From positions 56,482,001 through 56,546,000 of the forward strand of contig OX597825.1 in NCBI GenBank assembly GCA_951406725.2: DNA of 64,000 bases, written 5' to 3'. The DNA is from Octopus vulgaris. Taxonomy: Eukaryota. The translations under genes were made by a program, and so were the position numbers. The notes under the pieces are model-generated. The model was given only the letters and a program-made list of their open reading frames with translations, was not told the DNA's origin and did no database searches. Shown here piece by piece: positions 1 through 64,000 of this stretch (within the stretch, counting starts at the first letter, position 1; each line of letters begins with the position of its first letter).

Positions 1-1110
1 CTTGTTGATCATATCTTGTCACCCAGACTTCTCACCGGACACACATCTCAGCTCGCTGCTAACTGAACGTATCAGTAGTTAGCCTTACCCTTCTTCATAT
101 CACCGACACTTGGTTGATAACAAAATATCTTATTGGACAAATCTGGTCTCAGGTCAGCACTCATGCGAATTGTTTTAATCAGATTCCAAGAATTTTCATT
201 CGTTTATTTTATTTTACAAAGAAAACTATTGGTCAGATTGCTGCTGGTATCGTTCAAAGTATTTGATGTATAGTTCATGGACGGCATTAGTTAGACTTTT
301 CATGACGTCATCACTCAATTTGAAAAATATCTTATTTTGCTGTTTATTAATTCTTCCAACTGAAAAACAATCTAGGTCGATTTAGAAGCAGAGAGCTGTA
401 ACATACACAAGGTGATTATTTACAAATGTTTTAATCGTTTTTCAGATGCTGAGAGTGGAATTAGACTGGCAATCGGCAGCGGTTCAAGGATTGGTTGTAC
501 GTATTTCTGACGTTAGAATTCACTAAGGCGTCCTTTCATTAGACGGGTGAGTTGTAAATACATATGAAGGAAAGCGGTTGGGAGAGTTTGGAATAAATAG
601 CCGACACGTATTACAACTCTTGAGAAGGTCGAAAGAGTCACTGAAAGTGTAAGGTGTTTTCCTTAGCTCAAATAACAGATTGTGCCTCAGTGCGGTATCA
701 TAAAGGAAGATACAGAATGAAGTTTTTCTTTCATGTTATATTTATATTCTTTAAAAATACTAACTGCGCAATAATATTATCCACTTTAAAATTTTATTGA
801 ATTTTTAAAAAAATTTTATAATCTACTGTTTAAACTATGTTTGACTTAGTGATGTGTGTGTATGTGAGCATGTGTGTGTGTGTGTATGTAGATTTGTGCA
901 AATAGAGATAAAAAAGAGAAGAGAGTGAGAGAGCGAGAGAGAGAGAGAGAGAGAGAGTAGATAAAAGAAACGAGACAAAATATAGAGTTTGATGAACAAT
1001 ATTTCCCTGACGTAGCTGTCTCTTCGAATTCTATTATTTAAAACTAAATATACTCAACCACACATGCGCTCACAGACACACACGCACAGATGCACATAAT
1101 ATAACAGTGA

Positions 1111-1126
1111 ATATATATGTATATGT

Positions 1127-1178
<52 letters not shown>

Positions 1179-1191
1179 ACATGTATGTATG

Positions 1192-1274
<83 letters not shown>

Positions 1275-1400
1275 GCATATATATATGTGTGTATGTGAGG
1301 TGTGTCTATATATATATATGTACATATCTATGTGTGCGTGTGTGTATACATATACATATATGTCTATACACACCTATACACGTATATAAATATATATATG
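1111..1400. repeat. (TA)n/(TG)n microsatellite mosaic
   Basis: Long TA runs with interspersed TATG/TG; source of the YIYI-type ORFs. Confidence 0.95.
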
Positions 1401-1480
1401 CACTAAGTAAAGAGATTGGTATATGGTAAGGCAGAGGAGATGAGAGAGCGCTGAATAAGTAGATAAAACACAGATTATCA

Positions 1481-1481
1481 T

Positions 1482-1515
<34 letters not shown>

Positions 1516-1516
1516 G

Positions 1517-1580
<64 letters not shown>

Positions 1581-1605
1581 CATAGATAGATACATTGATA
1601 GATAG
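1481..1605 (+). repeat. (GATA)n microsatellite
   Basis: Near-perfect GATA tandem run. Similar runs at ~3985-4050, 7653-7725, 11032-11141, 34545-34643 and 56658-56743. Confidence 0.95.
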
Positions 1606-1961
1606 CGTATGAAAACCCATAAATTCTAGATCAAGGTAGCAAATCTCATCAAGAACCCCACTTAATATATACAAACACACATCAATACACACATGCTCGT
1701 ACACACTCACACACACACACACACTCACACACACACATATACACACACACACTGGCGCCAACCCTCACCATCACGATCAAACTTATAATCCCTTCCGTTA
1801 TTTTAAAGGGATCGATGCGAAAAAAATCAAAGACTCCTGAATATCTGCTAGTACGGTCGCGAGTGAGCGTGCGTATGTGTGTATGTGTGTATGCATATGC
1901 ATATATATATGTATATGTGTGTATATATATATATATACGTAGATATATATACATATATATG

Positions 1962-1995
<34 letters not shown>

Positions 1996-2008
1996 ACGTA
2001 TATATATG

Positions 2009-2040
<32 letters not shown>

Positions 2041-2242
2041 CGTATATACGTATATATATATATATATATATATATACTCACACTCATGCGCATGCACACA
2101 CATATATGTATACACACATGCTAATAAATATGTCGCTATGATTTGGTGTGCATGTCTGTGTATCATACCTGTACATGTATATGCATATATGTATGTGTAG
2201 GGACGGTGTTTGTCTGTATGCATATGTATATGTGTGTATATA

Positions 2243-2285
<43 letters not shown>

Positions 2286-2557
2286 ATATATTTCTCTGTA
2301 TACTAATCAATACACACATACATGTTCGTGCATGTGTGTGTCTCTGTGTGTGTGCGCGCGTACGTGCGTTATTATGGAACAACAGAAGACCAAAATAAAA
2401 AGCCATTTGTTCATTAACAGCGGAATAATGTAGATATGCGTTTCTATATACATTTTCTGCTTTCAATATGGTCATCTTCAAACAGATTCCAAAATGTTTT
2501 TCCTGCCAGCATATATGAGCAACAAATAAATGGAAAGTCACTCATCTCATCAATCGA

Positions 2558-2566
2558 TTATTATTA

Positions 2567-2624
<58 letters not shown>

Positions 2625-2637
2625 CATCAGTATTATT

Positions 2638-2717
<80 letters not shown>

Positions 2718-3471
2718 GAGTAATAATATTTTGTGATTATTATTATATTATTTTGTTATTAACATTATTATTATTATTATTATCATTATTATTATTATTA
2801 TTACTATCATTGTTATTATTATTATTAGTAGTAGTATTTTTATTATTATTATTATTATTATCATTCTTATTATTGATACTGTTACTATTCCAGTTTTTAG
2901 TGTTGTTGTTGGTGGTGGTGGTGATGGTGGTGGTGGTGGTGTTGTTTTTGTTGTTGATGTTATTGTTTCTATTGATGTTGCTGTTGTTATTGCTATTGTT
3001 AGTGTTGTTGAGGATGCGTTGGTGGTGTTATAGAAATGGCATGTGCAAGACTACGCATCTTCTGATTGTGATGATAACGTCGTTGTTGTTGTTGCTGTTG
3101 TTATTAGTGGTGGTGGTGGTGGTAGGTGGCGGTGGTGGTGGTGGTGGTGGTGGTAGTAGTGGTGGTGGTCTTGGTCGTGGCGGCAGCGGTGACGGTGGCG
3201 GTGGTGGTGGTGGTGGTGGTATTGGTGGTGCCGGCGGTCCTCCCGTTATCATTATGGTTGGTGATGCTAATGATGTTGATTGTGATGATGATGATGATGA
3301 TGTTCCCGTTACCAACAGCTGGTGGTGTCGATGGTGAGGTCAGATGTGATTTTTGTGGTTGTTGTTGCGCTGTTGCTGTTGTCACCAAAACGGAATAGGC
3401 AAGGTTATAACTTAGCGGTCGTTGGAGGGGGTGGTGATGGTGATGGTGATGCTGATTGTAGTTGTTGTTGC

Positions 3472-3502
<31 letters not shown>
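2558..3502. repeat. Trinucleotide microsatellite mosaic (ATT, AAT, GTT, GGT, GAT)
   Basis: Successive trinucleotide runs; explains the poly-I/N/L/V/G/P ORFs. Confidence 0.95.
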
Positions 3503-3623
3503 ACCAAAACGGTATAGGCAAGGTTACACCTATGCTGCCTCGTCGTGTGACCCACGTGCATGGTTAGATTTTATTGTTATGTTCTATCTGAAAATAACTC
3601 GCTTTCCTATTTATATATGTATG

Positions 3624-3703
<80 letters not shown>

Positions 3704-3730
3704 TACATATATATACACATATAAAGTTAG

Positions 3731-3763
<33 letters not shown>

Positions 3764-4002
3764 CGATTTATCTATAAATATAACTATATAACTACCATTC
3801 TCTTTCTCTTTCATTCGCCTCTTCCCCTCTCCACCTCCAATCTTTCTTTATGTATATCTATAACTTCCTATCTATATGCATACTCGTACCCCCTTGAATA
3901 GGCACAAACACATTCATACAGAGAGCCAGACAGACAGACGGGCAGACAGGCAGACAGGCAGACAGACAGACAGATAGATCGATAGATAGATAGCTCGATA
4001 GG

Positions 4003-4054
<52 letters not shown>

Positions 4055-4244
4055 CAGATAAATGCTTAAATACATATATGCATACATCGTTATATGTATA
4101 GAACAATAGACATATAAAATATATAATGTAAACGTAATGTATTGAAAATCAAATGCTTACTTCAATGTTCTGGCTGAAGAAGCTCTGGGACGTTTGTTTA
4201 GTCGCGTTCATGTCGCAGAAACATGGTCCATGTCCAGGGAGTAT

Positions 4245-4275
<31 letters not shown>

Positions 4276-4719
4276 TATACATACATAATTACATACTAGC
4301 ACGCACATGTACACACATACACGCAGACATGCATAATTTCTTGATGTTGTACGCCTTGGCTTGCTTTACCCATCATTAAGTTTGCATCCTATATTTTATG
4401 TGTATTGTTACATATACATATATGCATACTTACTTACCTATGTGTATACATGAGTACACACACACATACACACACATATATATATAATTATATTATATGC
4501 ATATATATAATTATATATGATATACATGCATACATACATACATGCATACATACATATATATATATATATATGTGAAATTCATTTGAGGTCTATTGATTTT
4601 TTCTAACTTTTCGTGGTAATTCGGCGATACGGCTTTGTCTGTCTATCTCTTTCTCTCTCTTTCTGTTTCTCTCCCTCTCTCCCTCTCTCCCTTTCTTTCT
4701 CTCTCTCTCTCTCTCTCTT

Positions 4720-4773
<54 letters not shown>

Positions 4774-4875
4774 ATTTGTATGTATGTTCAAACTTTATTT
4801 GAAATTTATTGATTTTTCTTGTTAACCTCTCATGGCGATTCATCTGCATACACACACACGCATGCACACACTAAC

Positions 4876-4931
<56 letters not shown>

Positions 4932-5017
4932 GCATGCACCTTTATATGTGTATATATACACACATGCACACATATACATATATACGCATATACCAATATA
5001 AACATATATGTACCTAA

Positions 5018-5085
<68 letters not shown>

Positions 5086-5899
5086 AACTTTATGTGAGAT
5101 TTATTGATTTTTTTCTGTTAACTTTTCATACCGATTCATCCTGGTTGTATTTGAGGAATATTTTTACAGAAATTGCTCTAATTTTATGATTTAAGTTTAT
5201 ATAAATAATTGTTGAAATCATTTATGTTGAGTTTTCTGTCTCTAAAGAGTTCTGCTTGATTTTCACGACATTTCGAATTCGTTTATGATACGAGCCTGTT
5301 TTACTTTACGTCAGTCATGGGTATTTAAACAAATCTCTTTTTATCAAAGGCCCTTCAGATTCCTGTCGTTAAATATCATAGACGAGAGGTTATTGACTCA
5401 CATTCATCTTGTGGAACCATGAAGCCAAGTCAATGTCCTGCTTATATTTATACAATTTACTTTAATCTCATTTTATTTTATTATATTTTCTCTATTCGTT
5501 TGTTTTTTCATTTTATTAGTTTTAGTTTTGTATTATATATGTTATGTATGTAAACACACATATATGCATGTATATATGTATTTATATATACATATATTTG
5601 TTTGTATATATATATATATATATTTGTGTATATGTATATACATATATATGTTTTTATGTAGGTGTATACATATGTGTATGTGTGTGTCTGTGTGTGCGTG
5701 TGTTTGCGTGTGTGTGTGTGTGTGCATATGGATGTTTATTTGTATATATGTATATATATATATACCACTGACTGGGTTACGAAAGGAGGCCTGGGTTATA
5801 AAATATTTAATGCCAAATTCGAATGCTTACTTTGACTTTCCCAAAGAAACGGCCTCAGTATGCTTCAAGATTTTGCCTCTCTCCCAAAACGACGGCTTC

Positions 5900-7150
5900 C
5901 TCATAAGAAAACCAGTGAGGATAAATGAAGTTCTGGACGGACAGTTCAAAAGTATTTTTATTACCCCTTTAGGACACAACGAAGTGAACAGACCAGCAGA
6001 GTTCTTTACCTCTGCAACTGTAACCTGAGACGCGTCAGCAATTGATTACATGGACATTAAAGTAATACAGGCCATAGATGAGGTAGACGCAAATTCAGCA
6101 GCTAGCGCTGATAGATTCCCAACAATTCTTCTCAAATCATGTAAAGGAGACTTTTGAAAAGACATATGTCAAGTAGTGATGACTAATAGAGACACCTCTA
6201 AAGAAACACAAATAGTCAGTGGTGTTCCATAATGCACTGTCTTGGGCCCACTTCTATTCAGAGTGGTCCTCTCAGATATGCCCTCAGCTATTCAGATAAC
6301 CACCTTTACTCGTTATGCAGATGACATAGCTAGCAAAAGAAGTCAGAACTCTGGGGTTATTGTGCGCTAGCAGCAGGTGTTGGAAGCAATATATAAGTGG
6401 GTTTAAAACAATAATATGCAGTTTAATGCTGAAAACTTCCAAGTGACGCGCTACCAGTACTCAAAGCTGAATGGAATTCAGACAGGATACACTGGCTCAA
6501 GCAGGATTGCAGTCTCTGAATCAAAATCGGAGGACATTGGCATGAGTAATGATACATCTTCCCAGGTGAGTATTACTAAATTAGCAATAAAATTCATACC
6601 GCTGGCCGGATGGATCCTCAGAACTTTCAGAACGAGAGAATAGAAATCAGGATGGTCCTCTGGAAGACATTTGTCCTCAGGCGCTTAGACTACTACTCCC
6701 AACTATAGACACTACATATGGAAAATCAATGGTGGAACTCGAAGCAATCAAGCAAAGCTACAATCCAGCGACGATCATCTCAATACAACATGTCAGCCAA
6801 TAGGAAATTCTGAAAAAAATAAGACTCTACATATTAGAATGAAGGCGGGAAGGAAATGCAGTGATATACACATGGCAAATCGTGAAATGAGTTGCACTAA
6901 CGTTTGGCATTGAAAGTTACATAAACAGAAGAGAAGAGCATTATTGCATAGTGCCAAAGATCGCAACATGGTCATCAAGATACAGAACCAGATACTGCAA
7001 CAGCTTTTATGGGTCTACAGCCCATCAATATCCTCCCAAAAAAATCTGAGAAACCTGCATGTGGTGTGTGTAGGTTCCTTGAAAACTAAACTGAATCTCC
7101 CCTTTCAAGATTTTCCGGGTGAACTCACCTCGTGCAGGAAGTGCAGAAGT
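5900..7150 (+). mobile_element. Decayed CR1/L2-group non-LTR retrotransposon, reverse transcriptase fragment
   Basis: In one frame, 6218 onward reads SGVP*CTVLGPLLF and 6314-6325 reads YADD. Upstream ...SADRFPTILLKSC and downstream MQFNAENFQV...WILRTFRTR also fit RT. Stops, frameshifts and an internal deletion near 6150-6170. Confidence 0.85.
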
Positions 7151-7279
7151 GTCATAGTGTAAAATGGGAAACAGATTAGGTTTATGCATGGAAAGAAAAG
7201 CTTAGCTCAGGTAATAATGTCATGCAAAAAAAAAACACATTACAGTAAGTGACTCTCTGTTTTCCTTTCTTTTTCTAGT

Positions 7280-7640
7280 TCACAGGACTATGCTCAAGGT
7301 GGCTCCGTCATTCACACGTGCCATCCTTGCTACATTCACCCATCTTTTTTTCGAAACATTCACTAGACAAAACTTCCCTCACTACTCTCACCTTGCTCTT
7401 CAAGTGATACTTGAAGAAGTTGATGAGAGATTGACCAGAGAGGAAAGTGTTTGTCTCGCGACCTTTCGGACGCGTCCACCATACACATTCTCTCGCCATA
7501 GTCATAAATACGATGAAAAAGGCTTTTCCTTCCCGTTTCAACGAAGGATATGCGACAATATTCACTATAGACTCGGTTGATAAACTGACTCGTCCCACAC
7601 GTGATAGCAGTCGTTAGGCCCACATAGGCCCACAGGTCGG
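7280..7640 (-). mobile_element. Possible highly decayed mariner transposase fragment
   Basis: Across frameshifts the minus strand reads LKREGKAF/FHRI/MT..E, resembling the mariner EG..FLHRIVTGDE motif. No TIR pair identified. Confidence 0.35.
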
Positions 7641-7652
7641 AAATGGTTGGAA

Positions 7653-7726
<74 letters not shown>

Positions 7727-8297
7727 GATAGATGATTTTTATTGGTATTATTATATTGTGTTCACCACCAACCCGGTTTAGTTGCGATATAAGCAACATA
7801 CACCCAAATTCATGAACACAGCCAGAGGCACGGACACGACTTCGTTAGCGTTACTGTTGAAGTCTGGGGAATAAAGGTACCAATTTCTATATAAATCTGA
7901 AATCGTTGTGATATGCGAAATGGTATTACCAATTTCTGAAACTCTACTCTCAACACACCAGGGAAAGTTTAGAAATATTGTTTCATCTGTTAACATCATG
8001 AATCACTGTTGAGAATTCATCTTTCGAAAGATATGCCGCTTCATATTTTTTAAGAACATCAAACATCAGAAACGTTAATCCTACAATAGTTTCATTTACA
8101 TTTCACTCGGTTTTATCCATAAATATTAGCCTTGAAGTATCTTTACTCCACATAAAACATAAGATAAGATTATATACTTCCCTATATAGTTAAACTATCC
8201 ATCACACCTCCCGAATCCAAGCCTTTCTTCCCTCTCCTACTAGCTTATTCTTTTCCTACCACTTTTTCCATTTTCTCTTATCGCACACAACTTACTA

Positions 8298-8700
8298 TTG
8301 CTACACGGACAGACTCCCTGGAATGTAGGAGGGCTATTGATTAGCATTCCATCACTAGCGATCTCTTCCCAACCTCTGGTCCTTATACACGCTGTCTCCT
8401 CTCTTTGTCTTTTCTATCACTTGTATATTGGCCTCTGTTCTTCAGAGCTGACGGGTCTCGTACCTCTATCATTCGTGTACCTGCGAAACACTCACCTTTC
8501 CACCGTTCGATATCCTTATTGTATACACCTTCGCAACTCCTGGTCCCGCACAAGCACCTGCGTCGAATTCCCCCCACCCACACACACACACGCACACACA
8601 CCAAATATCTGACATCTAGTATCTTCTTCCCGCTCGTGTCTCTCCTGCAAGCGTTGACCTGTAACAGTTCAATTAAGTGAACCTCAGTGACAGAACCTGC
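8298..8700 (+). mobile_element. 3' end of a CR1/Jockey-group LINE (RT C-terminal region)
   Basis: ORF 8298-8612 has QPLVLIHAVSSLCLFYHLYIGLCSSELTGLVP...YPYC...RT, matching the conserved QPL..RR.V.SL.LFY.Y..G.CS.EL..LVP C-terminal LINE motif. Confidence 0.65.
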
Positions 8701-9566
8701 AATAGATTTGATTGGTTGGAGATCTACTTCCAGTCAATCCAAATCATGTGGTTTGCACATCAGAGACCATCTCAACCAATCAGTATATTCGCTGCTTACG
8801 CGTATGTTTTTTGTCTTTTGTTTTTTTGTTTTTTTCTAAATAAGTTCTACATCAGATAACTAAAGTTCGGCATAGCGAAAGATGAAAATTAGAACCGTGC
8901 GAGTGATACTCCAGATTCAATTAAACTCATCCCTATTAATGGTAAATCATTACCACTTCGAAACCTTCTCAGGCTCCCCTTTTTAATGATATGTGACGTT
9001 GATAGTGGCTCACCTATTACCAGGTTTCTAACAATGAATAATATTGTGATGGTATTTCTTGTACATACTTGTATGCGCTTACATGTATGCATGCGTGCGT
9101 GTGCTGTACATGTATGTATGTATGTATGGATGGATGGATGGATGGATGGATGGATGGATGGATGGATTTACGTACATATTTATGTATGTAATGACACTAC
9201 GATAACGACAAGAATCACAAGACAGATTTAAAGATATTAGTTTCACGATGAGGGAAATGAAAATATGTTTTTGACGTGAAACGTTCGCCTTGAAATTGGA
9301 ACAAAAAGAAGGATTCATATTTTTATTGGCTGAAAGAGTGTACATTGAGAGAAAAAATCTAAGAACCTACAGAAGGAAACATTCATTTCGAATGAATAAC
9401 TAAACCCTACTGAATAATCTTTATGGACATACCTCTCGTTTGCATATAATGTAATATAAAGAAAGAGAGAGAGCGAAACAGAGAAGAGAGACAGGCAGAC
9501 AAACAAATTGAGGTGGAGGTAGAGATAGATAGATAGATAGATAGATAGGTAGGTAGCTAGATCTGC

Positions 9567-9676
<110 letters not shown>

Positions 9677-9683
9677 TACATAC

Positions 9684-9737
<54 letters not shown>

Positions 9738-10339
9738 TATGCGTGTAAATATGTATCTACATCTAGACACCCACGCAAACACAACATACCCACACGCATG
9801 CATACACACATACGCACACACATCCCGGTAGGAACTGAACCGAAATGAAAATTCCATGCTTTTATACTTTCATATTATTTCTATAGAAGAACGCGACTAT
9901 TCCAAGTGTATTCCCATAAGTCTGTCTGCCATTCCAATAGAAAACATGCTTGAATACTGGCTTCGTTAAGGGTCACCTTTTATTATAGATTTGCAATTCT
10001 ACAATTCATTCGCCACATTTGGCCCTATTCCGCTGAGAAGCAACAAAGAGGAATGGAAGAAATAGCGTGGAAGCAGGAAAATCATTTGATAAACACAACA
10101 CTGTGAATTGGTATGCATTGGTTTTCAGAGAATTTCAGAGTAAATTTGTCTTCTAAATATATTGAGGAAAGCCATTCACATCGACCCATGTCCAGTGAAG
10201 CAACTACGAACCTTCCTTTCAATCTTAACTTGAATTAATCCAACTAATTGAATAAGACCAATTAACATCAGTGATTCAGTTAAGCAATTACACACATATA
10301 GACACACATACAAAAAAACACCTACTCATATACAGACGT

Positions 10340-10344
10340 ATATA

Positions 10345-10407
<63 letters not shown>

Positions 10408-10556
10408 ATATACATGTATACATATATATACATATATATATATATACATACATATATATATATGTATATATGTATATATATATATACACACATGTATATA
10501 TATATATATATACATATATACATGTATACATATATATATACATACATATAGATATA

Positions 10557-10600
<44 letters not shown>

Positions 10601-10921
10601 CACATACATGTGTGTGAGTGTGTGCGCATCTAGGTATGCATATGCGTAGATATATAAACATATATATATATATGCGCGTACATATATATGCACATGTAGA
10701 AGTATATATGTGCGTGTATGTGGCCATGTATGTTTAAATGTATGCATGCATGTACTGATATATTATCCATTTTTCTCTTTCCACGCATGTGTGTGTGAGT
10801 GTGATACATATGTAGTGTATGTATATAAAATTGTGTATACATGTATAAATGAGCATGCATGCATATATGTGTGTACGTGTATATATGTGTATGCATGTAT
10901 ATGTGAGCACGTATGAACACA

Positions 10922-10963
<42 letters not shown>

Positions 10964-10990
10964 CATATATATATACATAGATATATACGC
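10340..10990. repeat. Compound (TA)n/(TACA)n/(TG)n microsatellite
   Basis: Direct inspection. Confidence 0.95.
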
Positions 10991-11030
10991 TATACTCATA
11001 TACAAGGATGTATGAATGCATGCATGCATG

Positions 11031-11062
<32 letters not shown>

Positions 11063-11063
11063 C

Positions 11064-11142
<79 letters not shown>

Positions 11143-11589
11143 TTCTATGTGGACAGATTTGACTCTGTTTATGTATACTTGCGTATGAAAGCATGCATGG
11201 CTATGAGAATTGGTGCATGTGCTCATTCATGTATGTAAATATACTTACGTACACACATACACACACACACACATATACATACATACACATACATATGTAT
11301 ACATTGGTTTCCACTTCTGCTTTCGTCACAAGCGGTTTAGTTATCCAATCACATGCGAGTGACATGTCAAAATGAATTAATGTAGAAGCTGCAACGAAAG
11401 ATATTTGCTGTGCAACACAGCTCAGCTGCTATGCAACATTGACGGTGCATTACAGTGCAGCTAGATGAAGCAGGTGGGAATACAGTGCAGAATGCTTTTT
11501 AGCCAATATTGCAGCGATAGTAATGCTGTTTCTTATTGGTTCTTTTGCAACATAGTCTAACTCGATTGAATCAGTTCGTACAGCAGGTG

Positions 11590-11755
11590 GTGGTGTTGTT
11601 TATTTAGCCCTAGGTCTGTCCTGCCTGAATAGATCAATGATCAAAGGCCTTCCAGCCATAGCTATCACTTATTTTTATATTATCCAACGTATCATTCCTA
11701 TTTTTAAATAGGAGTTAATTTAAGGGAATTTAATTGCTATTTCTTTTGTTTGGTT
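11590..11755 (+). mobile_element. Dispersed repeat 'family C' (probable SINE segment)
   Basis: tttagccctaggtc...tgatcaaaggccttccagccat...ttgctatttct. Diverged reverse-complement copies at ~13520-13690, ~23965-24165 and ~35900-36065. Confidence 0.55.
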
Positions 11756-11809
11756 GCTTGTACATGTCAGTCTAAATTTTATTAAATATATATTAATGTG
11801 CTAACGTTA

Positions 11810-12080
11810 TATCTAATTAGTGATTTTTAATACCATTATTTAGTAAGGTTAGAAATGACTGACAGTTATTACTTGTAATTAATTAGGTTAGCTATAATTA
11901 TGATAGTTATTGCTACTAATTAGATTAGTAATAACTGTGGTAGTTATTACTACTAATTAATATGGTTAGTAATAACTGTGATAGTTATTATCACTAATTA
12001 GTAAGATTAGCAAAAAATTGTAATTGTTATTACTTTTAATTAATTACGTTACCAGTAACTGTAATTGTTATTACATTTAA
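11810..12080 (+). repeat. ~39-bp diverged minisatellite, about 7 copies
   Basis: Recurring unit approximately taattagtaaggttagtaataactgtgatagttattact(t/a)c. Confidence 0.75.
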
Positions 12081-12083
12081 TTC

Positions 12084-12300
12084 AAAGAGGTAGACTGGCA
12101 GAATCATTAGCACGCCGGACAAAAAGCTTAGCGGCACTTCTTCCGGCTTTACATTCTGAGTTCAAATTCTATCGAGTCTGACTTTGCCTTCCATCTTCTT
12201 GGGATCGATAAAGTAAGTACCAGTCGAGAACTAGAGTCGATTTAATCGACTATCGCTCTGCCACAAAATTTAAGGTATTTTGCCTATAATAGAAATAGTT
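12084..12300 (+). mobile_element. tRNA-headed SINE, family A
   Basis: Head ...ctggcagaatcattagcacgccgg, B-box-like gagttcaaattc, body gactttgccttccatc...gataaagtaagtaccag. The family recurs more than 12 times in the window. Confidence 0.85.
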
Positions 12301-13759
12301 ATATCTAATATGCGCGGTTAGCAATAATTATTATATCTACATCTAATTAATCACCATTATTAGCCATCGTCTTATTGAGTACCCTGGTCTAAATTATAGT
12401 GAACGATTGTCAATTATATTCTAATTATAGTTCATTATTATATATTATCGTAGTTTAATTAGATATTCATAGTCGAACGTTATAATGACTAATTAGCTAG
12501 TAACCACTTATGGTCACTTTGGTTTGAGTACATAGCGTAGTCGAACATTATGTTGTAAATATACAGCACAGTCTGTTTACTTAATAAAACAACTAAGAAT
12601 AGCTTGTTTATCATGACCTAATTAGAAGGCTTCGTGTAATTAGATAATCTGGTCTAATTACCGGGCCAGATCAAATTAGGGAACTTGGTAAGTAGGGCAC
12701 CTGACCTAATTAGAGAATTGTGTGTCATTAACTGATCTTATCTAATCAATATGACCAGTATACTATTATAAAATAATCTAATTTAATTAAAGATCTATGT
12801 CTGAAGAGACATAGTTAAGATTCTAGTGTAATTAGAGAATATTTTCTAATTAGAAGTTCCAGTATAATTAAAGACAATACTCTAATTTGAAAACTAGGTC
12901 TAAATGAAGTTCTAAGTCTAACTGGAGATCCTGCTCTACTCAAAAAGCCTAACCTGTCCAGCAGCATATTTTGAGTTTCTTTTCTAATTACATAACAATC
13001 TAATAAGATAACAATTATTGAGTATATTTAGTATATTCTATCTTAATAGTAGGGTGTAGACTAAGTGAATAATATGGTCTATTTAGAGTATAGATAAATT
13101 GAATGCTAGGTTCTAACTGTACTATAGAGCATAACTATGTAATATTTTATACTTAGATGAATTCGTAGAATCTTCAATCAAATCTATTGCCACACTCTAT
13201 ATAGTTTTCAATAAAGTTAAACTTACCAGTAAATAGCTAGAAGACGACACCTCCATCTAATGCGTCCCATACATTTGCAGATCATATAAAGGAAGCCTGA
13301 AAGTTCCCCTAAAGGTCAGAATAGATCAATATTGGAAAGCCATAATCAGAGGAGAAATATGTAAGTCATGAATGGCGGAACAAATATGCTGAGCGAAAGG
13401 AAATTATGAAATGTTCTGGAATGAAAATGTCCATAATTAATAGAGAAAATTAGAAAATCAAACAAGCTGTAGATATAACACTAGTTCATGAAAGACAATA
13501 AGGGAACCTTTCTAGAGTTGTTCAACTGGCTAGAAATAGCAACCAATCTCACTCAAATTACAACATGCTCGTCTTGAAAAAAGAGACAAAGATAATATGA
13601 TCATGTATGCTGCGAGAAAACGACAGAATGGTTATTGATGTGCGCCTTTAACTATAGATTTGTAGAATCAAGGTTGACATGAGTTAAACACCAAGAATAC
13701 CTATTGGTGATTCAATTAATAAGCTCACATCAGCTCAACATGGCTGCCAATAATGCATG

Positions 13760-13925
13760 ATCACTTCTGGGTTTTTACGTTCTGAGTTCAAATACTAACG
13801 AGTCAAATTTGCCTCTCATCCCCTTAGAGTGTATAAAATAAAGTACCAGTGGAATTCTGGAGGCGATGGTATTGATAAATCCTTCTACTCAAAATTACTT
13901 GCAGTGTACCTAAATCCAAAAAGTT
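13760..13925 (+). mobile_element. SINE family A, diverged
   Basis: tttacgttctgagttcaaat...tttgcctctcatcc...aaagtaccagt. Confidence 0.7.
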
Positions 13926-14756
13926 ATTCAATGATATATGAAATAATCTCAAACCGATAAAAGATCGTTAAGCTACCTTGCGGTGTTCGTTCCAGCTCTC
14001 TACACACTATAGTCTGTTGGCAACATCTGCAATGACACTGGTCCCACAGTATGTCAGCCTTAAATCGGTGGCTTTTCATTGGAGTACATCGGTGATGAGG
14101 AAATGAAAGACCTGCCATGCGTGACAACTGTTGATAGTCCATGAAAACATCTTCAACCCAGATATACAAAGTACAATGCACACACACACACTGTATTTCA
14201 TATAGTAATGCTGTTGACGCAGATTCGTAATCAGTCTGCCTTGCAAAGATCAGCGAAACACGTGTAAAGATGGTATGAATAAATAATTTCATTATATATA
14301 TGAATATATTCTCCAAGCTTGACTTTTGAGAGTGTACTCTGTAAACTTTCTAAGGAAAACCTTAATAAGAAGTTTCGCCGGAACAGCATCAATTCTTTTC
14401 AGTCTCTTTTATAACATTATGGAGAAGCACATGGAATTCTAGGGTATAGGCTATGCGTCCATATAAACCTCAAAATGCATACACACTCACGCGTATACAC
14501 ACACACAAACACAAAAACACACACATACAGTATAAAAACATGGGACACTCATGCAATACCAGTAACTCACTTGCCATCGCGAAACAACGTATCCGCTGTT
14601 GTGTAGAGCCATCAAAGAAAGGACAGCTTTTGGTATATTGCTCTTTGATTGGCGAGGACATGTTCCTCAAGGTGTAATCGATACTGTATATGTATGTGTA
14701 TTATCAAAATGTTAAGAATACACACGCACGCGAGTGCACTCATATATATATATGTA

Positions 14757-14816
<60 letters not shown>

Positions 14817-14819
<3 letters not shown>

Positions 14820-15951
14820 GGAGCATGGGGTATTTGAGGACATACCTTTTTGGGGGCCACTGCTGCATTTTTTGTAAACTCTGTAAAATCTTTGTTTCAG
14901 AAAATATTAATGGCAGACCCTCAGCTTACTCAAGAAATGAAGAGGCATGCTGTTATTGTGTTTATAAAGGCTGAACATAGCGATTTAAAAATATCTCGAT
15001 TTTTAAAAGTTGCCAGATCTTTCATCTACAAAGTTTGTAAAGAGCTAGATACTGTAGATGGAAACGTGTCACTAGTGTCAACGAATAAAAAGTATTCTAA
15101 AAGGTCTGAAATCATAAGAACGCCTGAATTTATACAGCAAGTTCAACAGATCATTGATTACAATCCCAGAAAGTTCATGAGGTCAATTGCAAAAGATCTC
15201 CATATGTCAGAAGGAACAGTCAGAAATGTTGTGTACGAAGACATCAGATATAAGTCTTATATGATGAGGAGAGGTCAATTTGTTAGAAAAGGCAAAAGAA
15301 AAGCACTACATCAGATCTAAATGGTTCTTAAACAAACTGAAAATCCAGCAGAAGAAGGTTTTATTTGGTTTTTCTCAAACTCTCCTGAAGTTCCAAGTGT
15401 TATGCATACAAAATTTCCAGCAACTGTTATGTTTTTAGGGGTTGCCAGCAATGAAGGACATGTGATGCCTCCTTACTTCTTTCCACAAGGCCTTAGAGTT
15501 AACTCTGCTGCCTACACTGAAGTCCTGAAAATAATTGTTAAGCCCTGGGTATACAGTGTATGCAATGGAAAGCCATGTGTTTCAGTAAGACTCTTGCACT
15601 ATCACACATGGCTCTAGTAACACAGGAATGGATGGTTGAAAATATTCATGATCACATAACCCCTAACATTTGGCTTCCTAATTCCCTAGATTTCAACCCA
15701 TTGGACTACTACATGTGGAGCGCTGTTGAGAAAGAAGTCGATGAACTCACCCAAAACACCAAAGATTCTTTGAAAGCTGGCATACACTGAGTAATGTCCA
15801 AAATGAACTAGGACCACTTCATTCGAGCATGTAGAAAAGAAGGTTTATTTTTATCCTCATAGCATTTTGTGATAAATAAAGTTAGTATATGTCATTACAT
15901 ATCTGTATTTTTATAGACATAAATCTATCCTCATGTACCTTACGCACCCTG
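14817..15951 (+). mobile_element. Tc1/mariner DNA transposon, maT/DD37D-like, decayed
   Basis: Imperfect TIRs cagggagcatggggtatttgagga / tcctcatgtaccttacgcaccctg in a TA context. Split transposase in ORFs 14850-15320, 15321-15617 and 15560-15790, with KFPATVM..GV.SNEGHVMPPYFFPQGLRVN and W.PNS.D.NPLDYY.W motifs. Confidence 0.9.
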
Positions 15952-15969
15952 TGTATATATATATTTTTT

Positions 15970-16022
15970 TTTTGTACTTGTTTCAGTCATTTGACTGCGG
16001 CCATGCTGGAGCACCGCTTTTA
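15970..16022 (-). mobile_element. SINE family B, 3' tail fragment
   Basis: cttgtttcagtcatttgactgcggccatgctggagcaccgc is the reverse complement of the tail of the 30348-30752 copy. Confidence 0.75.
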
Positions 16023-16025
16023 GAG

Positions 16026-16302
<277 letters not shown>

Positions 16303-16528
16303 TCAATATAGGGTGGCAAAAAAAAAATTTTGTAGAATTCTTTTGCCACCAGCGGCCTAGTAGGAAAAAAATTAAAATAGTCATAGACCATTTTTAAGTT
16401 CAACATCAACAATAAAGGAACGGCCATAATAGGCCATTCACCCACTAGAAATAACAGCCAAAGCTTCAACCGCAAATAAAAGTTAATTCAGTAAACCAGG
16501 AGAAAATTTAAAAAACATTTACCCTGTA

Positions 16529-16635
16529 ATTTCTTATACGATATACCGTTTCATCTGCTGATTAATGGTAAACTAACCTGATTAAATTAAATCAAGCCAA
16601 TCTTCCACAGGCCCTCAGATTCTTCAGTAAGAAAT
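16529..16635 (-). ncRNA. Type I hammerhead ribozyme, copy 1
   Basis: Minus strand: ATTTCTTA (stem I) CTGAAGA (core) ATCTG-[58 nt]-CAGAT (stem II) GAA ACGG-TATA-TCGT (stem III) A / TAAGAAAT (stem I). GUA cleavage triplet; predicted cut between 16537 and 16536. Confidence 0.85.
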
Positions 16636-17022
16636 AGCCCAAGACGGAACAGATATTTTCACGAGGCATTTCCGACGTTGCCAAGTTTATATCTGACCTA
16701 AAATTTTCAAATCGTCGCACTCGCGCCAAATTTATCGGCAGCAAATAAATATAAGCTGTCGATTCCATTACGGAATTAACCAGAAAATTCATAATTAATC
16801 AATATAGGGTGGCAAAAAAAAATTTTGTAGAATTCTGTTGCCACCAGCGGCCTAGTAGGAAAAAATTAAAATAGTCATAGACCATTTTTAAGTTCAACAT
16901 CAACAATAAAGGAACGGCCATAATAGGCCATTCACCCACTAGAAATAACAGCCAAAGCTTCAACCGCAAATAAAAGTTAATTCAGTAAACCAGGAGAAAA
17001 TTTAAAAAACATTTACCCTGTA

Positions 17023-17129
17023 ATTTCTTATACGATATACCGTTTCATCTGCTGATTAATGGTAAACTAACCTGATTAAATTAAATCAAGCCAATCTTCC
17101 ACAGGCCCTCAGATTCTTCAGTAAGAAAT
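17023..17129 (-). ncRNA. Type I hammerhead ribozyme, copy 2
   Basis: Same motif as copy 1. Confidence 0.85.
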
Positions 17130-17514
17130 AGCCCAAGACGGAACAGATATTTTCACGAGGCATTTCCGACGTTGCCAAGTTTATATCTGACCTAAAATTT
17201 TCAAATCGTCGCACTCGCGCCAAATTTATCGGCAGCAAATAAATATAAGCTGTCGATTCCATTACGGAATTAACCAGAAAATTCATAATTAATCAATATA
17301 GGGTGGCAAAAAAAAATTTTGTAGAATTCTTTGCCACCAGCGGCCTAGTAGGAAAAATTAAAATAGTCATAGACCATTTTTAAGTTCAACATCAACAATA
17401 AAGGAACGGCCATAATAGGCCATTCACCCACTAGAAATAACAGCCAAAGCTTCAACCGCAAATAAAAGTTAATTCAGTAAACCAGGAGAAAATTTAAAAA
17501 ACATTTACCCTGTA

Positions 17515-17621
17515 ATTTCTTATACGATATACCGTTTCATCTGCTGATTAATGGTAAACTAACCTGATTAAATTAAATCAAGCCAATCTTCCACAGGCCC
17601 TCAGATTCTTCAGTAAGAAAT
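17515..17621 (-). ncRNA. Type I hammerhead ribozyme, copy 3
   Basis: Same motif as copy 1. Confidence 0.85.
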
Positions 17622-18009
17622 AGCCCAAGACGGAACAGATATTTTCACGAGGCATTTCCGACGTTGCCAAGTTTATATCTGACCTAAAATTTTCAAATCG
17701 TCGCACTCGCGCCAAATTTATCGGCAGCAAATAAATATAAGCTGTCGATTCCATTACGGAATTAACCAGAAAATTCATAATTAATCAATATAGGGTGGCA
17801 AAAAAAAAATTTCGTAGAATTCTTTTGCCACCAGCGGCCTAGTAGGAAAAAATTAAAATAGTCATAGACCATTTTTAAGTTCAACATCAACAATAAAGGA
17901 ACGGCCATAATAGGCCATTCACCCACTAGAAATAACAGCCAAAGCTTCAACCGCAAATAAAAGTTAATTCAGTAAACCAGGAGAAAATTTAAAAAACATT
18001 TACCCTGTA

Positions 18010-18116
18010 ATTTCTTATACGATATACCGTTTCATCTGCTGATTAATGGTAAACTAACCTGATTAAATTAAATCAAGCCAATCTTCCACAGGCCCTCAGA
18101 TTCTTCAGTAAGAAAT
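18010..18116 (-). ncRNA. Type I hammerhead ribozyme, copy 4
   Basis: Same motif as copy 1. Confidence 0.85.
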
Positions 18117-18502
18117 AGCCCAAGACGGAACAGATATTTTCACGAGGCATTTCCGACGTTGCCAAGTTTATATCTGACCTAAAATTTTCAAATCGTCGCA
18201 CTCGCGCCAAATTTATCGGCAGCAAATGAATATAAGCTGTCGATTCCATTACGGAATTAACCAGAAAATTCATAATTAATCAATATAGGGTGGCAAAAAA
18301 AATTTTGTAGAATTCTTTTGCCACCAGCGGCCTAGTAGGAAAAAATTAAAATAGTCATAGACCATTTTTAAGTTCAACATCAACAATAAAGGAACGGCCA
18401 TAATAGGCCATTCACCCACTAGAAATAACAGCCAAAGCTTCAACCGCAAATAAAAGTTAATTCAGTAAACCAGGAGAAAATTTAAAAAACATTTACCCTG
18501 TA

Positions 18503-18609
18503 ATTTCTTATACGATATACCGTTTCATCTGCTGATTAATGGTAAACTAACCTGATTAAATTAAATCAAGCCAATCTTCCACAGGCCCTCAGATTCTTCA
18601 GTAAGAAAT
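18503..18609 (-). ncRNA. Type I hammerhead ribozyme, copy 5
   Basis: Same motif as copy 1. Confidence 0.85.
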
Positions 18610-19006
18610 AGCCCAAGACGGAACAGATATTTTCACGAGGCATTTCCGACGTTGCCAAGTTTATATCTGACCTAAAATTTTCAAATCGTCGCACTCGCGC
18701 CACTCGCGCCAAATTTATCGGCAGCAAATAAATATAAGCTGTCGATTCCATTACGGAATTAACCAGAAAATTCATAATTAATCAATATAGGGTGGCAAAA
18801 AAAAAATTTCGTAGAATTCTTTTGCCACCAGCGGCCTAGTAGGAAAAAATTAAAATAGTCATAGACCATTTTTAAGTTCAACATCAACAATAAAGGAACG
18901 GCCATAATAGGCCATTCACCCACTAGAAATAACAGCCAAAGCTTCAACCGCAAATAAAAGTTAATTCAGTAAACCAGGAGAAAATTTAAAAAACATTTAC
19001 CCTGTA

Positions 19007-19113
19007 ATTTCTTATACGATATACCGTTTCATCTGCTGATTAATGGTAAACTAACCTGATTAAATTAAATCAAGCCAATCTTCCACAGGCCCTCAGATTC
19101 TTCAGTAAGAAAT
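19007..19113 (-). ncRNA. Type I hammerhead ribozyme, copy 6
   Basis: Same motif as copy 1. Confidence 0.85.
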
Positions 19114-19488
19114 AGCCCAAGACGGAACAGATATTTTCACGAGGCATTTCCGACGTTGCCAAGTTTATATCTGACCTAAAATTTTCAAATCGTCGCACTC
19201 GCGCCAAATTTATCGGCAGCAAATAAATATAAGCTGTCGATTCCATTACGGAATTAACCAGAAAATTCATAATTAATCAATATAGGGTGGCAAAAAAAAT
19301 TTTGTAGAATTCTGTTGCCACCAGCGGCCTAGTAGGAAAAAATTAAAATAGTCATAGACCATTTTTAAGTTCAACATCAACAATAAAGGAACGGCGGTTG
19401 AAGCTTTGCGGTTGAAGCTTTGGCTGTTATTTCTAGTGGGTGAATGGCCTATTATGGCCGTTCCTTTATTGTTGATATATATATATAT

Positions 19489-19710
19489 ATATTTTCAACT
19501 GTGTAGGATTATTTGAATCTGGTAACGATTACACACCATCTTGCATTCACTTGTACGAGTAAATTTCACTACACACACACGCACGCATATATATATATAT
19601 ATATATATATATGCGTGCGTGTGTGTGTAGTGAAATTTACTCGTACAAGTGAATGAAAGATGGTGTGTAATCGTTACCAGATTCTAATAATCCTACACAG
19701 TTGAAAATAT
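19489..19710. repeat. 222-bp near-perfect palindrome centred on (AT)n
   Basis: atattttcaactgtgtagg...gcacgc(at)n gcgtgc...cctacacagttgaaaatat; only 2 mismatches seen between the arms. Confidence 0.95.
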
Positions 19711-20182
19711 TAGTCTTTGGTGAGGTAAGCCAGCTTTGATTGGCGCACTAGGGAGAAAAGTGGGGTTTGATACTTCAACATAGATATGGTGAAAGTCATA
19801 TTGAAAAATAATTGCAGCATAATGAGGATGTTTGCAGCTGTATCCACTTCAGTATGGCGGCTGCAGGTGCAAAAATATGAATAAAACAGAAACTGCTAAT
19901 CAAAAATTCCCGAACATTTCTTAGTAGATTAATACAATTCCACAGTTCTCGGTGGGATGATGGTGTTGGAAGATGAAGGAATTTTCAGGTGAAGAGAATG
20001 TCCTACAGTGCATGCTGTGTATAAAGCATAATATACTGTCACCATTTTACACGCTAATTTGTGCTTCCGTTCATTGTTCTTACTGTCTTCATTTATGTTT
20101 TGCTTTGTTTTTTAGATTTTGTGATGCGGATGCACTTTTTGGGGAAAGTGAGCTCTTTACTCCCTGCATTACGTTATTAATA

Positions 20183-21410
20183 TTAGGTCGACAATTATAA
20201 AATTTACAGTAAGGTAAATTTTAACAGCTGCTCATCTTGCGCCATTATTATATTTTGACAATCTTACTTTTTTGTTAGAAAGCTAACACATCTATTTCTT
20301 TATTCTAACTCATTTTGCGCTTTATAAAGTATTCATAAATCGTTTTTTTTGCTATTTTTGTTTAGAGATGGATAAGTCGGGTATTCGTCCAGTTTTGAAA
20401 TATGAGTTCTTTCTTGAAAATATAGCATCACAGACAGCTCGGAATATTAATGAAGCATTCCATTCTAATGTTATTACACAGCAGACTGTATAAAATTGAT
20501 TTGCAAAATTTCATTCTGGTAACTTTGACCTCAAAAATGAGCAACGCGGTAGACGAGAAACAAAGGTGGATAATGACGAACTGAAAGCCACTGTCGAGTC
20601 AGATCCATCTGAAAGTGCCCGTGAATTATCACTGTTGTTTGGTGTTAGCAAGCAAAGAACATTGACTCACCTAGTTCAAATCGGTAAAGTGAAAACTTTG
20701 GATAAGTGGGTTCCACATGAACTCACTGAAAATCAGAAACAGCAACGTTTGGAAGCCTTCATTATGCTATTTTCTCGTCACAAAAATTAATCATTTTTTA
20801 ATCAAATTGTAGCATTTGTTGAGAAATGGATCCAGTACAACAACCGTAAACGTTCAAAAAGCCAAATTCATCAGAAGAAACTGATAGTGCGTGTTTGGTG
20901 GTCTGGCGCAGGTGTGATCCATTATGATTTCATTAAACCTGGCTCATCAATCACGGCTGAAGTATACTGCAGCCAACTGGACCAAATGATGCAGAAACTT
21001 ACAAAAAATAGCCTAGATTAGTGGACAAATTTTATTGCAAGACAACGCCAGACTACTCCTTGCAAAAATGACATTGTCGAAACAACAGGAGTTGGAGTTG
21101 GAAATTCTCCATCATCCACCATACTTATCTGATCTTGTCCCCACTGACTACCACTTCTTCCAGAATTTGGATAAATTTTTGATTGGAAAAAAATTTGATT
21201 CCGATGATGCTGTAAAACAGGCCTTCCAAGATTTTATTGACTCTAGATTGCCAGGTTGTTACAGTTCTGGGTCGGACGAGCTACCACTGAAATGGCAAAA
21301 GTGTATCGACAATATGGGTACATACTTTGATGCATAAAACTATTCGTTGTATATTTAAAACATTAGCAAACTTCTTTTCTTTTCTACAAATTTCATACAT
21401 AACGACCTAA
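20183..21410 (+). mobile_element. mariner (DD34D, Hsmar1/cecropia-like) transposon, decayed
   Basis: TA-flanked TIRs ttaggtcg... / ...cgacctaa. Transposase from ATG 20368 (MDKSGIR..LKYEF) through LDKWVPHELT, QDNAR and HPPYLSDLVPTDYHFF to KWQKCIDNMGTYFD (21337). Several stops and deletions. Confidence 0.95.
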
Positions 21411-21424
21411 TATTTACTGCCATT

Positions 21425-21988
21425 AAGGCGGCGAGCTGGAAAAAACATTATCACGCCGGGCGAAATGCTTAGCGGTATTTCGTCTGCCGTTACGTTCTGA
21501 GTTCAAATTCCGCCGAGGTCGACTTTGCCTTTCATCCTGTCGGGGTCGATAAATTAAATACCAGTTACGCACTGAGGTCGATGTAATCGACTTAATACCT
21601 TGTTTGTCCCCTCTGTGTTTAGCCCCTTGTGGGTAATAAAGAAATAGGTATTTCGTCTGCCGTTACATTCTGAGTTCAAATTCCGCCGAGGTCGACTTTA
21701 CCTTTCATCCTTTCGGGGTCGATAAATTAAGTACCAGTTATGCACTGGGGTCGATATAATCAACTTAATCCGTCTGTCTGTCTTTGTTTGTCTCCTCTGT
21801 GTTTAGCCCCTTGTGGGTAGTAAAGAAATAGGTATTTCGTCTGTCTTTACGTGTTGGGTTCAAATTCCGCCGAGTTCGACTTTGCCTTTCATCCTTTCGG
21901 GATACCAGTTGCGTACTTGGGTTGATCTTAGTGGCTGGCCCATTCCCCCAAAATTTCGGGCGTTGTGCCAAGAGGAGGAAATATTATT
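21425..21988 (+). mobile_element. SINE family A head-to-tail trimer
   Basis: Full unit 21425-21647, then two 5'-truncated units starting at ggtatttcgtctg (21648 and 21831). Confidence 0.9.
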
Positions 21989-22679
21989 TACTGTCATCAT
22001 CATCATCATCGTCAGCAACAGTAGTAGTAGCAACATCTCTGCCATAAACAGTTTTGTTTCATCAACAATGGCAAGGTTATCCTCTTCATCGGTTTCGTCG
22101 GCGGCAGCGGCGACGGCGGCAACGTCATCGCAGTCCTCGTCGTCGCCGTTGTCAGCATCATCATCATCATAATCATCATCACCACTACCACCACCATTTT
22201 CTACTTCGTATTCTATTATTGTTTGACTAGCAAAAAAGAACATCATATATTTTCTGTGCGTGCGCGCGTCTGTGTGTGTGCCTGTATTTTTGTATGTGTG
22301 TGTGTGTCTATATTTGTCTGTGTCTTTGTGTGCTTGTCTTACGACTGTGTGAGTATGCGTGTGTATGTGTGTGCGTGAGTGTGTGGATGTGTGTGTATGT
22401 GAATGTGTTTTGTTAGCCGGGATGTTTGCATGAGTTCGTGTGTGTGTATATGTGTATGTATGTATGTGTATGTATGTTTATGTATGTGTATGTGTGTTTA
22501 TGCCTTTGTGTGTGTGTGTGTGTGTGTGTGTGTCTGTGTGTGTGTGTGTCAAAGACAGTTTCTTAATGAAGAGACAAAGGCAGCTTTATTAATAAATAAT
22601 ATTCTCAACTCCATTGTGGCTGTGTTTACATTTCATCAATAAGTATGTCACGTCTAACTTTTTACTGATAAGTTCAGCA

Positions 22680-23160
22680 CACATCTACTACCACACAAAC
22701 ACACTATCACAATACTACTATACTACATCGTCACATACCACACTATCAGGTGACTATTAACATACTAACACATTACCGTACTACCACAGTAACACTTGGT
22801 TATTTACTACCACGTTATGTCATTATCATACGAGCACACTGACATAGAGTCATAATGGTACCTCTATACCACGTTAACTTTAATACACTAACCCCCTACA
22901 GCTAACATTCTATCAGACTATACTATGCTACCACGCTACCACACTATACAACACCACCACACTGCCGCTACACAACCATAGTACCATAGTATCACATGAC
23001 TACTCTTCGACGATGCCTCTACACTTCCACACTCCCAGCCTATCACCCAATCAAATATCCATCCGAAGTTACTGCTACCCAATAATATAATCACACTACA
23101 ACAACTACCACTCCAGTAACTCACCACCACAACACAACATCTCATGCTTCCATCCTGTAA
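22680..23160 (+). repeat. Degenerate low-complexity repeat (cactac/ccacactat-like)
   Basis: Recurrent ctacca/cacta motifs with strong C/A strand bias. Confidence 0.6.
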
Positions 23161-23522
23161 TATATCTCCACGAGTCAAGTATGTCGCTTTTACTTCGTCA
23201 CTTGACTTGCATGAAATTGTTGATAAATTTCTGCCGATCCACATTCAAATGTCCTTTCAAAGGAAGGACGTACTAAATAGTGTATATACTATAGCAGAAA
23301 CCATTGGAACGGTGGTCGGCTGATGGAAAGCCAGCATGCAGAACAAACACAGAACCAGAAAATTATTTGGAGTCAATAACTGTCAGAAAACAAGAACATG
23401 GAAAATGTAGAAAAATACAACCACACACGCACACACACACACACACTCAAACACACAAATACGCAAGCACACTCACATACACACACACGCACATGCACAT
23501 TCACACACAAAAATACACGCAC

Positions 23523-23558
<36 letters not shown>

Positions 23559-23704
23559 TACAAATACAAATAAATACAGACAAGATAGAGCACCAAAATC
23601 TCTACTTAACTTGGATAACGACAAAATGACCACAGAAAACCGGAAGTAACGCCATTTTTATACGAAAGCGTTACAATACTAATAGTGTTCTGGCTACACA
23701 CTTT

Positions 23705-23925
23705 TTTTCCTTTTCTAATATAGGCAACATGTCTGAAATTGGTGAGGTAGGAAGCAAGTCAATTTAACTGACACTGGTGTTGCACTGCCACTTATTTTAT
23801 TGACCCCAAAAGATGAAAGGCAAAGTTGACCTCGGTGGGTTTGAACTGAGATCGTAAGGTGCCAGAAGATATGCCACTAACCATTTTGTGCAATGCAATA
23901 ACGTTTCTTTCGGTTCGCCGACTTT
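23705..23925 (-). mobile_element. SINE family A, diverged
   Basis: gatgaaaggcaaagttgacctcggtgggtttgaactgaga is the reverse complement of the family A body. Confidence 0.8.
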
Positions 23926-24190
23926 AATGTGGTTACACACTTTACTACAGCATTAAAAATAAAACGAGTGAAATAGTATCTGGTCGAACAACGTTCTAAA
24001 AAGTGACAAACATACCTCAGTCAAATCAGACCCAACCATCTGGAAAAAAGGGGATGGGTATATTAGTTAATGTAATTTTAGATACAGCTACAGAAAACAC
24101 CAGATAGTCGAGGCTAGAACGGTCTCCTTGATCAAATCTGAGCCAGGCCTAAACAGCAACAAACATCTAGATAAGATAGTCATGGATATA

Positions 24191-25205
24191 GGAGGGTCGG
24201 CTATAAAGTTCATTGGGTACCCAAATACTCTCATAACATGTAACCAAATGAGGCTTGTTTTTCAACATAGCCCCACTTGCGGTCTACACGCTTCTTAATC
24301 GTTGTTGTACCCATTGGTGAAAAACCTGTCATCCTGTTGGTAAAAAAAGTCAACATCAGATATGACGTCATCATCATTGCGATACTGGTTCCCAGCCAAC
24401 TATTTTTTCATGGTGGGCAAAAGATGATAGTCAGATGGAGACAAATCAGGAGAATAGGGAGGAGGGTGATCAACCGGTTCAACGCCACATTCACGCACAG
24501 TAGCCATTGAAACCAAGGTCTTGTGTGTTGGAGCATTGTCCTGATGAAACAAAATTTATTTCCTTGGTTTTCCTTGGCATTCGTTCTTGATAATCTTTTG
24601 TAACTACCACAGGAAGTTGGCATAATACTCTCCATTGATGGTGAGGCCATTTTGAAGATAATCAATAATAACAACGCCTTTTGCATTCCAAAAAGCTGAG
24701 GTCATCACCTTCCCTGCAGATGAAGCTACCTAGACCGTTGGAGCTGGAAAGGAGAGGCGTTTCCACTGCATGCATTGTCTTTTTGGCTCAAAGTGTTGAA
24801 GCCAACAATCATCCTAGCTTAGGAAACGTTCAAGGGCGTCAGCTGGATCTGCCTCAAACAATGTCAGATTTTCGCGTGATGTTATCAGCCTGGTGCGCTT
24901 TTGATCAGGTGTCAGTAAACTTGGCACCCACCGAGCAGACACCTAGTCATATCGAGTTCATTGTTCTTTTCCTTGTTTCAGTCATTTGACTGTGGCCATG
25001 CTTCAACACCGCCTTTAGTCGAGCAGATCGACCCCAGGACTTATTCTTTGTAAGCCTAGTACTTATTCTATCGGTCCATTTTGCCGAACCGCTATGTTAC
25101 GGAGACGTAAACATACCAGCATCGGTTGTTAAGCGAAATTGGGAGGACAAACACAGACACACAAACATACACACACACACAAACACACACATACACACAC
25201 ACACA

Positions 25206-25248
<43 letters not shown>

Positions 25249-25794
25249 GACGGGGATCTTTCAGTTTCCGTCTACCAAATTCACTTGCAAGGCTCTGGTC
25301 GGCCTTAAATCTCTCACGAAATATGCTAATAGCGTTGACTATTTGATTTATAGTCAATTACTTGTCATCCACCGCCATGTGGTAAACACAATCAGTGTTT
25401 TCTTCGATGATGGAACTTTCAGGACGTCCTGAACTTGAGTCATCTTCAAGGTTCTCTCTTCTCCTCTTAAATTCAGCTGCCCACTTTTGCATTATTGAAA
25501 AAATTGGAGTGTCATTCCCTAATGTAGCAACGATATGAGCATGCATTTCCTTAACAACTACAAACTTGTTTCTGCAGGTACTTGATAACAGAACGATGCC
25601 AAATTTTGTGCATTTTCAAGAGAAGTCCCTACTTGTTGCTTTTGAAGTCTCCTTTGAGAATTCAGAAGCCAGTTTATCTGGCAATAAACAATACAGTTAT
25701 CAATAAGAAGGTTTGAAATTAAAGTATGCGTCAACACTCGCATCACCACTTCATAGTCAGACTGAACTTTTATGAACTTTTCAGCCGACCCTCG
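24191..25794 (-). mobile_element. mariner (irritans-like) transposon, decayed and interrupted by a SINE
   Basis: TA-flanked TIRs ggagggtcggctataaagttcat / atgaacttttcagccgaccctcg. Minus-strand MHAHIVATLGNDTP.FSIMQKWAAEFKRRRENLEDD..SGRP, and PYSPDLSPSDYHL near 24420-24460. Confidence 0.92.
24964..25305 (-). mobile_element. SINE family B (5'-truncated) nested in the mariner
   Basis: Reverse complement of the family B body and tail, with an internal (CA)/(TA) microsatellite. Confidence 0.85.
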
Positions 25795-27844
25795 TATGTC
25801 AGAAAAGATAGAATGGTCATAGTTTAAATACAACTCGAAAGCTAGAGATTCCTCAGGCGAAATTATTTTGTACTAATATGTATGGACACCATTGCAAGAT
25901 AAAGAAAATGGTCATTTTCTAGGAAACCGATTTTAAAACACCTCACCTGGTTCAAAGATATGTACAATTACATTTAACACGTTCATACAGACTTAACGAC
26001 CTTCGCTGCCGAACATGTCTCTGAGCAGAAATTCTCCTTATACGCAAAGTGTTTGAAAAACACACGACTGAGCTACGAATGACGTCACTAAACTGTAAAC
26101 TTGATTCTGCCTTATTATGCTTCATCACTAACAGCTACCGAATTCATCATTTTGTACTCCACTAAGAACTGCCGTTATATCTAAAAAAATATATATATAT
26201 ATATATTTCTGATGTGTAGAAAGCTGGATTCAAGCGATGTAGATTCATCAGAATGAATTATTTATCAAAACATATGTGAACGCCATTGGTAAGTGAAGAA
26301 AACGTCCACTCGATAGGAAACAAAATTTTAAAACATTAAAGATGGTTTAAAGGTATGCATTTAACATGTTTGCGTACATAAAACGTAAGAGACCTTCGCT
26401 GTAGAAATCGTTTGGATTAGACAAACACTCCCTATACAGAATGTGTGTGTGTGTATGTACGTATGTGTGTATGTGTGTGTGAAAACAAACAAATCTATGC
26501 TGCGAATGACGTCATCGGATTGTAGGACACATGTTTCTGCGCCGGAATGCTTCTTCAGCAACAGACACCAAATTCGTCATGTATAGCTTTCTAAAATTAG
26601 TCACTTAAACAGCAAACAATAAATTTTCTGTGTGCACAGCTGGATTTTCGTTCGCTGAAAATTTTTATCTGAGATGCCACTACAGAAGATGGCAGTATTT
26701 CCCTAAATCCTAATTGGTCCTGGCCGTTGATAGTAGATCTCTTCGCCCGTTCAGCATTTAGTGATATTCACTACCGAATCAATAAGTACACTTACCGAAA
26801 TAGTTCACAAGCACCATGCTGCATTCCTTGATTTCAACGTAGCCTGGCTCGGGTTGTTACATGTTATTTAACTCCTATTCGAGACCCTGATAGGTGCTAT
26901 TACTCCGGATCAGACCTGTGAACAATAACGGATAAAGGATGGTTCCATACTTCTCAAAATCCTGAAATTCCAGAACCAGGGCCTCGTTACTGGATACAGT
27001 TTAAATTCGTACCCAGAACATAGCAAGACACCTAATTGAACATTTAAAATCCTGGACGGACGATATCACTAAGGTGGAGGCTTCGTAACCTACGTAAATT
27101 CATTCATTCAATACATAGATGCCATGCGATGTGGTGTGTATTTTACTGCTGAAAGCAGCAGTGGTTCAATGAAATTTCTGATTGACTACGTTACTGAGTT
27201 TCATTTCTCTGATTTGAAAGCTCACCAGTTATAATTCAGCGACTTATACAAGCCTTGCAATCAAGGAATAAACCGCGACCAACGATTTTAATAGATTTCT
27301 GTTAGTCAATGAATTGATATATTTTAACTATATCATGTAGTTTTTTTAACTGAAAATCAGTGAATATATTCTTCGTCTTTTATCATCACCTGATTGATAG
27401 GGTCAATAAAATAATACCTGTAATATATGTGGATTGGTTTACTCAACTAATACACTTTTTGTTCAACTTTCTGGCCTTTTGCTATTAAACCATTTTGATG
27501 TTAGTTCCACAATATTTTTTTGTTCTCTCTCTCCTCTCTCTCTCTACTCTCTCTCTCTCCTCTCTCTCTCCTCTCTCTCTCCTCTCTCTCTCCTCTCTCT
27601 CTTCTCTCTCTCCCCTCTCTCACTCTCTCACTCTCTCTCTCTCCTGCCCTCTCGAGTTAAGTGGGTGTGAGTTTATTACGTAAATTTCTCAATAAATTTC
27701 AGATTATAACTTTGATTCCGAACAATAAAGCGATAATCCTCGATAAAATATGTCTAGATCGATATTTCGACTACAACAATCGTCTGTTCCAATATTCATA
27801 TCAATTTCATTTAGAGATCTTATTCGTGTTTATGCTTTGGTACT

Positions 27845-27893
<49 letters not shown>

Positions 27894-27896
27894 CAA

Positions 27897-27930
<34 letters not shown>

Positions 27931-27934
27931 ACAA

Positions 27935-27979
<45 letters not shown>

Positions 27980-28696
27980 CACACATATATATATATTATA
28001 TATATTATATATATATATGTATGTATATGATTTTCCCTCATATTTTGTTGGTCTCCTTCCCACTCTGATCTCTTTCAGAGTTCCTTGTAAACAGGAATAC
28101 AGTCAAATAATGTTCTCTCACGTAGTTAACACCGATATTAGCATTCTACAAGACATTGGCTTCTCTTGCGCGTGATTTTTAATCCCGTTCCAGTCATTGG
28201 TCTTAACGATCTCTTATTTTCATTGTTTTTCTTGTTTGTTTATTTTTAGTTTTAAATTTTTTTTGTTTTTACATCTTTTTATTTCTGCCTCCGCTCTATT
28301 CCAATCCATTGCCCTATCAAATCCCACTCTATTCAGAAAGTGGGGTAGAGAGAGGAAGAGAAGAGGAGAAAGAAAGAAAGAAGGAAAGAAAGCAGGAAAG
28401 AAAGAAAGAAAGAAAGAAAGAGAGAAAGAAAGAAAGTAAGAAAGAAAGAAAGAAGGAAAGAAAGAAAGAATGCAGTCTGTGATGATAGAGAACGAGTTAG
28501 AGACAACGGCAAAGAGACAAGACAGAAACTGAGAGACAGAAAGACACTGAGAGAGAGAGAGAAAAATAGAGACAATGGTATGAGCGTTGTAGATAGAGAG
28601 TTCGTCAGAGACAGAATGGGTTTATGAGAGAAATGGAGAGAGAAACTGTTAGAGAGGGAGGGAGAGACAGACAGAGTGTGTGTGTGTGTGTATGTA

Positions 28697-28737
<41 letters not shown>

Positions 28738-28883
28738 CAGATAGACTCTATCAGAGAGAGCGGAAGACTGGTTAGAGAGTACTGCACACAGTTCTACTTA
28801 TACATATTTATGCATAGGTACAGATACAAACACGTACATCCACACATTTACACATGGACACACATACACAAACACCAGACACT

Positions 28884-28915
<32 letters not shown>

Positions 28916-29159
28916 CCCACATACTCACATACACACGTACACTCACAAATTTATTCTTCACGTTTCGTTCTTTCGAATAGGCTAATTAGTCTGACCTCAT
29001 TAAATGTTGTGTCGTTTATCTTTGACAGTCAATGTTGAGTTTTATAGTTAATCCAACAACGACGTCATAAATATGTCATATATGATCGTCGTAGAACTAC
29101 GTGTTGTGGTTTCGATGTTGTGATTAACCACGGTCAGCAGGCCAATATCACTTTCTTCT

Positions 29160-29197
<38 letters not shown>

Positions 29198-29383
29198 TAC
29201 TTGTTCTCTCTTGTCCTCTCTCTCATTCTCTGTCTCTCTGTCTCTCTCTCACACTCGTTCCCTCTCATTCCCTCTCCCCCTCTGTCTCTGTCTTTCTGTC
29301 TATCGCTCTCTTCCTCTCCCTACCTCTCCTTCACCCTATCTCATCCTCTTTCTCCCGCTCTCTTTCTTTCTCTCTTTCTTTCC

Positions 29384-29418
<35 letters not shown>

Positions 29419-29494
29419 CTTTCTTTCTCTCTTTTGCCAGAGTCGGTATAGGTTATTAACCTCTGTGTCAAACAGATGAGAGATAAATCTCATC

Positions 29495-29660
29495 TAGGAT
29501 AGAGCACTAATCTCTTTATCTTCTTGAGTTCAAGATCTCACCGATTTCAACTTTGCTTTTCATGTTTCTGGGATTGATAAAATGGAAGAGCCATCAAATA
29601 CAGGTGTTCGATTACATCAACTTAACCCTCACCCAATTTGAGGCCCTGTGTTTACCTAAA
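29495..29660 (+). mobile_element. SINE family A, very diverged
   Basis: ttgagttcaagatctcaccgatttcaactttgcttttcatg...ttgataaaat. Confidence 0.55.
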
Positions 29661-29765
29661 ACAAAAAAAGAACATTAGTAATCTGGAATGTTTTCAGAAA
29701 CTAGCTGCACTGTACCAGCTGTATAATGCGGTCAGTGGAAAAATCAGCTCTAACATTCTAGAAAG

Positions 29766-30143
29766 CAGTTTTTCTCTAAGTAGGCGGAACTACCCATCAC
29801 TCAGTTGGAATTCACAGAAGATTTTATATGCATACTGGTGACAAGTGGGTGGTAGCGAGGACAATAGACGCGTCTTTTAATAGGCCTAATTTTCAAAAAT
29901 ATTTTCAGGTTTTTTTTCTGCGTGTGAATGATCTGGTAATGCTAGAGGCCGAAATGTTATTTTGACATTCCATATTATATTGAATGGATGATTTATTTGC
30001 AATTAGCTTTTTAATGGTGGCCAACATGTCAGCAGTAATTTTTTGTGATGTGTTAAAATTTGCTGAAGGGACATTGAAGAAGCGTTAGTAAAAAAAGACA
30101 AAAAAAAGGAGACGCCGATAGTTAAAATGTTTGAGAAGCACTT
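29766..30143. mobile_element. hAT-Charlie-like MITE, old
   Basis: Ends cagtttttctctaa / ttgagaagcactt resemble CAGTGTTTCTCAA-type TIRs. TSD not resolved. Confidence 0.45.
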
Positions 30144-30216
30144 CTCTATAAACTGTTTGTGGATGTTATGAACGACGATGGTACGGGAGTTATTCTAGGC
30201 ATCGATGTAGAAAGTT

Positions 30217-30873
30217 TAAGTTTCTCAACCATCTCTTAGTTATGGACCCCTCTGGTTCCTATTTTAACCAGGATGAACCCTCCTAGCCCTTCGAACTTTT
30301 AAAAAGTTCTGCTATATTTTTATAATTAAATATTATTAGGAATTGTAGGCGCAGGAGTGGCTGTGTGGTAAGTAGCTTGCTTACCAAACACGTGGTTCCG
30401 GGTTCATTCCCACTGCGTGGCACCTTGGGCAAGTGTCTTCTACTATAGCCTCGGGCCGACTAAAGCCTTGTGAGGGGATTTGGTAGACGGAAACTGAAAG
30501 AAGCCCGTTGTGTATATGTATATGTACGTGTGTGTATATGTTTGTGTGTCTGTGTTTGTTCCCCTAACATCGCTTGACAACCGATGCTGGTGTGTTTACG
30601 TCCCCGTAACTTAGCGGTTCGGCAAAAGGATAATGATACAATAAGTACTAGGCTTACAAAGAATAAGTCCTGGGGTCGATTTGCTCGACTAAAGGTGGTG
30701 CTCCAGCATGGCCGTAGTCAAATGACTGAAACAAGTAAAAAAGATAAAAGAGAAATTGTCCACCTAAATTGTTAAAATATTGTGTGTGGTGCAGAATTAA
30801 TTGGAGATACATTTGGACAAGAGAGCCTTATGTGAACCTCGAAGAGCCATGTGGACCCCGCTTGAGAACCACT
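30217..30873. mobile_element. hAT-like MITE interrupted by a SINE
   Basis: Left tttctcaacc...tatggacccc; right gtggaccccgcttgagaaccact. Confidence 0.55.
30348..30752 (+). mobile_element. Full-length tRNA-headed SINE, family B (CORE-like)
   Basis: ggcgcaggagtggctgtgtggtaag (A box), gggttcattccc (B box), caccttgggcaagtgtc (CORE-like), internal TG microsatellite and A-rich tail. aattgt occurs on both sides (30341, 30754) as a possible TSD. Confidence 0.9.
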
Positions 30874-31799
30874 TGATTAAGCAGTGTGGAGTCTTTTCAG
30901 AATGGGCAGCATGGATAATTTCCAAAAGTACTTCGCCAAGCACTACAATACAATGGGAATTTTTTTTGTTTTGTTTTGTTTTTGGTGGGGTGGATAAAAA
31001 TTACAACAATGTTCATTTTAGAGCTGCTGACAACCGAAACCTCCCGAGATGGTCATTCCATGAAGAATTGTCCCACATGAACTGGTTCAGTATCCATATT
31101 AATTTGTTCTTGTATGCCGAACTGTTATTACCACATGTGAGAGGGATCTGACTTTCAGCCAAGTGAATAGCTGTTATTACATGTAGGAGGGATTTTACTG
31201 ACAGCTAAATGAACAGCCGTTATCTCATGTGTTAGGGGCTTATCTGGCTGTCAACCGAGATTACTGTGACGATCAAACCCTCCCTCTTTTTAACAGCAAA
31301 GAACAGGTGAGATTTATATTACCTGGTGCTCATAGCAAAGGAAGGTGTATGATAGACGTGGTCCAAAAGCTTGAGGAGAAAGCCTTTCCTCTAGGGACAG
31401 GTCCTCATCAACTTCATTAAGTACCACATGAGCATGAAGGTGACGGTAGAGGGGGGAAAACGCTGAGCCCCAGCAAATTTTATGAAGATTTTTTCTATAT
31501 TTTAGTTCCATTTCTCATCACCTTCCGCACTTCTTGACATATATTTATTACAGCGGAAAGCAAAGCTAGGAACACTCACGGCTGTCTCAACCCAGGATTG
31601 GTGACCCTGATGCTGAGGAATAGAGTTTCAAACGATGATGAGAAAATATGCATTTTCAGCTCACATTGCAGTTAAAGTTTTGGCTGAGATGATCAAGAAG
31701 ACGATGGTAGTGTGGTCAGGAAAGTGCATCCCTGCACGATTCCTGTCGGATTTTTTCACATCAATCACCTTACGTTTACATTGTACTACAGGCGAGTAA

Positions 31800-33100
31800 T
31801 ACATCTGGTAGGAACTTTATATATTTGATAAGTGCACCGCTACGTGGCACTGTCCTCAGTGAAACTTGTTTCGGCCTTGCTATCATATTCCTGTGATCGC
31901 TTCTATGTACAGCAGTACACAGAGGGCTCAATGTATTAGTTCTAAACACATACACACACTGCCCATTAAAGGTGTAGGCTCTCGTCGTTTTCATATACGT
32001 TAGTTCTCAAGCCATTACTTCGGAAGTATTGAATGACATCCTTTTCCAACTGTGACGTGAGAATGCCATATCGGTATCTGTAGATGATGTCACCATGATA
32101 TGATTGAGGTTCATTCTGATATAACACGGTAATAGAAGCATGCTTTACGCAAGTCAATCGGAGGACCTTGAAGTTCCGCTTCTGGAGAGACAAGGCTTCG
32201 ATGGTCAGTCTTTCAAGTTACTCGACCGACGGTCTGGCTTAAGATGGGGTTTGGTTACAACCAGAGTTTCAGGTTGACATGAACTGGAATGCGATTACTA
32301 ACAGAAGCGTCAGTCTCAGAAATATGCTGTATAAAAATCTAGGCTTAAATGCTTAGTCAGAGGTGACCAAGGCTTACATAACCTCCTTCATTTACTACCG
32401 AATCAAAGTTGTGTCTTCATTAGATTGCCTGCTCTCTTAATTCTTACGGAAATAGTGCATTCCAGGGGTCAGAAGGTTTATCAGTTGCTTCTATTCTTCG
32501 TACAGAGGATTGTACCAGTGTTCATTTAGCTCTAAATAAACTGTTGCTGAACATTGCGTTTTGGGGGTTAACATATTTGATTCTTCTCTCTCCTTGATTA
32601 AAAAGCTATCGTTTCTTTCTCTAGGTTATCCAAAAGTTTAAGTGCAGGCATATGCAGGAGCTGCGGTGTCTGCAACGATTCCTGAACTGTGAGTAGATGT
32701 GGTTCCCGTTTGGTAAGCGTGTTTTCTCACAGCTGGACTCTTCGATGGAACTGTAGCCATAGGTGAAGTGGAGATCAAGATTGAGTTAGTGGCAGCAAAA
32801 ATTCTGTTAGATTCTCACAGTTCTCAAATATCAAGACAATCGTAGATGAAACTTTGTATTCTGAAAAGAATTAATGTTGGGTCACAGTGACTATATTCAT
32901 CAGGACATTTTAGGAAATGGCAAAGTGCGGTTGAACAATCTATTTCAGAACACATTGTCTCTCCAGAGTAAACTCTTCACGTACGGAAGTGCCTTCGCTT
33001 ATAGTGGACCCGAGACACAAACAGTGCGATAAAACCTCTCTGGTCACATCAATTCGGTATGCGAACATTGCTAAGCTATGGCGTTTTGTCGAACCAGCAT
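31800..33100 (-). mobile_element. Very decayed CR1-like LINE fragment
   Basis: Minus-strand remnants in the expected order: DVTREV...LG(PL) near 33010-33050, LTPKTQCSATV near 32540-32575, LYSIFLR near 32310-32335, ERL...LSLQKR near 32175-32215. Confidence 0.45.
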
Positions 33101-33275
33101 TTGTCGTGATTAGCCAAAATCAACTCAAAGGCGTAGAAGGGTGATGTAGGTGAAAAATTTCCATGATTAAAGATGCAAAAACCCAACACATTTCCTCTGG
33201 CGCACTATGTCTGTAAATTTAAATTATAGTTTCAACGCAGGGTTTTAGACAAAGTCAAATACCAGACAAATACAA

Positions 33276-33319
<44 letters not shown>

Positions 33320-33323
<4 letters not shown>

Positions 33324-34108
33324 TAAATATATATAGAAAATAGTAAAAAGTGAAAAAGCTACAGAAGGCTTAAAGGTTAAAAAATATATATTTGAGTCAA
33401 TATGTCTGAAGAATATTAAAAATATTTTTCTTACAATGACATAGTTTAGAAGAAAGACCGGTTTCGCGTTTAGCTTTTCAAATTTATTATGACGTTATGT
33501 TTATGTTGAACAAAGTTATCGTTATGTTTATGTTTAAAAGAGTTCTAAATAAGGGGAGGTAATGAGTGATTTCTTCCGGTGTAAGGGAGATAATCGCTTA
33601 AAGTTTTTTCCTTTCCCTTGGTGTGAATTTCTCTGTATCAGTATGTTGGAATGGTTAAGTCTGGGCTTGTACTTTTCAATGAAGAATGTTTCCTTGTTTA
33701 GTCTAATTTGTGTTGATGATCCGATAGCACATTGGTAAAATGGAAAGATTAAAAATTGTGGTAGTATATATTTAACAAAAAACTTGCTATGCATTTTGTT
33801 GGAGAATTAAGTTCCTGGATTTTCCTGAAGAGAAGGCTGCAAAATGGACTCCTTATTCCATCCGAATTAGGGACTTTGCAGCCTTTGAAACATATGTAGA
33901 AAATAATAAAAAGGAATTTTGTTAAATCTTCGTTCAGCTCCATTTCTTCCTACACTAAATATATAAAACTTCAAATTTCCGCACTAAGGCACGGATTTTA
34001 GGCCCCATGGTCGTAACCTCAACCGTGCTTTTTCTGTTGTGATTTTTGCTACCCAGGTATCGGTTATCATTTGAATTATCCGTAATAAGATAATTCATTT
34101 ATCTACTT

Positions 34109-34110
<2 letters not shown>
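33320..34110 (-). mobile_element. Penelope-like element fragment (GIY-YIG endonuclease C-terminus plus pLTR), flanked by (TA)n
   Basis: ORF 33534-33794 contains FLIFPFYQC......RLNKETFFIEKYKPRLN, typical of the PLE endonuclease C-terminus. Half-hammerhead CGAAACCGGTC on the minus strand at 33456-33466. (TA)n at 33279-33318 and 34111-34172. Confidence 0.8.
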
Positions 34111-34158
<48 letters not shown>

Positions 34159-34175
34159 GTATATATATGTATATC

Positions 34176-34455
34176 GGCAGTTGGTATCCTGGTGGATCGA
34201 GTATTGTGCTCACTCGCTAAATCATGGGTTCGATATCCTGATCGATATTGTATTCTTGAGCAAAACACTTCATTTTGTTCTACTTGAATCTACTCAGCTG
34301 TGAACGGGTAACCTTGTGAAAGAATTGTATACCGATATGGGGAAACGTTGACCTAATCACCTGGCCAGCGGGCAGGCGTTACTTGTAAACAAAAGCAACG
34401 TGAAACGCATTGTGACCAGTGATGTATAGCAGCATCCGATAATCTAGTCGATACT
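34176..34455 (+). mobile_element. Diverged tRNA-headed SINE
   Basis: gggttcgatatcc B-box-like motif, then ttcttgagcaaaacacttca...ctcagctgtgaacgggta. Confidence 0.55.
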
Positions 34456-34544
34456 GTGACAGACAGATAGACGGACAGAAAGATATACAGACAGACAGAC
34501 AGATAGATAGACAGACAGACAGACAGATAGCTAGATAGACAGAC

Positions 34545-34644
<100 letters not shown>

Positions 34645-35095
34645 GTAGTTATCATCATGTATGTGTAGTCCACTCACCACTGCATACGTCTAAGTCACTT
34701 TGCGGTTAGAGTTGTCTTAATGAAAGTGCTTATTGAGGAAGAAACAAGTGTCATCTTATATTCAAACAATAAGATTGACTCTTTCCTTATGGGCATGTCA
34801 AGATTGGATAATTCTTAATTCTTGCGATAATCTCCTCTTTTCATATAGAGCTGATCACGCTTGCCATTTGGTGACAGGCACACATCCTCTAGAGGCGACG
34901 ATAATTTTAAGAAATCAAGAAATTATGTTGTATAGTATTTGATATATCTTCATTTATGTATGTTCTTCAAATACACGCCACTGGCCACTCTTAGCTACTT
35001 CTCTCAGCTCACTTTTGTTTCTATTCACAGGAATTTGTATATGTGCATATGTGTGTGCGTATACATATGCACGTAGTTTATATGTGTGTATATAA

Positions 35096-35145
<50 letters not shown>

Positions 35146-35256
35146 ATATATATATAAGAACACACATACATATTTATATACAGATATGTATACATACATA
35201 TTTATATTTGTGTATAGATATGTATGTATATGTATTTATATATATATATATGTATA

Positions 35257-35331
<75 letters not shown>

Positions 35332-36599
35332 GTGAACATAAAGAGAACAACATAGAAAGACAGAAAAGTGTAGATTATGTTCTAAATATCTTGACTAAAA
35401 GGGATATTTAAGAACTTTACCAACGAAAGAGATTTCTTCACAAGTGAAAAACTGAACTTTCAATGAAAGAATACATCTTGTTATGAATTCAAGATAAGAA
35501 CAAAGTTGTAATCTTCCTTCCCCCGCCCCGCCACCAGTAAGCACCAGCCCCATCCCCCAGTACCACCACACCTTTTCCCACCCATTATCTTTCTCTCTTC
35601 ATGACTTAACTTTTTTCTACTGCAAAACTCAACTATAAAATCGAATATCAAAACCAAAACCAAAACCAAAGGCAAAAAACGAAAAAAAAAAAAAAACTAA
35701 CGTATAAATGAATAGATAAGATTTCTGTGTATTTCTAAGCTTCCTCTTTCTTACAATAACTTACATTGTTACTCATTCGATAACAATAAGGTTTAAATTA
35801 CAAAAGAAAAAAATTGCTAGAAAACATAATGTAAATTTGAATTTCAATTTTGAACTTTATACCTTACAAAGATACATACGAATCTTTACGTGATCGATCT
35901 ACTTCTCAGAAATAGTAGCCAAACGTCTGCAAATTATACTCTTACCGTGCTAAACTGGTGAGCCGCCGTTAATCAATTTAGTCTAAGATATACAAAAATG
36001 TAGGCTGGAATACGCTTTATAATAGTTGTATTCGATCAGGGAAATCCTAGTTCTAAACAACAACTACGACGACGATGACACGGAAAGTGAAACTGACTGA
36101 ATGTATGTGTGTGTGTGTGTGTGTGTGCGCGCGCGCCTCTGTGTGTGTGTGTGTCTGCGTGTAATTAAGTAAAAACAATGGTTACCTCTTCGAGTCACGC
36201 CGTCTCATAAGGGCCGGTTTCCCAGTTTCCATGGCGTACAAATTCCCCCACCTGGATGGGACGCCAGTCCTGCGCAGCTTTACTCTCTTTTGCCAGCTAA
36301 GTGACTGGAACAATGTAAGAGAGTCACTTTAGGTAACTCTCATGTTTTACTATGTTCCATACATTTACTAAGATTCGGTGTACAAGAAGTACCTGTGCAT
36401 AGGAATAATTTTTCAGTGGGTGTAATTTGCACCTCACTACTCCCAGCTATTGACCCAAGGGAGATTTCCTTCTCCTACGTAGATTAAATACATATATACA
36501 TACATACATACATACATACATACATACATAGATGCATACATCCATTCAAATGTAGGTGTGTGTATATGTGTGTGTGTGTGTGTATGTGTGTGTGTGCGT

Positions 36600-36898
36600 A
36601 TGAGTGGATTTGGTAGACGGAAACCGAAAGAAGCCTGTCTCTTATATATATATATATATATATATATATAAGTGTGTGTGTGTGTGTGTTTACATCCGTG
36701 TTTGTCCTCCATCACTGCTTCACGACTGGTGTTGGTGTGTTTACGTCCCTGTAACTTAACGGTTCGGCAAAACAGACAGATAGAATAAGTACTAGGCTTA
36801 AAAGAAATAAGTTCTGGGTTCGGGTTGCTCGACTAAAATTTTTCAAAGCGGTGCCCCAGTATGGCCGCAGTCTAATGACTAGAGCATGTAAAAGAAAA
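36600..36898 (+). mobile_element. SINE family B, 3' part
   Basis: gagtggatttggtagacggaaac...atggccgcagtc. Confidence 0.85.
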
Positions 36899-36984
36899 TG
36901 TCCCTTTTGTGGTGCCAATCACTGAACATCTGCTATTTGTGGGCAAGTACCTTTCATAATATTGCCAAGTATATCACACTTCGT

Positions 36985-37120
36985 TCTTGGTTTATTGATT
37001 TAGGGAGGATGAGACTAAAAGTCAAGTTCAGCGGGATTTGAACTCAGGACGTAAAGAGGCATGTAAGTAAGTGTCAAGGACAATGTTATCTGACGCTCTG
37101 TTGATTCTGCCATCCCCTTG
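36985..37120 (-). mobile_element. SINE family A, diverged
   Basis: gcgggatttgaactcaggacgtaaagag. Confidence 0.6.
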
Positions 37121-37281
37121 CCATATATGGACATTAATAAATTCTTTTGACAAGGTATAATGTATAAATATATAAATATATCAAAATAGTCGAAAAGATT
37201 ACGGTATTTATTAAAAAGAAAATATATCTCAGGGGAGTATATGAATTAATACATAGGAAGAAAATGAAGAGTGAACTAGCG

Positions 37282-37326
<45 letters not shown>

Positions 37327-38037
37327 AAAAAAATGGAGGAGGTTGAAACTTTAATCTACTGCGAGAAAATGGACGAGCTTTCCATATTTAGTAAATTTGG
37401 AGGTGAAAACGGGAAGGAATTTTTGCCACCTGTAACAGCACATATGTTTATCGAAGTGTAAATGTTGCAGTCTCCATATTGACCAGATATTAAATAGTAC
37501 CGTTGGACATGACAAATAGATTAGAATTTCAAGATGATAGATTCACCTGAAGCTAGACAAAACTTTAGCAGCGAAAGAAGCATTTCACCAGCAAAAATCA
37601 TCTATTATACATTGATACATACATACATACATACATACATACATACATTATATGAGTGTGTATATATGTGTACAAGTTCTTTCATGTATATATTTATGTA
37701 GGTAGGTATGTATGTATACACATTTTTAAAACTTTACATAAATATGTATTTAGAGACATATATATATATGTCGCCATTATATACGAAACATATCATTACA
37801 CACGCATATAGACAGACATATACATACATATGCATTATATTTGAATAGACATACATATGTGTGTGTGTGCGCGTGTGTGCGCGCGTGTGTGTACACTCTT
37901 ATTACATTCAGTACAATTTCTTTCTTGTTTCAGTTGCTGTACACACATGCATCATGTCTGTACACTATATTTTCACATAAACACATATTATGAATCGATA
38001 TAGATGCATTTATACATTCATATATGCATACGTAAAC

Positions 38038-38076
<39 letters not shown>

Positions 38077-38827
38077 TTTATACAAAATTGTGTATAATGT
38101 GCTTGTCTGTGTGTGTCAATGAAGACAGAAGCGAAACTCGGAGTAATAGCAGAGATGTAATGTCAGCAATGGATGAAAAATAATCACACCATACAACTAT
38201 ATGTTGAGTATTTATTCGTCTATATGTAAATTTCAAACGTATGCATATATGCATACATAAATGCATGCTCCTCTACGTATTCCTGTGCATAAAATATCTA
38301 CGTGCGTCTTTGTCAGTATATATGAACATGCATAAATGCATGTACACATACACACATATATATATCATATATATGTATGTGTGTGCACATGTATGTATAT
38401 ATATATATATAAATATTTATTTATTCATTTATGCGTGTTTCTGTGTGTGTGGATGGACGGATGTATGTCTATATGTGCATGTATGTGCATGTGTGCGCGC
38501 ATGCGTATGTGTGTGTGCATATGTATTGGTTTATTCTTTATTATTGACGAACTCTAATTAGGCTGAAGATCCGCAGGGAGTTTTGTATTTGTTTTTCATT
38601 TTCTCTTGTTGCAATGGTTGTTGTCATTGTTATTGTTGTTATTGTTTCTGATGTTATTGATGACGACGACGACGACCATGACGATGCATTTCATTTTTAT
38701 ATTCTTTTCTTTTTCTGGGGAAACAAAAAAGTTTTCAATATGATTTACACGCTTGGTGTCAGAAGCTGATACAAAAATATCAATATTTTATATCTATGTG
38801 TATATGTGTGCATAAATATGTGGGTGT

Positions 38828-38875
<48 letters not shown>

Positions 38876-39006
38876 GTGTGTGTGTATTTATATATACATA
38901 TATGATACGTGCCTGTGTATGTATTAATATATATGATATAACCATAGATTCATAGATAAATAGGCACATAGAGAAACAAATAAATATGGACATATATATA
39001 TATTTA

Positions 39007-39037
<31 letters not shown>

Positions 39038-39978
39038 TTATATTTATATTTATAAATATATATGTATATATCTATATGTATCGCTATATAAGAATGAATA
39101 TATATGTACATATGTATATACTTACATGCATACATATATCAACAGCAGCTATCCTAGTTACTGCCCACAATGATATTGTAAACAAATAAAAGAACAATGT
39201 AAATCCTCATACCCCTTCCTCCTCATCTCATCTCACAGCATCCCACCCTACCCCCCAAATAAACAAAAACCTCAACAACAATAACAAAACCATCACGAAA
39301 TGATACGATATTCTTGCAAGAGACTGAGAAAAACAAATTATTATTGTTAAACAAAAGAAAAACAAGATACTTACACAAGAAGCAAAAAAAATACAAAAGA
39401 GAACCGAAACGGAAAACGAAGAAGTAGAAAGTGGAGAAACTACGAATAATAATGTATACACTTATAAATGACTTAGTTTACATCCTGGCATTCGATTTCA
39501 ATTTTAGTGCGGACCTACTTTGTTCACTTAAAAATATATTAATCGTTAGATAATAACAAAATTTTGTTCCAGTTCACTGATAAATCCACATGTTCAAGGA
39601 ACAAAAGGAAGGGTCAGGAAGAGGGGAGAAGGCGCACGAGGAAATTATTTACCGCTACAATCACTACAAGCATTAGCAGCAGCAGCAGCGCCGCCACCAC
39701 CACTACCACCACAACCACCACCACCACCACCACCACCAATCTTGTTCTTCCTTCTAGAGTTTCACAAATGATGGGATTTCAAGAGAAGAGAAACGGTATA
39801 GGGTGGGATTGAGAGGGAGATGCAGAGGGGTAGATTAGATAGACGTGAATAAGAACCTCGCGGTTAGACGAGATCAGTCAGCACATACTGATCTGTAAAC
39901 GCGAATCAAATACCATATAAATTCATATATGTATGTGGGTGCATATGTGTATATACATATACATACATATATACATGT

Positions 39979-40025
<47 letters not shown>

Positions 40026-40299
40026 TATGTATATACGTACATATATATGTACATATATCATAAACGTATTTATATAATAATATATATGCATATACATATA
40101 GATCAATATGCAAATATATATGTATTTATATGTATACACACTCATACACACATACATATTTATCCTGTGTGTGGACATGTGTGTTACAAATCTATATATA
40201 TATTTTCAGCTTATTGCATCTTCATACAAAACACACACACACACACATACAAACACACAGACTTAGATCCAAATATTTATTGCGAAACCCGTAAGGTAA

Positions 40300-40317
40300 T
40301 TATTATTATTAGAAATT

Positions 40318-40364
<47 letters not shown>

Positions 40365-40372
40365 TATTATTG

Positions 40373-40461
<89 letters not shown>
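40300..40461 (+). repeat. (CAT)n/(TAT)n microsatellite
   Basis: Source of the poly-H/Y/S/L/M/I ORFs. Confidence 0.95.
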
Positions 40462-40464
<3 letters not shown>

Positions 40465-41640
40465 AATTCTCCCTTACAGAACAGATATCAATAATTTTAA
40501 TAATATTCTGCAAAAGAATGAGAGTGAGGTGGGGTCAGAGACAGTCAGACACACAGGCAGACAGACAAGCCGTCAGACAAACAGACATGCTTATAGAAGA
40601 GCGAAACATGCCCACAGACAGAAGGACAAACTTTCTCGTGTATATGTGTGTGTGTGTATTATATATGTATGTGTGTATATATGTATAACACACACACATA
40701 TGTATATATATGCATACATTTATATATTTGTGCATGTGCGTATGTGCGTGCGTGTGTGTATGTGTGTGTGTGTGTGTGTGTGTAGACAGAAAGATAGATG
40801 AACTGAGAGTAAGACAGTTGTTTGAGACAGGTAGACACATACACAGACAGGCCAATAGATAGACCGGGAGACATACAAACAATGACAGAGAGAAGATATA
40901 TAGACACTCGGACAGACACATAGACACACAGACAGTCATATAGACTCAGACAGACAGACAGACAGACAGACAAGAAAGACAAATTAATAAACATAATTAG
41001 GTCTTATATTTCTTCATATTTTAATTACACTTTTATTTATATAAATATAATAATGATATTTCAGTCTTATATTTCATATTATTTTGGTATAATTCCAGTT
41101 TTATTTACACCTATAGTATATTAAAATAGCTTATTTATTTAGTTAGGAAAGTAGTTATTTAAATCTACACAGTCTAGAAATCTCTTGAAAATTCTAATTT
41201 TATATATTTTTATCAGAATGTGGTTTTTAGTTAATTTATATAAAATTGTCACTGCAGAAAACTGATTTTAATTCACCTTGAGATAGCATTCCCTCTTTGT
41301 CTTTCTCTATCTGTTTGTCTTTCTGTCTCTCACTCTCTCTCTCTCTCTTTCTTTCGCTCTCTCTTTCTCTCTCTCTCTTTCTCTCTCTCTCTATCTCTCT
41401 CATTCTCTCTCTCGGTCTTTGCATGTCCGTCCCTCCGACCTTGATTCTCTCTCTCTCTCTTCATCACCTTCTTTCTCTATTACACAATAGGAATCTGGTA
41501 TGTATTTCCGACAGTTGATACTTTAGAGATCACCGTTCGTGTTATTGTACTTCATTTAAGGAACTGGTATTTCCCATCTATGTACATCTGTTTATATAAG
41601 TTATTGATACTAAAATGAATGTATAAACACACACTCACAC

Positions 41641-41701
<61 letters not shown>

Positions 41702-41704
<3 letters not shown>

Positions 41705-42042
41705 CCTTTTATTCTATTATTCTTTTACACGTTTCAGGCGGCCATGCTGGAGTACCGCCTTAAAGGGTTGTAGTCGAATAAATCGACCCTAGGAGTTATT
41801 CTTTGTAAGCCTAGTACTTATTCCGTCAGTGTCTTTTGCTGAGCCGCTATGTCACGGGGACATAAACACACCAACATTGGTTGTCGGGCGATGGTCAAGC
41901 GATGGCGATGGGCGAACACAGACACAATGGCATACACGTCAATATATATGCATATACGACGGGCTTCTTTCAGATTCCGTCTACTAAATTCACTCACAAG
42001 GCTTTGGTCGGTTCGAGGGTATAGTAGAAGACACTTGCCCAA
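41702..42042 (-). mobile_element. SINE family B (5'-truncated)
   Basis: gcggccatgctggagtaccgcc...agtagaagacacttgcccaa. Confidence 0.85.
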
Positions 42043-42141
42043 TATATATATGTGTATGTGTAAATAAATACACACACACACACACACACGTGTGCTTTCT
42101 AAATCACTGTCATGCAAAGTTACGAAATCTTTGGATATATA

Positions 42142-42706
42142 CGAGGTTTGATCTAAGCGTATCGGAACAGTCGCTATGGTAACGGAACTACAGTAAGCAG
42201 ATTGAAGCCGCTTGGCGCAGATTGACCTTGAACTTTGTCACGCATGCACACGAAGTCATAACGATGTCGCTCAGTTCTGTTGTTTATAGTAGTGCTTTAG
42301 ATTAATGCGTGTGTAAAGTGGAGTCGTCTCTAAAAGAAGATCGAGATTCTACTGTACAGGTTATCCTTGACCTTGACGCGGAAGGCGAAAACATTTTGAA
42401 AATGGCCATAACACGTGACGAATCGTTGGACTATGGCTATCTCTTCAAAACCAGGGTTCAGTCTCTGCAGTGTAAGACCCCAAAAAGATTTCAGGACGTC
42501 GAGGAAATCCAAGAGAATACGACGAGGTAGCGGTTGGCTATCCCAAAGAAAAGGAGTTCCAGGTTGCTTCCATCAATGAAAACGATGCTCGATGCAGTGT
42601 GTGGCTCGAGAAGGGGCCTACGTCGAAGGAGATTAAATGCCAAATTGGTATGCGCTGAAGTTTTCTTTTTATGACACCAGTCTCGATACATTTTGATCAG
42701 ACTTTG
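42142..42706 (+). mobile_element. Internally deleted mariner element
   Basis: TA-flanked TIRs cgaggtttgatctaagcgtatcg / cgatacattttgatcagactttg. ORF 42309-42530 fuses ENILKMAITRDESLDYGY (ITGDESWVYGY-like) to KRFQDVEEIQENTTR. Confidence 0.85.
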
Positions 42707-42766
42707 TAAAAATGCGAAAGACTTTGAAGAGGCGAAGTCAACATAATACCTGATTTCTTCAAAAGT

Positions 42767-43006
42767 TCAGGTGTGGGTGTGTGATAAGAAGTTTGTTTCA
42801 CAACCACATGCTTCTGGATTCAGTCCCACTGCGTAGCAACTTGGGAAAGTGTCTTCTACTACAGCTTCGGGCTGGCCAAAAGTCTTGGGTGTGGATTTCG
42901 TAAACGGAAACTGAAAGAATCCTGTTGTATATATGTATATATGAAACTTAGATATGTTTCGACCAAAGGTTGGTCCAGGCTATGTCTAACTTAATAGCAC
43001 CACCTG

Positions 43007-43080
<74 letters not shown>

Positions 43081-43275
43081 CTATCTGTGTTTTTCCCCAT
43101 CATCGCTTGATAACCAGATGTTGGCGTGTTTATGTCACCGCAACTTAGGGATTCAGCAAACCAACCGATAAAGTAAATACCAGGCTTTAAAAATAATCCT
43201 GCGATCAATTCATTTAATGCGGTGCTCCAGCATGGCCGCAGACTGAAACAGATGAAAGAATAAAAGGATAAAAGA
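42767..43275 (+). mobile_element. SINE family B, near full-length and diverged
   Basis: caggtgtgggtgtgtgataagaag...ggattcagtcccactgcg...gcggtgctccagcatggccgcag. Confidence 0.85.
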
Positions 43276-43536
43276 ATTGTCTTTGAATGCTTGTTATTAT
43301 TCTACTTGTATTAATTGAACTACAGATTGCTAGTAGACCAATAAAGCTTACAAAGAGAAATTAGACGTAACATATCAGAAATATTACACAATTTCGGAAT
43401 TAAATGTTTAAATATCATACGCCGACTAATAGAAAACTACGCAGAGGCCAGTGTTTCTGCTGGTTATATAATTTCAGTCTTATATTTCTTAACATTGTAA
43501 TTCCACTTTTATTTCCATGTTTCGTAATTACTGATG

Positions 43537-43610
<74 letters not shown>

Positions 43611-43919
43611 GTGTCTGTTTTTACCTACATATTTATATATGCAGTTGTGTATCTATGTGTATTTATATATTTATATTTAAGCAGACAGGAACAGATACAT
43701 AAATACGTACAAACCCTCACACACCCACACACATACACACACATACACAGAAGTGTGTACTGAAATGTTCCTTGATTTAAGTGTATCGCGAAAGGCGAGC
43801 GCTTAGAAAAACTGAAGGATTGCTGCAATAATTACGTGAATATATTGCGTAAAATCATTATTAACTGATCCTCCTGTGCTTTCTTTTACCCAAAGGCAGG
43901 ATCTTTTCAGTATCCCTTC

Positions 43920-43995
<76 letters not shown>

Positions 43996-44015
43996 TAGGA
44001 GGACAGATTTTATTA

Positions 44016-44176
44016 TACAGTTAATCACAATTTTCCATGTCAGCACCTACACGTGTTTCCGCTGCAAGTCGGTGCAAACTGCAAATTTTGCATCTTGCAT
44101 TGTTAACCGGTACAAGAGAACACGGTACCCATTAGGATTGTGTATCCCTATTAACCGGCATTGGAAATATACCTGA

Positions 44177-44225
<49 letters not shown>

Positions 44226-44461
44226 TACATATACTGTTATATTTTTAATAAATGTGTATATGCGTATGTACGTTTAATATGCAATGTTATAGTCTCAGGT
44301 TACAGTTAATCACAATTTTCCATGTCAGCACCTACACGTGTTTCCGCTGCAAGTCGGTGCAAACTGCAAATTTTGCATCTTGCATTGTTAACCGGTACAA
44401 GAGAACACGGTACCCATTAGGATTGTGTATCCCTATTAACCGGCATTGGAAATATACCTGA

Positions 44462-44508
<47 letters not shown>

Positions 44509-44521
44509 AGTACATATTCTG

Positions 44522-44522
<1 letters not shown>
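44016..44522 (-). repeat. Direct duplication of a ~165-bp unique segment plus (TA)n; probable Penelope pLTR fragment
   Basis: 44016-44180 and 44301-44465 are identical by eye. Each contains minus-strand GAAAC-ACGT-GTA (hammerhead stem III half). Embedded in (TA)n runs. Confidence 0.7.
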
Positions 44523-44572
<50 letters not shown>

Positions 44573-44679
44573 AGATCTTAATGTTTCTGTCTGATAAGAA
44601 TACACAAGAAAGTCTTATCTCGTTGTAAATAAACCCTAATTATTGGACATGTCCATCAAGACTAATGACCGGAACGTCT

Positions 44680-44746
44680 GAGCTATTATTGACACATACA
44701 ACATCTTAAACACACACAAACACACATGCATATAGACAAGCACACA

Positions 44747-44787
<41 letters not shown>

Positions 44788-45143
44788 TTGTATATGTCTA
44801 TCTATATGACACGCTATATCTGTAAGCACATATCTACACATATATTTACGCATAAATATTTGTATATTTATATATGTTTATATGTATGTATGTTTATGTG
44901 TATGTACGTATGTATGTTTATGTGTATGTATGTATGTATGTTTATGTGTATGTATGTATGTATGTTTATGTGTATGTATGTATGTATGTTTATGTGTATG
45001 TATGTATGTATGTATGTATATACATATATGCATGTACGTTTGAGCTATTATTGACACATACAACATCTTAAACACACACAAACACACATGCATATAGACA
45101 AGCACACACACACATACACACACACACACACACACAGAATTTG

Positions 45144-45229
<86 letters not shown>

Positions 45230-45305
45230 GGTTTGATGTGTATGTATGTATGTATGTTTATGTGTATGTATGTATGTATGTATATACATATATGCATGTA
45301 CGTTT
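44680..45305 (+). repeat. Local tandem duplication with (TATG)n-derived 20-bp minisatellite
   Basis: gagctattattgacacatacaacatcttaaac...cagaatt at ~44681 and ~45042; (tatgtatgtatgtttatgtg)n at ~44875-45010. Confidence 0.85.
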
Positions 45306-45401
45306 GTGTGCATACGTATAACTCAGATAGGCTCCCATATCAATGTGAATTCATCTCCCATTATCTCTTTCTCTCTGTCCTTCAGCAAAAATATGTTTGT
45401 G

Positions 45402-45449
<48 letters not shown>

Positions 45450-45472
45450 CATACATACATACATGCATACAT

Positions 45473-45505
<33 letters not shown>

Positions 45506-46384
45506 AACGTGTATGTTCAGAAAGCACATATACGTATATGTATAAATATGTGTGCGCCTGTGTGTACGCTTATATGCTTACATATGTATATATATATATT
45601 TATATATATGCACACACAAAAATATACTGACTCCACATATATACACACGCGTTACAAATCTCTGCTAAAAATGTTGCTATAGTCTTAATTCCAAACCAGA
45701 CACATACGGCAGAACATTTTAACTAATATCATATTCAATATTATGTATATTTGAAATAATTCTTTGAAATATTGGAATATCAACTTATAGGACCTTTACT
45801 ACGAACTTTCTCGGGGTGTTTCTACTGTAAATATGATTCTTAATATTTTCTCCGTATTCATTTGTCGATTCACGAAACGATGGTTATTCTCGTACCACAT
45901 GTTTCGTGGATTTATTTCAATCGTTGCGCTTTCATTTTTGCTTGTTTTGTTTTTGCCACGAATTTGATTTATTTGTTTATGCCTTTGTTTAGATATTTTA
46001 TTGTAATGTAGATACAATATCATCAATTTCAATGAAGTCACTATTAATTATACAGACCCCATCATCTTACTGGTACTTTATTTCATCGACACCCGAAAGG
46101 ATAATATGTACTATATGTTATATTTATTTTGTTTCTATCTTTTCTTTAATTTGTTGAATATACTATATTGTACTAAAGACTATGTCTGCAGATCTTTAGC
46201 CAGCACTACAAGCATAGACAGATATAAACATCTTGTCTTCATATAAATCTTCACGCAGCGGTCCCAGACATTTTTATTTTTTTAACCAGGGACTGGTTTC
46301 ATGCACGACAGTTTTCCCACAGACCGGAGGATCACGTGCATAACAAAAGAGAATAAAGTGCATAATTTAATTATTACATATATT

Positions 46385-47565
46385 TCTATATATAAAAGTG
46401 AAATGGCCGAAAGTTGTATGTTTGCGTGTCTCGTTTCGTGGTTATGCAGGGTTCAATGGCAGTAGGCGTGCTCGGATTGCGGCGAAAATTTACAGGGACC
46501 TGTAAAATGAGGCGATGAAACGACTGAACTAGGCTATAGTTACTAGGGCAACAAACCCAGATTTTGACAAGTGTTTATCGTTTCTCTCTTTTGGATATCA
46601 CCCTGTCTTCCTCGTTCTCTCTCTTTCCTCCCTTCCCTCCACGTTCTCTCTATAACGACGTTTGACAGCTTCCACTATCTTTCCCTCTACGCCTTCGCCG
46701 TCCCTCTGTCACTCTTTCTTCCACCGCCTCTCTCTCTCTCTCTCCCTCTCCCTCTCTCTCGCTCTCTCTCTCTGTAAGTGTGCCTCTATCTGTGGAGAGA
46801 AAGTGTTGACAGCCGTAAAAGTTTACATATTCCCGCCACAGGTCTTTTACAACGGTGAATTATTATCACCCACCACCACCGCACAATCCTCCCACCACAA
46901 GCCTTTTAGAATGATGAATTACTATCGCCCACCACCACCGCACAATCATGATAACAGATAGTATTAATAAGATATTTATTGTGTTAATTCATATATATGT
47001 GTGTGTGTGTGTAAATATATATATATATAATGTGTATATATATAATGTATATATCTATATAATTTATATATATATAATGTGTATATATATATATATATAT
47101 ATAGTGTATATATCTATATTTATATATGTGTGTGTATATATATATGATGTGTATAAATATATATATATATATAATGCGTCTATATGTATATATATATACT
47201 AGCAGTATCGCCCGGTGTTGCTCGGGTTTGTAAGGGAAATAACTATAAAGCATTTTTAGAGAGTTATAGCCAAAAAATAGCAAAAAAATTGAAAAAAAAT
47301 GATGGTAAATTTTTTTGGAGAGTTAAAAAAGGTGGAGTTGCGTCCCCTACACGGTCTGTGGTTTGGGTTTCTGATTCTCGACCCCATGTCGAATTTATCG
47401 ATTTTTTTCAGAACTGGGGGAACTTTTCAAAATTTTCGGTGCGTTAGTTTTGAATTATGACATTGGGCTATGTGTGTGTCAAGTTTCATCAGAATCGGTT
47501 GAAAGCCGTGGCCAGAGTGAGGGTACGAGAAAACAGACACACAGAAAACGCACAGACAAACTGCC

Positions 47566-47630
<65 letters not shown>

Positions 47631-47866
47631 GTGTGCATATGCGGTCGGATTGAGCTGAAAATATGCATACCTATGTTAAAAGTGCTGGCGAGTTTGCATG
47701 GCAACTTTGAGTTTGCTCAATTGAAAGGCGTGGCCTCTAGGGCAAAATTCATCATCTTTTAAAATGTGGCCCGCGTAGACCCGAATGAAATCGGGCTATA
47801 ATACCGAAACGAGTAAAACAATAATAAACTATTTCAATCCTTAGAAAGGCCGGGTTTCTCTGCTAG
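46385..47866 (+). mobile_element. Non-autonomous Helitron-like element
   Basis: 5' TCtatatataaaagtg and 3' ...gaaaggccgggtttctctgCTAG followed by T. Confidence 0.55.
47199..47575 (-). mobile_element. Second non-autonomous Helitron-like element nested in (TA)n
   Basis: a-CTAG-cagtat-cgcccggtgttgctcggg is the reverse complement of hairpin + CTAG|T; the other end runs into tttatatata. Confidence 0.7.
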
Positions 47867-47874
47867 TAATACAT

Positions 47875-48150
47875 ATAATGGTAAAGACCACCTTCGATCA
47901 TGAATGACCATGGGATTGCACCAAGAATGTTCTCCTCCGAAGTAGAAGTCCGGGAAAATTCGTTTATGGATGACCAGCAGCCTCCCATGCATACCAGCTT
48001 CCTCTCTCTACGCCACCGATGTTATCCAGGGGAAAGGCAAAAGCTGATACAGCTTGGTAGCAATGACGTCGCAACTAAGTTTTACAGCAGAGTCAATTAG
48101 AGCAACATGAAATAAAATGTCTTGATCAAGAACACAATACACAGGAGCCG
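47875..48150 (-). mobile_element. SINE with RTE-like tail, diverged
   Basis: Minus strand gtgttcttgatcaagaca, then ttttgcctttcccctggataacatcggtggcgtagagagagg...ctggtatgcatggg. Confidence 0.55.
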
Positions 48151-48618
48151 AATATATAAATGCAAAAACACCCTGCAGAGAGCGATTGTCACTAAAATAA
48201 TAATAAAATTTAAAAACCTATCCTTTCCGTGCAACCTAGAATCAAATTAGCCATAGCCTGCTACTGATCAGCAACCTGGGGACAGGAGACCCCTGCTTTC
48301 GTTGATACAAAAGGATGGCTGTCTCGAAATAGTTTCAGTAATCAGCTACTTAGTACTCGCTTTAACTGTCCATGGGGGCTGTTTGTTTTTTTTTTTACAA
48401 ATTCACTATTACAAAGGGATTAAGTAAATAAGACGCATAAATCTGAATAATACAACGTATTAATAGCAGTTTGATGAATAAATACTGATGTGTTGACAAC
48501 CTGTATATGAAGATATTGTGTATAAAGACAATATGTTTAAATTAGTCTGGTTACAAATCTATAAGTATATTCTGTATTGCAATATAGCATTGAAATAAAA
48601 CATTGTTAATATAGCAAT

Positions 48619-48992
48619 AATTTGTTGAAATATTCTTTTCTACTCTAGGCATAAGGCCAGAAATTTTATAGGGGGGGGGGGGGGCAGTTGATTAGATTGC
48701 TCCCAGTACGCAACTGCTACTTAATTTATCGACTCCGAGAGGATAAAAGGCAAAGTCGACCTCGGCGGAATTTGAACTCAGAACGTAAAGACAGATAAAA
48801 TTTCTTGAAATATTCTTTTATGCTCTGGGCAGAAGGCCCGAAATTTTGGGGGAGGTGGGGTAAATTGATTAGATCCACCCCAGTACGCAACTGGTACTTA
48901 AAATTATCGACCCCGAAAGGATGAAAGGTAAAGTCGACCTCGGCGGAATTTGAACTCAGAACGTAAAGACAGACGAAATTTGTTGAAATATT
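48619..48992 (-). mobile_element. Dimer of 5'-truncated family A SINEs with a triplicated 16-bp flank
   Basis: aattt(g/c)ttgaaatatt at 48619, 48799 and 48977 brackets two SINE bodies. Confidence 0.88.
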
Positions 48993-49818
48993 GACTGCTG
49001 TATACTTAAGAAGTTTCCTTTGCAGCCACGATGTCACGGGTTCATCCTACTGCTTGCGTCAGTTTCTATAGCTCTGTGAGGGATAATGAGGAGATGGAAA
49101 TTGGGCAGAAAGCCTCTCGAGTGTATTGTACCCATAATTCAAGATGGTACAACCATCTGACACACTGGCACGTTCGTTCGGCTTTAGAATTACATTAAGG
49201 GTAAACGCGCCTGTGAAATACTCAGCCACTTACAAGGAAATTCAATAGCAGCCAGTTCAGCTGATTGAACAGCTGAATCATATTCGTCAGACGACGATGG
49301 TGAAACACAAATTCTTACAGATCGATGGTGGACAGGCAGTTCTGACTAAATAAACCTCAATATTTTACTGAGACTTAAATTTAGCAAACCCAGAAGTATG
49401 ATCATCAAAGTGGATCTTGCAGGGATCTGAACTTGAAAGTGATGCAAAGGTAGATAATTACAATATAAAAGTAGGTAACAAAAATTGTAACATATTATAG
49501 ACGGGTGTATTGTGGATCCGGCTGATCTATTGCCCTTCCTTTAACCTTGCGCTGTTGTTTCAATGAAACCGCTCACTAGATTATATTTTGGGCTTGCAAT
49601 AAACGCAAAAATCAAAACCCGAAAGCGAAATTCCTGTGTTCCATACTACAAGTGATTGTTTCATTCCACTTGTTTCTATCGTATGTTTATTCTCTTTCTT
49701 CCACAAACGTCGGCCATCATCTCACCCAACAAAACCATGACGGCCTTACATATCTCATTTCCTCTGCTTGCTTGCAGAAATCAAACTACCTCCTCATGTG
49801 TGTGTATGTATGTATATG

Positions 49819-49934
<116 letters not shown>

Positions 49935-50040
49935 CGTGTATGTGTATGTCTGTATGTATGTATATATATGTGTGTGTATATATATGTATACATATATATA
50001 TGTGTGCGTGTATTTATACATACATACATACATACATACA

Positions 50041-50074
<34 letters not shown>

Positions 50075-50837
50075 CGAGCGAATTAATGGGTATGTAAAGA
50101 TAAGTGTGTACATAGGAAGTACGTATGTATACATACATGTTTACACAGAAACACATACATATATGAGTGGGTGTGTATGCATATGCGGCACTTTACAAGT
50201 GCAAACAGTAGTATGCTCAATTTATGTAATGATGAATATGTATGGAGTCGAGTATGTGCGTATATGTGTGTGTGTCTATGTGTATGTCTATATGTGTTCG
50301 TATCTGTGTGTGTGTGTCTGTATCTGTGTGACTATGTACATATGTCTATATATGATGTATGTGTCTGTATAAGTATGCGCCTGCATGTGTGTATCAATAT
50401 GCACGTGTCTATGTATGTTTGCGTGTCAACGTACGTGTGTGTATGTGAGTGAGTGTTTGCGTGTATGTAGTCATATATATATGCACTCCGCTATCGCGGT
50501 TCCTTGCAATTATCAGAATTACCAACGGTAACTACACATAAAACGTACATCTATCTCAGACCCACTAACTACTACTGGTATCTACACTCTAACCCCCATA
50601 GTTACCACTGGTATCAATACAACAGGAATATACACAGCTATGGTATAAATTTAGAGTCACAAGCACTAACTTATGCACACACACACACACACTATCGACT
50701 TGACCTTTTTTCTTTCCAATTCTCAAGAAAATAAATATCACTCATATACGCAGTACCAGTAAAATACTTGTTATCATGTCCCCTAATATCCGGTCTTGTG
50801 CCTTTATTAGATGTTTGTTGACTTTATCAGGGCAGTG

Positions 50838-52330
50838 ATAAGGTGACAAGTTGCCAGAATCGTAAGCAGGTCGGGCAAAATGCTTAGCGTCCGTCTTTAC
50901 GTTCTGAGTTCAAATTCCGCCGAGCTCAACTTCGCTGTGAATCATTTCGGGGTCAATAAAATAAGTACCTGTTGGGGGTTGATGTAATCGAATTATCCTC
51001 TCCGCGAAAGTTACTGGCCTTGTGCCAAAACTTGAAACCATTATTAGACTAGTGGTAGTTTGCACACCGGACAAAATGCTTAGTGGCAAGTCTTCCGGCT
51101 TTTCCTTCTCAATTCAAATTCCGTCGAGGCCAACTTTGCACTTTATCCTTCTCGGTTTGTTAATATAATACCAGCTGAGCACTGGGGCCATTGTAATCGA
51201 TAAGTCCCCCCCTCTAGAAATTCAATTTTTGACCCAATAATAGAAAGAATTATGAGAGTACTAGATCGGGTGTTGAGGGATCGAATTCGTTAAAAGAATC
51301 GGAAAATGCTTTACGTGTTTTGTTCCGAGTTTTGTGTTCAAACCACGACGAGGTCATCTTTACCTTTCATCTAACCGCGGTCGATAAAATGACGTACCAG
51401 TCAAGAACTAGGAACGATGTAATTGACCAGTTTCCTGTTCTCAAAATTGCTGGCTTTGAGCGTAAATTGGAGCAGCAATAGGAAGGTTGGTTGACAGAAT
51501 CGTTAGTGTGTCGGATAAAATGCACTGTGCTATTGGGTGGAATTCTGGTTTAGGAACCCTAATAGCCTTTTTTATTTTTTGGAATTTTTAGAAAAATGTT
51601 GCGAATTGGTGTTCTACACGTGGGAATTCACACAATTACATGATCAAAATTTTTTTTTCTTTATTCTGTAAACCATAAAAGTTCCACTATTTTGCGAATC
51701 TTTGTTCAAAATACGAAGAGTACGAATCTTTAGCTTATTCCATTACATGTGTTTGTGGAGAGAATAATATTGAGAAACATCAATAGATGTCAAAGTTACA
51801 AAGAAACGCGGATGATACCAAGCGGTAGTAAGCTGTGCTAAAAATTACAGCTAAATCGCCCTTAAATCACACACACTATTTTTTCCATAATCGTATGAAT
51901 TCCCGTGTGTAGAACACAAATTCGCAAAAATTTCCTGAAAATTCCAAAGCATAAAAGGTTATGTGGGGTTATATGGGATGACTAAACCAGAATTCCACCC
52001 GGTATTGTTGCAGCTCTTTATGTTCTGAGTTCAAATATCGCCGAGGTTGACTTTGCCATTCATCTCAAGGAGAGCGATAAAATAATGTATCGGTCTAATA
52101 CCGAGGTCGTTGTAATAGACTGACTCCCCTCAAAAAACGCTGGCCTTATTTTTCAATTCGAAAAACTTATTTGGACAGCTGTCTCCCGAGCTAACATAAT
52201 CATTACTTATTCGGTAGAAGACCTTATAAAAATATCTGACAGTAGCTAGATTGATTTCATTGTAACGCGAGTTCAAATCCCGCTGGATGCAGTCTTCTTT
52301 TATCTTCGCTCCAGATGGATATAAAAGAAA
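50838..52330 (+). mobile_element. Cluster of about 5 co-oriented, diverged family A SINEs
   Basis: B-box/body motifs near 50905, 51110, 51335, 52025 and 52270. Confidence 0.8.
51535..52000. mobile_element. MITE with ~100-bp TIRs inserted inside a SINE
   Basis: Perfect 19-bp termini gggtggaattctggtttag / ctaaaccagaattccaccc, with imperfect pairing further in. Flanks gctatt / ggtatt. Confidence 0.9.
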
Positions 52331-52620
52331 TTGTTTATCGGGGTGTGTACAAAATAAGCAAATTGCTTATATTCGCCCTAGTTGTGTATAAAATAAACAA
52401 ATTGTTTATCATCGCCTTGGGTATGTATAAAATAAATAAATTATCATCGTCATAGGTATATATAAATGAACATTATTTATCATCAGTCTGAATGTCTATA
52501 AATAAACAATTTGTTCATCGTCGCCTTGGGTGTGTATAAAATAAACAAAATGTTTACCATCGCGTTGCATACGTTTAAAATAAATTCTTTGTCATTGCTT
52601 TAAGTGTGTATGAAATAAAT
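52318..52620 (+). repeat. ~38-bp minisatellite, about 8 diverged copies
   Basis: Unit approximately tataaaataaacaaattgtttatcatcgccttgggtgtg. Confidence 0.85.
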
Positions 52621-53104
52621 AGCAATTAAGTGTAAGAGTCGGTATATTCAATTACATATCACTGCCCTTCTCACCACAAACTTTAGCTGAGTTGGTACAG
52701 ATCCATGCAAGATGCAGCGTATTTTAGTTCTGATTTCGAAACGCTCCGGCGGCGTTTAAATCTTTTGCTGCCACAGCCCGACGAGCAAACAATGAAATAC
52801 CGAGAGAGAGACTCTATGTAGCAGCGACATAGGCAAAGGGCAGACCGGAAGAGTTCCTGCGTTAATAGGTGAAAATCCGCAAAGTAGAGACAGCACCGCA
52901 CGGTATATTATTTTTTGTTATTTTTATAATTTATATATATTTATTTTATTATAAATGCAAAATAACACCACAGAGGAATCGACGTAAGCTTGAATAATAA
53001 ACCGCGACGGGTGAACCGCCATATGGCGCAGGATTATTATATATATACACGCATAAATACATATAGCATACATGTGTGTATATATATTATATATATATTG
53101 CTCT

Positions 53105-53514
53105 TTTTACTATTTTACTTGTTTCAGTCATTTGACTGTGGCCATGCTGGAGCACCACCTTTTAGTTGAGCAAATCGACCCCAGAACTTATTCTTTGTAA
53201 GCCTAGTACTTATTCTATCGGTGTCTTTTGCCGAACCGCTATGTTATAGGGACGTAAACACACCAGCATCGGTTGTCAAGCGATGTTGGGAGGCACAAGC
53301 ACAGACACACAAACATATACGCATACACATACATATATATAGATATATACATACATACATACAACGGACTTCTTTCAGTTTCCGTCTACCAAATCCACTC
53401 ACAAGGCTTTGGTCGGCCCGAGGCTATAGCAGAAGAGACGTGTCCAAGGTGCCACGCAGTGGGACTGAACCCGGAACCATGTGGTTCGTAAGCAAGCTAC
53501 TTACCACACAGCCA
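53105..53514 (-). mobile_element. SINE family B, near full-length
   Basis: Reverse complement of the 30348-30752 element, up to cttaccacacagcca. Confidence 0.92.
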
Positions 53515-53529
53515 TATATATATATATAC

Positions 53530-53582
<53 letters not shown>

Positions 53583-53589
53583 TACATAC

Positions 53590-53667
<78 letters not shown>

Positions 53668-53669
53668 CA

Positions 53670-53781
53670 GCACTCCGTCGGTTACGATAACAAGAGTTCT
53701 AGTTGATCCGATCAACAAAACAGCCTGCTCGTGAAATTAACGTACAAGTGGTTGAGTACTCCACAGATACGTGTACCCTTA
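53670..53781 (-). mobile_element. Dispersed repeat segment (SINE 3' part)
   Basis: gcactccgtcggttacg...gtactccacagatacgtgtaccctta. Diverged plus-strand copies at ~49180-49300 and ~61440-61545. Confidence 0.65.
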
Positions 53782-53783
53782 TC

Positions 53784-53901
53784 CCGATGAGGGGATATTA
53801 TTAATAAATATCCTAGAAACAGCTGTAAGACCTTCTATCTATAAATGCTCTAATATCTATACACCCTTGGTTTTTTTATCTTATTACGCAAAAAATTCTG
53901 G
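53784..53901 (+). mobile_element. Penelope-like pLTR fragment with a degenerate minimal hammerhead
   Basis: CcGATGA g GGGATATT-loop-AATATCCT a GAAAC-AGCT-GTA; the fragment ends in (TA)n. Confidence 0.6.
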
Positions 53902-53924
53902 TATATATATATATATATCTGTTT

Positions 53925-54099
53925 CTTTTATTTATTTCAGTTACTTTGAATGCGGCCATACTGAATCACCACCTTTCGGGCTTCCTCATAGTTTCCATCT
54001 CTAAAATTCACACACAACGCATTTCCTGAGGTGTGCCACGCAGTAGGACTGAACTCAAAACTGCGTGGTTACGTAGGGAACTTCTTAATCACACAGCCA
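53925..54099 (-). mobile_element. SINE family B, internally deleted
   Basis: tgcggccatactg...gtgccacgcagtaggactgaac...cacacagcca. Confidence 0.75.
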
Positions 54100-55401
54100 T
54101 ATAAACACAAATACTTACACAAACACACACACACACACACGTACACACACACGTACACACGTACACACACACGCACACACACACATATGTATGTCTGTAT
54201 TCTATGCATGTGGGTGTTTATATATTTGTGCGGGCACATAGACATACATTTCTTTATATGTGTATACATACATTTATTTATACATACACACACACATTTC
54301 TAAATACATATGCATGCACGCATGCACGCACGTGTGCGCACACAGGAACACACAAATACTCACAAATACTCACACACACATACACACACATGCACACATG
54401 CACACATGCAAGTATTTCTCTGTTTTGCATTCCGACCAACACTCATCCTCTCTACTCAGTCATACAATTAACTGCCTTCGACGACCTCTCCAAGACATCT
54501 TATATTCTTAACTAAATCGGCTTTTAACAGATTACACTTCTTCGTGGGACCCAAAAGCAATTTTAACCTTTCCTTCACCTTTGACCTTCATACAAAGCTT
54601 ACATTCTGTCACCTAATGAATAACACACACATATATGAACATTGTACATACGTACATCTCTTTCGGCCAATAACATTTTAGCATCTACCGCATCGAGCAC
54701 CCTAGCGCAAATCTAACTTCTCGCTCAGCCACCCACCCAACAACCAACAACACCAGTAGTCAAGCCTCAGATCCCCAGGTCTCAAGTCCCACTTGGAATC
54801 GTTTTCACTAAGTTCGCGTTAATCAAACTCCATAGGGGGAAGAAGAAAGAGTTTCAATTTCTCAACATGCTTCAGTCCACCTACTTACTCTCTAACTACG
54901 AAGCTGCATGTCTACGTAAGAAATCAATAAATTGGCTTCTGTCCAAAATAAAATTTACGAAACAAAAGCGAGATAGTTTCTGTGTTGAGTTATAGATTCT
55001 TTAGTAGGCGAACACCGCTGACCTAGAGGCAAACAAATGGGCAATTTACGACCTCGCGATGTAGCTTCAGTTCATGGTAGTTCTTACTCACAATTTAATG
55101 TATTGTGGATATTCTTAGGAAATTCATAAATACCACTACATCACATTTCCACAATCTCGTTTAAAGAATTTACGCATCGCAGAGTCCCTGAAGACTACAA
55201 TTGGTTAAATGTTTTTTTAAATAGTTTCATAATAGTATACATGTACATATGTTAACTGTGAATGTACGTGTGTATGTGTGTATGTGTATATATATAAATA
55301 AATATATATATATATACACAGAGGAAAGAGCGAGAATGGTAGATATATACATATACAGACACACATACATATTTATTATATATATGTGTGTGGATGTATG
55401 T

Positions 55402-55443
<42 letters not shown>

Positions 55444-55809
55444 TCATACATATATATCACATGCATATGTATGACATAAAATGTGAGAAATACAGATGTA
55501 TGTATGTTTGTGAGTGTGTGCGCGTGCGCAAATGTATGTCAATATTCACTTTATTTCAAGATTTGTGGCTAATAGAGAAAGAGCAGGTTTCTAACCTAGA
55601 TCTATGGCTCCTTAATTGAAATTTCAACATCAACAACAGGGTATTTTTGTTTGTATGTGTGTATGTATGTATGTGTGTGTATATATGTATGTATGTGTAT
55701 GTATATGTATGTATGTGTGTGTATATATATGTATGTATGTGTATGTATATGTATGTATGTATGTATATATATATGTATGTATGTGTGTGTATATATGTAT
55801 GTATGAATA

Positions 55810-56299
55810 TGCATGTATGTATGTTTTATGTATGTATTCTCATGTATATAGTTGCATGCTAGACATGTTCACATATATTTAAATGCTAAACTTCTGGAAA
55901 GTTTTACAGATTTTTTACAGTTCCAGTGATGGATTGGATCTATAGTCTTCGAATTAGCTTTCTGCGTTCTGATTTTGAGAAGCCTAATTTCTCAAGATTG
56001 GTGTTCAGGCAGTGTGTTATATATCCCAGGGCCCAATAATTACAGGTATAAGCCTGAACTTGTAATCTGGATAGAGTAACTGTAGATTTCGCAATAGTTC
56101 AGCATAGGTGTTCTCTTTTTCATTGATCTTCAGTTTTAGGTTAACATCCGCTGGGCAACTAATTTCCACAACTGTCCACAGTTTCTCTTCTCTATCCCAG
56201 ATCATTATATCAGATATGTTGTGCTTACATTTTATTGAGGTCTTCACTGGTACATTCCAGAAGTATTCATTTTTATTATCAGTCGCTATGGCTTCTACC

Positions 56300-56300
<1 letters not shown>
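55810..56300 (-). mobile_element. 3' end of an R4/Dong-like (RLE-type) non-LTR retrotransposon
   Basis: ORF 56017-56301 has WNVPVKT..KCKHN.SDIMIWD...VVEISCPADVN...K.NEKENTY.EL...IPVIIG, a PD-(D/E)xK restriction-like endonuclease. It continues after frameshifts to ...TFQKFSI* (stop at 55879-55881). Flanked by (ATGT)n. Confidence 0.85.
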
Positions 56301-56332
<32 letters not shown>

Positions 56333-56658
56333 TGTATGTATGTATGTATGTATGTATGTATGTATGTATGTATGAATGTGTGTATGTATGCATAAAATTA
56401 TAACTATAAGAAAATTATAGAAAACTGTGAACATCAGCTTGAAATGGACTCACTATAAGTGTAGAATGAAATATTATTAATAATTCTATTGAGAGTGACT
56501 TCGAAGTTACCTCGTTAGTTGGTGTTGTCAGATGGCCGTGAATCAGACGGTGCGAACTGTCACTACTAATAAAATTATTTTTATCGATAGACATATAGAG
56601 ATATATGTAGATATTTCTATACATATTTATATACTACACAGACAGACAGACAGACAGC

Positions 56659-56745
<87 letters not shown>

Positions 56746-59170
56746 TCGTAGTGAACGTGGGTATAATTACTCGAGATTTTGCACATGTGTGTGCGTGCTC
56801 GTGTGTATGTTAGTCTGTGTATGCGTTCGTGACTGTATTTATTTGTGTGCGTTTGTGTGAGTGATTCTCAATGTGTATGTACGAGTACATAGACTGAAAA
56901 CTAAACCCGAAGCCTAAACAATACAGAGTTGTCTGTTACTTGATACTCTTTGCTTGTGACAATCATTGTTACAATTTCCTCTCTTTCTCTTTCTCACCAT
57001 CACTCACTATCTCTCTGTCTCACCCTCTCTCTATCTATTTATTTCTCTCTCTCTCTCGCTATATATCTATCTATCTATTTATCTATTTCTCTATGTCGCC
57101 TCATGCACTAGCTGCCCTCCCTATCAATCTCAGCTAGTCTGATCATCTTCGTTGATATCGACATCGCCTTGGCAAACAATCTCCACAGAACTGCGGTCAT
57201 TAATATGTCTTGCCATGAGATTTCCTAGCAATAAAATGCAAGAAAGCTTTGTATATGTTTGAAATTATTAATACCCAGCAGTAAAACGCATTCATTCATC
57301 ATACTTTCGTCTTTAAATAAACAATTTACTGGGAAAGAAAAACAAGAAACGGATTCATGGCAGTAGCATAAACCGTTAGAAATACTACCAACAGTGGCTG
57401 AGTGAATTTTAGTAATTATAAGAATCTCAGTTTATAGATTCTGTGATTACATTTGACAATTTTTTTAATTTTATTTTTCAGCCTGTAAAGCGAATAGGAA
57501 GATCATCATTCCGGAAGAAAACTAATTTGAAATGGCCACACACGGGCTAATCCGGGAAATTTGAAGCGACTCATCTTTTCGTAATGAAGAAGGAACATGA
57601 AAATGCCAATCTGATATTTTATATTCTTTGTGTAGACAGAAGATTTGATTAGATGTGTGTATATAACTTCACACAGATATACATACATGCATACATACAC
57701 ATACGTACGCAGATATATATGTGTGTGTGTGTACATACATATACATATATAAATATATGTATACATATAAAATAAATTTATTATATATATATACATATGT
57801 ACGTACAAATATATGTGTTTGTGTGTAAATCTGTATGTTTGCGTGTAGAATACGAGTTATTACGTGGGAGGACAGAAACTGAGTAGGTGTGGTTTAGGGT
57901 GTAGGTGTGTGTGTGTGTGTGTGTGTTTGTGTGTTTGTGTGCGTGTATGTATGTATAAATGTGTTTATACGTCCTACGACATGAAGTGTATTTAAGAGGG
58001 TGTTAGTGCATGTGAAAATGGAAAGGAGGGAGAGAGATGGGCAGGGAGGGAGAGTGCGCGAGCATTTTTATAATGAATGTGAGGGTGAGAGAGTATGTGC
58101 TTACGAGTAAGATAGGTGAGACAGTGAGAGAGTACTGGAGTAACTATGTTTGTGAAAAGGAGATACAGGCCTCGTGCATGGCCAGAGTAAATATATAGGA
58201 GTATATAAGAGAAAGAGTATATTCGTGTGTGCAAGGGAGGACGAATTATGTGTGTATCTGTGTGAAAATAAAAGTATCTGCGTGTTTTAAAGAGAGATAT
58301 GAGTGTGTAAGAAGGATGTAGGAGTATGTACGAGAGAAAGAAGGTGTTAATGTACAGCGGAGAAATAAAGTGTATATAATAGAGGGTGCATGTGTGTGTA
58401 TGATAGAAGGAGTGTAATTGTATGTGATTATACGTGATGGTGTGTATGTGTTTTGTATAATATATGTATAGATGGTTTAATCTCTTTCTATATTCGTGTA
58501 TTTACGTTATATGAGTGAATTTACGTTATATGAGTGTATTTACGTATATACCAGTGTGTATCTCTGTTTCCCATGTTTGTCTGCGCATGTATATGTCTGA
58601 ATGGATTGCCTTACCTGCGCATATGTTGAATATGTGTATGTGTGTCAGTATGTATTGCTTGCGTGTGTCTGTTGTGTGTGTGTGTGTGTGTGAGTATGTC
58701 AGCGTGTGTGTGTATGCCAGGGTGTGTATGTGTCAGTGTCAATGCATGGATGTCGATCTCTGAGAATTTGATTGCCATCCTATCTGAGTGGCTGATTGCC
58801 TGGGCGTTTGCGCACATGACAGTGTGTCTGCCTTCTTGTCTGAGTACCTGTTTAACTGTTTAACTGACCGACTGTCTAATTGCTTGAGTTAGTTTCTGAC
58901 TGCTCCACACTGTGACAGCCTAACTTCCCGAGTAATCACGCGACAGCTTAATTATCTGACCCGCTACCTGCTTAGTATTCTCGTGATTGTTTAATCGTGT
59001 AACTCTCTAACTGTCTGAGTGCTCACGTGACTGTTTGACTAAATTACTGACTTCCTGCTGACTTTTGCTTAACTACTTGTCTATCTAACCGACGAACACA
59101 GTCTACACGACTTTCTATTTGTCTCACTGCCTTACACTTCAACAGTCTAAGTCAGTCTGTCTAACAGTCC

Positions 59171-59401
59171 AAAGGCGGCGAACTGGCAGACTCGTTAGCG
59201 CGCCGGGCAAAATGCTTTGCAGTATTTCGTCTGCCGTTACGTTATGAGTTCAAATTCCGCCGATGTCGACTTTGCCTTTCATCCTTTCGGGGTCGATAAA
59301 TTAAGCATCAGTTACGCACTGGGGTCGATGTAATCGACTTAAAACCTATGTGTGTCCTTGTTTGTCCCCTCTATGTTTATCCCCTTGTGGGCAATAAAGA
59401 A
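59171..59401 (+). mobile_element. SINE family A, young full-length copy
   Basis: aaggcggcgaactggcag...ccccttgtgggcaataaagaa; very similar to 21425-21647. Confidence 0.92.
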
Positions 59402-60595
59402 CTGCGTATGTCTCACAGTCCAATTAACTGCATGTATATTTGTCAAATTGTTTATCTAAATGAGACATGTGTCTACCTGACCAATTAATACAGTCTGCAT
59501 GATTTCCTGTTTGTCTGACTGTTTAGCACTTCATAACACTTCAACGGTCTAAGTATGTATGTCTAACAGACCGTATGTCTCACTATAAAATTAACTGTAA
59601 GTATATTTGTCCGTCTAATTGTTTAGCTAAATGATATACCTGTCTATCTCAATTACCCTCAGTCTAGTCATTACTGGTCTTAATATCTCTTTCACTACTT
59701 TGTATTCGGCCTATGTCTGATTGTCTAACCAGCAAATTGACAGTCTGCCTATCTGTTCAATTGACTGACAGCTAACTTGTCTAACGCTGCTTGTTTGTCT
59801 CACACTATTGTGCCTAAGTGCTACCCTCACCAACAGCTTCACTGCCTTTCTAACCTCTTCACTATCTAACTAACAATCTGAATGTTTCCCTCTCTGTATG
59901 TTTTCATATACGGCTACAATCTCAGTCACTCTAACTGTCTGTCTGACCACTTGACTATAACTGGCATTCTATGTAACAGCCAATCTTTTAAACTCTTCCT
60001 TGTCTGTCTATCTGTCTCTCTGTTTGTCTGTCTGTCGTTCTATCACACAACCGGTCTCATTCACTCTCTCACTCACTCACTCACTTACTCATTCACTCAC
60101 TCACTTACTCACTCACTTATTCTCACTTCTTGTCCACTTATCTTCCTACCAGTCTCTCTGGCCGCTTCACTTTCTCACTGTCTATCCATCCTTCTATCCA
60201 CCTTACACTCTATCTCACTGTTTGGATGTCCGACTCTCTGATTGGCCGACTATCTGTTGAAACAAGAAGGCGTGGGGGAGGCTAAGTTCTTATCAGAATG
60301 CTATGATTAGTAGCTACAGCGAAAGTGAAAGTAGAAGAGAGAGAGAGAAAGAGAGAGAGAAAGGGGTAGTCGTTGGTCAGATACGGCAACGGAAAACGTA
60401 ATAACGCTAAATATTATCTCAGGATATTTAATGTGTGTCTACCGTATATAAAGCTTGCTTGCGTTTATTGACCACAGTTATTGAGTGAGATAGCTTTATG
60501 TATCTCTCACTATCTGGACAAATTGATGACCGAAGGGAGAACAAATATTTGTGAGAGATATTTTTGTCAGGTGAACAGTTATTAATAAAACAAGA

Positions 60596-60610
60596 ATAAT
60601 AATAATGATG

Positions 60611-60701
<91 letters not shown>

Positions 60702-60922
60702 TAAAAGCGGACCCAAGCAACAAGGAAGCAAAGTAAAAAAAAAGTATATAAAATATATATAAAACAAACACTGAAGACGTTTTCAGATAATGTCTTTATT
60801 GTTCTTATTCTTGTTGTTGTTGTTGTTATTATCATTGTTGTTGTTGTTGCTGTTGTTTCTGATAACCACGCTTGCTCTGCTGTTGCCTTTGTCATTGATG
60901 TTGTGACCTATGTTATTGTTAG

Positions 60923-60956
<34 letters not shown>

Positions 60957-61150
60957 GGTTTCGTCGTCGATGTTATTCTAGACGTTCTTGCTGTTGTTGA
61001 TGTTTCACTTGCTCTCTTTGGCTATTTGTTGTTGCTGTTGTTGTTTTTGCTGTTGCTGTGGTGGTGGTTGTTGTTGTTGTTGCAGTTGTTGTTGTCGTCG
61101 TCGTCGTCGTCGTCGCTGTTTCGCTGTTGTTGTTGTTGCTGTTCTTGCTG
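60596..61150. repeat. (AAT)n and (GTT)n/(GTC)n microsatellites
   Basis: Direct inspection. Confidence 0.92.
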
Positions 61151-61194
61151 CTACTGTAAAGTCAGAGAATTGGTAAAAAAAATAATAAAGAATA

Positions 61195-61345
61195 AAATCA
61201 TCAGAGCGTCAGACGGAAATTCTTAAGGTATTTATTTTGGTCCTCTGCTCTTCGAGTTCAAATCCGGCGGAGGTCAACTTTTCCTCCCATATGTCTTCGG
61301 AATCGATAAATTAAAAAAAAAAAGAAAAGAAGGCATCCAGTACTA
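61195..61345 (+). mobile_element. SINE family A, diverged
   Basis: cgagttcaaatccggcggaggtcaacttt...tcgataaattaa. Confidence 0.65.
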
Positions 61346-62031
61346 GGTCACTCCTCACTATTCCCTCCCTTTCTATTGTACCTGTGATTCAAACATCTAA
61401 GTCATATAAAATCGTGTCACAAACATTCGATGACACGATTATATTAAGGATACATGGGTCTGCGGAGCACCCAGCCTCTTACAAAATCATTTCACAAGTA
61501 AGAATGACCAAACAACTGAATCCCCATCGTTGGCACCGACGGAGAATTCACAATCATTTCTGTTATTGGCAATATTGGTAGATCACTTACACGTTGTTGC
61601 TGTTCTTATTGTCGTTGCTATTGTTTTTCTTTGTGATGATGATGATGATGATGATGATGATGTTTTTGTTGTTGTTGTTGGTGGTAGTATGTGTGTGTGG
61701 AGGGATGATGTTTCTGTTGCTACAGTTGTAGTTGCTGTCTTCTTCTTCTTCCTATTCTTCTTCTTCTTCTTCTTCTTCTTCCAATCAGGACTCACGCCAT
61801 TAGCCACAAATAATAATCTCTAAGAATGCGTGAGGCAACTTGAAGTTCCACCCACCACACGCGATAGAATGGCGGTTGCACGGGCGCGAAAGCTACGTTG
61901 TTATCCTCATTCCGTAAACGGTGGCTTTTAACGGGTGGAGAGCTGAACCATCCTGGGGTACAGAGGATTCGCAATCTAGACTAGGGTCTGAAAGTTTACC
62001 ACGCCATAGTGGGTTACACCATGGTTCCTCT

Positions 62032-62258
62032 GCTGGCAGATACGTTAGCACGCCGGGCGAAATGCGTAGCCGTATTTCGTCTGCCGTTACGTTCTGAGTT
62101 CAAATTCCGCCGAGGTTGACTTTGCCTTTCATCCTTTCGGGGTCGATTAAATAAGTACCAGTTACGCACTGGGATCGATATAATCGACTTAATCCGTGTG
62201 TCTGTCCTTGTTTGTCCCCTCTGTGTTAAGCCCCTTGTGGGTAGTAAAGAAATAAGAA
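62032..62258 (+). mobile_element. SINE family A, young copy
   Basis: gctggcagatacgttagcacgccgggcgaaatgc...ccccttgtgggtagtaaagaaata. Confidence 0.92.
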
Positions 62259-62259
62259 G

Positions 62260-62453
62260 TAGGAAGAAAGAGTGAGAGAAAGTTGTGGGAAAAAAGTACA
62301 GTGGGGTTCACCCCCACCCCCCACCCCGCCGGAGCCTTGTGGAGCTTAGGTATTTTTGCTCACTAAATACTCACAATACCCGATTTGGGAATTGAAACCG
62401 CGTTCTTACGACCATGAGTCCGCTGACCTAACCACTGGTCCATTGCGCCTCCA
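62260..62453 (-). mobile_element. SINE family D
   Basis: Minus strand ggaggcgcaatggaccagtggttaggtcagcggactc...ggtttcaattccc; homologous to 16026-16177. Confidence 0.8.
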
Positions 62454-63029
62454 CTGTAGTTGTTGATGGTACAACTTGTTAATCCTGCTGCTGTTCTTAT
62501 ATTTGTTTTTGCTATTGTTGTTGTTGTTGTTGTTGCTACAGTTGTTGTTCATAATTGTTATTCCTACAGCTGTTCAATCATCGTTCTTGCTGTAATCGTC
62601 GCTATTGAATCGGTGTTACGCAGTGTCATAAACAATGTTATAGACCAATGAAAGCTGTTTATAGGTGAAGCATCTAAGGAGAAACCTTATGTTAGAAACT
62701 GAGAACACGAAAATTAAATAAACGACCATCACCACCACCACGCTAACACAAACTGGAGAGCTTGCACGCGCGCATGTATATGTACGTGTATGTGCACGCG
62801 CGTGTTTGTGATTGTGCATGTGCGCGCACGTGCGCATGTCATGTCGCAACATGTATACATAACACGAGCTTAAGTAAATGAAATGACACAAAGCTACGAA
62901 AGAATGAAGACGAATCTTTCCAACAAAATAGCTATTTCATTCGATTAAGTAAATTGTTGGTAAAGAATAAGTTTATACAAACCACTCTGAATGCTTAATA
63001 CAAGTAATACAACATATATATATATATAT

Positions 63030-63560
63030 ATATTTTACAGTAAGAAGATTGTAAATGACAGAAAAAAAAACTATAAAATATAATTACTACTTTTTTATGT
63101 TGTAATATTGCATTTGGTGAGATGCAATGCAGGTGTATCAAGCAAGGCCGTAAACATTTCGTAATCATATTTTGGTAAGTTACTATGCAGGTGTATGTGA
63201 CAATAGTTTAAAAGTTCTTATACAGAAGAATAAAGTAGCGTTCAAACATTTCCTGCATTATTCTACGAATAGAGTGACGGCATTCTCTCTATGGAGCAGG
63301 TTAGTAGCAGCTTGAAGCAAATGGTTAAGTGGATGCAAAGGCTTCTACTTATAGGCAGGAAGGGGTTCGTGGTTTTCCTTTAAAGAACGCATCGAAATTC
63401 GGCGGTAAAAATAATTTGGTTGTACCTTGTGAGAATCCTTCGATTGTCGTCACATTTGAAAAGGCTCTCTGCTACGTTATAACGGTAAATTAGATAGAGA
63501 GTGATTACGTGTCTAAATCTGAAAGTACAAGTCACACGTTATTCAAGTAACAACCATGTG
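63030..63560 (-). mobile_element. Possible very decayed Penelope GIY-YIG/pLTR fragment
   Basis: Minus-strand RVTCTF..HVI.. near 63500-63545 and ..FERYFILLYK near 63215-63250. Abuts (TA)n. Confidence 0.3.
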
Positions 63561-64000
63561 GCTGATGTTACATTCGCAAAATAATCAGCAATTGCAGATT
63601 AACGAAAAAGTCACAGTAAATGAATGCAACAACACATACACAACGAATACACACTACACCACACGAGCTTAGACTGCTGCCAGCCCCAACACACTGTAAC
63701 ACAGGCGCGTATACACACACCCAGTTTCACACTCAGTTACAAACACACACATATACATGCACAATCGTACGTGTTTGTAGATGTAAGTAAACAAAATCAA
63801 AAGAAATCTATGTATGTATGCGTGCGTTTGTGTATTAAAAACATAAAGTGACTGTGCTAATCTTGTAGTTCATTTAGTTTACCACCCTGATTTTTTAATA
63901 TATTTTGGGGAGGGATATCTCTTTACCCGTTAATGACAAGTTGTAATAATGAATACGAGGTGATGTTAACAAGTTTTGCATAGCTTTATTTGATAGATCT

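Follow-up and report, generated by a model that had tools for sequence, protein, structure and literature searches.

A non-LTR retrozyme whose type I hammerhead bears a long stem II arm and a predicted pseudoknot between internal loops

Introduction

Helical contacts between stem I and stem II have been described in all three hammerhead types (PMC3088659), and about 40% of the representatives of Perreault et al. 2011 are predicted in that account to use a pseudoknot, which constrains the lengths of their stems (PMC3088659). In animal type I motifs, cleavage as a dimer through a palindromic stem III is presented as established in PMC4209133 and PMC7229834, and PMC6155905 likewise supports it. 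As to retrozymes, the preprint 10.64898/2026.07.22.740005 gives one of nine predicted Xenopus retrozyme dimers as cleaved in vitro.

Here, a window of 64,000 nucleotides (the whole stretch of DNA analysed) was examined around a minus-strand hammerhead pointed out in an initial annotation. A tandem array, an insertion footprint, covarying helices and a conserved palindrome are observed. The joint reading that we propose, and consider probable, is that of a retrozyme whose type I hammerhead has a long stem II arm and a GGCC/GGCU pseudoknot, and which is predicted to cleave as a double hammerhead in multimers.

Results and discussion

Hammerhead motif

The minus-strand motif at 16520..16635, and just beyond, is by its sequence a type I hammerhead that is predicted to be self-cleaving. 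The core positions C3 U4 G5 A6 N7 G8 A9, G12 A13 A14, A15.1-U16.1 and H17 are all occupied as required, by CUGAAGA, GAAA and GUA. Stems I, II and III surround this core, with stem I as the open end, as in a type I hammerhead. Folding of the 161-nt region beats that of its shuffles (z -2.4), and the core plus long insert is above chance, with 2782 matches in the 2.8-Gb genome searched and 1 for the reversed control. The predicted features are, in the direction of the minus strand:

16640..16644, minus strand: predicted 5' strand of stem Ib, UCUUG, with CAGGG as partner; weak, and its register differs among subfamilies
16636..16639, minus strand: GGCU in the stem I internal loop, 5' strand of the covarying pseudoknot (from covariation); beyond the interval of the initial annotation
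16628..16635, minus strand: 5' strand of stem I, 8 bp, with both-sided changes in 4/8 pairs
16621..16627, minus strand: catalytic core CUGAAGA (C3-A9)
16616..16620, minus strand: 5' strand of stem II, AUCUG; its first pair, A10.1-U11.1, is non-canonical and varies by subfamily
16610..16613, minus strand: GGCC in the internal loop of stem II, the pseudoknot's 3' strand (from covariation)
16565..16608, minus strand: AU-rich 44-nt hairpin of 19 positions, with one A.A mismatch and the loop UAAUUU
16558..16564, minus strand: internal loop of stem II, 3' strand, in which the first UAA is unchanged in 80/80 aligned rows, an invariance that is partly selected, as the extraction filter demanded CATTAA
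16553..16557, minus strand: 3' strand of stem II, CAGAU
16538..16552, minus strand: GAAA of the core and the 12-nt palindromic stem III, whose predicted partner is the neighbouring copy
16537..16539, minus strand: GUA, with the cut predicted to fall between 16537 and 16536 (from the hammerhead consensus, the covariation of stem I and GUC in other subfamilies)
16529..16536, minus strand: 3' strand of stem I, UAAGAAAU
16521..16528, minus strand: UACAGGGU, the pseudoknot partner proposed in the initial annotation; its GGGU is almost invariant

The layout described earlier, with stem II (AUCUG/CAGAU) around 58 nt, a hairpin, the CCUGUG and UACAGG segments and stem III, is correct in all its letters. 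The 12-bp hairpin reported within the insert was found at 16601-16572 with four G-U pairs, above chance, and is contained in a larger one, 16608-16565, which reaches past those 12 bp and absorbs the GUG of CCUGUG. Stem III, ACGGUAUAUCGU at 16549-16538, forms a duplex that is wholly self-complementary, two G-U pairs included. Across subfamilies the cleavage triplet is GUA or GUC only. Regarding GGGU in 16521..16528, it may belong to stem Ib, make an alternative contact or have another role. The AG/GUAAAU that follows stem I might conceivably act as a splice donor.

The 10.1-11.1 pair is A-U here, a standard pair, yet not the canonical G10.1-C11.1, and it is non-standard in 42 of the 80 homologue rows; such non-standard pairs may lower ribozyme activity. 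Natural hammerheads with exceptions at this position, e.g. U.U, are reported as active in PMC3088659, and a pair other than G-C is therefore a deviation and not an exclusion from hammerheads.

Rfam gave no match across the window at gathering scores and no hammerhead over the unit even at E<=10, which is consistent with the long stem II insert. The expectation that an extended variant of this kind would escape standard searches is thus borne out for Rfam. Three Rfam matches at E 2.7-7.6 were dismissed as chance.

Tandem array and insertion footprint

Six identical ribozymes lie in a tandem array with periods of 504, 493, 495, 492 and 494; the motif is the final one, with the five others upstream of it. 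Two features define the locus:

16300..19395, minus strand: tandem array of ~493-bp non-coding units with six identical hammerheads (repeat analysis)
19405..19476, plus strand: inverted 72-bp arm of the same ~493-bp unit, which stops at the second fixed end and abuts (TA)n

There is no ORF of 100 aa or more within 16300..19395. The array is flanked by (TA)n on both sides, its 3' end entering the microsatellite at about 16299. The 30 loci fetched from the genome represent 14 insertion sites and present the same organisation, with tandem units, inverted arms and two fixed ends ~105 nt apart that enter (TA)n; at least one of the two ends abuts (TA)n at 13 of the 14 sites by a strict motif, and at the 14th by eye. 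Tandem units with an inverted arm, a one-sided tail and a microsatellite target constitute a Penelope-type footprint. Moreover, the units are non-coding, each carries a type I hammerhead, and they are dispersed over many loci. The protein-free ~493-bp repeat is a non-LTR retrozyme, a known class, and its insertion footprint is of Penelope type.

Folded as a circle, the monomer does better than 60/60 shuffles (z -3.7), with 59% of its bases paired. The unit is present in contigs of sequencing runs labelled organisms A, B and C, and contigs from runs presumed to be RNA span it and wrap round, a pattern that tandem DNA would also give; these data are assembled contigs with a guessed RNA label, which carry no strand or cleavage ends. 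Runs X21 and X22 (organism D) showed no unit match, from which absence is not implied.

Several other features were observed around this and related copies. A 222-nt stretch at 19489-19710 of the window, 98% palindromic and centred on (AT)n, adjoins the inverted arm of the array and could be an insertion by-product or an assembly feature. Transposase-like fragments, which we take to resemble Tc1/mariner transposases, lie on either side of the region (14838-15320 and 21017-21337), and a SINE-like repeat of ~180 bp is present in two or three tandem copies on the minus strand at 21520-21950. At another locus (L063:3746-3861 onward) a copy of this family, family A, is broken ~15 nt past the ribozyme and resumes about 2 kb later; the break holds LINE-like RT frames of 247 and 395 aa and looks like a LINE insertion into the unit.

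Candidate mobilising element and a second family

A very young and active Penelope-like element found in the same genome (L090:4250-6478, L204, L205) is a candidate for the mobilising partner of the retrozyme. It has an open frame of 811-869 aa and an upstream frame of ~495 aa, a CxxxxCxxC linker, a GIY-YIG-like C-terminus, the same type of footprint and a 38-nt tail, and 150/150 scored matches were identical (best 150 of 18295 candidates). Pfam identified RVT_1 in this element and found no GIY-YIG family; the endonuclease and the Neptune/Nematis label come from motifs read by eye against the descriptions in PMC8557442. The 38-nt tail, compared with about 105 nt in the retrozyme, speaks against this family as the mobiliser. 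No sequence detectably shared with the ~493-bp unit was found (best E 0.53, one family compared), and a protein search for further Penelope-like families returned only the same family among the best 150 of 18295 candidates.

The RT ORF beside a family copy at L054/L090 was considered as an autonomous partner and rejected, as it belongs to a separate element in whose terminal (TA)n the retrozyme is inserted. Apart from this, the pLTR of the young element carries a minimal hammerhead-like motif, which combines the U3/A8 variant of the core with a palindromic stem III of 6 nt.

A second retrozyme family, family B, was also observed (L031, L032, L036, L039, L055 and L068). Its unit is ~583 bp, with a GUC site and an 8-nt palindromic stem III, and its stem II continues via an internal loop into a long AU-rich hairpin; it shows the (TA)n two-end footprint of family A and cofolds as a double hammerhead. 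The two families present short colinear matches only (E 0.012 and 0.14). At L069:4448-4594 a copy of family B, oppositely oriented, adjoins a family-A array, which fits a common (TA)n target. The long stem II arm therefore occurs in two unrelated-looking families of this genome.

Homologues and covariation

Genome-wide, 1441 family candidates were found, the best 40 of the 1441 being scored at 99-100% identity. Pattern matches by loop-strand class (2782 + 242 + 13) amount to about 3,000 copies in many subfamilies, and long-insert hammerheads other than the window's own core variant gave 1621 matches in a pattern search, versus 51 in the control. For the alignment with MAFFT, 289 matches were extracted from 143 loci, 80 of them distinct; matches without the hairpin motifs (family B and the unrelated L046, L066, L067, L079 and L084) had been dropped before this 80-row set was made.

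The 80 rows share kinship, and covariation counts therefore exceed the number of independent events. With this caveat, pairing stands at 97.5% in stem I, where four of the eight pairs show both-sided changes; stem II has both-sided changes at 4/5 pairs, stem III is 98-100% paired, and the 44-nt hairpin, paired at 93-99%, has one G-C to A-U change along with numerous wobble exchanges. At loci L230-L234, which represent a sub-variant of subfamily A8, two neighbouring stem II pairs have each changed on both sides (AUCUG/CAGAU to AUUCG/CGAAU).

Probable stem I-stem II contact

The GGCC of the stem II internal loop covaries with GGCU just 5' of stem I and is likely to pair with it. This GGCU (16639-16636) sits 4 nt outside the interval first annotated. 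The upstream helix, RRCC/GGYY, is paired 4/4 in 73 of the 80 variants, a count whose register is the best of nine and hence fitted, and in 27/27 hand-picked representatives. It was tallied by anchored counts and not by alignment columns; MAFFT shifts 14 A4b rows by one column at the upstream strand, so the 88.4% paired in the alignment understates the helix.

Before the loop side was searched, the evidence was weak (one both-sided change, in clade A4, and rival helices), and the search was therefore conditioned on the loop only. It returned 2782 matches with RRCC, 242 with the second C changed and 13 with the first C changed (controls 1, 0 and 0). Among the matches listed for the second-C-changed class, 85/100 were subfamily A8, and the six A8 sites fetched have AGCU as the upstream strand, A-U replacing G-C, with the downstream ACAGGGU unaltered. 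Upstream A together with loop U gave 221 matches genome-wide (control 7), and upstream A with loop C gave 11 scattered single matches (control 11). The pseudoknot thus has both-sided changes of C-G to U-A in clade A4 and of G-C to A-U in subfamily A8, which stand on separate starred branches of a tree of the 27 representatives from which the pseudoknot strands were left out. Furthermore, a shorter stem II offset (5 nt and not 7) accompanies a shorter upstream distance (5-7 nt and not 7-8). A Watson-Crick helix of at least four pairs that has compensatory changes and joins the sides of stem I and stem II corresponds to what is called a pseudoknot-stabilised hammerhead; the isolated duplex energy of the upstream helix is -5.8 kcal/mol.

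Some observations weigh against this contact. It has only 4-5 bp and is based on two lineage events, the 221 copies being one event; with one-base shifts permitted, all 15 representatives retain 11 of the 36 candidate 4-bp helices; and the GGUU of clade A4 could also pair with downstream AAUU. There are also counter-examples with loop GGCG opposite an unchanged GGCU, namely three tandem copies at locus L255 and the truncated copy L256, which matches an organism B contig.

Predicted dimeric cleavage and proposed mechanism

The near-palindromic character noted for stem III is above chance and suits dimer cleavage, with 6/6 self-complementary pairs in 75/80 rows. The centre of the palindrome, which is unpairable within one hairpin, occurs as GC or AU, i.e. 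at least one event. Computed without pseudoknots, the probability of the active monomer fold is 0.055 for the window copy, 0.001-0.055 in 7/8 subfamilies and 0.53 in subfamily A6; since ViennaRNA leaves pseudoknots out, these values may underrate the activity of the monomer. Two copies left to cofold freely give a double hammerhead (-81.8 vs 2 x -36.0 kcal/mol). In 7/7 natural tandem pairs the inter-copy stem III has a probability of 0.74-1.0, and cross-copy stem I reaches at least 0.78 in only 4/7. These models suggest that the hammerhead is likely to cut only when two neighbouring copies pair.

According to the proposed mechanism, stem II would run through the internal loop into the 44-nt hairpin, which would be held outside the core, and a pseudoknot of 4-5 bp would align stems I and II side by side, replacing the usual non-Watson-Crick loop contact; both steps come from comparative evidence and folding. 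The palindrome of stem III would find its partner in the next copy, leading to double-hammerhead cleavage in multimeric transcripts. By analogy with known retrozymes, cutting at successive GUA sites would free ~493-nt monomers, which would circularise, and a (TA)n-targeting Penelope-like RT/GIY-YIG enzyme would copy them into two-armed arrays.

A more demanding version of this scheme, which we regard as doubtful, is a ribozyme gated by two copies, in which a lone copy would misfold, a kiss between internal loops together with paired palindromes would switch cleavage on, and the stem II arm would be a dedicated module, e.g. a docking site for the Penelope enzyme. If true, the element would cut multimers and spare monomers and circles. 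Such an architecture was not found in the literature searched.

The structure could also have been kept for RNA stability or for binding of the mobilising protein, around a weak or inactive ribozyme with a sequestered core. In the lowest-energy fold of the monomer the core is indeed paired to stem III, mismatches are frequent at 10.1-11.1, and the hammerheads of Penelope-like elements (PLE) are reported in PMC4209133 with low in vitro activity. However, the core is fully restored when the dimer folds freely, both stem I and stem II covary, the cleavage triplet is limited to GUA/GUC, and a DNA search unconditioned on the core recovered clade-A4 copies with mostly intact cores; we thus judge this explanation unlikely.

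Alternative partners of the stem II loop

Another pairing of the loop strand, as the sole or an alternative state, would be with the downstream GGGU in a shifted register (RCCY/GGGU). This pairing is 4/4 in 27/27 representatives, it is found in 15/15 without any shift, and GGGU is almost invariant; nevertheless, G and U partners accept every transition, and therefore this retention says little. The helix is weak (-2.8 kcal/mol), has zero both-sided changes among the 27 representatives and leaves the association of upstream A with loop U (221 vs 11) unexplained, all of which makes it improbable, whether as a substitute for GGCC/GGCU or as an alternative state.

The weakest proposal, which we hold to be very improbable, is the helix originally named, in which CCUGUG in the insert (16611-16606) would pair with UACAGG 3' of stem I (16528-16523) and accelerate a monomeric ribozyme. 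It is 6/6 complementary in the window copy, where its isolated duplex energy (-6.1 vs -5.8 kcal/mol for the upstream helix) puts it on a par with its rival and therefore makes it possible in this copy, though it is not conserved; CCU/AGG is retained in most rows, and the central pair is A-U in 17 clade-A4 rows vs G-C in 15, a nominal both-sided change. However, it does not hold up in the comparison of homologues that the annotation itself had proposed: it is intact in 14 of the 80 variants, all from the window's own subfamily, and in 2/27 representatives, its central G-C pair is A.C or another mismatch in 48/80 rows, and clade A4 keeps 2-4 of the six pairs. The central purine of CCUGUG pairs instead with U at the hairpin base in 78/80 rows, forming the helix would open stem Ib and the hairpin base, the A8 loop change is answered upstream and not downstream, and when the insert was shuffled 2000 times and compared with the unchanged tail, a match of at least 6 bp arose in 75.2% of cases, i.e. 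at chance level. Hence, a pseudoknot between stems I and II stands as the type of contact, with the covarying GGCC/GGCU as its probable strands in place of CCUGUG/UACAGG.

Comparison with known systems

As in the animal non-LTR retrozymes described in PMC7229834 and 10.64898/2026.07.22.740005, the units of this retrozyme are tandem, non-coding, a few hundred bp long and low in GC (35%), with one type I hammerhead per unit, a palindromic helix III, co-occurring Penelope-like elements and a predicted circle whose folding beats that of shuffles. The canonical motifs have a 4-bp helix II with a short loop, whereas helix II here has a structured insert of 58 nt, and their loop contacts are non-Watson-Crick, whereas the contact predicted here is Watson-Crick. 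The predicted circle is only 59% paired here.

Concerning the pseudoknot-stabilised hammerheads of Perreault et al. 2011 (PMC3088659), a short helix of at least four pairs bridges the stem I and stem II sides in both cases. PMC3088659 describes pseudoknots whose partners are either terminal loops or free tails; in the present motif each strand lies in an internal loop and, unlike those descriptions, one of them precedes a 44-nt hairpin. The filter given in that source rejected 10.1-11.1 mispairs, which are present in many copies here. The PK hammerhead (Zhan et al. 2024, PMC11300833) also has a pseudoknot partner 5' of helix I with an A-rich single strand nearby; in its published account the pseudoknot substitutes for helix II, whereas the present motif keeps an intact helix II and has its contact at the periphery.

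The minimal or dimeric hammerheads of PLE (Cervera & de la Pena 2014, PMC4209133; Lunse et al. 2017 via PMC6765202) are likewise type I with a palindromic helix III, and share with this motif dimer cleavage, which is predicted here, and a helix II longer than canonical, 7-8 bp in theirs (PMC4209133). As characterised in PMC4209133 and PMC6765202, their helix III is minimal or absent and they show no tertiary contact that has been recognised; the motif studied here, unlike those of PMC4209133, combines a palindrome of 12 nt with a covarying pseudoknot and an insert that is far longer. Regarding insertion, the partial tandems, the inverted 5'-truncated arm, the tail at a single end and the (TA)n targets are those described for Penelope-like elements (Craig et al. 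2021, PMC8557442; Frangieh et al. 2024, PMC11167929), from which this element differs in having no ORF and a tail of about 105 nt vs the 30-40 given in these sources.

In the literature searched, whose scope stopped short of the PMC7229834 supplement and Lunse et al. 2017, no type I hammerhead combining a long stem II arm with an internal-loop-to-internal-loop helix was found. Hammerheads with a 58-nt stem II insert can be present in thousands of copies and still escape Rfam, and animal ribozyme censuses are therefore likely to be incomplete. Moreover, the subfamilies are natural compensatory mutants, so that the tertiary contact and the dimer requirement are directly testable with existing sequences. 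Each ingredient, i.e. retrozymes, pseudoknot contacts and palindromic dimers, has a precedent, and the combination is useful and not startling: the class is already known, and what is new is a structural variant in which a long stem II arm is combined with an internal-loop helix.

What the first reader, a model, noticed from the sequence alone, without database searches (positions are those of the whole stretch)
19376..19491. The array ends in an inverted fold-back with microhomology junctions
Seen: the last partial unit stops at ...aaaggaacggc (19395) and switches to the reverse complement of the adjacent unit segment. GCGGTTGAAGCTTT appears twice (19394-19407, 19408-19421), then the inverted copy runs to 19476 and joins (AT)n. 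The junctions share GC, TTT and AT microhomology, and 19376-19395 pairs with 19457-19476. This end corresponds to the 5' end of the ribozyme-sense RNA. Established: Penelope insertions often carry inverted 5' segments. Inference: this is a footprint of RT template switching or second-strand priming, favouring a retrotransposition origin over simple unequal crossing-over.
Basis: partly seen in the sequence, partly recalled or inferred. Interest (0 to 1): 0.7.

Follow-up and report, generated by a model that had tools for sequence, protein, structure and literature searches.

The report
Ribozyme retroelement copied from both ends
The back-to-back end is real and is the regular footprint of a family of small jumping elements with a self-cutting-RNA motif, joined to TA repeats at two fixed points, and it likely forms when a Penelope-type enzyme copies one RNA from both sides of a DNA break and repair stitches the two copies together.

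Summary
It is not a one-off fold-back. The 495-bp array is a hammerhead retrozyme. Of 136 insertions examined, 105 are inverted. 100 of those pair one fixed end (A, unit 492) with a second (B, unit 106, here 19476); none pair A-A or B-B, and 103 sit in (TA)n. This is the known Penelope layout (inverted 5'-truncated copy, 'tail' at one end), with a tail of about 109 nt. So 19476 is likely a second priming site, not the RNA 5' end; only the inner joint is variable. Short arms pile up at the predicted ribozyme cut, both together (18/3/5/74, p=1e-12). The two arms of a locus share variants, two of three tested found nowhere else in the assembly. Best model: two reverse transcriptases primed by the two target strands copy one RNA (cut monomer or circle), then microhomology end joining. 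Simple snap-back fits 27 of 100 loci and not this one. No partner enzyme was identified, and reads did not span this joint. The scan reached the same reading earlier on another piece of this genome (e1-8667199).

The parts
16183..16299 (.). (TA)58 target microsatellite on the A side
   Evidence: 103 of 105 inverted insertions have (TA)n on both sides
16298..19395 (-). Arm A: 6.26 tandem 492-502-bp retrozyme units, from fixed end A (unit ~492-1) to unit 125; the RNA is the minus strand
   Evidence: 845 exact (TA)-joined A ends genome-wide
16299..16404 (-). 'Tail' between fixed ends A and B (about 109 nt), with a strong hairpin at 16312-16350
16529..16635 (-). Type I hammerhead motif, unit 1; predicted cut between 16537 and 16536
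17023..17129 (-). Type I hammerhead motif, unit 2
17515..17621 (-). Type I hammerhead motif, unit 3
18010..18116 (-). Type I hammerhead motif, unit 4
18503..18609 (-). Type I hammerhead motif, unit 5
19007..19113 (-). Type I hammerhead motif, unit 6: 8-bp stem I, CUGAAGA, long stem II, GAAA, 3-bp stem III, GUA; predicted cut between 19015 and 19014 (unit 238|237)
   Evidence: motif search finds it on the minus strand only; constrained fold -29.7 vs MFE -31.4 kcal/mol and paired changes among copies; no Rfam hit
19394..19395 (.). GC microhomology where arm A's end joins the inverted sequence
19394..19408 (+). Short templated copy of arm B's inner part (unit 173 to 159; net insert 19396-19404), giving the 14-nt direct repeat
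19405..19408 (.). TTTG microhomology of the final join
19405..19476 (+). Arm B: inverted 72 nt, unit 177 to 106, ending at fixed end B
   Evidence: 181 exact (TA)-joined B ends genome-wide
19477..19492 (.). (AT)8 on the B side
19489..19710 (.). Single-copy inverted duplication of host flank (111-nt arms, 2 mismatches) centred on (TA)13 at 19587-19612; link to the insertion not shown

Best explanation
The inverted end is the shorter arm of a two-armed insertion with two fixed outer ends in (TA)n, likely made when a Penelope-type endonuclease/reverse transcriptase nicked both strands of the target and copied one ribozyme-bearing RNA from two start sites at once. SHOWN: each inverted insertion has one A end and one B end about 109 nt apart on the unit; the inner joint is variable, with 2-4-nt microhomology or templated inserts; short arms stop together at the predicted hammerhead cut; both arms share variants. 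INFERRED: (1) Arrays are transcribed on the minus strand and self-cleave to linear monomers, part of which circularise. (2) A Penelope-like protein, probably a dimer, binds one RNA and nicks both strands of (TA)n. (3) One 3' end primes cDNA at site A and the other at site B; one unit offers one of each, which explains the strict A-B pairing. (4) Penelope RTs lack RNase H (recalled), so the trailing enzyme can displace the leading cDNA. On a cut monomer both run off at the ribozyme cut; on a circle they go round repeatedly, as arm A did here (6.26 turns). (5) The two cDNA 3' ends are trimmed and joined by microhomology end joining. Here arm A's ...GGC end annealed to arm B at GC, copied about 13 nt, slipped and re-annealed at TTTG, which left GCGGTTGAAGCTTT twice.
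For: A-B 100, A-A 0, B-B 0, one odd end 5, of 105 inverted among 136 loci. In the end-anchored samples alone: B-anchored 43 of 43 inverted loci end in A; A-anchored 25 of 28 end in B, none in A. Arms that reach unit 205 stop in 205-243 in 22 of 86 (A) and 23 of 93 (B), against 2 and 2 in the next 39 nt. Both arms stop there together: 18/3/5/74, odds ratio 89, p=1e-12. Arm-to-arm distance is 0.33% within a locus and 2.8% between loci, n=92. Variants in every unit of both arms and nowhere else in the assembly: L047 5 of 5 matches, L094 9 of 9. This array's 458T is in all six units, with 5 of 5 exact matches genome-wide in this array. Microhomology of 2 nt or more in 26 of 34 direct joins against 17.8% by chance; 28 of 62 young joints carry inserts. 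One contig of a run guessed to be RNA loops through the whole unit (X8). A young intact RT + GIY-YIG element of this genome has the same grammar: two termini 38-40 nt apart into (TA)n, and 2 of 2 inverted copies pair tail+ with tail-. In vitro, a Penelope-like protein cuts and extends both target strands, starts at two RNA sites that bound the tail, and is predicted to be a dimer (PMC11167929, main text read).
Against: No autonomous partner with DNA similarity to the unit among 50 GIY-YIG loci. The tail is about 109 nt, against 30-40 nt in print. One of four 'private' variants tested is widespread (L054: 60 matches), and a source locus could be missing from a one-haplotype assembly. Variants shared by non-adjacent units (this array: 33C in units 4 and 6, 44G in units 2 and 7; 8 such variants in 7 other loci) are not expected from one monomer circle alone. 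11 of 80 loci not stopping at the cut have near-symmetric joints (2.4 expected), as a hairpin would give. Arms that pass the first cut are not clearly enriched at later cuts (16 of 137, p=0.07), which leaves circle against uncut multimer open. PMC11167929 saw no strand preference between the two start sites and no need for ribozyme cleavage in vitro. 31 of 136 loci were scored as one-armed. The looped X8 contig fits a tandem transcript or DNA as well. Cleavage and circles were not tested.
Confidence: 0.68

Rival explanations
1. One cDNA is made, folds back on itself, is copied, and the endonuclease cuts the copy at the second fixed site; the perfect palindrome then loses part of its centre by asymmetric deletion (self-priming, PMC3846280; 'EN-mediated resolution' of the tail, PMC8557442; the first reader's fold-back).
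For: It also predicts A-B pairing, shared variants and joint stops at the RNA end. 11 of 80 loci have joints symmetric within 5 nt (p=0.0002). One unit-level variant is mirrored across a symmetric joint (L060).
Against: Only 27 of 100 loci fit strict snap-back and in 36 neither arm contains the other. Among the 18 short loci stopping at the cut, B reaches further than A in 13, while B lacks the tail that A has. Here it would need about 3 kb deleted from one side. Mirrored variants: 2 shared, 59 not (uninformative if they arose after insertion). Both strands are extended in vitro (PMC11167929).
Confidence: 0.17
2. Both target strands prime cDNA, but on two separate RNA molecules from the same source locus, each bound by one subunit that is set on site A or site B.
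For: It fits the fixed ends, variable joint, microhomology and shared subfamily variants.
Against: It needs an extra rule for strict A-B pairing and for both arms stopping at the cut together. Variants unique to one locus in the whole assembly lie in both arms.
Confidence: 0.09
3. DNA-level origin: a satellite or Foldback-like DNA transposon rearranged by unequal crossing-over and replication template switching, with no RNA step.
For: Variants shared by non-adjacent units point to some later exchange. (TA)n is fragile, and (TA)-centred palindromes occur in the genome.
Against: The two ends differ and are fixed while the centre is random; arms stop at the ribozyme cut; the hammerhead core is kept with paired changes; copies are dispersed over many chromosomes.
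Confidence: 0.03
4. Assembly or long-read fold-back artefact at this joint.
For: No contig of four public runs bridged this joint.
Against: 105 loci share the layout with fixed ends; the joint is asymmetric with a templated insert; a short-read contig holds an inversion joint of another copy (X9).
Confidence: 0.02
5. L1-type twin priming, where the second primer anneals at a random internal site and the first cDNA stops there.
For: At this locus arm A ends 20 nt past the start of arm B.
Against: The second start is fixed, and arm A ends near it in 9 of 100 loci against 10.3 expected.
Confidence: 0.01

Closest known systems
Insertions of endonuclease-bearing Penelope-like elements with an inverted 5'-truncated copy and a one-sided tail (PMC8557442 and PMC3846280, passages read)
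   Same: Partial tandem plus an inverted 5'-truncated copy; extension at one end only; (TA)n bias; hammerhead upstream of the termini.
   Different: Non-coding; both arms can be multi-unit; tail about 109 nt instead of 30-40; those papers ascribe the layout to self-priming or endonuclease resolution.
PAc (Poseidon of Anolis carolinensis) two-site internal initiation (PMC11167929, main text read)
   Same: Two fixed RT start sites bound the tail; AT-rich target; both strands cut and extended; sites lie downstream of the hammerhead.
   Different: In vitro either strand used either site and uncut RNA was the main template; here the sites are strictly paired and many arms end at the ribozyme cut.
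Metazoan non-LTR retrozymes (PMC7229834, passages; bioRxiv 10.64898/2026.07.22.740005, parts 1-3 of 5, abstract to discussion)
   Same: Non-coding, low-GC tandem units each with a type I hammerhead; proposed mobilisation by PLEs through circular RNA.
   Different: Unit 495 nt, above the 170-400 nt of the first paper and within the 51-972 of the second. Neither main text describes inverted arms or fixed ends ('inverted' 0 hits; 1 hit, in a reference). The second paper discusses local amplification of the arrays.
Synthesis-dependent microhomology-mediated end joining (PMC2943611, search listing and start of abstract only; signature otherwise recalled)
   Same: 2-4-nt microhomology and short templated inserts that create a direct repeat at the joint.
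   Different: Here the joined ends are inferred to be two cDNAs.

Membership tests
Non-LTR retrozyme | Type I hammerhead in every tandem unit | tested here: met
   6 of 6 full units; paired stem changes and intact core among copies; Rfam models do not detect it
Non-LTR retrozyme | Dispersed tandem arrays of a short unit | tested here: met
   845 and 181 exact ends across chromosomes; 222 scored matches
Non-LTR retrozyme | No protein coded | tested here: inconclusive
   No tblastn match of the PLE protein anywhere in the window; no general ORF search was run on the unit
Non-LTR retrozyme | Expressed as linear and circular RNA | tested here: inconclusive
   The unit is in 4 of 4 runs guessed to be RNA and one contig loops through it; contigs cannot tell a circle from a tandem or from DNA
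Non-LTR retrozyme | Self-cleavage | not testable with these tools
   Indirect only: arms stop at the predicted cut
PLE-type insertion (works like) | Inverted 5'-truncated copy adjoining the tandem | tested here: met
   105 of 136
PLE-type insertion (works like) | Tail at one end only | tested here: met
   100 A-B, 0 A-A, 0 B-B
PLE-type insertion (works like) | Tail of 30-40 nt | tested here: not met
   About 109 nt
PLE-type insertion (works like) | AT-rich or microsatellite target | tested here: met
   103 of 105
Autonomous Penelope-like element | RT plus GIY-YIG ORF | tested here: not met
   None in the window
Derivative of a named PLE family | Sequence homology to the pLTR of an autonomous element | tested here: inconclusive
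   None among 50 GIY-YIG loci from 150 scored of 6136 candidates
L1 twin-priming inversion | First cDNA ends at a variable second priming site | tested here: not met
   9 of 100 against 10.3 expected

The most novel reading that the evidence does not exclude
One RNA molecule, either a ribozyme-cut monomer or its circle, is copied at the same time by two Penelope-type reverse transcriptases, each primed by one strand of a (TA)n break and locked to one of two start sites. This would be the general source of the PLE 'tail', of inverted pLTRs and of retrozyme arrays, which would be born full-length by rolling-circle reverse transcription. The flanking palindrome would record the target end snapping back on its own (TA)n before it primed.
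Probability: 0.5. Interest if true: 0.75.

Novelty: new variant of a known kind. Interest (0 to 1): 0.56.

Why it matters
How Penelope-like elements make their inverted repeats and tails, what the hammerhead is for, and whether retrozyme arrays arise by reverse transcription of circles or by local amplification are stated as open in the papers read. Hundreds of young copies of one non-coding element act as a natural experiment: strict pairing of two ends, joint stops at the ribozyme cut and locus-private variants across both arms give sharp predictions for the existing in vitro PLE system. The layout itself is a known PLE hallmark, and this one joint is ordinary within its family.

Tried and rejected
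Rfam at gathering score and by E-value: no ribozyme hit. Contigs of four runs laid on the joint: none bridged it, and none covered 19483-19629, which the tool flagged as a skipped repeat; no conclusion on the joint or on an empty allele. Search for the autonomous partner: one family accession was not in the library; 50 GIY-YIG loci gave no DNA match by blastn or nhmmer except L172, where a 57-nt B stub lies about 1.1 kb from an unrelated GIY-YIG fragment. Target-site duplications: 9 weak left/right flank similarities among 136 loci, not inspected singly; a duplication inside (TA)n cannot be seen. Enrichment of flank palindromes beside ends: the first test was inflated by masked runs. A stricter one gave 0.30 per kb within 100 nt against 0.06 beyond 1.5 kb, with mixed kinds. 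A (TA)-centred test gave about 4% at every distance (5 of 144, 6 of 161, 29 of 712), so enrichment is not shown. Stops at later ribozyme cuts: not significant. The L054 variant was not private. A Helitron-like reading of the hairpin plus CTAG was considered and dropped because neither end maps there. A Pfam check of the neighbouring transposase remnants failed on stop codons and was not repeated. Look-up of earlier findings by sequence returned nothing.

Full report
OBSERVATION. The window holds a tandem array of a 495-bp unit at 16298-19395 (6.3 copies, 98% identical), starting from (TA)58. Unit positions below count from 18778. The forward match ends at 19395 (unit 125). 19405-19476 is an exact reverse complement of unit 177 to 106, and 19394-19408 is a short extra copy of unit 173 to 159, which gives GCGGTTGAAGCTTT twice. 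19376-19395 pairs with 19457-19476. (AT)8 follows, then a palindrome of host DNA with 111-nt arms and two mismatches, centred on (TA)13 and single-copy in the genome.

THE UNIT. Rfam finds nothing. A motif search finds a type I hammerhead on the minus strand only: 8-bp stem I, CUGAAGA, a long stem II, GAAA, stem III and GUA, with the predicted cut at unit 238|237. It is in all six full units. The catalytic fold lies 1.7 kcal/mol above the minimum-energy fold. Among the commonest variants, only the free core position, GUA/GUC and stem positions change, including a G-C to A-U pair in stem II. Cleavage was not tested.

THE FAMILY. The genome (2.8 Gb) gave 222 scored matches to the unit, 181 exact (TA)-joined ends at unit 106 (end B) and 845 at unit about 492-1 (end A); the B pattern misses subfamilies that differ there. 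I fetched 37 loci from the unit search, 60 of the 181 B ends and 40 of the 845 A ends (the first listed, chromosomes C1-C7 and C1). I dropped L055 (duplicate of L031) and L165 (runs off the stretch) and added the window, leaving 136. Of these 105 are inverted and 31 were scored one-armed; some of the latter have a second arm too short for BLAST. Of the 105, 100 pair A with B, none pair A-A or B-B, 5 have one odd end, and 103 have (TA)n on both sides. Among the 100 listed positions of each end, by my reading, no two of the same kind lie within 10 kb. A 72%-identical old relative in L062 has the same layout. So 19476 is a fixed terminus and only the inner joint varies.

WHERE THE ARMS STOP. Of arms that reach unit 205, 22 of 86 A arms and 23 of 93 B arms stop in 205-243, against 2 and 2 in the next 39 nt. 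Both arms of a locus do so together (18/3/5/74, p=1e-12; anchored samples alone 18/3/4/43). This fits an RNA template whose 5' end was made by the ribozyme. Arms that pass the first cut are not clearly enriched at later cuts (16 of 137 against 7.9%, p=0.07), as expected of a circle or an uncut multimer.

ONE SOURCE FOR BOTH ARMS. The arms of a locus differ by 0.33%, arms of different loci by 2.8% (n=92). Four variants that looked private were searched genome-wide. L047 (5 matches) and L094 (9 matches) occur only in their own locus, in all units of both arms. The window's 458T occurs only in this array, in all six units; 69 of 71 loci covering the site have C. L054's variant is widespread (60 matches). 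A source could be absent from a one-haplotype assembly. Against a pure single-monomer circle, two variants here are shared by non-adjacent units, and 8 variants in 7 other loci are shared by only some units.

THE JOINT. In 62 of 63 young loci that could be read, 34 joints are direct, 26 of them with 2 nt or more of microhomology (17.8% by chance, p=1e-13); 28 carry inserts, many copied from the unit or stuttered, like the 9-nt insert here. This is the pattern of synthesis-dependent microhomology end joining (signature recalled; PMC2943611 seen only as a listing).

FOLD-BACK TESTED. A snap-back copy must be contained in the first arm and start just behind its end. That fits 27 of 100 loci; in 36 neither arm contains the other. 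Here B reaches 52 nt beyond A's end while being only 72 nt long. In the 18 short loci that stop at the cut, B reaches further in 13, A in 3, and 2 are equal. In favour of hairpins in a minority, 11 of 80 other loci have joints symmetric within 5 nt (2.4 expected); two cDNAs stopping at one RNA break would give the same. L1-type twin priming fails: 9 of 100 against 10.3.

THE ENZYME. A GIY-YIG search shows a young family with many intact 781-aa frames. L211 has RVT_1 (E 1.2e-6, just under the cut-off) and GIY-YIG, with a CX4CxxC motif before the nuclease as described for Neptune and Nematis (PMC8557442; clade not tested by a tree). It ends in (TA)n at two termini 38-40 nt apart, and its two inverted copies among 20 fetched loci (L205, L207) pair tail+ with tail-. 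It shows no DNA similarity to the unit, so it is a candidate helper and a parallel, not an identified partner.

READS. No listed contig of four runs bridged this joint; inconclusive. Four runs guessed to be RNA hold the unit; X8 has one 523-nt contig looping through it, and X9 has an opposite-strand joint of another copy.

MECHANISM. See Best explanation (0.68): dual target-primed reverse transcription of one RNA from sites A and B, run-off at the ribozyme cut or rolling on a circle, then microhomology end joining. The fixed ends, pairing, stops, shared variants and joint chemistry are shown; the enzyme, dimer, circle and single molecule are inferred. For the flanking palindrome, the simplest link is that the right-hand target end folded on its own (TA)n, copied about 100 nt of flank and then primed arm B. 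L112 has a perfect 95-nt case abutting its open end, but (TA)-centred palindromes were not enriched near ends in a loose test, so it may predate the insertion.

KNOWN AND NEW. An inverted 5'-truncated copy with a 30-40-bp tail at one end and (TA)n bias is described for PLEs (PMC8557442, PMC3846280; passages). Two start sites bounding the tail and extension of both strands are shown in vitro (PMC11167929; parts 1-2 of 4, whole main text). Retrozymes as PLE-mobilised elements with circular templates are proposed in PMC7229834 (passages), PMC4209133 (passages) and bioRxiv 10.64898/2026.07.22.740005 (parts 1-3 of 5); PMC6765202 was seen as passages. I found no paper reporting strict A-B pairing, joint stops at the ribozyme cut or a single template for both arms in eight searches. 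The library lacks most subscription papers, including the older Penelope ones, and I read no supplements; the insertion figures in those of PMC11167929 and PMC7229834 may bear on this. After I had formed this reading (stated), the scan's notes showed the same reading for this 495-bp family on another piece of the genome and for similar families here and elsewhere; these are unchecked AI notes, not independent support.

VERDICT. Observation confirmed; interpretation partly supported. The element works like a Penelope-type insertion and files as a non-LTR retrozyme, with cleavage and circles untested. It is a new variant of a known kind, interest 0.56.

Noticed in passing
window 19489-19710: Single-copy inverted duplication of host flank centred on (TA)13, abutting end B; L112 has a perfect 95-nt equivalent abutting the open end of a one-armed insertion. 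Possible snap-back of the target end at (TA)n.
   Followed up: partly
L200-L216, e.g. L211:861-5572: Young Penelope-like family with an intact 781-aa RT + GIY-YIG frame, (TA)n targets, a 38-40-nt tail and a degenerate hammerhead-like motif seen by eye about 60 nt before the 3' end.
   Followed up: partly
family-wide, unit 1-33: A second cluster of inner ends at the base of the tail hairpin (21 of 137 long arms by my count of the list, about 9 expected), possibly a reverse-transcriptase pause.
   Followed up: partly
L038:4590-4622, L039:4812-4842, window 19394-19408: Templated inserts at three joints come from the same stretch, unit 150-182, which holds the palindrome AAGCTT.
   Followed up: no
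window 18696-18712: A 7-8-nt local duplication (cactcgcgc twice) in unit 5 makes it 502 bp.
   Followed up: no
window about 14815-15955 and 20183-21415: Two broken Tc1/mariner-like transposase remnants flank the array, judged by eye; the Pfam check failed on stop codons.
   Followed up: no
window about 15975-16180 and 21427-21950: SINE-like repeats, judged by eye; the array sits in the (TA)n directly after the first, and the second forms a 173-bp partial tandem.
   Followed up: no
L062:7042-7369: An old relative (72% identical) with the same A-B inverted layout and a perfectly symmetric joint, about 2 kb from a young copy.
   Followed up: partly
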